Source: Epiperipatus broadwayi (Eukaryota; Animalia; Onychophora). Taken from it: a stretch of DNA of 64,000 nt. The stretch's first letter is position 1, and each line of letters opens with the position of its first letter. Positions 1 to 64,000 of the stretch are shown in pieces. The notes beneath the pieces were generated by a model. It worked only from the letters and a program-made list of their open reading frames with translations. It was not told the DNA's origin and did not search any database. The stretch covers positions 1,674,001 to 1,738,000 of the forward strand of contig JAQFVV010000003.1 in the NCBI GenBank assembly GCA_028023455.1, given 5' to 3'. Made by a program: the position numbers and the translations under genes.

Positions 1-559
1 AAATTTGTTATTTTGAAAACAGGGAATTGAGAAGTATTAAATTATTGTTAATGTTTTAAAATTATGCTTACTTCTTTAATGAAATTATTTATTTTGCTTT
101 CGCAAAATTTCAAATTAAATAACAATTGAAAAAGATAAGTTAAGTTCGCCTCTTTTTTTTCTATGCAAACTCTATTAGTTACAGAAATCATATGACTTGG
201 CCAATATTCTAAAGTTCACCAAGATAAGTTCAAATAAACTGCTACCATTTCCTGCCTCTCAAATCCTCACTGTTATTATTGAAATATTCTGCAATAAGAT
301 TCAATATTATTTAATATACCTTAATTTTAATTAAATTTAAAATTACAATTATTTCTAGATTCAAATTAACTTACAATTTTGCTTTCTTTTTGCAAAAATT
401 TAATATTGTCATAATTATGTTTATTATATTTTGATTCCATATTAGTCTACAATTATTATAAGGCTTTAAAACTTAACATCTTCTTAATCATAAATTGTAT
501 ATTATTTGCTTTATTTGTTTTTATGTCATATATTTTAATATTAAAAATTATTGTCAAAT

Positions 560-2430
560 TCTTGCATATGCATTGTTCACCTCGTTCTATCATTTGCAAT
601 TTTAATGTCCTCTGAAGCTGTTTGCCAAAATTAAATCCAATATCTATTCTGATGAATATTTAGAAATTTGAAGTATTGATTTATTAGTTAACACTTGCTT
701 AAAATATATTTTCAAGATTCTTTTAATATTTGCGGTATGGTATATTTTGCTACTTGTTATAAAATGTTGATATTTGAGATGTATTGTAGATTGTACTTTG
801 GGTTGTTAGTGTGACATCCAATGTGTTGTTTAATTGAAATATTTGCTTGAATGATTGGTTGTTCACAACATCTAGCATTTTTGAAATCTAAACTTGGAAT
901 AAATCTCAAACATCTTTACCCTATTCTCATTTATCATTATTACTCTTATTATTTCATGGCATACAGATATAGGTTTATATACACACATACTCTTTAGCAA
1001 TAAAAACCATAGTTATAATGCTTTTTGATACTATAATAACATATTGGGTTTTTGGAACCATTCCTCTATGACTGGAAACAATTTATTTAATAAAATATTT
1101 AAAGGTACTTTAATTTCAGTGGATGGCAATGCTATTTCACAATAATTACCACAATCTTTATATTCTGATAATTTTTTAAAAATTGAAATAATAAACATAT
1201 TTTTAACATCAGATACATAATTTTGTGAGTCCATATATTCTTGAAAAAATTCAAATAGTTTGAAGATATTGTATTACCTTTATATTTTCAAACTTTTAAG
1301 GATTTCATAAAGTTTCACATACTTTGATATGAATGTTAAAAGACTGTGATATTTATCAAACTGAATATCTGAGACCAAATCTAAATATTTATAGGATCTA
1401 TATAAGATAAATGTCATAATCTGAAATACTTGTTATGATCTGACTGGTCTTTCTATTCAAAATGTCATTACATAAGAAAATTATATAAACTGATTTGATA
1501 TGTCCATGATATTAATTTTAAATCCATGTACTTTTTTAAAAATCTAAAGCAACAACAATCTTCTAATGATTAAGTTTTCATTGTAGTCTTAATTGTCAAT
1601 GATTTGAAAGTTTTTTTTTAATTATTGAATTCTGATCTAGATTGCTTATGAATTTATATTAATCTTACTATTTAAAAAAGTATCTAATTCTATTTTTAAT
1701 CAAGTCATAATAATGCAATCAATGTCAGAGAATCTTTCAAAAATGTTCATTTTAAGGAGGCCAAAGTCAGGCTTACTCATACCCACCATGCAAACATTGG
1801 AAGTCTCAGATCAATTCATTTTGAAAATTTAAAGTGACAGTTTTACTGTTCAAAAATTGTTGAAATCTAATATGAATAATAATTGTTTCTAAAAAATAAA
1901 TTTCTTACTAATATATGTGTGATATCATTATTATTTAAATTTGATGATGTAGTCTATAAATTCTTCTGTAATATTAATTTCCTTTACATTCTCATTCTAT
2001 AACATAATTCATAAAATAACATAATTTTGAGTATGAATGCATCCAGTTTTTTAAAATGATTTTGCTATATAATTAGTGTAATGTTATTGATAATATATAT
2101 TTTTGAAAACAGTAACAATATACAATTCTTTTTCACAGAGCCAATATCATTATTTTCAATAACTTAGAACTGTCACTTTAACTACCAACATGTGCATTCA
2201 ATTTTTCAAAAAGAAAAATTGTCTATTGATATTTATGCACTAGCACTAATCAAACTGTGTAAAAACTTTCTATGGATCATAGACCTGTTAAAGTGAGCAC
2301 AGTTTATACAAACTCGTTTTTAATAAGCTAGTCTTTCATTGAAACATTGTAAAAAACTAGAGTTCCGGTTAAATTTTATTATGAATGCAATGACTTGCTG
2401 TAATCCTTTGTAGGATGGTTTTCACAAAAA
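560..2430 (-). mobile_element. Decayed RTE-type LINE remnant (APE endonuclease then RT N-terminal region)
   Basis: ORF 1031-1234 reads KDCGNYCEIALPSTEIKVPLNILLNKLFPVIEE, matching the RTE RT pattern C.NYRGI.LLST.YK...ILL.RL.P..E. Upstream on minus, the fragments NAHVG and FNERL...QVYDP fit APE motifs. Many stops; boundaries approximate. Confidence 0.6.
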
Positions 2431-3649
2431 AAATAGCTATATTAATTTTTAAATTATGATAACCTTTTAGCTAAAAGCATCATCCAATTATCAGGTTTTG
2501 TAATAAAAAATCTTATCTTTATTTCCATTATTAATTCTTACAGATATAATAATTTCTCTCCTAAGCAATTACTCAGGCCTAATTTTTAATGGATCAATAT
2601 TATGTTTAATTAAGAAATACCCTTAACTATTTATTGATTACTGATTATTTATAGCTGACATTCATAGTGGAAGATCACTCCACTATCTGTTAATATGTGA
2701 ATAGCATTGATTTTTTTAAAAGTTTGATAAAGTAAAAGTAAAAATAAAATAAAACCATCTTTAAATGGCTTATGGCAGGACTAAGGCTTTATACAGGATG
2801 TTGTAAAGAAAAAAAATATGCACTAGGTTTACCAATTTTTAGGTGGTGGGTGGAATTTGAACAGCTTTTCCACTTATTTTATTCTCTAGATAAGAATGGA
2901 TAGATATCCTTTTATCACACAATAATTAGGTGATCTGCTCTGTTTGTTATGAGATAGCTATCTGGAAGAACAATATTAAGGCTGATTAAAACACAAAATC
3001 AAAAGTTGATTTGCTGCTGCTGAACCATAACCCCCCAACAAATCAAATTATAGTTATACCGAGTCTACTTTACAAATTCCAGAACAATTAAACTAAATAT
3101 GCTCATGAATTATCAAATGTCTTATTAAAAGTTTAATACATTTTTATTATACTTTGTAATATTTCTTCTCCAATTAAAGTTATATTATTTTACTATAATT
3201 TTGGTTCTAAAGCAATTATTTGAGTTAATAATTTATTGTTGTGGTACAGTGGAACACAATTACAAAAATTTGTGGCACCAATAAGCTTAAGCAAATAAAA
3301 TTAGATATTGCTAAACCTTTGATAAATAAAAGCAATTTAAAGAAATATATGTTATTTGCTAAACAGATATTATATTAACCAATAACTATATAAATCCAGG
3401 ATGTAAAAATCTTTTACTTATGCAAACATGAAAAAATAAAATCAAGAAAAGAAAAGTAGCACTTTTTATTTTGATACAAAATATATTATTCAAAAAATCA
3501 AGAACTATCCCCATGCCTCATAATGTCAAAAGTAACTGATAGAATCACATGGTTAGTTTGCCATAAAATAAATCACAGAATCTTCAAATAGAAATGGAAA
3601 ACTAATTGAAGTCTAATAGCTATCTTTTCTAAATAATTTCAAATAATCT

Positions 3650-4340
3650 CTTAACAATAGATAGAATATCATTGTTAGCAGGCATAGTGATTATTGCTTA
3701 TGCTTTGGCTATCATTAAGAGTATCTTAAACATTTTTAGCAGAAGAATGACCTCATCATTCATTGTAGCTAACTATCATTAATAACAGCTTGGTTATTCT
3801 TTATAGTAATTTGACTATCATCATTAGCAAACTTGTATCATTAATAATATTTTAACAATTTTCTGAAAATTTTCAACAATTATTAAGGATTTACAGTTGC
3901 AATATGCTGATGGCTTGATCACCACTAGCATTATCCTAATTTTAATAAGTAACATACTGTTTGTATTTAGCAATAGCTTTCCCACCATTATTGGAAGCTT
4001 CGACCTCACTAGTTGTTGTTTACTAATCATCAGTAGTAGCTCAAACATTATTAGTGGAAAAGTGACCATAACTTGTAAATAGCTTGACCATCTTAAGACA
4101 CAGTTTAAACATCAGCAGCAATAATCTGACTGCTTTTATTGCAGCTTGACCATTATTAGTGATAGTTCATGATTTAGTAATAGCTCTATCATTTTAGACA
4201 TGGCTATCTTAACTTTATTAATAGTAACTTGACCATCATCAGCAACATTTTAAATCAATTCTGCCAATAGCTTGACCATTATTATACACACTGACAATTA
4301 TTTGTAACACTACACTATAATTTAACAATAATTTATTCAT
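3650..4340. repeat. Degenerate minisatellite, about 21-bp unit (consensus near AATAGCTTGACCATCATTAGC)
   Basis: The (A/G)CTTGACCAT core recurs at about 4081, 4143, 4227 and 4269, with spacings 62, 84 and 42 that are near multiples of 21. Weaker copies run through the interval. Confidence 0.7.
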
Positions 4341-5493
4341 CATTAGTAAGAACTTTATTAAAAATTTATTTGAGCAAATTTTATTGAAAAGAAGTTATGG
4401 GCCAATTGCCCTTCTGTTACAGAGTGCACATATCATTTTATATTGAAAAGAAATAAAATTTATTAAACCTATCAAAATAAGAGGATTTGATTTTCAATTT
4501 TACTCGTGACATTTTACAGCAAATTTTAAAAATATATTAGATTTTTGATAAGATTCCAATGAATAAACTTAGATTTTCACTTCTTTAAAATGTACTCTAG
4601 ACAAATATGTTCAACTCTTAAAAACTTGTGAAAAAAATATTCTAAAACTTCGGATGGGAAAAAAATATTTTCCAGTTTCAGATTTCAATATTATATAAAT
4701 ATCTTGAAGCTAAAGATCTGTATTAAAAAATAAGAGAAAGAAATTTTAAGATAAATGTAAAAGTTGAATTCTTTAATTTGTAAGTTTAAAAAATATATAA
4801 TAAAAACAGTAAATCTAATTTATGTACGTATACTTTATATAAGACTTCCAATTACATTAAAATGCCATAAATATATTTATGAAATACAAAGTTAAAAACG
4901 TAATAGAATTTCCATGGTCTAATAAAAAGTTAAGTTTAAAGTATATTGGGTTTTTTGTCCCTCCAAAATTAAAGATATTAAGACAACAGAGTATTATAAT
5001 CAAAGCAATAACAGTTGATTTTTATATTTTTTTATTCTATAACATAATAGTTGAAGTAACTTGATTGACATTGGCAGTATAAATAACCATAGTAGAAAAT
5101 TAATTAAAAAGTGTAATTCATAGAAGATTTTTCTTATTATAGATAAGAGAATAAATATACATATTTTGGCAATGAGCTTATGAAAACCAGTAAGATAATT
5201 TTAACAACTACATAAAATATCACTACCTTTGCAAATACCATCCTGATATTTTGATTTGGCACATAGCATCATTTTATACAAATGACCAAGTTAAAGTCTT
5301 ATTCTAGTCTTACTATAAAAATATTTAACTCATTAATATAATTATAATTTTAGAAAAATTGCTGGTACAAAAAATAATTTGATAATAATCAGAGAGATAT
5401 ATGAACCATACCTTAAAAAACAAATACAACAGAGATTTTCTGAATAAATTCATTCATCTGGTTACCAGGGATTGATGATATCCCAATGATGTT

Positions 5494-5660
<167 letters not shown>

Positions 5661-6099
5661 AGAAATCAGTAACCAGTCTTCAGACATCACTCCTATCCAT
5701 CTACCTCCACTGACATATAGCTCACATGCTGAATACCAGCCATTGACATATTTAGAATTGGAAACACCTCCCAGCCACATTATCAATGAAAGTCATAATA
5801 ACAACTTTTAATTTGCACAGAAAGAAATTACACTACCAGCAGTATAATTGTAAATGTCTTTACCATATAATATTTTCTTTCACAGTACATTCATTTGTAG
5901 TTATAATAAAATGTATTATTATGAATAATTAAAGTATAAGATATTACATAGTAGTCGGATTCTGAATTGCAAACTATGTCAATACCAAAGTTTGAAAAAA
6001 ATTCAAGAAAAACTCTCTTTATAAATTGTGCTAATTTTGGCATTATTAACTACTAATCAGAATTTGAATTTTATTTATATTAAGATTTGACTAGATTTA

Positions 6100-6330
6100 T
6101 TTCAGAATGTGAAAGATTGAATACATATAATTATTAAAGGTGTTAAATTAGATTTCTCAGCAATCAGCCCTGTGAGTCATATATTGCCATTTGAAATTTG
6201 TCTGTTATTTAATATCTATAAAGAACAAATAGGGGGTAATTAAATTTACACATCCATATTTGTAATTTCAGATTTTTCTTCACCATTAACAACTATGTAA
6301 GATTTAATACCCTTGACGTATATAGTGAAA
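6100..6330 (-). mobile_element. Short decayed LINE RT fragment
   Basis: Minus strand gives V.VNGE.S and LIAE..L-like pieces around the RT core; heavily frameshifted. Confidence 0.35.
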
Positions 6331-6339
6331 TTAAATTCT

Positions 6340-6720
6340 TAAAAAAATTGCAATAATAGTTCTTAAGGCTAAGCGCTTTCAGAGCTTTCATCTCCATATT
6401 CATAGCCTTCAAACATGATAATTTATGCAAATCTATGCAAGCTCATTTATATTGTCCATCTCTTTGAAATAGAAAAGCATGTATTCTTTCTGTTTATTGC
6501 CTTCATATCTTTTGCTATATACCATGCCTCCTTAATCTTCCTTTTGATGTCACCCCTCATCAAGCATATTAAATCTTACATTCATAATTGGTAATATATT
6601 AATTATGTTGTTGGCTATTATATATTTGTAAATATGTATTCATTATAGACATTTATTACTCTTCATGGTGTCCTCATTTTTATTAACTTCACTGACAAAA
6701 AGATAAATTCTAGAGCTCAA
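6340..6720 (-). mobile_element. Penelope-like element 3' fragment (GIY-YIG C-terminus plus decayed hammerhead)
   Basis: 6484-6545 on minus translates KRKIKEAWYIAKDMKAINRK, typical of the PLE GIY-YIG tail. A hammerhead-shaped motif follows at 6367-6407. Confidence 0.7.
6367..6407 (-). ncRNA. Decayed minimal type I hammerhead ribozyme
   Basis: Minus reads GGCT-ATGAATA-T-GGAG(atgaaag)CTCT-GAAA-GCGC-TT-AGCC: stem I GGCT/AGCC, stem II, GAAA and palindromic stem III. The CUGANGA box has two substitutions. Confidence 0.55.
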
Positions 6721-7277
6721 GATTCATGTATTCCAGCTTCCAGTGATTGACCCTCATCCAATAGACCTATAATCAGGATGGTATATAATTCTCATCATAA
6801 AATGGAATACAATTAATTGTATATATTTATAATAGGAATTCAGTATGAATTCTCTATGCATTCTTGAAATAATTTTCCAGCTACAATGCAGTGAAACAAT
6901 ATACCAATTAACATCAAGCATTGCATACTGAAATTATACCATGTAGTATATGTATTTGTCTGAAATACTTTAAATTAAAAGTGAATCCATCTTTAACTTG
7001 TTAGTTAGTCTTTTATTAGATATAAGTGTGAATATTGATAGAATAACAATTTTGTAAATATTCTCATAACTAAATAAAAATTTTCCAAAAGAAGCATAAT
7101 TTTTGCATAAAAGATTTTCACAATTTTATAAATTTAAATGATAGAAATTTTAAGAGTAAACATTTTTTATTGAAGATAATTCATATAATATTGCAATCAT
7201 CATTTAGATAGATTATTTGAATATATGCAACAATTATAAATTTTCCAATACATATTTAACTTGCCCTCCTCTTGCAG

Positions 7278-7359
7278 ATTTCGAAACCTTTCTGTAGTTG
7301 GAAGATATATTTATTCTAATGGATATATAAATGAAGATCAAGAAGGTTGTAGATTTTTA
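7278..7359 (+). CDS. Candidate isolated coding exon (FRNLSVVGRYIYSNGYINEDQEGCRFL), product unknown
   Basis: Pyrimidine-rich acceptor CCCTCCTCTTGCAG, donor GTAAGA at 7360, 82 nt open in one frame. No partner exons identified. Confidence 0.4.
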
Positions 7360-10019
7360 GTAAGAATGGAATTGTTTTCTGATTCTAAGCAAGAAGAAAC
7401 ATTCCATACAGGCAGCTAAGAAACAAAATTATTATCTGTTGAATTGCTATTATTGGATTATTTCATCTCTTCCAACATAAACCAAGTCTGATTACTCTGG
7501 GAATCCATATTATTATAATTGAAAATTATTCTGAACTGTATATGGAATTTAAGAATAGCTGACTGAAGATGACAGCTTGCACATTTTGAATTATTAACAG
7601 AAAATTTTCCCAATTCCCTATTGCTATGATAGGTTTAACAAATTCGTAAAAACAGTTACCAAAGAATAATATCTCTCAATTATATTGCTTTCAATTTATT
7701 CCATATTGAAATAAAATCAGCTGTGCTCTTTATAACCAATTTTTGTTTAACTAAAGATCTGGAAAATTTTAATAAACTTATGAAATCTTCTAGATTATGC
7801 TAAAAAAGAGAACTAGAAAGATACCATGAAGAAGCTAAACTTTACAAGATCTAGTCCCAACACCTGATTTTTTTGATTGTAAAATTAGTTTTAAAATAAC
7901 TCTTACAATCACTGATAATAAGACTGCCAATCTTTGAAAAAAATGTTATCTTCTTTTTTACAATATTTCCTAATATAAGTAGATGTTTGTAAGCTTGAAC
8001 TTTGTTGTTTGTTTTCAACTAAGAAAAGCTCCAGGAAAATTTACCTTCTTACAGAGTTTTTAATAATTTAGAATCTAAAGCCAAAGCATGATTGAAAAAA
8101 CTATTCAGTAATATTATTCATATAGAAACTTTTCTAAAAACTTGGTATAAAACAAAACTGCAGCAATTATTTTTTTTAAAAATTTATTAACAATATTTTT
8201 TTCAATAGTTGAAAAAAAAAATTCAAATGTTGAGGGCCATCTATAGAATGGACTGATTCAGGACAGAAAGAAGCTGCTGTGAACAAGTTTTAACTTTTAA
8301 GAACTTATTTTAGAAAAAGATTCCAAAGTAAATTAAAAGGCAGTTCTGATACATTTATTAAAAAAAGTTTTAAAATAAGTTTAAAAAAAAAAATGGTGTT
8401 ATGTTTATTGATTTAATGTCAGTTTATAATTCTGTTTGGAAAAGGGATCTTCTAAAAATTCCTAAATTCCTTAAATATTGGTAAGATAAAAATTTATTTG
8501 ACAAAATTCTTCTAATAATAAAAGCAAGAGTTACTAAGTAATAATCATAGTAGATACAAAAAAAATGTAAAGAATAATGTACCACAGAGTTCAGTTTATT
8601 CACCAACTTCATTTAATATATGATATTGTTTGGATTAAAAAAAGAACATTTCTTGAAATAAAAATCTCTCAATAATATGAAAAATTAATAAATTAATAAT
8701 TGTGGTTTTGATCATGATTCAACAAAGTTTATATACTCAGTTTTTAATCTAAATAGCAGAAAAACATCTCATAATCCGAATATATGATAGACTAAAATCC
8801 AATCGTACCTTAGATTGCTTTAACTTATTTTTTTTATTTATCTAACATTAATTCAAAATTAATTTCCAACAATAACATTGTTGTAAATCTAAATGGTTTT
8901 ATTTGTGATTGCAATGTAAGCTTCCTTAACACTGGCATATTTTTCTGGTGGATTTTATGCACCTGTCTGCTGAAAAAGTTTTCACTCTAAACTTTTGCAT
9001 ACTCATTTAAATATTGTCTTAAGCAGTACTATTAGCACCCTCAAATCAAATCGTTTGCAATGGCTTCCTGTTTTTTTCACACACATCTCTAATAAATATC
9101 ACAAAAGCAATTGCCTAACAAAAATTTAATATGATCAAAGTTGCCAAATTTAATATATAGTTTTATCACCTAAGAGATTTCTCAAATCTAAATACACTTT
9201 TTCAATATTTAATCAAGGATAGACAATTAAAGAATTACTGTCGCATATTTCTGTTAAACACCATATATTATACTGACTCACTATTATTCATAATTTTGGA
9301 TAGTCAAGAAAACATTTGCAACCAATTGTAAAAATAATTTATGGCTTAGCATTAGTATATGCAGAAAATAATTTTCATCAGTAGATACATCACATTATAG
9401 AATAGTATGAAAGATATATTGCATTATAGAATAGTATGGAATGTGATGTCATTTATTCAATAAATAAAATTTAACTTCTGTACATTCAGCTAATACTCTC
9501 TTACTGACAAATATTAGGTAGATAGTTAAATTGATTATGGCTGATTGATTAACTAATAAAAATCTTAAATCTGGTTGGAAAATTCAAAACATTGTGAAGC
9601 TCCACTAATATTTGAACCCTATGTTTTGAACACAAAAAAAGAAAGTAGACTGATTACTATATATGTAAACTTTTTCAAAATTTTATTTTGTGTCATCCAG
9701 AAAATAAACCTAGAAGAATGGATTGTTCTACCACTAATTCTTTAGAAACCTATTAATTGGCATTGAATCTAAAAACTTATATATCAATATTAAGATTGCC
9801 ATTAAAGTTGCAGTCAGTAAAAGGCTGAATTAAATTATTTTCAGTACGTTTTAGTGAATATCTGTGCCAGTATTAAAGTCTCAACTTTTTTGATATATAT
9901 ATATATATATGCTGTATGCATAAATAATGAATATAGCATATATATATAAAGTCTCAACTTTTTTGATATATATATATATATATGCTGTATGCATAAATAA
10001 TGAAGCTAATATATATCCA

Positions 10020-10200
10020 AAAATGGTATATTATCTGAGTGCTTTTGAGAGACTTCTTGTACCAGAATTGTATTAATTCCAATTCATGAGGGATGGCAGG
10101 GGTGTATTACCAATTTATTAAGAACATAATGTGGCAATATTATATGATGAGGTTTTTCAATTTTTGAGATGTCATATTAATTATTTGATACCCATAATCA
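10020..10200 (+). mobile_element. Gypsy integrase zinc-finger fragment
   Basis: Fragments NGIL...RLLVP and IHEGWQG resemble the L..G....RL.VP..IL..IHEGH.G pattern; frameshifted. Confidence 0.4.
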
Positions 10201-10942
10201 AAATGTACTTTTATGAAATAGTCTCTATATTTATGATGAAGAAAATTACACAATAGTTAATAAACTCTATAATGAATGAACTTTAATTTTTGTTATTAGA
10301 AGTGTGAACCGTTAGACGGTTTTCATTTTATTGTTATTTAAGTGGATGTTCTTGACATCCATTTTATGGGTAAGAGATTCTAATTCCCTGGCTGCAAAAA
10401 TATATTTGTGAGATCTGGTTATACACAACTTAAATTTGTTTAGTGAATTTTAAAAGGTGACTAGAAGACTTGGCAAACAAAAAAAGGTAATCAAAATTCA
10501 ACGTAAGACAATATTCCACGTATTTCAGCATCTAATTGATCTATCATTTTTTGGAATATTATTTAACATCTTAAAAAACAATGAGTTTGTTTTAAATAAA
10601 TCTTTGAAGGTAATTGTTGCCAGAGTTTGAATTATGATATATTTCTTTCAGTTAGTATATATAGACTCTGATAGATAAAGAGGGGTAATTGCAAATTATC
10701 TTCACAAATTCTGATTTCCTCTTTGATTTTCATGATGTGAACTAGTGGAATTACTTTTTGAAAAAAAAAAAAATCTAGTTATAATTAACTAAAGACTTAA
10801 ACAACTATATTACTATTATTTTATTATTAGCAAATCTCCTATACTGTCTAAACACATTTACAAAACCAACAGTATCTTTTTTTTTTCATGTTCCGTTTAA
10901 GTCTTTACTTTATATATATATAACGTGAAATTATGACAAAAA

Positions 10943-10991
10943 GACCCGGGTTCGCTTCCCGGGCAACGCATTTGATATATGGAAAAAAAAA
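10943..10991 (+). mobile_element. 5'-truncated tRNA-Gly(TCC)-derived SINE or tRNA 3' half with A-tail
   Basis: GACCCGGGTTCGCTTCCCGGGCAACGCA matches the 3' 28 nt of metazoan tRNA-Gly-TCC (as recalled) at 26/28. It is followed by TTTGATATATGG and an A run like the SINE tail. No 5' half. Confidence 0.65.
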
Positions 10992-13900
10992 GAAAAGATA
11001 ATTTTTCAAAACATCAAGAGAGATAATTCAAATCCAGACCTGACCTGGCTATTTAAGATATTAAGTCACTTGTGTAGTCTTTTAAAAATGTAAATAATTT
11101 AAGCTTCAGATATATTATTTCTCTAAAAATTATTAGTTAAACATATTTATACAGTATATTTATACAGATTAATTATTTATATGCCAAACACAAATTCATT
11201 CTTCATCTTGTTCGTTTCTTAAACTAAACACGAATGTTTTTTTTTTTTTTTACATAAAAAAAAAAAAAAAACAGATCAGTTGACGAGAATATCATTTAGG
11301 CTCAGTATGACTGTTCCATTCAATTGACCAAACTAAGTTTTTTATTTCTAGGAACCATTGGCATTTGATTTTCACTTTTATTATTGACTAAAGTATAAAC
11401 TATAAAGGGCAAAATATATTCTTTACCGAGTTGTCTTTTTTCATTAAATACAGTTTAAACACTTTTACATGTGTTTTATAGTTTTTTATAATAAATTTTT
11501 AACCTATTTTTTTTCAATTTCCTTATTAAATATGCAGCCGTCTCAACGAATGTCTTCCTTTTTTGTGAACGACGTCTCAATAATTTATTTTATGATCCAA
11601 GCTTACATTTTAAATAAAGCTTCTTTTTTGATTCGACATTTAACAAACTATAAAATAATCTTCTTTCTATTGAGATATTAGTATCTTTATATATATACAA
11701 TGAATTAGGTTGAAAAAAAAAAACAATAAGATTGTACTATTAAGGCTATGTATAATCACTATTAATAAAGACAGCATTTTATATATTTTGACAGATATTA
11801 TTACTGCATAGTGGAAAAACTGTTTAATTAGCACCAATTATCAAGATATTGACAATATAACAAAAGACTGAAAACAACCAATCAACTCATTTTTTATCTT
11901 TCTCCAAGGCCTCATAAAGATTTCAGTCTGTCTACACTTAAAGAATTATTACTTTAAGCTTTTAACTTACTTCTCTAAAAGATTTCTTTAGTTAAAACTT
12001 TGAGGAATTTTTTATTTCTCACTTCAATTTTTATTTATATAATTGCTTTAAATGCTGAAAGGTAAATAGAAAATTTACTAAAAAAATCCTATTATTTTGA
12101 AGATGAAGAAGAAATTCATGGCACGATTGAAATGGTCGTAGATTTAATTTTATTTGTACTACAGTATAACCATTTTTTTTAGTTAAAAAAAAACTATTTA
12201 TTTATTAAATTAAAGGGGGAGAGAATGTTGCGATAAAGAAATTTTAACTCGTTTTAATTTTTTTAAAACTAATAACTGCTAATATGATGTTTCATAAAGC
12301 CTATTTAAAAAAAAGACGATAAATAGTAAAATAGAAAAACTTCAAAAAATTTAAGATATAGTTAGTGTCTCACAATAATGGCAGGCATTCAAACTTTTTT
12401 TTAAATAGCGCTGATCACTTGACATATGCATACCAACACTATTAAGCACTAATCTGTTTTAACATTGATATCAGCATATCAAAGAAATCATTAAAAAAAA
12501 AAAAACTTATTACATATATGCAATACTATGTTTAATATTTTTTATTATTATAGTTCTTTTGACCCAACTATTAAATTGCATATTCAACTAGTGCTTGTAA
12601 AAAGAAAAGTCATATTTAACTTTAAATAATAAATTAGAAACAATTAAACTAAGTGATCAATTTTCCATTAGCTCAGTCAGTAATAATGTGATGCTGATAA
12701 TAACATGGTCATGAACTGGCAACATTCATTTGGGCTGCAAAAAGATGTTGTTTTTAGCTAAAAAGATACCTTTTGATTCCTATTTGAAACCCAAAAGACA
12801 TAGGCAAAGTGAATTCTTAATGACCATTTCATATACTTTTGTCATTGCAGATATTATTACTATGTGATTATTCATATAAAAATGAATATGGATGGATTGC
12901 TTATCAATATGAATCAGACAGTGTGATGAATTCTCTAATTGTTTACCTCTAAATTTAAAATCAAAAAACATCATGATCTTTCTTCTAATTTGCATTTTTG
13001 AGAACAGGATTAATGTGTGTGTAGAAAAACTTTTTTGTATAAGTATTTACATTTATTACAGGCAAAACTGAATTGTGGTCCCTATTTCAAGGACTCTTTA
13101 AAGTCACCACTTAAAATAGTTATCAACTGAAACTAAGAATGGTAAGAATCTTTTGATTACTGAACCAGGAAGTCATTGAATGATGATTTTTTATTTGGAA
13201 ATTTACCTGCAGATCACTTTCAAGTGAATAAAGATTGTGTGATTTGGACAAAAAAAATGTCAAATATTTTTAATGAAATGTTACTGGATATTGTGAAGTT
13301 AGAAGAAAAAATGAGGAAACAATTAATTTTAAAAATGGACATGTACTTGAATGCAAAGAACCAAATATTGGAAACACCAGTGGAATGGGTTTTATGATAA
13401 ATAAAACATTATGGGGATTGATAATATCTCAAATAGAGTGACAAAATTAGTTATTCATATTAATGAAATATATTAGATGCAGATAGCTGCTACATACTGG
13501 CTGGTTTCTATGTTAAATAAAGATGTATATGAATGTGTTTAGAATTGGTTAATATGAACAAAATTGTTGTCACTCTAGATATAACGTAATACAAAATTAT
13601 ATAGAACTATTCAAAATGCAAGTTAATATAGAAATTCAAATTTGCATAAGAACAATAATGAAGTAGTAAGCTATAAAAAGTTAGTGATATAACTTTAGTG
13701 TGTGGGGAAACAAAGAGTAGAATCTTACTAAATCCAATATTGATGAATTGCAAATGCAGATGAACATTAGTGGAAAATAACTTAAAAAAGTTATTATATT
13801 TGAAATGAAAGACATTAATAAAGAATTGTAATCGAGTCTAACTCTACACAAAACTTATGGAGGTCAATCAGCAAACCACTAGTTGAACATAAAAACTCAC

Positions 13901-14089
13901 TATTAATTCAAATTTATATTATGAGGTATAAATTTGTCAAGTTATTAAAATTTTTGTGTGTTATTTTCTAAAAATAACTAATAAGTGTATGATTGCTAGA
14001 TTAAAGTCTTATCTTCTACATATCGATTGCCACAGTCAATAGTTTTTTTAAACCTGCACTCACCAAAAGCTACACATATTAGCTATTAA

Positions 14090-14090
<1 letters not shown>

Positions 14091-14176
<86 letters not shown>
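14091..14176. repeat. (TG)n-(TA)n microsatellite
   Basis: Direct reading. Confidence 0.98.
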
Positions 14177-14180
<4 letters not shown>

Positions 14181-16910
14181 GCAGAGTAGTGCAATTACAC
14201 CTTTCAATGTCTGATCCAGGATAGTGCAGATGTACATGAATCATGAAAAAATACATGATAATAAATAGTATTACTGATGACAAGCTGAAAGTTGTCATTC
14301 TATCATGATTGTCAGAACAAGACATCCTGCAATTAAAAAAAACTATTTGTGTGATCACAATACACTTGCAGAAATCCCACAAGAGGAGTTGTTGAGAAAA
14401 TCAAATTTGTATCTCAAGCCAATAATGTTGAAATACTTAGTGCATCTTCATTTTCATAATGTCATGCAGTCACATAATGAAAATATATGAATGAATTTGC
14501 AATTCAAAGTTTAGCAAAGAAGTGTGAGTGTAGAAATTAAATAGAAGAGATAATACTGGATCAGTTGTTATGGGGCATGAGAGCCATGAAGTTTGGATAA
14601 ATGCTTCTAAGCAATTCTACACTAACATATAATGCTGCCATCGAATGTGAAATAGCACATAAAACCATCTTAGATCACATAATATCATTTGAAAATGTGA
14701 CTGAGAAGCAAACTCAAGTATATGGGTAAATATAGCATAGGCAATACAGATAAATTTGACACAGAGGCTCAATATCTGTTATTGTGGTGAGAAGAAAGGC
14801 CATATTAAAATATGTAAATTCAAAACATACAAGTCATTTAACTATGGTTTGACAGACCATTTGTCAAAAGTTTCAATAAAAGTAACAAATGTCAAAAGCA
14901 GATTCACCAATATATAGTAAGTCAAGGGAAAGTGTAGCAAAGAATGTCATGAACATGAAGATAATAATGAAAAATAAAGATGTGCCAAATCTATTAGAAC
15001 TTAAAATATGTGGTCAAATAACAAAAGTAGAAATAAATAGCAGGCCAGATGTATCACATGTTGTATAAAGATTACATAGCCATTAGCAAAAGAGCCAATA
15101 ATAACTTTACAATTAAAAAAAACTAATTTAGTCATGACTAATATTTATGAAAACAAATTAATATCAGAGTAATGATATTAGTGGCTGTAAAAGTGAATAG
15201 TCACAATAAAAATTTACTGCTATAGGTGATAACAAAAGTTCCGACATTTGGAAATGAGACAGAATATGTCAAAAAAATAAAATCAAAAATAAATGTCCAG
15301 AATAAATTTTTACCACTATATAAATCCAATCTAAAGTAACTAAATAATAAACTTATAGCAGAATTGACACAAATTATGCCAGTTATAAACTTGCAACAAA
15401 TGGGATTAAAGAAAGATGGCCCAAGTAATGACCAAGCTATGTAATATCAATTTGGAATGCTTGAGATAGTTTGTCCATGTATTATAAGGGTATTTTCATG
15501 ACAGACTGAGTATTGGTTCCAATCAATTGGAGGAAATGTGTTTTACTGCTGTTACACCAAGGTCACCCTCAGATTATATGTATAAAGGAACTAGCTCATT
15601 CATATATTTTGTGGTTGAATAGGAACAGTGGCATAGAGAAACTGCATAAAATGTCAAGCCTGTAAACAAAGAACAAGATTACCAGTTAAAGAGTTGCAGC
15701 CTTAGTCAGATGCCACAAGAGAATGTGAAGGGATCATTTAGATTATGCTAGGTCATTTTAGGGATATATATTTCCAATAGCCATAGATGTGTTTTTAATG
15801 AGCAGAATATCATTGTGTAAAAAATATCACCACAAAAATGTGATGAGTTTTAAATAGTAACTGACAATGCATAGAAGAACTTCCTTGCTCCAAAGGAAAA
15901 ATAGCATGTACTAACCCTACTATACCACCCTCAATCAAGTGGAATAGCAGACTCAACATATTAAATGCATGTTAAAGAGGTAAGAGTATGCTGATATCCA
16001 CAGAGGGCTAACTTCAGTAATATTTTACCAGCACATCATGCTACATTCAGTTATGAACAAAACTCCAGCAGAAGTACTTATGGAACATTGAACAAGAATA
16101 CACATGTCTGTATTAATTCCAAAAAAAGTTAAAAAGAAGGATGTAAATTTGTGAAAACATCAAATTTAACTTAGGACAGGTAATCTGGATTAGAGTACTC
16201 TCAAAAAATGGATAGTTGGGAAAATAAGAAGAATACTGTCTACCCACATATGGGAAATAAAATTAGAGAATAATAAAATAGTACCACAGCACATTAATCA
16301 TTTAAAAGAATATATGTTTGAACCAGTAGAAGTTATAAATGATAATATAGATTTGGCTACTATTAATTTTTTTAGAGAAGAATAAAAGAAAGATGGATGT
16401 ATCTACCAACACTGAGATAGATGCAGAAGATAATTCTTCTCTACAAGAGTACCTACAGAGTGAAATGATGATTTACAGATAAAATTAAAGAAGCTACAAC
16501 ATTATTTAGTGTAAAAAAGATTTATTTTTAGAGGGAAGATGGGGTTTTGTATGTACTGACTGGTTTACATGTTAAATAAAAATATATGTGTGTATGTTCA
16601 GAACTGGTCAATATGGGCAAAATTGTTGTCATTCTAGAAATAATGTAATGCAAAATAATATAGAATTATGCAAATTGCAGGTTAATCTTGATATTCTAAT
16701 TTGTTGAATTGCCAATGTTGATAAAAACACTAATTGACAAATAACTTGTTTTTTCATTTGAAATAAAAGATAGTAATAAAGTGTTTATATAAGAGTCCAA
16801 TTCTATACAGAATTGTTTAAGTAAAATTTTAACATACTATATTATGAAGTTCAATCAGCAAGCCACTAATTGAACATAAAAATTCACTATCAATTCATAT
16901 ATATATATAT

Positions 16911-19900
16911 TCTAACAAAAAGAATATTACTAAACGAATAGATTAAATATATAGATTTCCAACGAAATTATATTTACTAAATGAATTGATTTTGCTAAAC
17001 GAATAAGTTTTGGCTAGGGGATTGGTGTTTAATAGGCTTCCATGTTGTAGCCAAATCTAACTAAAAAGATTTTCCTTAACTATAAATTAACGAAAGATGC
17101 ATTTTTTAAGTATCAATTAAATATGCGATGTATAAATTAAATAATTTCTCACGTACAATGTATAGATTTTCTCAAGTACAATGGATAATAAGTATAATGT
17201 ATAATCTCCTTCGTGCGACCGCGTTACAAGCCAATTGTAACTCAATAAAAATCAATTCTAACAAATGAAAAGTTATTCTTTATTTTGCTAACTTTATAAA
17301 AACTTATTAAATTAACGTAAAACGCATTTTGCAATCTCTCGATCGGTCATCCACATTGTATTTCAAACAGAACTAAACGATTGGGAGAGCTTACAAATAT
17401 CACATATATTATTGGATAGTTTGAGCTAATTATAACTTTACTCTAACCAATGAGAATTTTATTCAAATGGTCGCACATCCACGTTATGGATTGATTATAC
17501 AATATTTAAATCTCTATGGCATTTAAACACTTGCAGCTAAATTGCATGCCAATTATAACATTTTAAGGATGGATCGATGGATGCTTCACCATTCCCAGCT
17601 GACACTATTTCTGAAGCCTACTGGGATGATGACGATGGTACAGAACATCTATAATTTTAATTGCTAGGGCGCCAAATTGCAACTCTAATAAAATATAAAG
17701 GTTAAATCTCAATTCAATACTTTTAGTAATAATATTTCATGAATGGGTTAATATATAATCGATTTAGAGAACACTGAGAACGCATTAAAATTGACAATAT
17801 TAATATCTTTAAGAGTTCTAGGTTATTCTCAGCGCATTCCCCATTCACTATGATTAAAGCTACAATTAAATTTTATTCTAATCATAAAGTTCTATATTCA
17901 TCTCCACCTTCCTGATCCACCCCTCCATCAACTTCACATCCATAGGTCTATTACACTATTATTTATAGTATTATTAAATTTATATTTTGCTAGCTTATTT
18001 TTCTCATTATAATCTCTTCTCAGGGTTTTTTTGAATAATTGGGTGTGAAAATCAAATAAGCTGCGATAGATTATTGGTGATAAAAACTCCTCTCTTGATC
18101 GCCTCCAAGGTAATCTCGGTTGTCTTTAATGCAGTTTAATATTTATTTACATTAAAGCTCGAATATTTTAAGCTTATTAAAATCTTTTAGTAATACATTA
18201 TAAACCTATTCACAATTATAACAAAATTATAAAGAAGTGCGTATGGAGAGGGGTTTGAATACAACGGATGGGGAAAGGATTTTATGCCCACCCCACTGCA
18301 CTCGCTATCACTCAATAACTATCTCTATTCACAGTTTATACTTCAATAATATTAAATTCTTTGGTAATTTTAAGTATCTGAAATTAACCTTTTAAATACT
18401 CTTACTGAATATTAGTTACGTACATGATAATTCAAATATTAATAATAATATATTGATGTATGATTGGATTGGAGATATTTAGATAATAATAACCCACAAA
18501 AACATTAAGACATACGCAAATTTTATTTAAAACAAATAACAAATTTTATTTGACAAACCATAATTTAATACAAAAACATATACATTATCTTTACACTTTC
18601 ATTTTATCTTAAATATAGTGAATATCAATTTCTTCCAGTTTTCAATGCTTTCTCTTTTATTACTGATTTGTGTTAGAAATAATTTCTCCCCTAATTAAAT
18701 TTAATAATTTTATTTAACAAATCTAAAATTAATATTCTCTCGCAAATTTCTTGATCTTATCCTATCATCCTGATCAAACATTCTTTTGCCCTAATCTTTA
18801 CAACAGAGATATCTTAAAAATAGTGAGAATAAGTCATTGCAAATAAATCGGCATTTATATCAATCATCATCATAGTGCACACACTCTATGTTCATGTTCT
18901 TATGACACAATAATATTTTAACAATATTACCTTTCCAGTGAAGTTCTCAGCTGGCCATGTAAATATTTATTAAATAAATTTATATACGCATTGCTTATGC
19001 CCAATCATTCGTAAGTTTTATTTAACCCTTAACATTTATTAACTTAACTATTTTTGGCTCAAATGCTAAATCAAATCTATAAAACAATATTCAAATACAC
19101 CAATCACACATACATTATCTGCATTCATTCTGACATTAAATTGAGTTTGCGACCTGGTATCTGATACTTATAATAATGCTTATCATGGCTATCTCTCATA
19201 CACACGTAAGGAATATCAAATATTAATATGAGGCAGGCAATGACACGAATAAGAGAGAACCTTTTCATTAAGGTTGAGATATGCTAGGATTTTTTATCGC
19301 TAGTCATACAAAAACATAGGTATACCAAATACCTCTGGCCATCAAAATAAGAAACCTTCTTACGGTGTAGAGAATACTCAAGTGGGAAAACTCTTCCACT
19401 AGGTTTAAATGCTTTATGAATATAGCATACATATCTTAGTGAGCTAGACTTCACTGGCTTTGTGGAGATCTTTGTCTATCCATGCACATACAGGTCAAAA
19501 CATCAAATTATACAAGTAAAACTTTCACAACTTTAATATTCTTGCAAATTAGTGCACTGGAATATGAGCCCATAAATTTTCCAAGCATAAATCAGCTTGT
19601 TTCTGGCCTTAAATCTATGATAACAATAATAATAAATAATAAGAAATGCGTATAAAATTCTCAAAACGATTTCCATGCACTTTTATAAAAAAATGATGAT
19701 GATGTAACTCAATAGACAAGCAATTTACTTATAAGTGTAAGCATTTGACAATAACTTCTGATGCTAATAATAATATATTTAAGTGTTTTTTTTTAATTGT
19801 TTGTAAAGCATTTTAAATAAGGCATATCAGAATGACATGATATAAATTTCACCTACCACCAAAATAACAATAATAGAAAAAGCATTTAAAAATAAACACA

Positions 19901-20017
19901 TTCAAAATTATTTAATATCAATATCTCTACCCCCAAAATAATACAATGGTAATTATGACATGAATTAATTTTAAAATAGATGATATACATGATATACTAC
20001 AAAGAAAGAAATTCTTT
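16911..20017. mobile_element. Non-coding LTR-like insertion complex in a (TA)n site, CpG-retaining
   Basis: Starts after ATAT with TCTAAC and contains several TG(T/C)AAC ends preceded by GCCAAT, including a minus-strand PBS-like TGGCGCCC at about 17668-17675. Bounded by TA tracts. Right boundary uncertain. Confidence 0.45.
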
Positions 20018-21133
20018 TTATATATATATATATTAAATGTCCTACACACATAAAGAGTGAATTAAAAAAATTATATTTATATAAAGTCCTTTAGCAAGTG
20101 TCCTTCCAAGTTCTTGATTTCCACTTTTCCTTTTTCCATTCCTCCTCCTTAATCGGTTTATAAGAGCATATAAGTCTTTGTAGCAAAAAGTTCTTTTGAT
20201 TGAGTTTGGTTCCTTTGCCATCATATATACAGTTTTTATTTTGCTGAACTGCATTCCTCATTTCCAACTCTATGTAGATTACAGTTAAACTTTTTAATTT
20301 TATGCAGATTTCAGTTAAACAGCCTTTGTTTAACTTTTTCACAATATCAGTCTGTTTTTGATTGTCCTTTTCCAATTTTGAATTCAATTTATATTTTAAA
20401 TTGACTTATATATACATCAAACCTCTGAGTTTTAAATTTTACTATTTGCATATATAGATGATATCAAACTCAAAGTTTAATTTCTGTGATTTAAATTTTT
20501 ATTACCATCTGTTGATCCAGTGATGACCATTAGTTAACTTCCGGAGAAAAATGTGTGTGCCCACCTAAAATTTATTCACCACACATTGTCTTTTCTTAAG
20601 ACAATATTAGATTTAGCCAAGTAATTCTGAAGAGATAAAAATTAACAATAAATGATTTTTAAATTTTATAGCACAGTTTTCTCTAAGTCAATCTACAAAA
20701 CTTGCAACAGAAAAGCTTTAAAAATAAGAGAGTTCCTCCCATCTGCTAATACAGAGTTTTTATAGAGAAATCCATCTGGTCATCTATTCACTTTCTCTTT
20801 TTTAATTAATTGACTTATTCCCCCTTTTGTAGATTAATTTTAACCCTTTTGCTCTTTTAGAAAAACATGCCAAATTCCAATCTGTATTTTACCAGATGAC
20901 TAACAATTAATTTTACAATTCAACAGCTATAATTGCCAATTAATTTTTGACATTTCACAGACTATCATCATTAATGGTCTAAATTAATGGTCCACTTAAA
21001 TGCCTTGGTGAAATTTATATTATTTAAAGACTTGATAATTGACTGAGTAATATAACACCAACCTGCACTAAAAGTAAATAACAAAAAAAGCTTTCTTACT
21101 TTTTCTATTTAAATAATGAAACCAAATATATTT

Positions 21134-21789
21134 TGTAGCCCAGTTTCAAACTCAGACTTTGGATTAAATTTGGCTGCTAATATTAAACTTATTAAAATGA
21201 TTTAATTTCTTATTTAAAGATTGCTTTACAACATGACAAGGAATGATTATTCATTGTGAATTTTACAATTAAGATCCACAATTAGATTATATATACACAC
21301 ATTGCATATATACATCTCTTTAAATTGTCTTATTTAATGCCTTAATCTTTATTTATTACAACTATTATACCTATATTATTATTATTTTTTCATTTACTTT
21401 CATGAACTATTTATTTCTAACTTAGTACAAAATAATGTCTGTTCATTTTCACTCTCTAACACAGTTTTAAAAGTCACACATCTCTTCCCTTTTCTCAGCC
21501 AACCTATCAACAAATGTATAAATTATGCTTTTCTAAATATGTTTTTAATATTAACTTGACCCATAAATAAAACTAAAATAATCTTTTGGATAGAAACATC
21601 TTAATAATAAATTTTTAGATTGCTTGCTAAGTCAAACATATGCAATCCCTTTAAATATGGGTTCAAACTTGATCTTTGATAAAATCTTATTAAAGAAAAA
21701 AAAATACATACATTATGAGGAAAATTTTAGTTGAACCTTATTTTGCATATTTAACTCCAAAACTGGAGTCTTGGACAAATCCAAGGGCT

Positions 21790-21792
<3 letters not shown>
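21134..21792. mobile_element. 659-bp TG...CA element (solo-LTR-like or MITE) with 8-bp terminal inverted repeat
   Basis: Begins TGTAGCCC and ends GGGCTACA directly before (TA)n; no ORF. Confidence 0.55.

Positions 21793-21871
<79 letters not shown>
21793..21871. repeat. (TA)n microsatellite
   Basis: Direct reading. Confidence 0.98.
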
Positions 21872-21875
<4 letters not shown>

Positions 21876-23351
21876 GATTAATAAAGTTATTGTTAAATTA
21901 TTAAAACTTGTGTGTGGTTATTTTCTAAATATAACTGATTGATGTATAGCTGCTAGATTAATGTCTGACCCTGTACATATTTTCATTGTGATAGAAAGTA
22001 AAAGAATTTGATATGAAACATTTTTGATCAGACCAAACACCTTAAAATTATCATAAAAAGCTTTAATGCAAAAATTGATAAATAATTCAAAGATGAAGTG
22101 TTGTGGGTAAATTTGTTTACATTGATAAAATGAGAGAGAACACAGAATTACTGAAAAAGGAAAGATATAAATGCTTTTTTGGGAAAAATGCTAAATGAAT
22201 ATGGACATAGAAGCATCCAAATAAAGTTACAGCAGAATTGGATTTTATGTTTGGCTAACAAAAAATATGTTCTAAATACATTCAATAAATAAAGTATCCA
22301 TAGAGAGATACAAATTATTAAGAAAAATAGTATTAATAACTGTTATTCTTATTCTATGAATTTATATTAGAAGAAAATCTTTTTAAAATATTAATTGACT
22401 TTGAAGATGGTTCATACTTGATTAAAATTAATAAACTATTAAAAACTACAAGAAAGATAGCTACTAGTAAACTTTCTACTGGGACAAAACAATATATTAA
22501 AAAAAAGATGAAATTTTTTCCAAATAATCCATTAAGTAAAAGTAAATATTTAAATATTTTTTCACTGCTACCAAAAAAGAGTATATTGGGAATTGGTAAG
22601 AAAAGCAAGTATAATGCATTGGAAAAAATATTGTTTCAGCAATAAGGATAGAACTAGAAATGGCATAATGAGATGTATAAAATAGTCTTTCCAGTTACAT
22701 CTTCTGAAATATAAAATGTTTTAAATAAAATAGATGAAATCTCCAGGAAAATATGAAATTATTATTAGTATTTTAAAATAAATCAGTAAAAAGATATACA
22801 AAATCTTGGTAGAACTATTTACCAAATGTCTAATGATAAAAATATACTAGATGACTGGAAGAATGCACTAGCAATATTGATATTGAGCTTTTATTAGTTC
22901 TATACGAAATCTTTACCAAAATAATTACAACTGTGTACAATGAACTTTAGTTTATAACCAATTAAAAGAAGAAATTGAAGTTAAATTTAAAAGTAGCTTT
23001 AGCACAGCATACACATTCAAGTATCATGGGGTAATTATAGAAAAGGTAAATAAATATGAGAGCCACTATGTGGTGGATTTGTAGATCATGAAAAAAATTT
23101 GATTCTATAAACATTAACACAATGCTGTAAACATTAAACAAATGTTCAGTAGATATTTCTCAGAAGAAGAAAATGAAGATTGAACTTTAAAATGAAAAAA
23201 CTTAACAGTTATAAATACCTTGAACTGATTATCAATGTATATGAAAACACAATAAATGAAAATTATTCATAGAATTAAACTTGGGTGAATTACTTTTGGT
23301 AGAAAAAACTTAATATTAAAATGAATTAGCTTAAATGTTTGAAAAGTAAGA

Positions 23352-23450
23352 TTTTTTTTTTTCATATGTCATAGCATCGGCCGGGATGCGAACCCACAGC
23401 CGTCTGCAACCAACTACTTGCTTGCAAGGCAGCTGTGATGATCTCCTGGC
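23352..23450 (-). mobile_element. tRNA-Gly-derived SINE copy
   Basis: Reverse complement has GCTGCCTTGCAAGCAAG...GGGTTCGCATCCCGGCCGATGCTATGACATATG plus an A-tail, shared with copies at 24335, 33622 and 49082. Confidence 0.8.
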
Positions 23451-24334
23451 TTTTTACTAGGTTTTACTAATTTTGATTTTTGGATCTGAGACTCAGACAC
23501 TTAACAATAGATTAATACAGAAACTTCAGATCACTCATTGATGAATGGAGAATACAGATACATGTTAAAAATAATAAAGATAAAAAGAAACTACATGGAT
23601 AAGTGAAAAAATAAGTATCACTGACATCATTGAAAGAATTAAGATACTGAAATGGACTTGGACTGTACATATTGTAGAAGAGATAATAATAAATGGGTAG
23701 TAGAAGTTTTAAATTGAGTCCAAGAGATTTTAAAATACTAAGAAAGAAACAATATATCAGTTCAATGGATAAAATAAAGAAGCTTGCTGGTTTGATGTGG
23801 AGACGAAAGACTAGGAATCAGAGACACTGGATCAAACTTGGAGAGATCTTCATCTTGTAATGAAACAATAATAGTTGAAAATAATAATGATGACCAAGAT
23901 ATGTCTTTTTGACATAGCTAATAAGCTCTGATTGGCTCATCAACAAATTAATATTAACATAATCAATAAAGAATAGTTTAAAAAAACAAATTAAAAGTTT
24001 TGTGTACATTTAAAATGATAAAAAGCATGATAATCTCATTAATAATAATAAAAAAAACCTTAAATAGTTTGAACTACTGATCAAATCAGTCATAATTTTC
24101 TTTTAATCAAATTATTACCCAAAACAAAATTTTAATTTAGCTTAATGGCATAAATCTTCACTGAGAGAAGGAAGATAGATATTCATAAAAATTTCAAAGA
24201 TAATCAATGAGAAATGTTAAATTAAAAAACTAAAGCAATTTTCATAGCCCAGAGTGAATCTGATGTGCCAATAAAAGACCTGTGCAAAATATTTTGTGTT
24301 TGTGTTTTCAATCAATGAAGATGGAAAAAATACT

Positions 24335-24427
24335 AGTCAGCGCAGCAGCCTTGCAAGCAAGCAGTTGATTGCAGATGGTTGTTGTGGTTCACTTCCTGGC
24401 CAATGCTATGACATATGTAAAAAAAAA
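24335..24427 (+). mobile_element. tRNA-Gly-derived SINE copy (5'-truncated)
   Basis: GCAGCCTTGCAAGCAAG...GGTTCACTTCCTGGCCAATGCTATGACATATG(A)n. Confidence 0.8.
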
Positions 24428-24733
24428 CTATCCTGATTGAATTACTTATACGAATAAGAAATGTTTTGTTTAATGTTGCAAAGACAGGCTTATTCATGAC
24501 CGAGAAGAATACAACATACAATAAATATATATTTATTTTTAAATTTATATTTGTCTTTCACTATAAATGATAAAAAAATGTGTATTTTATAGTAAAAATA
24601 TTTATTTATTTTGACTTCATATTGTTTTTATGCATCTAACATTATTGTAAACTCAATATAGAAAGTGGATAATTACTGTCATATTACTTTTTACCTTAAA
24701 GTTTATTTAATTTCATTACTTTACTATACATAT

Positions 24734-25670
24734 GTAAATAATATTTATTTATAAAGCGCAGACGGTATTGAAATTAAACTGAGAGACTGCAAACCTCTCA
24801 AGTGCTTCTAACTATCAACAACCAATCAAGATCATAAACACCGAGACAGAGAATTTAACAAGAAAAGGGTGGTTCCACCCTCTTCTTTACTTGTCTTTCT
24901 ATATATCCAAGACAGTCAAATTACAAACATACAGCATAAAATCTTTCAATTTACTATGCAGTAGTTTTTTGATGTTATAACTTGCAGCAATATATGAAAA
25001 TAATATTTATTTTATAAAGCACAGATGGTATTGAAATTAAACTGAGAGACTACAAACCTCTCAAGCGCTTCTAACTATCAACAGTCAATCAGATCATAAA
25101 CACTGAGACAGAGAATTTAACAAGAAAAGGGTGGTTCTACCCTCTTCCTTACTTGTCTTTCTATATATCCAAGCCAGTCTAAAGTACTTAGATCTGAAAG
25201 CATAAATCTTAAATATCTTCACACTCAATTCACATACAGTGTGAAATCTTTCGATTTACTATGCAATAGCTTTTCAATGTTATAACTTGCAGCAATATAT
25301 GTAAATAATATTTATTTTATAAGGTGCAGGCAGTATTGAAATTAAACTGAGAGACTGCACTTTATAAAATAAATATTATTTATATATATTGCTGCAAGTT
25401 ATAACATCGAAAAACTACTGCATAGTAAATCGAAAGATTTCAAGCTGTATGTTTGTAATTTGAACTCAGTGAATTGAGTGTGAAGATATTTAAGATTCAC
25501 ACTTTCAGATCTAAGTACTTTAGACTGGCTTGGATATATAGAAAGAAAAGTAAAGAAGAGGGTGGAACCACCCTTTTCTTGTTAAATTCTCTGTCTCAGT
25601 GTTTACGATCTGATTGGCTGTTGATAGTTAGAAGTGCTTGAGAGGTTTGCAGTCTCTCAGTTTAATTTTG
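24734..25670. mobile_element. Tandem-plus-inverted repeat element (PLE pseudo-LTR-like architecture) with 10-bp TSD
   Basis: Units 24734-24995 and 24996-25300, a partial unit 25301-25360, then an inverted unit 25357-25668. CTATACATAT flanks both sides (24724-24733, 25671-25680). Confidence 0.8.
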
Positions 25671-26386
25671 CTATACATATATAAATTTTGTTTATAAATT
25701 CTATTTTTATATTGGACTTTTAGAAAAAATTAACTTTATTTAAATATTCCAAATACATTCTACTGTTAGTAATAACACATCAAACATGTTAGTATATGCA
25801 CAACATTTCAAGAGATATTTTTCTTTCCACTTCTTCAGGTACTGCTGGTCTGACCTGTGACAGTTACTAGCATGGGATTCGAACCTGAGTCTGTAAATTC
25901 TTGATTATTGAATTTTAAGGTAATCCTCTAACCAACTGGGCCATCCTGCCAAAGGCAACAGTCAGTAAAAATTTCATATACTTATCCATGAGGTTCCTCT
26001 TGATTTCTCCACTTTTTTCTAAGAGCAAAATTAATTAGTGTTTTCCATACATTATGTATAGTCACACTAAGTTGGCTTATGGGATTTTTTGCCATTGTAA
26101 TGTGAGCAGCTTCTTTAAATTTTCTTTTTTGTACCCTTTCTTCTCTATCCAATATTTTGTATTTTCCGAATTGAAACAAAAATATTAGATAGAAAAGAAA
26201 GGGTACAAAGAAGAAAATTTAAACAAGCTGCTCACATGACAATAGCAAAAAATCCCAAAAGCCAACCTAGTGTGACTATACATAATGTATGGAGACCACT
26301 AATTAACTTTGCTCTTAGGAAAAAGTGGAGAAATCAGAAGGAACCTCATAGATAAATATATGAAATTTCTATTGACTGTTGCTTTT

Positions 26387-26478
26387 GACAGGATGGCTCA
26401 GTTGGTTAAAGCATTATTTTAAAATTCAATAATCAAGAATCTAAGAACCCAGGTTCGAATCCCATGCTAGTACTATCA
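26387..26478 (+). ncRNA. tRNA-like module inside the PLE terminal repeat (inverted partner 25858-25950)
   Basis: A box TGGCTCAGTTGGTTAAAGC, B box GGTTCGAATCCC, GACAG...CT(G/A)TCA ends, and an AT-rich segment of about 35 nt replacing the anticodon arm. Not a functional tRNA. Confidence 0.7.
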
Positions 26479-26493
26479 CTGGTGAGGCCAGCA

Positions 26494-26538
26494 ACACTTG
26501 AAGAAGAGGGGAGAATAATACCTCTTGAAATGTTATGC
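26494..26538 (+). ncRNA. Decayed minimal type I hammerhead ribozyme (inverted partner 25798-25843)
   Basis: ACAC-TTGAAGA-A-GAGG...CCTCTT-GAAA-TGTT-ATGC; the partner retains CTGAAGA. Confidence 0.6.
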
Positions 26539-27649
26539 ATATACTAACCTGTTTGGTGTACTATTATTAACAGTTGAATATGTTTGGAATATTTAAATAA
26601 AGTTACATTTTTCTAAAGACATTCAATACACATATTAGATGATGGAAAGAGACCAATATAAAAATACAACTAGAACTACAAACCTTCAGGAAAATTGCTT
26701 ATAAATATTTATATAATTTTATTATTGAAATATATTAATTAATTAGATATGAATTATTGATGAAATATCATTATGCTAATAAAATATTATATGTATTAAA
26801 AATTTCTAAACTATCATGTTATTATGTATATTTTTGAGGCAATGGAAATAAGTTTGCTGTTAATTGAAAACAGATGACATCTTAAAGAAACTGAGCAGGA
26901 TAAAATCCTAATGTGCACTCCATACATTATTGTCATTGCAGCTGTTATAACTATTATTCTTATGATGAATAACATGGATGGATTGTTTACTAACATGCAT
27001 TAGACAGCATAGTGAATTTAGTAGCATTTTCCCTCTGAGTTTAAGACTATTAAATATCATAACTTTTTTTTTTAATTATTTGATAGTTTTTAACTGTAAC
27101 ATCCAGTTGAGTTTTTTTAAGGTAGGCTGAAATGTATATGTGGTAATAATCAATTATAGATATTTTCGTTTGTGATAGACAAAATTAAATTATGGCTTTT
27201 ATTTTTACACAACTGTAAATCATCATCTAAAAAAGTAGTTGGCAATAAAAGCCAGAGGATGCTAAAGATCATTGATTGCAGACTCTGATTGCCATTTGAC
27301 ATAACTTTAGCTTTAGCTACTTACAATTGCAAAGCAACTTTAAATAAAAAGAACTAAATCCAAATAGTGATTTAATTATTTTTAACCAGAGAGTAAAGAA
27401 AAAATATATAATTAACGGACAGTGATACTCAGAACTGAGAATGGCCATTCTAAGTCCAAAAAGAAAATAAAGAAGAAAAAGAGGGAAAATTTTTCTCTTG
27501 AAATAAGTTAAGCAATGATTATTTAAACTAATTGATGAAACACCAATACATCCATGTATATAACATAGTTGTCCATTTTTATTTACATAATACTATGATG
27601 TTTTATTTTTATTTTTTTCTACTTCAATATCAGGTCTGATTACTGCTCT

Positions 27650-27875
27650 TTATTGCATTCTACTAGAAGAGATGATAATAGATGGACAAGTGAAATCTTA
27701 AACTGGATTCCAAGAGATTATAAAAGACCCAGAAAGAGACCACATGTGAGATGGATGGATGAAATAAGAAAATGTGCAGGAGTGATGTGGAGAAGAAAAT
27801 CTAAGGATCAGAGAAGATGGATTGAACTTGGAGAGATCTTCATCTTGCAATGGATTGAGAATGGTTGATGATGAC
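27650..27875 (+). mobile_element. RTE LINE 3'-terminal fragment
   Basis: RRDDNRWTSEILNWIPRDYKRPRKRPHVRWMDEIRKCAGVMWRR...LGEIFILQWIENG* followed by (GAT)n; same family as 23650-23890. Confidence 0.85.
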
Positions 27876-27889
27876 TCTCTGCCCTATCT

Positions 27890-30800
27890 TTTCAGAGGAA
27901 ACAGTTAACATTGCATTTCTACAGAGTGTCTTTGAGATAATTCTTATAATGTAGATGGTATTTATCTCTCCCATTAAAACAATGCTAAAGTTTACCATAA
28001 AACACATTTAAAAAAGTTCTGCACTGTTTCTTCATTTTAAATATACAGTTTAAAGAAGGTTTGATTTCACAGTAATGGATACAATAGTATTGCGTCTGGC
28101 AAGTCAAAGATCATACTGATTGTCTTTATGATTTTGCCATTGTATTTTTAAAATTTTATAAAGCATCTCTTAAATGAAACCTTTCTAATTCCTTTATATT
28201 TGCTGAATGGTAAAATAACACTTTTTATATACTGCTAAGTTAGTTGCATCAATTAGTTCCCTGTAATAAAAAATCTTTCTTTTAACTTTCTAAAATCAAT
28301 AACATAACATTGAACTTTGGATTATACCTCATCATCTAATTCACCATTCTACTTATAAAACTACCAGGGTATTTAAACTGGTTTACATTCTCAGGTTGTA
28401 ACCATCCAAGCACAAAGTTGCTGAGAGTTTTCTTCCAACACTGCTTGATAAAAATTGTGTTTTTAAACATTAATTAATAAAACACACTTTATATATTGCA
28501 TTTAAAATATCAAGAATTTTATGTAAATTGTCTTTTGAACTGGCAAAAATGGCACAATTATAAGCATACTGTAATTGCAAAATTCAGAAGTTTTTGTTTT
28601 TACTTATAAGTGATTCAAATAAAAAATTCCACCAGCAAATTTGTATTGTAATTTGATCTCTGATCAATTAAGCCTCTTATAAATATTCCAAAGACAAAAA
28701 ATTGAAAGCAGTGTTTTGAAGCAAGTATACATCTTTGATTAACATCAGTTTTCATTTTAAATGTATCAGATTTTTCATCTATAGTAATAACACCTTCTCA
28801 TTACATAATGGAAAAGCATCATAATAGAAATACTTATTAGTGGACACCAATAAATTTCAAAACAATCCAACTAATTGAAGCAATGTATAATTTATTTCTT
28901 TTGTTCCTGACACTTTTTTGCATTTGCTTGGTAATAAGAATTATGTGCATGGTGCTTCTGGATTCTCTAAAACCACATAGAATTTATGGCCACCATTTTT
29001 TTTTGACTGAAAGAAATCTATTCAACTAAATTCTTAAAAGTATTTTTCCTGTAGTTACACAATAATTATTGCAATCTTGTTTGGTCCCTTTGTTTATAAA
29101 AATTAAAACAATAAAGACATCCTTAATTTTGGGTGGCACAATTTTATGAGTCCACATATTTTTTAAAAAAGTTCAATATTTTTGAAGCTAGCATATCACC
29201 CCCATATATTGAATTTTCTGAAATTTTGTCAAGATTTGCAGGTTTTCCATTTTTAAAATTATAAAGAACTGTTCTTCAATAAGTTGAATATTTTAGTGTA
29301 AATGAGTAAATAAAATGAATATATCATTAAAAGTTGTAACCTCAATTTTATAAGGAAAATCAAAGTACTCCTTTCACTTGTTCAAAATATCACTGACATC
29401 ATATGAGGAAGTGCCATTGCTCAATTTTCTAAGATTGTATGCCACTTTCAAAGATTTAAAATGACCACAGTCACTTAATGTCTGCATCTTCTTTGCAGTT
29501 TTAATCCATAAACCTTTTTTAAGACTTAGTGTTTGTCATTAAACTTTTGCATTTAAATTTTTATATTATTAAGAACTTTTATTTTTAATCCATTATTCTG
29601 TCAACCAAAAAATGTCACTTTTTTTTAACAAGTAACTATTAATACAATTATTATCAGAATATCAATCTTGATTCTTCTTCTTAGTGAAACCAAAAATAAA
29701 TTTATTTGTATCCATAACACTTTAATATAATTCCAAGCTTCAATAATATGACAGTGTTAAAGATCCAAATTAGTATATGCACAATGTTTTGAGAAGTATT
29801 ATTTTCCCTTCTTCTTCAGATGTTGCTGGCCTGACCAGTGGCAGTACTAGCATGGGATTTAAACCTGGATTCTTAGATTTTTGAGTATTGAAATTTTAAG
29901 ATAAAGTTGTAACTAACTGAGCTATCATGCAAAAAGCAAGTGTCCAGGTTCGAATAATATGTTAGTACTGTCACTGATCAGTCCAGCAACACTTGAAGAT
30001 GAGGAGAGAATAATACCTCTCAAAATGTTGTGCATTTATTAACCTGTTTGATATGCTATTATTAACAGTTGAATGTATTTGGAATATTTAAATAAAGTTA
30101 AATATTTCTAAAGACATTCAATACACATATTAGATGATGGAAATAGTCCAATATAAAAATACAACTAGAATACCATCATCACAAACCTTCAGGAAAATAT
30201 TTGCATGATATTAACTTCTCTTGCTTTCTGCCTCTTAATCATAATATAGATCTATTAAATGCCATTGTTTTGAGCAAGGATGCATCCATGTTTCTTTATC
30301 ATGGTTTTTCTGACTAAAGAAAATATTTGTGATAATCAATTTATGTATAGTGTAAAAATTCAAATCTCAACAAACCATTTGATTGTACATCACCAATATT
30401 ATTGAGTTCTATAACTTTTATCCAAAGTCTACTATTTGTAGTAGCACAAGCTTTAAAGGCTCTAAAAAGAAAAAAAATATTATTTTAATGGTATTACAGT
30501 AATAATGTTATCCAACAGGGAATAAACATTTTCCTTCTCTGAATTCTCTGAATCTAACATTGAAGCATAAGAACTAAAATGATCACTAGTATTATTGTGC
30601 ACATTGAGTTTTAATTGATACAATAAGAAATTCTAACAATAGAGATATGACTTTATCCTTTACAGCAATCTAACATCATGCATTCCTATTTCACTGATTG
30701 CCCTGGCTTTCCAAAAAAACTTGGATAAGTACATCTGTTCTACTAAACATTTTTTTTTCTGGGAAAAGAATTTTATTAAAAGTACCTACATTGATCTTAA

Positions 30801-30900
30801 ATTTTGAGAAATTTCTATCACTAATGCAATGCTATGTTCTAGTTTTGAAGAATTTATATCAATAAAATTTGCACATTTAATATATCTATATTTAGAAAAA
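27890..30900 (-). mobile_element. Decayed RTE-type LINE (APE about 30300-30900, RT about 27900-29700) interrupted by a PLE fold-back
   Basis: Minus-strand fragments resembling QCGFR..RST, LQYA(DD)CA, F.YLGS.IS...LDDEV and the APE pattern SAYAP.LDSE.EKE.F. Confidence 0.65.
29770..30192. mobile_element. Asymmetric fold-back copy of the tRNA-like/hammerhead PLE module
   Basis: Minus arm 29770-29940; plus arm 29944-30192 starts at the T-arm CCAGGTTCGAAT and ends ACAAACCTTCAG as at 26690. Hammerhead motifs at about 29778-29824 (-) and 29988-30033 (+). Confidence 0.85.
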
Positions 30901-33621
30901 AATTAGAATTATAATATTATCTTTAGTAATACTACTGCTGCCTGCTTTACCACTATTCCTGATATTATTAATTATTATTTCTACCACTGTATGAGTAATC
31001 CAACAGGCATGATAGTCTAACCAGATTGTGTGAGACAGACCACTTTTAGATCACATTGTCTCTGCTCTTTCATTTCTATGGTGGAAGGGGGATTTTCTTT
31101 TCCAGCTAAAACTCCTGTCTCACTAAAATTTAATTCCAAACAATAATTGCATTGGTTCAAGCAGGGTTTCTAGTCTACTAAACCTGTCTGCATCATTGCT
31201 TTCTTAAATCTTGAGAGCTTGAGCTAAAAAAATATTGAAGTCAGAATGCTAAGAATGTAGTTAAAAGATGAAAATATTGTTGCAAAAGCTATCCCATTGT
31301 CGCAATAAAGAGATGTCCAATATCTTAAACAGCTCTTGATTTCTAGACCTTATAATAACTTGACTGAAGAAGGAAAATATAGACTGAAAAATATGTTTAT
31401 ATCAGAAATAGTATCTAGCCTTTGATGAACTAATATCTTATTTCATAACCCAACAGAAGCTAACTTGATCAATCATTCTTTATTTGTTATTTAAGTTAGC
31501 CTTCACATCTAAAAATCATTCCATCATTATGACATTTGTGGAATACATTGAAAGCCTGAACACTGCACCTTACTTACAGTCATTAATCTAATTAGTAATA
31601 TATTCTCTGTTACCACATTTTTATGTATGGAGACTGCATAGACCTTTGGCCCAAAGGGAGGTTTTTATATATCAAATACATAAAATTTGTATTAAATACT
31701 GAAAAGTGATACTAACACTATAATATGTATAGTAACTTAATTTAATTATTAAACTTTAACTACCATATAATAATGTTTTATTTTACAAATAATATTGCAT
31801 ATTACATCATTTGTCATTGGCTTTTACATAATTTGTATATACTTACATAATTTATTTTTTAATCATCAAATTATCCACATATTCACATATATTTTTTTAA
31901 ATCACTATAATTGTGCAAAGTAAAAGAAACATGATTAAAATAAAAATATTTATTATAGTTTACTGCAAGCTCTGTAACAAAGGCTTTGCTTATTTATTGA
32001 CATTATGGTGTAGCTTTGTAATTTAATGTGTACTGAAATTCACTTGATTAATTGCTAAGAAAAAGATGGCATTTTTAACCACAGTGGATGCAGTCAGTAT
32101 AAGTACATAATACCACTTAATTTTCAAATGTCTTGATTTTATATTACTTTTTTAACTGAACAGGTGTTCCCTTTTAATATCTTCCTATAGTTGTCCGTAT
32201 TTTGCAAAAAACAAAAAAAAATAGTTTAAATTTAGCTCACAGTAGTTTTAATTTTATATCCCCTATTTTTATTTTAGCAGAATCTCACACCACAAGTAAT
32301 TTAGATTGTAACTAATGACAACAATAATATGTAACAAATTTATTCCATTATACTCATTGATTATAAGAAAGCAATTAACTGATTAGTTGTTAACTGAATC
32401 TAATTAAACAAAAGTAATTTTATTTTATTTTATGGCTATATTTTTTAAATTTTTTTATATAAATAATTTAATATTAAAAAAATCAAATTTGAAATATATG
32501 TAAAACAAATATATTATAAGCAATATTATATACTGATTGTAATTGGATTCTAACCAAACTATATTGCAGCTCTTGTGGGTAAAATTGATGAATGTAAAAT
32601 TATAAAAAAATATGATATCTCATTTACCTGCTATGTGTAGGATTTAGATTGGAATTCAAGTTCCAATCAGAACTTAAAAGACATTTTTTTATAATTGGAT
32701 ATGTTCCTATTATTAGGTAAAGTAGAAAGTCTTATAAATGATTATTGGGGGAGGGGAAGATTGTTTAAAAAAGAGAATTGTAGATAAATGATTCAGTGGG
32801 TATTAAAAAAGTAGATAAAGAAATCTTAATGTTGTCTCATTCACATGAACAAATTGAGTTATTTTAAAAACTTTAGTCAATTGAAAATGAATCTGGAAAT
32901 TATTAGTTCTTGAGACTATGACTTTACCACTGAGTTAAATCATACAGGGTAACATCTTGACATAGAATAAATATCCATCTTTTTCATTAAAGGATTTTTT
33001 TTTCAAATTATAGTGTATTGTAAATACATGGATAATATATTCTACAAAATTAACATAATAAAAGTCGTCAGTTGAAAATTCCATTTATTCTCTTTACTGA
33101 TATCATCCACATAAATCAATTAAGAAATAATTTCTTATACATTCATGATAAATTCTCTTTGTATGTTACCATAAATTTAATCTTTATCAATTTAGTAACA
33201 AAAATATTAACACTGATAAAAATATACTCCATCAAAAAATAAAATAGACATTATGTAAAATGTGAAAGCTCTTCACTTAGTGAAATTTTGACAATACTAA
33301 TAAACATAGCCAGTTAATTTAAATGTCATATGACAAGCATTCAAATAATAGGTTGAACATTTCAATTAATAATAATCAAATACTTAATAGCTTGAAAGGT
33401 TGTGCAATATTTGAACATTAAAATGTTAGTTTGAACTCTGATTGCTCTTGACTCTATTACTCAGAGTGACAGTTTCATTCAGTTAATCATTGTTTTTTTT
33501 TGTTAGAAATAAATATATGACTCTTTAGCTTTTGAGTCATCAGTTTACCATGGTATTAATTCAATATGAGGTTTAAAAAAGCAATGAAACTGCAACAAAG
33601 CATCAAAAAGACTTCATTTAG

Positions 33622-33706
33622 TAGCATTGGCCAGGATGCGAACCTGCAACCCGGGCAACTGCCTGCAAGTGCAAGGCAGTCACACTGACCTCTCAACCAC
33701 CAATGC
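33622..33706 (-). mobile_element. tRNA-Gly-derived SINE copy
   Basis: Reverse complement GCATTGGTGGTTGAGAGGTCAG...CTGCCTTGCA...GGTTCGCATCCTGGCCAATGCTA. Confidence 0.8.
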
Positions 33707-34271
33707 AAGACATCATCATTTAGTTAGTTATCTCATATCTTAGTTTCAATTGTACATAAAATATCAAGATAAAAATCAATAAATATCAATTAAAGTTTTG
33801 TAAAAAAAAAAAAAAAATTGCAATTTATTGAAACATGCCATGTTTTCTCATCAGATTTTTGGTATGCCTAAAAACTAAAATCATAGTTATATTTTAAATT
33901 ATTTGAACAATATATGTTTTGTCCTGTATTATTGGATGCCAGTAAAAGTTATGGTAGATTCTGGAGTTCAAGATCTGTAGATCCAATAACTATACCTTAG
34001 GTGCTTGAGCAATAAACCATTCAAATTATTTTTCTATATTTTATTTTTGTAAATATCTTCTATATAACTTGTTTTTAAATAAATAAATCATAAACTATTA
34101 TTTATTCATTTTCCTACATGCTCTGCTGCACTACTTTCCCTTTAGATATATTACATTAATTATCAGCAAATATAAATTTATAATCCTTACACATAACAAA
34201 TATTCAAATAGTGCATATAACTGTTACTAATAAATAGATTTCAGGCAACAATGATTATATATATATATATA

Positions 34272-36440
34272 TTATAATGGTATACATATGCCATTACATT
34301 ATTTTAAAATTAAAATAAAAATGATCGTAAATAAAAATTGATTTTATTAAAAACTAAAAGCCAAAATTAAAAGAGTTGTGTTTAACGTATATAGATAGCA
34401 CAGATGGAAACCTTTAAAACTATTTTAAGAAAAAAGTATTTGAAAGTTTTTTTTTGTAAAAAAAGTAAAGATATAAAGATTGATATTTTTGAAAATAGAA
34501 ATAAATGTTGATTTCTATCATGTTTAATCTTAGTGAATGGAAGTGATTGTTTTATTACTTAAATGATTATTTTAAAGCAAACTAGTCCTTGGGGCACTTA
34601 AATAATTAAAAAGTCAGATAAGAGAATAAAAAAATTACATTTCACCAATGCAAGCACAAAGCCACAGCACAGACTGTAAATGGAACATTGGAATAAATGA
34701 CATCATGCTAGATCGATCCCTTGGATTTCTGATAAGAGGACTATAAAATTATAAAAGGCAAAATACTTGCTGTTGCAGGATTCGGGCTATTAAGCTATAT
34801 ATGAATGGTGGCTGTATTGCAGACTTCACAATGTAGGAGTCTTGTAATAGATTTAATTTCATATGCATCCACCAGCAGCCTCCTGATGACAGTCCCTGAT
34901 CAAATGAATGGCTTGTAGTGGTTATGTCTCCAAAGAATTATTAGCAAACAATAGGATCAGCAAGAACTTCCATAAACTGAATGAAATCTGGAGGAGTCAT
35001 CAAAATCAAAGGGGAAGTATAAACTTTACCAATTGAACTTTTTTTAAAACAAATATACCCTCAATAAGTAGTCAATCCATAAAAAAAGTAATATAAGTAA
35101 ATGGAAGCTTATCTGACCAAGAATAGAACTCTAAATCAATTATTAATATTTATTTTTATATAAGTTGCTATCTCAATCATTTCCATTTTTTGTTTATTTA
35201 TTTATTTTTGTATTTAACTAGGCCATTTATTGTTATCTGTTAACTAAACTGTATTAAATTTAAGTTGGGTGTAGATAGCTGCATAGATTCATTAAGGTTT
35301 ATATTAGTTATTTTTTAAGATTTTTTTATACATGAAAAAAAATTAGATATATCGGTAAATATGACACCTCATGCTTAGTGTCCAAACATATTTATTATAT
35401 ATCTTTTAAGTTATTGTTGTCAATGTGGCACCTTATGATGAGTGCCATTAGGTTTATTTTATTGTAAGTTTCCCTCAGCAATTTTCAAGTAATTTTATAT
35501 TTTAATCATTTATGTTTACTTTGAAGGGGTTTAATTTCAGGCTATTTGTTTCATAGTTAGGTCGATGCTGGTGAAGGGATATATGGGTGTTTATATCAAT
35601 GTAATGTGAAGCATTTAGCATACAGGGCAAAGCCCAATTGAATGCATGACCAAAAGATATAGTCATTGTGTTGCAATGGATACAGACATATTTCCTGTGA
35701 CATTGACCCCTTTTAGATCTATGGTTAGGAACTATAAGTTAGCAGATAGACTGCTCTCCCCCATAAGTAGCATTTCTCTTAAATATTATATGCATGATTC
35801 CTTCACCAGACAGACACACATTCCTGTACTGGATGAGGATCATATCCTTCAAATAATATCATGCTGCAGACACACATTCCTGACAGCATTGTTTTATGCA
35901 AGCATCTTCATATTGCATTGGTTGCATCTGTATATCAGGAAGCAAACATTGGTTTGGCTATGAACTTTTAGTCTGAGGTTGAACTTTTATTTATTTTTTT
36001 TGAAAAGTTTTTAAATGAGTAATCTATGTAGCTTATCTGTGCTCAACATTATAATTTTTTTTTATAAACTGTTCATCTGTGTGGGCTTACTCCAAATAAT
36101 TTAAATTTAAAATCAATATTAAAATCAAGATAAATTTATTCCTCAATTTTAAATAATACATATATGTATGTCAATAAATGTTCTTTTGTATATTATTACT
36201 GGTAGTAGCTTATTTTATTTTTTTAATATTGAAAATATATGTTTAAAAAGTATTTATTTTAAATCTCTGCATTTCCTTAAGCTAGTGGCAAAAGCTAATG
36301 ATCATATATAATTATAATAAAACAAAATTGGGATCTTAGCAGTATGAAACTGCCTACTATATAAATTTTCCAGGTTCAAATGGCCTGGTGGCACCCTGTA
36401 CAGCAGATACGGTAAGACTGATTTTTCCTGACTGTTATAA
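34272..36440. mobile_element. About 2.2-kb non-coding TG...CA-type element in (TA)n (solo-LTR-like), unit 1
   Basis: Flanked by TA tracts, ends TATAATG...GTTATA, and is colinear with the diverged unit 36453-38496 at many blocks. Confidence 0.6.
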
Positions 36441-36452
36441 TATATATATATA

Positions 36453-38496
36453 TTGTAACGATATATAAATATGTCGTTACATTAATTTAAAATAAAAACT
36501 TAAAAGTTCGCAAATAAAAGCAAAAAACTAAATGCTAAAATTAAAATGTTTGTTAAACGTATATACATTCACACAGATGCCAAACTTTAAAAATATTTAA
36601 AAAAAAAAAAAATAAATAAATAAGTATTTGAACGTACTTTTTTATAAAAAAAGTACAAGATTTAAAAATAAAAACAGGTATTAATTAATTCTTGTAATCT
36701 GTAAATGGAAATGATTGTTTATAAATTGTTTGAAAAGCAAGCTAGCCTTGGGCTCTTGTATAATTAAAATGATCTGATGAAAGATAGATAAGAAAATAAA
36801 GAGGAATTAGCTTGACCAATGGAAGCACCAAGCCTTGGCTTGGACCCTAATGAAAGTGATGGATTAGTGACATTTTGTTGATTGAATCCATGTGGATAAT
36901 ATAAAAAGGGAAATACAGTTTTTTCTGACAGTTCCAGCGTTTTGTGTTTGAGAGATGTGGTAGGATGCACATACCACACTCTCTGTATAAAAAAAAATGA
37001 AAAGACTGTGATACCTTGAACCAGCTATTGCCATCTCCAGAACATTATCTTCCAATGGAGGCATCATGGGAATTAAAAGCAGAAACCTGGACTCTTCTAC
37101 TGTGAGCTATGAACTTTACAAATTAACAACAACAAAAAAAGTAATTAAGAACTTTCGTCATTGTTTTTTTTAAAGATTCAGCTAATTTAAATTTTAAAAT
37201 GAACTCTTATTTGATTTTCAAATTAATAATTGATTGTTTAAATTTATATAGTTAAGTTTTGCTAAAATCATTTCCATTTTTATTATTTTTATTTGTAATA
37301 ATATTTATTGTAGAAATTATTAAATGCATTACATTTAAGTTGGGTATAGACATTGCATAGATTCATTAGCGGTTGATTATGTTGTGGTTTTTCACAGTTG
37401 ATTAGAACATATAAGTCAACAATGTCACTGTGGTGTCTTATGATGAACACCAAAGGGTCTCCTGTATTCCCTCAGCAATTGACGTTATCGATTGACTTTG
37501 TATTTTGATCAGTTGTGTTTAATTTGGAATGTTTTTGACCGTGGAATCTGTGTAGCCGATCTATACTCGACATTATAAAACAAATTGTATAAAAATAATC
37601 TGTGCGAACATATTTAAATGTTAAATTTAAGTCGGGCGTGAATGGCTATATAGTTTTGTAAAGTTATATTAAGGGAGGGTAATCTTAGGTTGTTGATTTC
37701 ATAGTTGAATTGGTTCAATGGATTGGATATATTTGTGTAATTGTAGATGTAGTATGAGATCCGCTACAGGCAGGATTATATATATACGCCACACACCTTC
37801 TGTTTGCCTATGGATGGGTTTGTAAGACGGCAAAGGACCGCAGTCCATTCCTATGGAGTTTTATGTTTATTGTTCTACTCGCCAACAGATGTAACATTCC
37901 TGTTGGTGGAGAGTCAATGTCTTCTCTAATTCTACTTACTGATCAGATGTACATTCCTGACAGTATAGTATTTTGTGTTGTCGTATTTTCATGCTACATT
38001 GAATACATAAATGTATCAGATGGATTGGCGCCGGTTTGATTGCGAAATTTGTTGCCTAAGGTTAAATCAGGGAAGAATATTTTCTTTTCAAATGCAGATC
38101 TATGTAGTCTATTCATACTCGATTACCTAAATAAATATTAAACTCATGGTTGTAATTTACTTAAATGTAAAACTAAAGATTAATAGAAAAATCTAAAATG
38201 GTGAATTTATTCCTCAAAATTTAAATGTTATTTTATATGTGCGTAAATAAATATTTTTAGGTGTTAATTTCTGGCAGTGGCTTTTATTCTTTTATATTTA
38301 AGATATAAAATTTATATTTTATTATCTCTGCATCTCCACTGAGCTAGTGACGTGGACTAACGATCTGAATATTTAAATAAAGTGGAATCTTAACAGCACG
38401 TATCTGCCTACTCTATAAATTTTTCTAGGTTTAAATGCCTAGATGGTGCCCCATAGAGCAGATATCATAGTTTGCTGTTAGATTCGATCATTATAA
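36453..38496. mobile_element. About 2.0-kb non-coding TG...CA-type element in (TA)n (solo-LTR-like), unit 2
   Basis: Starts ATAT|TGTAACG and ends TTATA|ATAT. CCAAT and TATA-like motifs at about 36815-36910. Homologous to unit 1. Confidence 0.6.
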
Positions 38497-41400
38497 TATA
38501 TTGTCTATAATTTATCAAGTATCTATTATATACATTCTAGTAAATATTTATGTGACCTGTTTTAGTCTCTAAACTCAAGTTTGAACTACTCTATAGTGAA
38601 GTTCACTGGAAATTACTATTGTTTACCTTAACTTTATGTATTTCCTTGATGGTGTTTAGCAGTCCATGATATATAAGTGTATCTTCAGCATGAACAATTC
38701 AATTCTGCTTCTCTATCCTTTTATCATCATTTCTATTTTGTGGTTCTATAAAGTATTAATCTTGCCTTGTTTTAAGTGCATAATTTGTTGTTTCTAGTTG
38801 CAGTTCTTAATTACTTTATTAATATCAATCTTACTTGACTTCTGTAATGTATGTGTGTAGATTCAGTTAGTATATTTTTAGTCAGAGATTAAGTTTTAAA
38901 AAACTATTTATATCTATGTAATATATACCATATTAATTTGAAATAATTTAGAATTCAAATGTTCTAATTCTTACAATAGGCATCATAATTAAAATTATTA
39001 TAGAACTAATGCAATCTCAGTTGGCAAAGAAATTAGTATTAAATGGTTATCTGAAGGTTGTTTATTAAAAAAAAGCAACCTGTATCAATTATTTACTGCA
39101 GTCACTTGAAAAGATATAAATATAACCAAAAATAATTAGTCTGAGATAGAGTTAGAGAACTTTATTAAATCTTCTCATATCTGAGGATATATGCCACCTG
39201 TAGATCTCCATGTGGCTGTAGGGAAACAATTTACAGGTTGTTCAAATCATTACTTTTATTTTGTGTAAGCCTTCAAGTTATTTTCTGTATTAGTGTTATT
39301 CATGTGTTAGAATATAATTATTCTTGTTGCCATTAAAATATGTGCTCAATAATTTGTTGAGTCAGTTTATTCCATTGTCAGGTCCTTCCATGTTCTCACA
39401 TTTCTGTGTAATCTGATTGATCTAGGAATAAATCTCAGCATCATAAAGAATTTGATCCCATTAACATAACATTGGAGCAACTAAAATATTCAGCAAATTT
39501 TAACCAAGAGCACAGAAAAATTTCAGCCTTAAAACTCAATCAGGCAAATAGATTGATACATTTAGATGAAATTAATTCTACATACCCATATACTTTTTAT
39601 AAAAACTAAAAAAAAAAGTTATTAGTGGGACAAACATTTATTACAATTTTGATATAAAAATATCTCCAAATTACCTTAGTTTAAGGCAAGAGTAGACTTT
39701 TTTTCTTGCTAAATAAGATGAAATATAATAAACAAAAATATCTGCATTATTAAGCTTTTTGGAGCAGGGGTGGAGTGATTATTAATATTGTAATGAAAAC
39801 AAAAAAATAATCTAGACCATTTTTAATGGAATGAAAAATCTAAAGAAAATCTATTTCCATACCACTCCTCATTGGGGCAGTCATTTGTTATGGATTGTAT
39901 TAGATCAATTACCCATAACCATGTGAGTAGTTTTATACCCCAATTGGACAAACCAGTCTACAACTAACCATTTTATTCTCTACTCCATTTTTTCTTATAT
40001 ATCTGGGCACCACTAGGCTATCTGAATCACATTGGATACCTACTTACAATGGAAAATAGTTTGAATCTCATTTGATATATTATCTATAATAATATGTATG
40101 ATTTCCATTTCATAACAGTATATCATTTGTATCTGTGTTAATGATAACTCATCCTCATTATTCCATAATTGTCCAGACAAATTATTATATAGATCACATT
40201 TAATCACTCACCATTATCAGTTGTTTAAGAGCTCATATTTAATATAATAACATCATAAGTTTTACTAGCTCATTTTTAGAGATCATCAATGGTAGTCGTA
40301 TTTCTTATCCTGGCTCACCACCAACAAACAAATGACATGAAAATCTTCATTTGCGCAACCATTTAATATATTTACCTAGATTATCTATTAATTAATAAAA
40401 TGATGATACTAATGACTGACAATGATACTTCCAGTCACAGCCTTATGCCTAGCAACACAAGTCATGTATATTATCAATCTATAATTATTTACTAAAATAT
40501 TGTTACACTTGTCAATTCTGCTTATGATCGGAATTCACCTGTGATGACAATGATTAAAATAATTTTCATAAGACAATAATTAACTTTAAAAACATATAAA
40601 CTTTTTTTAATCAAAAAAAATCAAATTTTATTATTGGTTAGTCATCAATATACAAACAAAATTTTAAATAATTAATAAAAATTAATTATATTCAAATAAT
40701 AATAATAACCGAAAATTCTCTCCCCACCCCAATGTAATGTTAATATATTTAGTAGGTGGTTGGAAATTTCATATCAAGGAACTTTTTAATTTTATAAATA
40801 AACACCCAATGTATGCATGTATTCCCATATTGCATATAATATAAATTTTATGTCTATCTTCTTAAAACAATAATTGAGAAATAAGTAGAGAAAAGTTAGT
40901 TAGATCATAAAGATAAAAATATCTAAAATAAATCTGTTTCAAATTATAATCTTGCTATCTCAATTCCTATTAAGCTATGCTGCTAATTGCTTTAAAATTT
41001 ATTTCTCCCTAAAATATATTTCTACCTTTATCAGTTTGTACATTCATAATCAACATATATTCTCATAGACATATATGTCACTAGGTATGTGTGTGTTATT
41101 TCCCATTGTTAATAAATCTTGTTTTAAACCTTTATATATAATATGAATAACATAATACCTGAATTAATGCATAATAAAAAAACATTTTATAAAAAAAAAT
41201 ACTTATATAAATGGTTACATGTAATGATAATCAAATAACACATAATATATTAATAAAGTCAATATTCATTATTATTGAAAAAACCCTTTTCTAATAATTG
41301 ATTCTTATTTTAATACTTTGGAGAGAGAAAGAGACAAATAGATTTTTAAAAAAATTGTTAAAAGTCATTGAGAAAATAAAATAAAATTGATATTACCAGG

Positions 41401-41523
41401 TTCCTCTTCTATTTCCAATGTAGAGACTGTTTCAGTGAGTTTAATGAATTTCATTTTAAAGTCAGCTTGTTCAAGGCCAGAGATTTGAATTCAGCCACAT
41501 ACCAATGTTTAATATAACTGCTG

Positions 41524-41527
<4 letters not shown>

Positions 41528-41581
<54 letters not shown>
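41528..41581. repeat. (TA)n microsatellite flanked by a 16-bp inverted repeat
   Basis: ATAACTGCTGTAATTA at 41514-41529 and TAATTACAGCAGTTAT at 41583-41598. Confidence 0.95.
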
Positions 41582-41585
<4 letters not shown>

Positions 41586-41699
41586 TTACAGCAGTTATTG
41601 AGAAAGTTCTATTGGAAGCTTAGGCTTATAATTCTTTCTGTTTTACTGTGATGATGATGATGTTGTTGCACAGACTGTCTTTCTGTAAAAACACTATTT

Positions 41700-42300
41700 T
41701 AGTATTGGGATGGATTCTTCATTTCTTCTTTCTTCTGCTTTGGATATAGACATGTTAATAGATAAATGGATATTTTTCTTCTCCATACACTTCATGTATT
41801 TTATTCCTGGTGTTTTTATTTGAATTCAGAAATGGCAGAGGTGAAGCAATAGCAAGTTTCAGACTCTTTTTTGGTCTTTGGAGATCAGCCATAGGATGTT
41901 TGAAATACTTTACAGATGTGCTAGAGTTTTTTGTATCAGTCAGTAGGACTGTCCAACAAAAGTAGTTCAAAACCTAGCCCTGCTTATTTTGTAGAATCTC
42001 CTTAAACAAATATAATAATAATGATGCATTGGGTCCAAGAAACAATCAGACTTAACAATTGCCTCTAAATCTTTTTTTAGACTATATCGGTGCTGGCATT
42101 CCAATGTCATCACATATACTTATTTATTGAAACACCTGGTTATCTATAAAATGTACTTTATCAGTGCAGCTGTGATACAAATATCTGATCTCTTTTATTT
42201 TTACCCTACTTCAAAATTTATTATGGAGTGGTCCAAAACAATCTGCAGTCTCTTTGTAACTGTAATTACTTACTAATGAGTTATTTTTTCTCTTATGTTT
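41700..42300 (-). mobile_element. Possible decayed Penelope-like RT fragment
   Basis: Frameshifted pieces resembling FYRQ..GV, YVDDI, FLD and LPF linker motifs. Confidence 0.35.
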
Positions 42301-43449
42301 TAATACCAGATTGAAATCTTTAGAATTGACAATCTTTCTCTCTCAGTTTTAACACTTTTAAATACAAAAGATTGAATTTAAATAATACAAAAAAGAAAAA
42401 CTTTTTATACAGAAAATCTGAAATATTTAAAAATCTTTTCCCATGTATTTCAATATTTAAAGCTGTGTTCACATATATACACATGTGTAAATGCACATAC
42501 ATAAAACCCTCATAACTAGCAAAAGCAAAGATAGAAAAACATATATTGAATTAATGGTTGCTTGGTGAAAACATATTAAATGATATGAAAGCTAAAAATT
42601 ATGAGTATTATCAGAGAGTGTGGATTAACATATTTTTTTATTGTGAAGACCATCTGGGCCATGTATATACTACTAAAAGTTGTAATATTATAAAAATGTG
42701 TAATATGCAATGGATTCATACATATATTAGATTAAATTTTATAAATAATCATTTGCTAAGAAAAGCACTTGTGGTTTAACTCTGGCTTTATGGTGTTGTA
42801 AGGAAAAAAAGTCAAACTATTCAGTCTGCATGACAAATCTTAATTGTTTTTTTCCAGATTTATCATATATAAGCATATAGATGTGCCTTCCCAAGAGAGA
42901 AGAAAGAAGAGGTACTGAGAACTAATAATCACCAGCCAAACTACCAGGAAACTCTAAACTGATCATCAGAAAATACTACAAGGCATTTTATTAAACTATT
43001 TAAAAACAACATGGATAAAATTGTTTAGATGAAAACTGGCATAGTAGTGATAAATAAATGAATTCATTTTTTTAAAAGAAACTTCATTGACAAATAAAAA
43101 ATAAGAAAAATCATCAGTCATATCAAAGTGTCAGTTTTTTAAATTTATCTTTTTGCCTGCAAAAGACAAATACAACAGACAAAAATTAAAACAAAAAGAT
43201 AAAATACAAGAACTAGAAGTAAGAATAATTATTTATGATGTCATTATAATATATAAATGTCTATATATATATAAAATACATATTTTGCGGGTTCATCCAT
43301 GTTAAAAACTTTTAATATCCTGTGAGTAGGGGAATGAGGTGTGAATTAAAAAAGATTAACAACATTTGGAAGAAGCTATTGGAAGAGAAAATAAATTTTA
43401 AAATTTCTCAACCAATAGAATTTAAATATGAAGAGAAAGAAAATGATAA

Positions 43450-46060
43450 AAACGATTTTAAATCTCATATGCATTCTTATGATTTGAGAATGAGGACACT
43501 CTGAGGAAGGTACTTGATATTGTACTGAAATGTCAGCATTTAGCTATTTCACTACATGGAATAGCCTGCAAATAATAATAATATGACATCTTTTATCTGT
43601 GAAAATATTAGAATTAACACACATGCACATATATATTCAGAAATAATAAAAGTTGATTTAAAATCATACACTAAAGAATCAGAATCAAATTTATATATTA
43701 TAAAAGGGAAAATTCAACCGATTTTAGAGCAAGAATGGTTCACATATTTAAAAATAGAGCTAAATGTGATAAAGTTCAATTTTATAGTTTTAAAATATTG
43801 CTTACCGAAAATGCAAAACCTGTATTTTGTAAATCTTTTAAATCCATAAAGCAAAACTAGAAGACAAAAATCAACATTCAGTGACAATAAAATATTAGCA
43901 TTAACTGAAAAATTTGAGTGAGTTATCTGGTTGTTATTAGTAACAAACCAGTCTGTTTGATATGCATTTGTGGAGATAATCACACAAGCATAAATGAAAG
44001 TCTTTATAAAAATGTATATCCTATAAAAAATATTAGGAAAATATTACTAGAAATGCAGAAATGCTCACATTTTTATAGAGGTGGAAAAGAAAGCAGCATA
44101 TCATTAAATTCATGAAGATGAAGAATCAGAAAAAATCTTTACAATTACAATTCACACGGAACAGTTTAAGTATAATTGTTTATCTTTTGGAATTACTTCA
44201 GCTCTGAATATTTTCTAGGCTAAAGTGGGCATGTTTATCCTGTGAGTGGAGGAATGAGAATTATGAGTGAGTGAAAACAAATATATATCTTTAGTATAAG
44301 ATTAATTCTGAAAAGTGCATCTAGAAAGCTGGAAAAATAAATTTTTTAGAGCATAATAAATCAGAAAAGGATATACAATCAACTTTTAAAAAAATCATAT
44401 CAATTAAAGAAGCCCTTTTATTTATGAATATTAAGCAACTTCAAGCTTTTATAGGACTTATGAGAATTTTTTTAAAAGGAAGACTAGCATAACATAGCCA
44501 CTATATGATCTTTTTAAAAAAATGCAGATGGAAGTGGAGAAAAGAGCAAGAAAAAGCATTTAAACAATTTAAATCCCTACTAATCTAATAGATTATTAAA
44601 AGATTATGGTGGTGATTTAAAAGAATTGTTGACTATTGATGCCTCTCAATATAAAATATGGGTTATTCAATGAATTGAGGGTGAAAGATTCATTATTTTC
44701 AGAAGTGAAAAAAATTATGGCCAGCACAAGATTACAATCCACAAGTTTGTCTTTTCCATATCTTGTCAAAAAACCTTTGCCTATTTAAGCCCATGTATGC
44801 TGCATTGCCACAATGTGTTATCAGCACATAATTTTATACTTATTATCAAATGGGGAGTTCCATTCAGCATGCAGATGCTTTGTCAATGTCATCTATATAA
44901 CAAAAATTGCAATAATAATAATGAATTTAATTATGTAGATATATTGCAAATGGAATAATCTAGAACAACGTCAAATGAACATATTCCTAATGGAAGACAT
45001 AGTAGTAATTCCATCATAGATTAGTCAACAACTTTTCAAATTAATACATCAGAAATATCCTCATTTTATTTGTGCTAAAACATTGGCCTGTGGATATGTG
45101 AAGTGGCCAAACCATAATGAGGATTTGGGGGAAAATATTAAATGTTATGAGTTATGCTAAAGTACAGCAAACCTACCAAAACATTTGCTATAATGGCCTA
45201 TAGTAGCCAAACAATAACAGAAAATACACATACAATATGCAGATCCTATAAATATTCTATATTTTCTGGTGGCTATTGATAATATTTTTAATGAGTTGAA
45301 TATAAGATAAGAAAAATATAAGATCAATAAAAGCCATAAGAAGCTATGAGAAATATTTTCTTATCACTAGTTTTTTGAAATATTGATGATTGTTAATATA
45401 ACTAAATTATCAGAACTTTTGAAGAGTTTATGGAAGAAGTAGTTTATAATCATATAAAAACACATCCATATTTTCCAGAATCTTATCGATTGGAATACTG
45501 GATCATAAAAACAGATGAAGATGGCAGTATTTCTGGAATCAGGCAGAAAGAGAATCCAACATAAAAAAACCATGAGGATCCTGAAGATGTGACAAATCAT
45601 TAAGCAATAAAATCAGAACCTGATACAGAAACTTAAAAAAATGAAGATTCTTCAGATAACTTACAAGAAAGCTATAGAAAATCGAAATTCAATCATAGAG
45701 AAAGAAAATCACTCGAACATCTTCAAGACTATGTAGGGAGTAAAGTGCAATGAATTAGAAAACCCCAAGTTCTAGTTAAAGGGGAGATGCATGCAATGTA
45801 TGTGTTTAGATTTAATTAATATATTTGTAGCACATACTGTCTTAAAAACGTGTTTGTATATATATCTTATAATTTGAAATAATTTAGAGCACATATTTTA
45901 ATCCTTAAAATACACATGGCATTTAAAGTAATTATATAATTAAGTTGGTTTCAGTCGGTAAAAGAATTGGTAATTAAATGATTAAAAATAGACTATATTA
46001 ATTATTATTGCTAAACCTGCATTACTTATTTACTCCAGATATTTGGAAGAGTATAAATAC
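43450..46060 (+). mobile_element. Decayed Gypsy pol (protease, RT, RNase H, integrase) with PPT and 3' LTR
   Basis: Protease region (LKSYT..E...LYIIKG..PIL..EW), RT (ICGD...INE.L....YPI; DEESEKIFTI.IH..F.Y..L.FGI.SA), RNase H (LTIDASQY), integrase end RK..EHLQDYV. PPT AAAGGGGAGA at 45778-45787, then TG at 45788. LTR end approximate. Confidence 0.75.
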
Positions 46061-46943
46061 ATCCAAAATTAATTAGTCTAAGAGAGATAGAAGACTTTAT
46101 GGAAGCATCTCACATCAAAAAGTTTTCATTACCGGGCGATCTCCAAGTAGATGTCAGTAGGCAACATATAGATTGTTCAGATCTTTATTTTTATTTTTTG
46201 TAAGTCTTCGGGTTACTTTCTTATTAATAAGTTGTGTCTAATTTATATATATATTAGTATTATCCAAGCGATGAAATATAATTATTATTGTTTCCATTAA
46301 AATATGACTACAGTAACTTGTGAGGTCTGTTATTCCATTTTTAGCCTTCTCCCGCTTATGCCTGATTAAGTTAGGAGTAAATCTCAGACACGTACTCAAG
46401 TTAGCCGTTATACATAACTTCTTATCCACTTTTGAATCTCTCGTTTTACAGACTAACTACATATTTTTAATTTAACATAAACAATTTATGTATAAATGAA
46501 TATATTTAATTTACGAAAGAGCTGCATATATTTCAAGCATATATATATATCCTACAATCTACATGCTTAACACTGTATAATTTGTTTCTTTAAAAATTCA
46601 GCAATTGGTTAAATATTAAACCAAAGACATTCAAAATAAATTATATTTTAATAAAAATAAATTTGTAGTTCCTTTCCTTAAAACTCAGTTTCCGGAATTA
46701 AAGATTTTTTAAAGCCTCGCTTCAGAATTCAAAGTATAATTTAATACCGAGCTAATTTCTTTCAATATTATGACTTCGAAATATCCTGAATTTATGATTT
46801 CCACGTCAGATTTTGACTAATGGATTTATATATAAAAATCCTACTTGTTAAAAAGAAAAAAAAAACTATTTTGAATCACAGAACAAATTATCATGCAGTG
46901 TTTTTCATTAGCTGTGGATTTGACAAGCCATTCATCAGTGTAT

Positions 46944-46955
46944 CGCGCGGGAAAA
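46944..46955 (-). promoter_or_regulatory. E2F-type motif TTTCCCGC within a CpG-retaining island (about 46060-47260)
   Basis: Minus strand TTTTCCCGCGCG fits the TTTSSCGC consensus, and local CpG density is clearly above background. No gene attached. Confidence 0.3.
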
Positions 46956-49081
46956 CTGCTTGTTGCAACCAAGGGATCTATTAGAACAAGCCATTTCTTT
47001 TATTATAGAATTAAATTTCAAATAAATTTGTAGTTGGCTTCGGTTTTTATTATCTCATTCTTTTTTCAGTTCAAAGAGTTGATAATCCAATTAAAGTGAG
47101 GTATTGATTTAACAAGCATCGACTTTTTAGGAATTAAAAATTGATGTTTTTCCATATGTTAAAAAAAAAAAAAAGAATAAATTTTCAGCAGAATTTAGAC
47201 TCCTTCGTTTAAAACTCGTTTATTTCTGATATACAGTAAATATTTTATTTTTACTTTTTACACATGTAATTTAAATTTTTTTAAATTTATCTGGTTTTTG
47301 AAGAGCAAAATATATCATTAATTAAATATATAAAGAGAGAAAGGAGGTGAAAGAAATGTAAAACCATTTAAAAATAAGTATATACTTGAATTTTTTTAAT
47401 AGTATATGTACATATTTTATATAAGAGAATCATTAAAAATAACTTAATAGAGATAGGAATAGTAAATTAATTTTCTGCGAAAACTAATTTTTTTATATAC
47501 TATGAGTACATTTGATTATTAGACATCGTCATTATGTGGAGATTATATAAATAACATATCTTCTGAATGATCTATCATCTGTTTGGTGAAAAGTAAAGAA
47601 TACAATAATAAAGCAGTCTTTAAGTAATTACTGCTGACCAAAGACTTCGACAACTGCTTTCCCCTTCTCTCACCATCAGTACTAAGTTTGCACTGAAAAA
47701 GAAGTGAGTACACAATAGCTTACCAACTTCATGATACTGATAGATAGCCTTAGTGGTTTTTTATTCTTGTTTTACTTATCTTTGGATGACTATCCAGAAT
47801 GGTATTTTGAAAGAAAAACCCTGAGTTTGTTTAAAATCTCAAAAAATTTACAAATTTTGTACTAGTCTAGATTGAAATCTCAAGCTGTGAATGCAGCAGC
47901 CAGAAATGCCAACTAAGTTTCAGAAAAACATAAAGAAACCTGCATATTAAAGATGTCTTTGCAATTCTTCACAAATGCTAAAGAATTCTAGAGAGGAGAC
48001 ATGATATACTTACCAAGTTAAATAACTTTCATTAACTAAAGTTCTCAATTTCTCTTTCTTTCCTTTTGAGCTAAACAGATAAATATTCATTTTCCAATTG
48101 AGAATTGGATAGATTACTGAGTTAGATAGTAGACCATCTATCAAAACAACTTACTTGAAATAAACCTCATTTTAAACTCCAACTCAATTCAAACTTCAGT
48201 TCAATAATAAAGACATTATTCACTATATCATGAGACCTATCACAAATATAACAAAATATTTTAACAGCAAACCAAATTCTTTTTAAAACTGTTTAGTAAG
48301 CTGTTTGATTATAATTATCAATTTAATGTTTATTAAGACTTGAATGAAAAAGCATGGGCATATATTTAAATATACTAATTTATTTCTCAAAGACAAATTG
48401 AGTAGCTAGATAATAAAGTGTTACAAGTAAGCCATATTGCTTAATTATTATCAGTATAACCTGACATTGCCTAACATTTCTTTAATACAATTTAACTTAG
48501 CATCTTAATATTTAAAACTCCATCATGCATTTTAATAAGCCCTTTACATCATTAAGATTGAAATAGATAGTTTTTGTATGCTGAATACTGTTTTTTTTTT
48601 TTTCAATCAAAAGTTTTTAAAATCAATAAAATTGATTTACACATCAGTTATTAAACTTATATGATTGGTGGTTCAAAAACGATACTGGATTTGATATATA
48701 TATATTCTGTACATTTGTATTAATTGTTGATAAAGATTGTCAATGAAACAATTAAAAGTACTTCCAGTAAAGAATATATTATTTAATTTTGAATACTGTG
48801 TTAAATAAATGTTTGAATTATTAATATGTATATATTGAAAACAGTTACTTTTATTGAAATATTTTATTGAGTAAAATTTATAAAATGGAGAAATTATTTC
48901 AGTTAAATTTGGAAAAAAAAGACATATAAATGGCCTCCATTTTTAGCTTCATGCAGATGAGTCCTTTCTATATTTTCTATATTAATCATTCATAAATTCT
49001 TTATGCTGCAGCAATTTATATGGAAATTGCTCTTGAATAAGTGAAAAAAACATTATTATTTTGAAACAAAACAAGCAAAAT

Positions 49082-49190
49082 ATGTCAGGCATTGGTGGTC
49101 GAGAGGTCAGCGACGGTTACTTTACAAGTAGTTGTTCCAGGTTAGTGGGTTCACTACCCGGCTAATGCTATGACACATGAGGAAAAAAAA
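49082..49190 (+). mobile_element. Near full-length tRNA-Gly-derived SINE copy
   Basis: GCATTGGTGGTCGAGAGG...GGGTTCACTACCCGGCTAATGCTATGACACATG plus an A-tail; imperfect TSD AAAACAAGCAA on both sides. Confidence 0.8.
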
Positions 49191-49605
49191 CAAGCAATAT
49201 AATCCATAAAATAAAATAAAAATAAGGAAAAACATACTGTTAAAAAAATAACTTTATTAAGCAGACACAAGATATTTGTCTGAAGGTTTGTAATGATGGT
49301 ATATTATAAGATGTGATATGTTGGACCATTTCCACCACTTTTTTTTTATGAGTGAATGTTGAATGTATAGAAAATTTTAAACTTTATTTAAACTTTCCAA
49401 ATACAAACAACTTGTTGGTAATATCACACAAATAGACAATACAGGTTAGTAATTACATAATGTTTCAAGTAGTAGTATTCTCCACTCTTCTTCAGGTGTT
49501 GCTAGCCTATATGCACAGTGACAATATTTGCTTAGAAGTTGAAATCTCACCTTTAGATTCTTGTATATTGAATTTAAGGTAAACACTCTACCAACTGAGC
49601 TGCTT

Positions 49606-49696
49606 GACAGAATAGCTCAGTTGGTAGAGCATTTGCCTTAAATTCAATATACAAGAATCTAAAGGTGCGAGTTCAACTTCTAATTGAATATTGTCA
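49606..49696 (+). ncRNA. tRNA-like module (Pol III A box, weak B box)
   Basis: GACAGAATAGCTCAGTTGGTAGAGC...AATCTAAAGGTGCGAGTTCAACTTC...TTGTCA; the D-arm and ATCTAAAGGT resemble tRNA-Phe-type sequence. Confidence 0.7.
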
Positions 49697-49715
49697 CTGC
49701 GAATAAAGGCCAGAA

Positions 49716-49760
49716 ACACCTGAAGAAGAGTGGAGAATAATACTACTCGAAATGTTGTGT
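49716..49760 (+). ncRNA. Minimal type I hammerhead ribozyme, best-preserved copy (inverted partner 49455-49499)
   Basis: ACAC-CTGAAGA-A-GAGTGG(agaataata)CTACTC-GAAA-TGTT-GTGT: intact core, 4-bp stem I, 6-bp stem II. Stem III ATGT (partner ACAT) implies an ancestral palindromic ACGT. Confidence 0.8.
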
Positions 49761-52700
49761 AATTACTAACCTGTATTGTCTATTTGTGGGTTATTACTAA
49801 CAAGTTGTTTGTATTTGGAAAGTTTAAATAAAGTTTAAAATTTTCTATACATTCAACATTCACTCATAAAAAAAAAAATGATGGAAATAGTCCAACATAT
49901 CACATCTTAGACACAAGATAGTTTTTCTTTTATTTGAGAGCATTATACTAATATCTGGATAGCTTTCTGTAGCTTAGCTTAAGGACGTGAAAAGCTGCTA
50001 TAAAACTCTGATGAAAATAATATCTTTTGCAGCTGTCAATTATACTACCAAAACTATAAATTTAATTGCATAAAATATATTTTGGGCACAGTGACAAAAT
50101 TAATTAAATAAGTTGAAGGCCTATATATCTAAAGTGTGTTATTTTAAATGCTATCATTTAATATGACATTATTTCTTTTTAATTCTGAAAGACTTCATCT
50201 TTTACAAATGAGTTTGTTTTAATATATACGATAAATTTTTGCATAATAAGTAAAAACGATATGCTTTAAATTGAACATCAGAACATAAACACTATATTTA
50301 TCTAAAAATATTGATGCATTTTGTTAATTAATTATTATTTATCTTGCATGACTGTCAACAATAATTACACAGGAAAAAAGCATTAATTGATGATTGTGTA
50401 ATAGTGAATCTGCTTTTAATTTAGATCATAGTGAATTCCATGTATTAAATGATTTCTGTGGCCCCCAGATTAGAAATATTAATTTTTTGGTAGGAATTTT
50501 AAGCAACTTTAATATTGTTCACTAGCATTGATGAAGCTATTAAATATAACATCTTTATTTGGGGAAATTGTCTTGGATCTTGTTAGGTATATACAGCTCA
50601 TTGGTTTTTGTCTCTAATCAAAAAGTGTTAATATCAAAATCTTACTTAGTGGACTATTAAAAATAATTAAATTGAGTCTTAAGCTATTGAAAAATTGCAA
50701 TAACAAATCATATGTAAAAATGGTTTCTTTATTTGATCCACATAATTTACAAATTATGTTGAAGAGCTATCTGTGATTTTTATTAAAAAATATTGTAGTT
50801 GGCAAAATATAAAAAAAGATTTGATGCCAGAATAAGTTAATGGTACATTCAGTAATATATTTTCTAATACTACCATAGATGAATGAATTTCCAATTAATG
50901 TCATGATTAAATTTGGGGGTATATTATCATTGATAGGTCACTTAAGCATTTGAACAATATTAGATCTGTTCATCTAATCTTTTGTATCTATCTATGTTAG
51001 CCCCCATCTCACCAAATATGATGTTTTTTTTCCAATTTTACCAAATCAGATGACTGGCAGGAAAATTGATGTCAAACAAAGGATTTATTAGATAGTCTTA
51101 CAAATGCTTAATTTTTATGAATTGACAAATCAATTTAACTTTGACTCATCCAAGACAATTGTTTTTAATTGATGTTCTTAGATTATCATGATAAAAATGT
51201 TGAGCATCTTCCCCATAAATAATTATTTATATTTTTATTAATATATACTATTGTTATATTGATTATACACTTTTAAGGTTCATACTATGACAAAAAGCCT
51301 TGACAATAGAAATAGCTATTTTAATTTTTATTTTCAAGTGGTATTTAATCAGACTGTTAGTTAATAATCTAATCAAAATTTTATTTATTTGCGATTAATT
51401 TATTAATTATTAAATTAATTTTGGTCATTGAAATATATAATAGAATACCAAGGATTTAGAACTGCTGTTCACAATGATGGGATTTTTGTTCTCATTAATA
51501 TTTTCCATGCCAAAAACTCAATTTCAGTTATGATTTATTTATTTATTCTTAACTTTTTAAATCATTTTTCAGTAATAAAAATATTAATAATCTTTTAGTA
51601 TTTATTACATCATCATTTACAAATATGTTCATCATCTCTTCTTCAAGGTTTGGGATTAATGTTTTAGAAAAAAGAGCAATAATCTCTTTTTAGGGGAATC
51701 AAGGTAGATAACAATAAAATAGGGATACAGGAGATTTTGGCCAATGCCTTTTCTAACACTTAAAATATTAGTGAGAGTCTTATAAAGTTTTTTCTTACTA
51801 TTGCTTTATTTTTAATATAATTTATTAGTCCACACTTAAGAATTTGGTTTCCTAAAGTAATAGCAGTAGTGCATATCTATTTTAATTGATAATGAAGTTC
51901 AGCATAGTTAAAGCACTTTTAAAATGCAGGTGTCCTGGACGTCTGATAAACTATTTTGTTACACATGTGTTGCAATTTTATCAATGTAAATATTTCAAAA
52001 TATGTGTGTTTTTTAGGGATAAAATAAATCATAAGCTATAGTTTAATTGTTAAAAATAATTGGAGTTTATTTAACAATATACTAACAAATATTTTAACAT
52101 TCATATCATCAATTATTCTAAATTTGACCTGAGTCGTAAGTAGTCTGATGCTATTAGAATTTTTCATTATTGTAAACAATATTTGTTTGTTAGCCCTATT
52201 CACATACTCAATTGTAACTCAAGCTTGTCAAGTGATTAGTTATCAGAAACTGTATGGATTTTCATAAGTTAAGATATATACTGAAAATTCTAATGTTATT
52301 GCATGTTTTAAATTATCTATTTGTTCAATCACGTTTTCAAAAAAAATATAAATGCATAGTAATTCTAGCTTTTCCAATCAATATCATGATGATGAGTTAC
52401 TATCTAAGTGTAGATATTTGAAATATTTTCAAATTGCATATTTAATTTCACTTCCCAATAGATACAACATTTTTTTTAATGTGTAATTTTTTCTCATATA
52501 ATAAGATCTTGCCTAGGCATATTTCCAGGTATATTTGCTGACTGTACATTGATTTTTTGTGTTCGTTTTTTTTACTATTGTTAACTGATAAAGGAATCTT
52601 TTTATATGGTTGAGGTTTAATGTTTCATAACTGATTTGATTGGTGGACAATAAAAAATTTATAAATTTGTTTATTATATGTATATTTATTGATAGTCTTA

Positions 52701-54689
52701 ATTTCATCAATACTATTTTTTTTTATAAATAGTCAGTCTCTAATTGAATGATCACCAAGAGATTATTATGAGGCGATGGGCCACACTCTGTGATATCCCA
52801 CTTCATCATTTGATGTGTATACGGTTTAGTTTTGGGGGAGACGCTAGATCAAGTGTGGAACTTTTATTTAATTATATTATTTCATGTTAAAAAATGAAAA
52901 AGGGGGAATAGAAGGTTATTCCATGATAAGTAATAAGAGAGAACTTTAAAATGTTAAATTTAAAATGTTGATGGGATTTTGTTTTGAAGGGAGAGACATG
53001 TTGCCCCAAGAAATGATTTTCATAATAATATTTTATATTTATTTCTTTAGATCCCATCTTGGTCAATCTGCTGTAATATAAATATAATCTTATGTGGCTC
53101 AGTACACTTTTCATAATGTAATTTTAAAAGAATGATATTTTTTCAGTATTTGTATTTGCCTCGCCAGAACTCTGCTTGATTGCCTGTTTTGTCCTTTTGA
53201 TTGCTATGTCAGAATTATTTCACGTGATATATTCACTGGCTAAAAATGTAGGTCAGAATATAAAGGACAAAATTGGGAAGACCCGAGGTAAGCTGAGTTT
53301 AGCAAGCCTTGGTGATTCCTGATTTTTTATCTGAAATATCTCGAGATTTGCAAATTTCGCAACGATTCATCTCTATTTCTTTGCATCACTGGAACCGGAC
53401 AGTGGGATTGAGTTCGTGCTGGTTATGTCATTTCAAATGCTGGATATGATTATTTTCTATTTCTCTGACCACGTCATGGTGGGTTGACTATGGTTTGATC
53501 ATATTAGTTTATATTTTATTATCATTAGCATATTTATTTGCCAATATCATGATCCGCTTGCATTCAAGCATGTCATTCTCGTCGAAGCTGTTTCTCAGAA
53601 ACATAATCAAATTATTTTCTCTTTTATAATGATTTTATTTATGTTAAAGTTACCCAAAAAGTAGTACTTTTAAATATTTGGTTTTTTTTCCTCACACATA
53701 CTTAAATTGGCGTCTACAAAGAACTTTAATCTCTCTCTGTTTTAAATTGGCATATAAATTATACCTCTCCCTTACAAGAGGCATAATAAGTTATATGATC
53801 AAAATTGTCTGTTAATAAACAGTTAAATTAATTAGTGAGATATTAAAAAATTATAGATATGCTTTTTATTAAAATATATATATATGAATTTAACCTACCT
53901 GTGGTTTGTTTCTGTTAATTTTACTTTAAAGTTAGCATTTCTATCTAAATATTGTGCTGCTATCTGATGACTCAAGGTCACACACACACACCATTCCTTT
54001 TGAAACTCATGCATCATGTAATTAAACTAAATGCTAGGGTTAAATGTTAGAAATAGTTGAGGCTCATGTTCTACTGCTGTTGACCAGCCGGAGTTGAAAA
54101 AGATTAATTGCTTGCCTTGAAAATGTTGTTAGATTTAAAAGGTGGGTAAACAGGCTAGAATCCATAAATATTCTTGATCTTTGATCTCATATATGGTTGG
54201 ATTCGAGGTATTTTTACCCAGACTATGAATCGTGTTGAATTAACATACAATTTCGACCAGTATCATAGCAATATTAAGCATCAAATATGCTCACATCCTC
54301 ATTCTTTCTTCCTAAGATCAAAAATGGATGTAGTTAGCTTATAAATGAACTCATTAAGATATAGATATAGTAATATTTTTTATTTGAGTAAAATATAAAA
54401 AAATTAGTCACTTGAATGAAATTGCTGTTATCTTCCTGATATTTGTATGCTCAAATCTGTCATGATGACCTGAGCAACTGTTCACCTAACCATATGTATA
54501 TAATATAGATTCACTGATGATAATTATTTCAGCAATCCTAAGTCATACTGAAACTTGAACTAAACAGCAAAATGGTCAACTTTTTTTCCATCACTACAAT
54601 TCAAAAATATGTAAATGGCAGATGGGAATATAACATAAGCTAGACATTTACAGCTCATAACAAATAATTTTCCATTTATGTCCTTAGAA

Positions 54690-55065
54690 AAATTTTGAAC
54701 TTTGTTTAAACCTTCAAATTACATTCAATTATTAGTAATAACACACAGGTTGACATATAACACAACATTTCAAGTAATACTTTTTCTTCAAGTGTTGCTA
54801 TCTTGACCAGTCTCAGTACTAATATGAAAATAAAATCTGGACCTTTAGATTTTTAAATGTTGAATTTTAAGATACAACTTTAATCAACTGAATCATTTTG
54901 CCAAAAGCAACAATCAGTAGAAATTTTATATAACATCTATGATGGACCTCTTAATTTTTCTATTTTTCCCTAAAAGTAAAGTTAATTTCTGGCTTCTAAA
55001 CAATATGTACTATTGTTTTGGGTTGACTTTTGGAGTAATTTGTCATTATCACATCAACAGCTTAG
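54690..55065 (-). mobile_element. Old single-arm copy of the tRNA-like/hammerhead PLE module
   Basis: Colinear with 25740-26110 (GIY-YIG tail, tRNA-like unit, TTGAAGAAAAAGT..TTGAAATGTTGTG) but more diverged. Confidence 0.7.
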
Positions 55066-56289
55066 GAAATTAATTCTATATGATAAGGCTATATTGGAGG
55101 TCAATATAAAAAAATGTGTAGTCATCTAATATTCAATAGTTTAATAATATTCCATATAAATTATTTTTTTACATAGTTAATCTTGGATATTTCATAATTT
55201 AAAAAGAATCATCAATTAATTTGTAAATACTTGTTGTTATATAGATCTGAATTTCTGCCTACTTAAGATCATAGCAACAATAAGAAAGTGTTTGACATTT
55301 TTCCAAGAAAAAATAGTATTTCTATTTAATGCAGAGAATTCATGCTGTCCATCGAGCAATAATAGTGGTTAAATATCACATTAAACAATGGTTAAATTGT
55401 AATTGATGTCAAATGACATTGCTGTCCACTGCATAGCACTTCTTTTGGCACTTTATAACAATGATGATAAAACCTCATGGTAAATAATACATATAAATTC
55501 CAATCAAGAACAAATGTAAATTGCAGTCTTTCATAATTCCATTGTAAGCAAATAATAAATTAATGTACAATGCCACTTTTTTGACTTCTATTAGTAATTC
55601 AGTGATCCATATTACTAAAAAAAAAATATTTTCCCAGATATAATATTATTCTTTATTGATTCCATATTTATATTTACATCTAATATTTAGTAGCATTTTG
55701 AAGATTAAGGGCTTCATATTGTTTATGACAGAGAAGTTGTAAATATCCAATTCTATCTATTAAAGTTCATAATATTGTGTTTCTACTCAGAACACTACCT
55801 AAAGAATTACAAAAAAAAAGCCTCAGCTTATTCTTTTTATTTATTAAACAAAAAAATATATTTCTACTATTATTAACTTTACTATATATATATATATTTT
55901 GGTTTAGATTCAAACTCAGAATCATTATATTCATAATAAAGAAAACTGTTAGTTTATTTATTTTTTAATTGTTTTAAAATATCTAATAATTCACATTATA
56001 GATAAAAGGTTATTGATAATACAGCATAGTATAAAATGATCATTTGTAATTTTTTAAATTTTAATTCTTTCAACAGATAGTATAGCAAGTTATATAATGT
56101 AATAAAGTTAATATTTTATTAAGAAAATTTGAATAGATTAAAATAAATATTTATATATTCATTTATTAATATTTTATTACTTAAAATTTTTATTTACTGC
56201 ATGCATTTAACAAGTAAAATAAAAATTCATGTAACATTATAATACTAGCCAAGAAAACTAAACTTTACTAAAATTCTTTCATAACTATG

Positions 56290-56450
56290 ATTTCATCTAT
56301 TAACAAATAGGCCTTTTCAAGTTTATAGATAAAACCATGGACATAGAAGACTTTTAGTAAAGTTTAGGGTTTTTAATTTTTTTATTTTTTGGTAGTATTG
56401 TAATGTTATATGAATTTTTATTTATTTATTATTAATCTTATATTTAACAA
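56290..56450 (+). mobile_element. Short copy of the 3' tail of the 57.7-60.3 kb PLE with a small inverted 5' segment
   Basis: Matches 60225-60315 (AACCATGG...TAGTAAAGTTTAG...GTATTGTAATGTTATAT). 56295-56320 is the reverse complement of the adjacent upstream tail sequence. Confidence 0.6.
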
Positions 56451-56707
56451 GTAATACATAAAACTAAAAAAAAAAAATAATAATCAATTATTCTTTAATG
56501 TGTGGGTGCATGTGTATGTGCATTGTGAATACAATTGAATTAATATGAAATCATATATACTTTCCAATATTATTATTTTAATAAATATTTTACAAAATTA
56601 TAGAATATTTTATATGTAATTACAGGGCATTTGAATACAGATTTTCAAGGTCCCTTCAGTTATTCATTCCATTTTATATAGTCAATACACATGATCACAT
56701 ATATGTG

Positions 56708-56988
56708 AAAAAGATAAATGATCTCCAATATACATATTTTATACTGAACCAGCACTCAGCAGTTAGTTCAGATCATCATCTCCCACACACACATATATAA
56801 CCAGTGCTCAGTTTAAATTAAGATAGTGAATCTTCAAATTTAATGGACATGCAGTCCTAATCATCATCTCCCACGCACACATGTAATTAGTGCTCATTTT
56901 ATATAGTGGGTGGGAGATGCTGATCTGGAACAACTGATGACTGCTGGTTCAGGACAAAATACATATATTGGAGATAATTTCCTTTTTT
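56708..56988. mobile_element. Small fold-back element (about 83-bp inverted arms, internal direct repeat) carrying a decayed hammerhead; separate PLE-type family
   Basis: Arm 56708-56790 vs arm 56906-56988. Direct repeat ATCATCATCTCCCAC at about 56772 and 56861. CAA-CTGATGA-...-AAAA-TACATAT-A-TTG at 56931-56970. Confidence 0.7.
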
Positions 56989-57056
56989 TACAATGATTTG
57001 TTATTAAACATTGTGTTTTTTTAATTTTAATAATTTCATATAAGTAGTACAGTATA

Positions 57057-57518
57057 CAGTAATATTGTAATACAAATTTTAAAAAAATAAAACTTCAGTA
57101 TGAATTTTTTTCCAGCGTAACAAAAAACAGTTCTGTGAAAGAATACAAAAAAATTGTTATATGGTAGTTTAGTTTCACTTTCTCAGTTCATTTTGCTTTC
57201 CTTTTTCGATAGTGAAAACACACATTTTTTAGTTAGTGGAATTAAATCTTTTTTAAGAGTTTCTAGTTAGTCATCATAACAAGTAATATGACCATGAAAA
57301 AATCGAGAAAATCTTTGAGCTTGGAAGCAAAACTGGATAATGATAATTGGTAAATGGATTTCAGGAAGTAACAACTTACATGTTTTTTTTACTTAGATGA
57401 AAGTTGCATTATCATATGTTCATAGATACATATTTTAATTGAATACCTACATAATACAGCCCAGTTTACAAAAGCATATAATGCATATTAAAAGTTTTCC
57501 AAATTTTTATATTTACTG
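57057..57518 (+). mobile_element. Tigger/pogo-derived internally deleted DNA transposon
   Basis: TA|CAGTAA...TTACTG|TA ends. ATG at 57288 gives MTMKKSRKSLSLEAKLD, like the pogo/CENP-B HTH start. Confidence 0.45.
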
Positions 57519-57739
57519 TACTCAATAAATTTTTTTAACAATATTCCCAACTTATAGTGTAACTTATTAGCTAAAGTAATTGGCTAATTTTTTCCTCATA
57601 GACAATCATTACAAATGCTTAATCTGCACACAGTATTCTTGCTTAATAATGAGTTTTGAGGTCCAATTACTCTCACTAAGTAGTGAAAAGGTATATATAA
57701 TAAAAATAAAAATTCATATAATATTTCAATACTATTTAA

Positions 57740-60320
57740 AATAACTGAACATTACTATTTTTCTACAACCATGGTTTTATCTATTAAAAAATAGACCTTT
57801 TCAACTAAAATTCAACTAAACATGCCACCTACATATACCAAACAAAGTAGCCTTCCCATCATTCACTTCAAAACCCAATTTCCTTCAACACTAAAGGATG
57901 TCTTCATGAAATTAATGGCCTCAGATTTAAAATATCATCAAAGTTTCTTTCAGGTTTTTTTTCACTTCACTTTTCATAAAAGATAATCTCTGTATTGTCA
58001 AATAATATTTTATGACCTGTATTCAGTTCATGAATATACAAAACTGAGCTATATTTATTTCTAAGTCTAATCTTATTTACTTTAACCGTTTCATCAAGGT
58101 CTAATTTACTCTGGCCTATATACATTTTATGACAACTATAAGAAATCTTATAAACAACTCCAAGAATAGATTTGCAATCAATTAACTGTTTTGACCCATT
58201 TAATCATAAATTTAAATTCAGACCTTTCTTCCAAGCCACCTTTATATCACCCAATAAAAAACTATTTTAATAAATCAGTTTACTAATTGATGACTTAAAT
58301 GGCAAAGAAATAAACTCTATTCTCATTAATGCTTGAATCTTTATTATTATCAGATCTATAGATATTTTTATTAAATATAATATTCCTAATAAATTTATTA
58401 TTATATCCTAACTCAATACAGTCAGAAGCAAATCGACTCCTCTGAATGTAACTATTATTTTCAAAATTATTAAGCCTTCTATTCCTATAACAAAAATTCA
58501 ATAAAGAAAGTCTCTTATGAGTAAAAGGTTGATAATTATCTGGCTTTATCATATTTCTTTTCTTTTAATGAAATGACAATAAATTAAAACATTATCAACT
58601 TTATCAACACTTTAGTATAAAAATTTTAACTTTACAAATTTAAATGTTTTCCCCTCAATAGTAAATATAATATTAGAATCAAAAATATCAAAAAATCATT
58701 TAATTTATTCTCCTGTATAACAAACTAACAAACAACAACATACCTAACAAATAATTTCAAAAAAGTAAAAAAAATATCAATAACATTTCTCTTTAAAAAG
58801 TCAATATTCACAAAGCACATTGAAGTAGAAATAACATAAACAATAACCCAAACTTTATAAAACACATCATTACACACAAGATACATATAATCCTCTAATA
58901 ACAATAGCAAATCATAACCTTAATCTTATCTGCAGAAAATGATTCAAATTTCTTCAAAATGTCAAGAAACACTAATACTTTTTAGCCTATCAACTGATTG
59001 ATATATGATTTTAATATATAAATTTCAAAAATATTAACTTTTTCTGTAAAACAAACCTATTAATTTTATCATATGCTTCAAAAGAAAAAGATATACAAAA
59101 CTGACCTAAATTTATATAATTCTTAAAAAACATTATAGGAAATTTAAAATTTTTATCAACAATTGCCCCTGTAAAAGCAAAATCAAAAATACATCTTAAA
59201 GAAACATTATTTTTATGAGATTTCAAATTGAAAAAAATCACAGAAGCAAAAAAAAAAAAAAAAATCAGTAGAATAATTTAAATAAAAAAACTTTTTTATT
59301 TACCATAATTTTTTATAATTTCAATAAATTTAGATTTTATTTTCTTACCAGAATCAGAATTTAAAATAGAATACTTCACTTTATTTAATTCTAAACAAAC
59401 TTTATTTGTTAAATCATTATTATTTAACAATGCAAAATGGTATCATTGATCTTTAATCTTTTTTTAAAAAAATCTGTTTTCTTTGGGGCAAAAACAAATA
59501 TTTCTCTCTCAAGTAGCAGCATATTCAAATTACCCATAGAGATTTTTTATTATTCTCTGTAATATTTTTTGCAACATTTAATAGCAGAATTAAAGTCAAA
59601 TACCACATTCCTATTGTGAAAAAAACAAAAGAAAGGCTTTTATTTAAAATTGTACTAAAAACCATTTAAAACAAAATTAATTATTATAACATAAATATTT
59701 TTTATTAACAAATTTCCTGTTTTCAAACATTTAATAACCAATTGAGCTTATTAATTTATTTTTTATTATAAACCAATTGACATTGCAATTAAAATTACCT
59801 TAAAATAAATTCATTACTAAATGGTTTAAAACAATTAATTAATTGAAATTTATTCTTGGAGAAATTTATAAGATTCCTTATAGTTGTCATAAAATTTATG
59901 TAGGTCAGAGTAAATTAAGTCTTAACAAAAGAATTAAAGTTCATATGAATAGAGTTAAAGTTAAATATAATAACTCAGCGTTGCATATTTATGAACTGGA
60001 TACAAGTCATAAAATATTATTGGATAATGGAGAAATTATCTTTCATGAAAAAAAAAAAAGAAACTTCAATGATAAAATATTTTGAATCTGAGACAATTAA
60101 TCTCATGAAGACATTCTTTGATGTTAAAGAAGTTGGGTTTTGAAGTGACTGATGGAAAGAATTATTATTTGGCATTGTAGATGGTATGTTTAGTTGAATT
60201 TCACTTGAAAGGTTTATTTGTTAATAGATGGTAACCATGGTTGGGGAAGAATTATAGTAAAGTTTAGTTTTTTGCCGGTATTGTAATGTTATATAATTTA
60301 TTTTATTTATTATTACTACT
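57740..60320 (-). mobile_element. Large decayed Penelope-like element (RT + GIY-YIG) with inverted 5' copy of its 3' end
   Basis: RT-like ORFs 59011-59241 (K.HK...LR.I) and 58295-58552, GIY-YIG remnant at about 58000-58170 on minus. Its inverted copy 59843-60085 reads IYKIPYSCHKIYVGQS. Arms about 57740-58170 and 59850-60310. Confidence 0.8.
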
Positions 60321-60337
60321 ACCATGTTAGGCAGTAA

Positions 60338-60340
<3 letters not shown>

Positions 60341-60405
<65 letters not shown>
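60341..60405. repeat. (TA)n microsatellite
   Basis: Direct reading. Confidence 0.98.
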
Positions 60406-60406
<1 letters not shown>

Positions 60407-60417
60407 TCTTCCGATCT
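60406..60417 (+). other. Probable Illumina adapter remnant CTCTTCCGATCT (assembly artefact)
   Basis: Exact 12-nt match to the 3' end of the TruSeq adapter, located at the end of a long TA tract. Confidence 0.7.
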
Positions 60418-60418
60418 T

Positions 60419-60532
60419 TGTAATGGACAATTGAACAAATATATTATGCTGACCATGTTGTGGTGTCCAAATGTAATGGACAATTGAACAAACATATTAT
60501 GCTGACCATGTTGTGGCATCCAAATGTAATGG
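60419..60532. repeat. 53-bp tandem repeat (two near-identical units plus partial copies)
   Basis: Units 60419-60471 and 60472-60524; the motif CCAAATGTAATGGAAC recurs near 60590. Confidence 0.9.
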
Positions 60533-62158
60533 AACATACTTTTACTCCATTATACCAATCATCAGTTAACTGGGACCTACAGTTTGTGGTGCCAAATGTA
60601 ATGGAACATCAATATATGAGAAGAAAATAATACTTCAAACATTGGATGATAAATGTAATGGAATATATGTAATCTAAATGAATCCAATTGTTGAGAAAGC
60701 CTAATATAATAAATTGTATAATTTAAATGAAGAAAGATAAAATTATCCCAGTTATATTTAAATAAATTGTTTATATGCCCTTCCAACTAGCTATACATGA
60801 AATAAATCTAAAATCATACAGAGCAATGAGATCTATCATTATAATTTATTCTCAAGGTTGATATGACTAACTAATCAAATATATATCAGAAACAAAGGGA
60901 ATTCTATTAAATCCAATATACACATCCAATAAGTAAATTTATGTATATCTAAACATATCAATGAATAATAATATGTGTAAGTAACTTAAAGACTAAATAA
61001 TAAGTGAAATACGAAGTTATCCTCTATTAAATTGTGAATTCAATTAATTTCATAATGACTCTGGCACTAAAAGAAAAATAAGAATAAAATATTAATACTC
61101 TTTCAAATAAATTACAAAGGCATTACTTATAAAACAAATAGTACATCCTTTATTTCTATATTATGGTTTAATTTTAGGTAGTATCAATGTTTTAAATAAG
61201 TTTTAAATACAAACCCAAATACAAAAAAATATATATATATATATACTTGCAATAAGTATATATATTAAATAGGTAAAGACATATTTGTGCTCAACAAGTA
61301 TGCATTATTATAAACACAAATCCATATTTATATTTTTTAAATATTCAAAATTAAAAATAAAGAAAAATAAAAGTATATTATATCCAGCAAATATATAAAT
61401 TATTGTTTAGGTCTGCATAAGAATTATTATATGAAGTTAAAAAAAAAATGAAAATAGATAAATAAATAATAAAAAAAATTTTTTATAATAAAATTTGCAT
61501 ATATAAATTTTACTTATTAAAATATACATATAGCAACCCATATGCAACCCAAACTTATAAGCCATACTTTAAAATTTTAAATTACTTAAGTGTTAATTTT
61601 GACACCTGTTAAACGTTTGTTGTTTTTTAGAAAACAAAATGCTTGAATTGAATAGAATGATATTTATAAAAACGTTTTATTTTTATAATTAAAAGTAAAA
61701 AAAAAAATATTGATCTCAAAAATATATTATATATCATTTATATTAATAAAATTATTTACTACCTTTTCAAAGTTTAACTTGTTTATTTTTCTTTCAAAAG
61801 TCAACTTATTCCATTGTTTTATTCCTTTATTTGTTTAATATTAGAATGCATTCTATCTAAAGTTAAATTGAAGAAATACCATGTTAGAAAAAAATATTGG
61901 TTTCCAAATGCACATATATACTTCATTTTTTTAAATTTCTCTCCTTGAAAAAAAAAAAAATTGACATGTTGAATCCAATATATTAATTAATTTTAGTTAC
62001 CTCCAGATTATTATTAGATTGACCATTATAGATTCCAGATAGCTATATCAAATTTCGGCTTCAGATGCGTTGAAATTCATGTGTTGAAATTTGCTTAGTT
62101 TTTCTTTTTAAACTGCCTTGGAATAATTGAAAGGAAATGGCTCAGCTCCCTGGCTGCA

Positions 62159-62180
62159 ATATATATATATATATATATAT
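62159..62180. repeat. (TA)n microsatellite
   Basis: Direct reading. Confidence 0.95.
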
Positions 62181-62849
62181 TAGCCAGTCATTGTTTATGT
62201 ATTTATTACAGAAATTTAGCTTATTCCACTATTCTTAAGAATGGCAATTTCAAAGAAACAAAGTACAACAAATTTTTATCCTTCAGTTTGTTTAATCACT
62301 ATCTTCCTAATAATGGCCTCTTTTGTTGCTGCTGTTGTTCCATGTGCTAGCAAATGCTGTTTTGAAAACTATTGTTACATATGTTTTCTTTTAAACAATT
62401 AACATTCAAAAAAAATATTAACCATATAAAAAAAATATTAAATCGAAAATTTATTTGACAGCTTTTAAAAAATATATATATAGACATAAATAATAACATT
62501 ACATTTTTTTAATAATCACTACAAATAAAATAATCTTTTTTATAATCAACAATTTATATGTCTTTATTTATCTATAATAATAAAAATAAGAAAAAATAAA
62601 TATTCACAACGATGTACCATCAATACATAAATAAAATAATAAATCCAAAACAACTATAAATTTAACTAATAACCATAAACAATAATAATACTCCATATAT
62701 AAACATCAAATCAAAGAGATTTTTTTTAATAACAACAAATGATTTTTAAAATATAGATAGATTTATCGATATTTACAATACCCCCTAATCCACCTAAAAA
62801 AAATGTCTTTGCAAATAACTAATTAATTATGAGATATTGAAAAACTTCT

Positions 62850-63935
62850 CAAATTTGTAATCTTTCTGAGGACTAACATGGTTTAAAGAATATTATTTTT
62901 CTTATTAATAACCATATTCATTTGTTCATATCTATCTTTCAGATCATCTAGATCTTTGTCCAAGTTTTCTTAAAAAAAAAAATAATCAAAAGTGCCTTTT
63001 AATTTCCAGTTTGTTGAACTCTGTGAAGAAGTTTGCTTTGATTTACAAGATTTTTATATAACGTTTTGGTATAATTCAATTGCTTTTGAATAATTTTGGG
63101 ATAAGTATCTAAAGATTTTGCTATGAACTCCTTAGATTCTGCCTCTATATCCTTTACGTAAATACTAACTTGATCATAAGCACTAACATAACTCTTAATT
63201 TTATCAATAACAGTTGCTATTTTATCAGATAATCTATTACCTTTCATTTGACTATCTTGATAAACATCATCGACTTGAGTAAGTCTTTGTTTTACTTCAC
63301 TTGTTCTATGTTCAATTAAAAACAATACTTTGGGCAATTTTGAATGGTATTCATTCAAATTTTCTAAATAATTCTTTAAAAATTGCAAATCAGATTGATG
63401 TGATACAACTTCAACATTAAAAAATTTTTGAAAATCATTTTGTTTTACAACATTAATATTATCCTGTTCTATATTAATTCTTTTCAGTTTGACTTTAGGT
63501 TTACTTAAATCTCTTTCCTTAGCTATATTTTCTCAAAGAAAATCTTTACTAATCACATCATCACTTCTTATTTTAAGTTTAATTTTAGCTTTGCCAATTT
63601 TTTTTCCCTCATCAATCATCCTTCTACCAAGATTCAAATCAAATATTTTTTTACTCATTCTTTTAAATTTTACCTTTGCTTTCCGTACATCTCTTTCCTT
63701 GTCAATCTTCTCTCTAAAAAAATCAATATTATTTATCATTCCATCTATAACTTTAAGTCTAACTTTGGCTCTTCCAATATCTTTTATAAAGTTTATACTT
63801 TCTTTAAGAAAATTTCTTTTAAACTTCTCTCTACTCAACTCTTTGAATTTTACTTTAATTTTCTTCATATTTTTATTTTTAAATTTTACTTTGGTTTTAC
63901 ATACTTTCATCCTTCTATTACAATTTTCATAAATT
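62850..63935 (-). pseudogene. Pseudogenised exon: lysine-rich 30-aa repeat fused in frame to spectraplakin-like (Shot/MACF1/dystonin) spectrin repeats
   Basis: Acceptor TTTTTACTTATAG before 63935. ORFs 63533-63910 and 62999-63388 are one frame separated only by TGA at 63533-63535 and 48 open codons. EVVSHQSDLQFL...GNRLSDK...PKIIQKQL...QSKLL resembles arthropod spectraplakin repeats from memory. Further stops at 62999 and 62883 plus a frameshift. Confidence 0.6.
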
Positions 63936-64000
63936 CTATAAGTAAAAATTGTTAATATAAGATTTATATTAAAATATTAATTAAACTATTAGCTAATCAT

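Follow-up and report, generated by a model that had tools for sequence, protein, structure and literature searches.

A tRNA-headed near-palindrome in an onychophoran genome as a probable head-to-head pair of truncated Penelope-like element ends

Introduction

Canonical EN+ Penelope-like elements (PLEs; Penelope/Poseidon-type), such as those of Drosophila virilis, Adineta vaga (Pen2a_Av) and Anolis (PAc), leave a recognizable footprint. One published PLE shows an inverted pseudo-LTR (pLTR), a 9-bp target-site duplication (TSD) and, on one of the inverted pLTRs, a tail of 31 bp; its pLTR contains 12 amino acids, or 22 with the tail (PMC3846280). Another description combines an inverted truncated copy with a tail of 30-40 bp at one of the ends (PMC8557442). 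For the Anolis PLE, in-vitro work showed cutting and extension of both target strands, with reverse transcription (RT) beginning at two neighbouring internal start sites that account for the tail (PMC11167929).

Other systems resemble parts of this picture. The schistosome Sm-alpha and Sj-alpha elements and the animal ‘non-LTR retrozymes’ are non-coding units of about 335 bp and high copy number, in which a tRNA-derived head carrying Pol III boxes precedes a hammerhead motif; retrozymes have been argued to derive from PLE pLTRs (bioRxiv 10.64898/2026.07.22.740005). tRNA-derived SINEs with a LINE-matched tail are short, carry A and B boxes in a tRNA-like head, and share their 3′ end with an autonomous partner. 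In L1 twin priming, both target strands prime cDNA in one event, the inverted 5′ part lies within one TSD, and the join uses microhomology.

Here we analysed a near-palindrome in a 64,000-nucleotide stretch of the Epiperipatus broadwayi genome (hereafter the window), for which the original prediction was a non-autonomous SINE mobilised by PLE machinery. The features that had seemed odd in it are the published footprint of the PLE class. As in canonical EN+ PLEs, the family to which it belongs has pLTRs made by partial tandems, an inverted 5′-truncated copy at the 5′ side, a short TSD of variable length, a 30-40-nt tail at one end only with two discrete 3′ ends, and a pLTR that includes the first ~11-12 codons, or 22 with the tail. 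Unlike them, the present locus keeps two terminal pieces only, its terminal repeat has a tRNA-derived block, absent from the PLE descriptions examined, and in place of an Rfam-detectable hammerhead there is just a degenerate motif resembling a minimal hammerhead. Sm-alpha, Sj-alpha and the retrozymes differ in being separate non-autonomous families, often in tandem, with active or Rfam-detectable hammerheads, whereas the present unit is still integral to an autonomous element and no separate lineage of it was found. SINEs, likewise, are separate transcription units with a 5′ end and lineage of their own, which we looked for and did not find here. In L1 twin priming the second primer anneals in the same RNA, so that the two segments derive from neighbouring parts of a single copy, whereas both arms here start at the element's own 3′ start sites and form a true palindrome; moreover, the enzyme is of the GIY-YIG type here and APE in L1. 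We consider it very probable (about 0.87) that the feature is the product of one PLE retrotransposition, which left two extremely 5′-truncated 3′-end (pLTR) copies head to head.

A near-palindrome enclosed by a target-site duplication

The exact 12-mer AGACACAAGATA has exactly two copies in the window, at 49263-49274 (left) and 49909-49920 (right), both without strand assignment; 0.01 were expected by chance, and none of 100 shuffles gave two. Between them, positions 49275-49908 form a near-palindrome of 634 bp, bracketed by the perfect repeat as originally described. The inverted arms pair 49307-49601 with 49614-49909 at ~92% complementarity. At each border 1-2 bases are common to TSD and element, so that the true TSD is 10-12 bp; the last 2 nt of the left copy could equally belong to the element end. 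An extra 32 nt between the TSD and the paired part are found in the left arm only, which agrees with the earlier observation of a one-sided tail. No empty site was found in the assembly, where the right flank is unique and the left flank matches an unrelated repeat only.

The arms are ends of an abundant Penelope-like element

The genome has at least 3337 candidate copies, the best ones being 97-99% alike; positions 49686-49800 served as query in one of the genome searches. Family statistics given below come from about 90 loci, which are the best 40 matches of each search and not a random census; long copies were sampled at 25 loci. In other copies the arm sequence continues unbroken, reaching a GIY-YIG ORF upstream and the start of the ORF downstream. 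As reference (ref) we used a natural full unit of 2802 bp, L043:5667-8468, from a locus containing 1.8 tandem units, in which partial tandem copies form pLTRs with the ORF start in the repeat. The ORF at L043:5601-8030 passes the Pfam cut-offs for RVT_1 (E 1.5e-13) as well as for GIY-YIG (E 1e-4). Its ATG is at ref 2737, 66 nt ahead of the unit end, so that the ORF starts inside the terminal repeat.

Each arm corresponds to the last 306 or 329 nt of this 2802-bp RT and GIY-YIG element. The left arm (49275-49601, minus strand) is a 5′-truncated copy of ref 2480-2802, 92% identical to the reference unit by BLAST, with the ‘long’ 3′ end. The right arm (49602-49908, plus strand) covers ref about 2466/2470-2768 and has the ‘short’ 3′ end. 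The tail (49275-49306, minus strand) is the stretch of 32-34 nt between these two alternative 3′ ends (ref about 2769-2802) and holds codons 11-22 of the PLE ORF. The unpaired palindrome centre (49602-49613, plus strand) consists of 12 nt, ref about 2466-2479, which are present in the right arm and absent from the left. The feature had been taken to lack coding sequence, but the outer ends of its arms carry the start of the PLE ORF: the first 10.7 codons (ATG ATG GAA ..., 49878-49908, plus strand, as read in the full-unit translation) on the right, and 22 decayed codons (49275-49338, minus strand) on the left. The arms are 8% diverged, and decay partly obscures the junction.

Judged from its sequence, then, the arm is the terminal repeat, the final 300-335 nt, of a 2802-bp PLE that is young and very abundant; it is no independent SINE. 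As a textbook PLE footprint among thousands in the genome, the locus is therefore not to be counted as a new SINE or fold-back element.

The tRNA-like block and the distribution of 5′ ends

A tRNA-derived block lies at 49606-49685 (plus strand), with a partial mirror copy at about 49530-49601 (minus strand). Its A box is perfect, its B box degenerate. With the Rfam tRNA model (gathering score 29), scores of 18.4 bits (at the locus) and 15.3 bits were obtained, both below threshold, and ARAGORN called no tRNA for the block. Both boxes are kept in four subfamilies that are only about 70% alike, and T-stem pairing is not kept; present and conserved, they make a candidate Pol III promoter. As had been reported, the right arm starts close to the tRNA-like +1 (2-4 nt ahead of the block, within the family hot spot described below) and the left arm stops at the equivalent of the D-arm.

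Among family copies, 114 unique 5′ ends are spread over ref 1-2774, that is, the whole element. Twelve of them (about 11%) fall at ref 2465-2470, positions -7 to -2 relative to the tRNA-like +1, where the local background predicts about 0.6-1.3 ends. A second cluster (13/114) lies at ref 2387-2406, in an A-run ~70 nt further upstream. Pol III initiation had been expected to leave a sharp peak of truncation points at the tRNA +1: the spread contradicts this, and the local pile-up agrees with it. The enrichment is real, yet it concerns a minority of ends, and most copies do not have a discrete, SINE-type 5′ end. A TATA-like motif, TATATAAA, is located 25-36 nt upstream of the hot spot. The hot spot is likely a real RNA 5′ end, probably the transcription start of the pLTR. 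The pile-up fits a transcription start, and not Pol III specifically: because short copies do not constitute a separate lineage and a TATA-like motif lies ~30 nt upstream, Pol III is neither needed nor shown.

Two other causes of the hot spot were considered and rejected. RNase P cleavage at the tRNA +1 does not suit templated ends situated 2-7 nt upstream of +1, and a reverse transcriptase stalled by the tRNA-like structure would stop on the 3′ side of it.

Among rival explanations, the one that survives best, which we nevertheless hold to be improbable, makes the 300-335-nt unit a non-autonomous SINE with its own lineage, whose A and B boxes direct Pol III transcription and which PLE enzymes move in trans. 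It would account for the retention of a perfect A box and a recognizable B box in four subfamilies that lost T-stem pairing, and for the position of the hot spot, which is the usual Pol III start on tRNA-type genes. Two solo copies (L012 and L022) begin at the hot spot, and there is a precedent in schistosome Sm-alpha, tRNA-derived, about 335 bp, hammerhead-bearing and called SINE-like (PMC2770079, PMC8490949). However, autonomous PLE sequence adjoins the unit without a break on either side, some 89% of 5′ ends are outside the hot spot, and many copies run through the block into the ORF. On a 92-copy tree the hot-spot copies form no clade: their 12 rows need 11 changes, shuffled labels are as good in 238 of 500 trials, and short copies are interspersed among long PLE copies. 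A T4 run stands between the hot-spot start and the RT start sites, ~60 nt ahead of the short end, and the position of TATATAAA would suit a PLE mRNA started by Pol II in the ordinary way. Finally, the copies end at the RT start sites and are therefore probably without downstream template-recognition sequence; in the sole PLE studied in vitro, the template must reach well beyond these sites (PMC11167929). By analogy, the short copies are probably dead-on-arrival by-products of the PLE and not a self-propagating SINE, and this part of the original prediction is not supported.

A hammerhead-like motif follows the block at 49716-49759 (plus strand), with a mirror copy at about 49456-49499 (minus strand). 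It consists of CUGAAGA, one extra A, a 6-bp helix and GAAA(C/U)GUU. This stretch (CUGAAGA ... GAAACGUU) is the most conserved between subfamilies and shows one compensatory helix pair. Neither the locus nor subfamily B (24000-31500) nor a young copy gave an Rfam hammerhead match at E values of 10 or less, and a scan of the whole window at gathering thresholds gave no match; E-value scans returned miRNA-hairpin matches, which are spurious and due to the palindrome. The 114 5′ ends do not cluster at the predicted hammerhead cleavage site (ref about 2622/2623).

Dimers pair a long with a short 3′ end

We found 49 head-to-head pairs of adjacent copies, 2 tandem and no tail-to-tail pair at the about 90 loci. 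The median HSP overlap at the dimer junctions is 2 nt. Of 24 dimers, 16 are enclosed by an exact TSD of 9-15 bp (median 12), compared with 1.8% of shifted controls, and a 13-bp TSD was found around a 6.4-kb complex of inverted and tandem copies. Both the strict orientation and the TSDs around whole dimers argue for insertion of the dimer as one event, as originally proposed, and the attribution of the dimer to PLE machinery is supported as well. Sampled loci with solo copies showed no TSD, for which messy 5′ joining is the only explanation we can offer.

The 3′ ends are bimodal (40 short ones at ref 2764-2779 and 42 long ones at ref 2796-2802, with peaks 33 nt apart), and each of the 21 classifiable dimers combines a long with a short end (binomial p about 1e-6). 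This was not to be predicted from the Anolis PLE, which has no strand preference between its two RT start sites in vitro (PMC11167929). The tailed arm is the more truncated one in 15 of 20 dimers. Within dimers, the 5′ end of one arm correlates with that of the other (rho 0.47, p 6e-4), and the two differ by 15 nt or less in 12 of 49 pairs. The two arms also have non-CpG subfamily alleles in common, with 1.17 mismatches versus 2.43 in random pairs (0 of 2000 draws were so low), and differ mostly by CpG decay and private changes. An origin of the arms from two different RNAs, entertained for instance for L016/L066, was dropped, the ‘common’ differences being CpG sites and the non-CpG subfamily alleles being common to both arms.

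How might such dimers form? By analogy with the Anolis PLE in vitro, a dimeric RT/endonuclease would make staggered cuts, about 10-15 bp apart, in the two target strands. Each 3′-OH would then prime reverse transcription at one of the two internal start sites, 33 nt apart and just inside the ORF, and the two growing cDNAs would be joined at their 3′ ends through a few bases of microhomology. We hypothesize in addition that a single RNA would serve as template for both cDNAs, with the second polymerase following behind the first. Such a model would give a long and a short end in every dimer, a tailed arm that is usually more truncated, and common subfamily alleles. Five of the 20 dimers go the opposite way with respect to truncation. 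That a single event took place is deduced from the TSD and the family statistics.

Slightly less probable than the SINE explanation is snap-back self-priming, whereby one cDNA would have folded back and copied itself into the second arm, a process discussed for the palindromic junctions of rotifer PLEs (PMC3846280). The similar 5′ ends of the arms, the junction overlaps of 1-4 nt and the common subfamily alleles are all compatible with it. Nevertheless, it would give the same 3′ end on both arms, not the long and short ends observed, and an inverted flank instead of direct TSDs; it also needs the tailed arm to reach further 5′, the reverse of what most dimers show.

Two independent insertions, the later copy landing beside the 5′ end of the older one by chance or homing, are very unlikely. 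The Anolis PLE does also cut in its own pLTR junction in vitro (PMC11167929), and the divergence between the arms would be accommodated, but the 12-bp TSD encloses the pair and neither arm alone, and the 49:0 excess of head-to-head over tail-to-tail neighbours, the strict pairing of ends and the shared non-CpG haplotype all speak against two events. Transposase-driven movement at the DNA level, as in a fold-back element or MITE with terminal inverted repeats, is scarcely credible despite the long inverted arms, the flanking direct repeat and the lack of a long ORF, as the arms are a retroelement 3′ end, their outer ends match the two RT start sites, TSD length varies (9-15 bp), and the inner ends differ from copy to copy.

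Implications for Penelope-like elements and SINE-like derivatives

Under the reading preferred here, one PLE retrotransposition leaving two truncated ends, the strict pairing of a tailed with an untailed arm (21/21) and the correlated arm lengths provide a quantitative constraint on the still unsolved integration mechanism of PLEs.

The conserved tRNA-derived block in a PLE terminal repeat, with its hot spot of 5′ ends, bears on the origin of tRNA-headed, hammerhead-bearing SINE-like elements and retrozymes. Such a block was not described as part of a PLE in the PLE papers examined, including PMC4209133 and PMC3846280, from which the word ‘tRNA’ is absent; PMC8557442 mentions tRNA once, for selenocysteine recoding. 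A more far-reaching version, to which we give only tentative credence, is that the block has long been kept in the pLTR, that the hot spot would be the start of a sub-genomic RNA of ~300-335 nt (a ‘built-in SINE’ with tRNA head, minimal hammerhead and RT entry site), and that the two polymerases of the dimer would copy one RNA in tandem. If so, the locus would represent an intermediate stage in the origin of Sm-alpha-type SINE-like elements and retrozymes from PLE ends. Elsewhere in the window, at 25721-26660, 29770-30155 and 54689-54867, diverged copies keep the same module order, in line with the original view of the palindrome as a diverged subfamily of unchanged module order.

An inverted dimer of the 3' end of a Penelope-like element

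The locus (window 49263-49920) is delimited by an exact direct 12-mer, AGACACAAGATA, at 49263-49274 and 49909-49920, found exactly twice in the window (0.01 expected). The 634 bp between the two copies are near-palindromic: the arms (49307-49601, minus strand, and 49614-49909, plus strand) are about 92% complementary around a 12-nt centre, and 32 extra bases (49275-49306), present in the left arm only, adjoin the target-site duplication (TSD). A tRNA-like block begins a few bases inside the right-arm start; its Rfam tRNA score is 18.4 bits, below the 29-bit threshold, and ARAGORN made no tRNA call on it. The original prediction's description of the sequence (12-mer TSD, near-palindrome, one-sided tail, tRNA-adjacent start) is confirmed.

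In the 5.6-Gb assembly (26% G+C), the right arm has at least 1570 matches, the best at 92-94%. Inspection of the sequence past the apparent 5' ends revealed that the "gaps" separating head-to-head copies are mutually homologous, and that the longer ones enter an ORF bearing motifs that precede the GIY-YIG domain. A search with this upstream part returned at least 3337 candidates, the best 97-99% alike, frequently as tandem or head-to-head pairs. One fetched locus, L043, comprises a truncated copy in inverse orientation and, after it, 1.8 units of 2802 bp in tandem, of which L043:5667-8468 serves as reference (ref 1-2802). The ORF of this unit encodes RVT_1 (E 1.5e-13) and GIY-YIG (E 1e-4) domains, and the association of a reverse transcriptase (RT) with GIY-YIG in a single ORF is the hallmark of Penelope-like elements (PLEs). 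The left arm corresponds to ref 2480-2802 and the right arm to about ref 2466/2470-2768; as the start codon lies at ref 2737, the final 66 nt of the "arm" are the first 22 ORF codons. The arms are therefore the 3' end of an RT and GIY-YIG element, which supports the proposal that the sequence was mobilised by a PLE.

At L043:2100-8468 (G000 contig C45), one 13-bp TSD encloses a 6.4-kb complex: an inverted, truncated copy of 1.3 kb precedes a truncated copy of 2.2 kb, which stands in perfect tandem register with a full unit of 2.8 kb. A single event can therefore bring in more than one unit's length of sequence.

The module order proposed to persist in a diverged subfamily was borne out, being identical in the four subfamilies present in the window. 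The fold-back at 25700-26690, from a diverged PLE subfamily, likewise extends into the ORF end: its arms hold the last ~59 codons of the GIY-YIG ORF (protein 74% identical to that of the young family), then a tRNA-like block whose B box is canonical (GGTTCGAATCC), a hammerhead-like motif and the start of the ORF. The terminal module is also present in diverged form at 29770-30155 and 54689-54867, as one head-to-head pair and one solo copy, about 67-75% identical to the arm of the locus.

Pairing of long and short 3' ends

Family statistics were drawn from about 90 loci in four differently anchored samples, each made of the 40 best-scoring matches of its search, with end positions taken from BLAST and accurate to about 2 nt. 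The 3' ends cluster sharply at two places, with 40 at ref 2764-2779 (short) and 42 at ref 2796-2802 (long), and the 33 nt between them are the tail of the original prediction. Among neighbours no more than 100 nt apart, 49 were head-to-head, none tail-to-tail and 2 tandem-like, and head-to-head junctions typically overlap by 1-4 nt. For the 24 dimers with both outer ends visible, exact direct repeats of 9-15 bp (median 12) abut both ends in 16, against 1.8% of shifted controls. Both results support insertion of the dimer as a single event. No TSD was found for solo copies in these samples, and the assembly holds no empty site.

In all 21 classifiable dimers, as in the L043 complex, a long 3' end is paired with a short one (for the 21 dimers, p about 1e-6 under independence of the ends). 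The PLE literature places the tail "often at one end", whereas in this Epiperipatus broadwayi family the rule looks strict. In 15 of 20 dimers, it is the tailed arm that has lost more of its 5' part. The 5' ends of paired arms are correlated (rho 0.47), differing by 15 nt or less in 12 of 49 pairs. Paired arms also agree in non-CpG subfamily alleles much more than arms paired at random, and differ chiefly by CpG decay and private changes; at the locus itself, the arms differ at 23 of 288 positions and carry the same non-CpG haplotype. In the alignment of 92 copies over ref 2480-2768, CpG decaying to TpG/CpA accounts for 8 of the 13 common polymorphic columns, a substitution pattern which suggests present or past cytosine methylation of the elements in the germ line.

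5' ends and the question of a SINE

The sequence had also been read as a Pol III-driven SINE, whose truncation points should peak at the tRNA-like +1 (ref 2472). The 114 unique, uncensored 5' ends gave a mixed answer. A local pile-up does exist at ref 2465-2470 (-7 to -2 relative to this position), with 12 ends where the local background predicts about 1; the downstream-anchored sample alone places 5 of ~45 ends there. Otherwise, ends are spread from ref 1 to ref 2774, with another pile-up of 13 at an A-run (ref 2387-2406). Many copies do not stop at the tRNA-like block but continue into the ORF, and of 26 copies exceeding one unit in length, 11 begin farther upstream than the preceding terminal repeat. 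As the right arm of the locus falls in the ref 2465-2470 pile-up, a defined RNA 5' end there is likely. Pol III is not required for it: TATATAAA lies upstream (ref 2434-2441), a T4 run separates this start from the RT start sites, and this place could simply be where the PLE's own mRNA starts. Moreover, in a tree of the 92 copies (ref 2480-2768), hot-spot starters are intermixed with shorter copies and with long copies of the PLE, hot-spot labels clustering no more than shuffled ones, so that no separate SINE lineage was found. The Pol III-driven SINE is therefore unsupported.

PLE terminal repeats have been proposed to have antisense promoter activity. On the opposite strand, L043:8078-8098 (ref about 2412-2432), which lies some 40 nt upstream of the tRNA-like block, contains a T-arm or B-box-like stretch, GGTTCAAATCC, within a short inverted repeat; this may have arisen by chance or be the remnant of a second tRNA-like sequence, in antisense.

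Comparison with known elements and mechanism

A rotifer PLE has pseudo-LTRs at its boundaries and an inverted pseudo-LTR next to them, a 9-bp TSD, a 31-bp tail on one inverted repeat, and a repeat that includes the first 12 aa of the ORF, a stretch which the tail extends to 22 aa (Arkhipova et al. 2013, PMC3846280). An inverted truncated copy and a tail of 30-40 bp at one end are likewise on record for PLEs (PMC8557442). The Anolis PLE protein, a predicted dimer, cuts and extends both target strands, uses two adjacent internal RT start sites whose spacing equals the tail, and requires RNA downstream of them (Frangieh et al. 2024, PMC11167929). Each feature of the locus is thus a published PLE signature. 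The locus is shown to be a single TSD-bounded unit, in which two PLE 3' ends, one per canonical site, are joined 5'-to-5'.

From in-vitro work, we infer that cDNA synthesis would be primed from both strands of a staggered cut. We hypothesize that both cDNAs may be copied off one RNA, the cDNA from the inner (short) site running ahead and that from the outer (long) site trailing. This would explain why a long end is strictly paired with a short one, why the tailed arm is usually the shorter, why arm lengths are correlated and why the arms have alleles in common; its simplest form is contradicted by 5 of 20 dimers. Copies stop at the RT start sites and so probably carry no downstream recognition sequence; they would then be unable to move again, consistent with the star-like tree.

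Two family-level observations are worth passing on: the strict pairing, and the tRNA-derived block in a PLE terminal repeat. A limited search of four PLE papers found no description of such a block in the terminal repeat of an autonomous PLE, which leaves novelty unproven; the word "tRNA" is absent from PMC4209133 and PMC3846280, and occurs once in PMC8557442, for selenocysteine recoding. Schistosomes have tRNA-derived, hammerhead-bearing SINE-like elements of roughly 335 bp (PMC2770079, PMC8490949), and animal retrozymes have been argued to originate from PLE pseudo-LTRs (bioRxiv 10.64898/2026.07.22.740005).

Rfam hammerhead models gave no match. The stretch most conserved between subfamilies reads CUGAAGA, an extra A, a helix of 6 bp in which one change is compensatory, GAAACGUU, then GUGU, able to pair with ACAC preceding the core. 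By its sequence, this candidate motif is similar to the minimal, dimer-dependent type of hammerhead found in PLEs.

The dimer lies within A-rich DNA, ~70 nt downstream of a separate, very abundant repeat of ~115 nt (49077-49190; at least 2119 candidates, at 88-92%). This repeat, which overlaps an ARAGORN tRNA-Val-like call (49088-49170) and has an A-rich stretch after it, seems a better candidate for a genuine tRNA-derived SINE than the PLE dimer.
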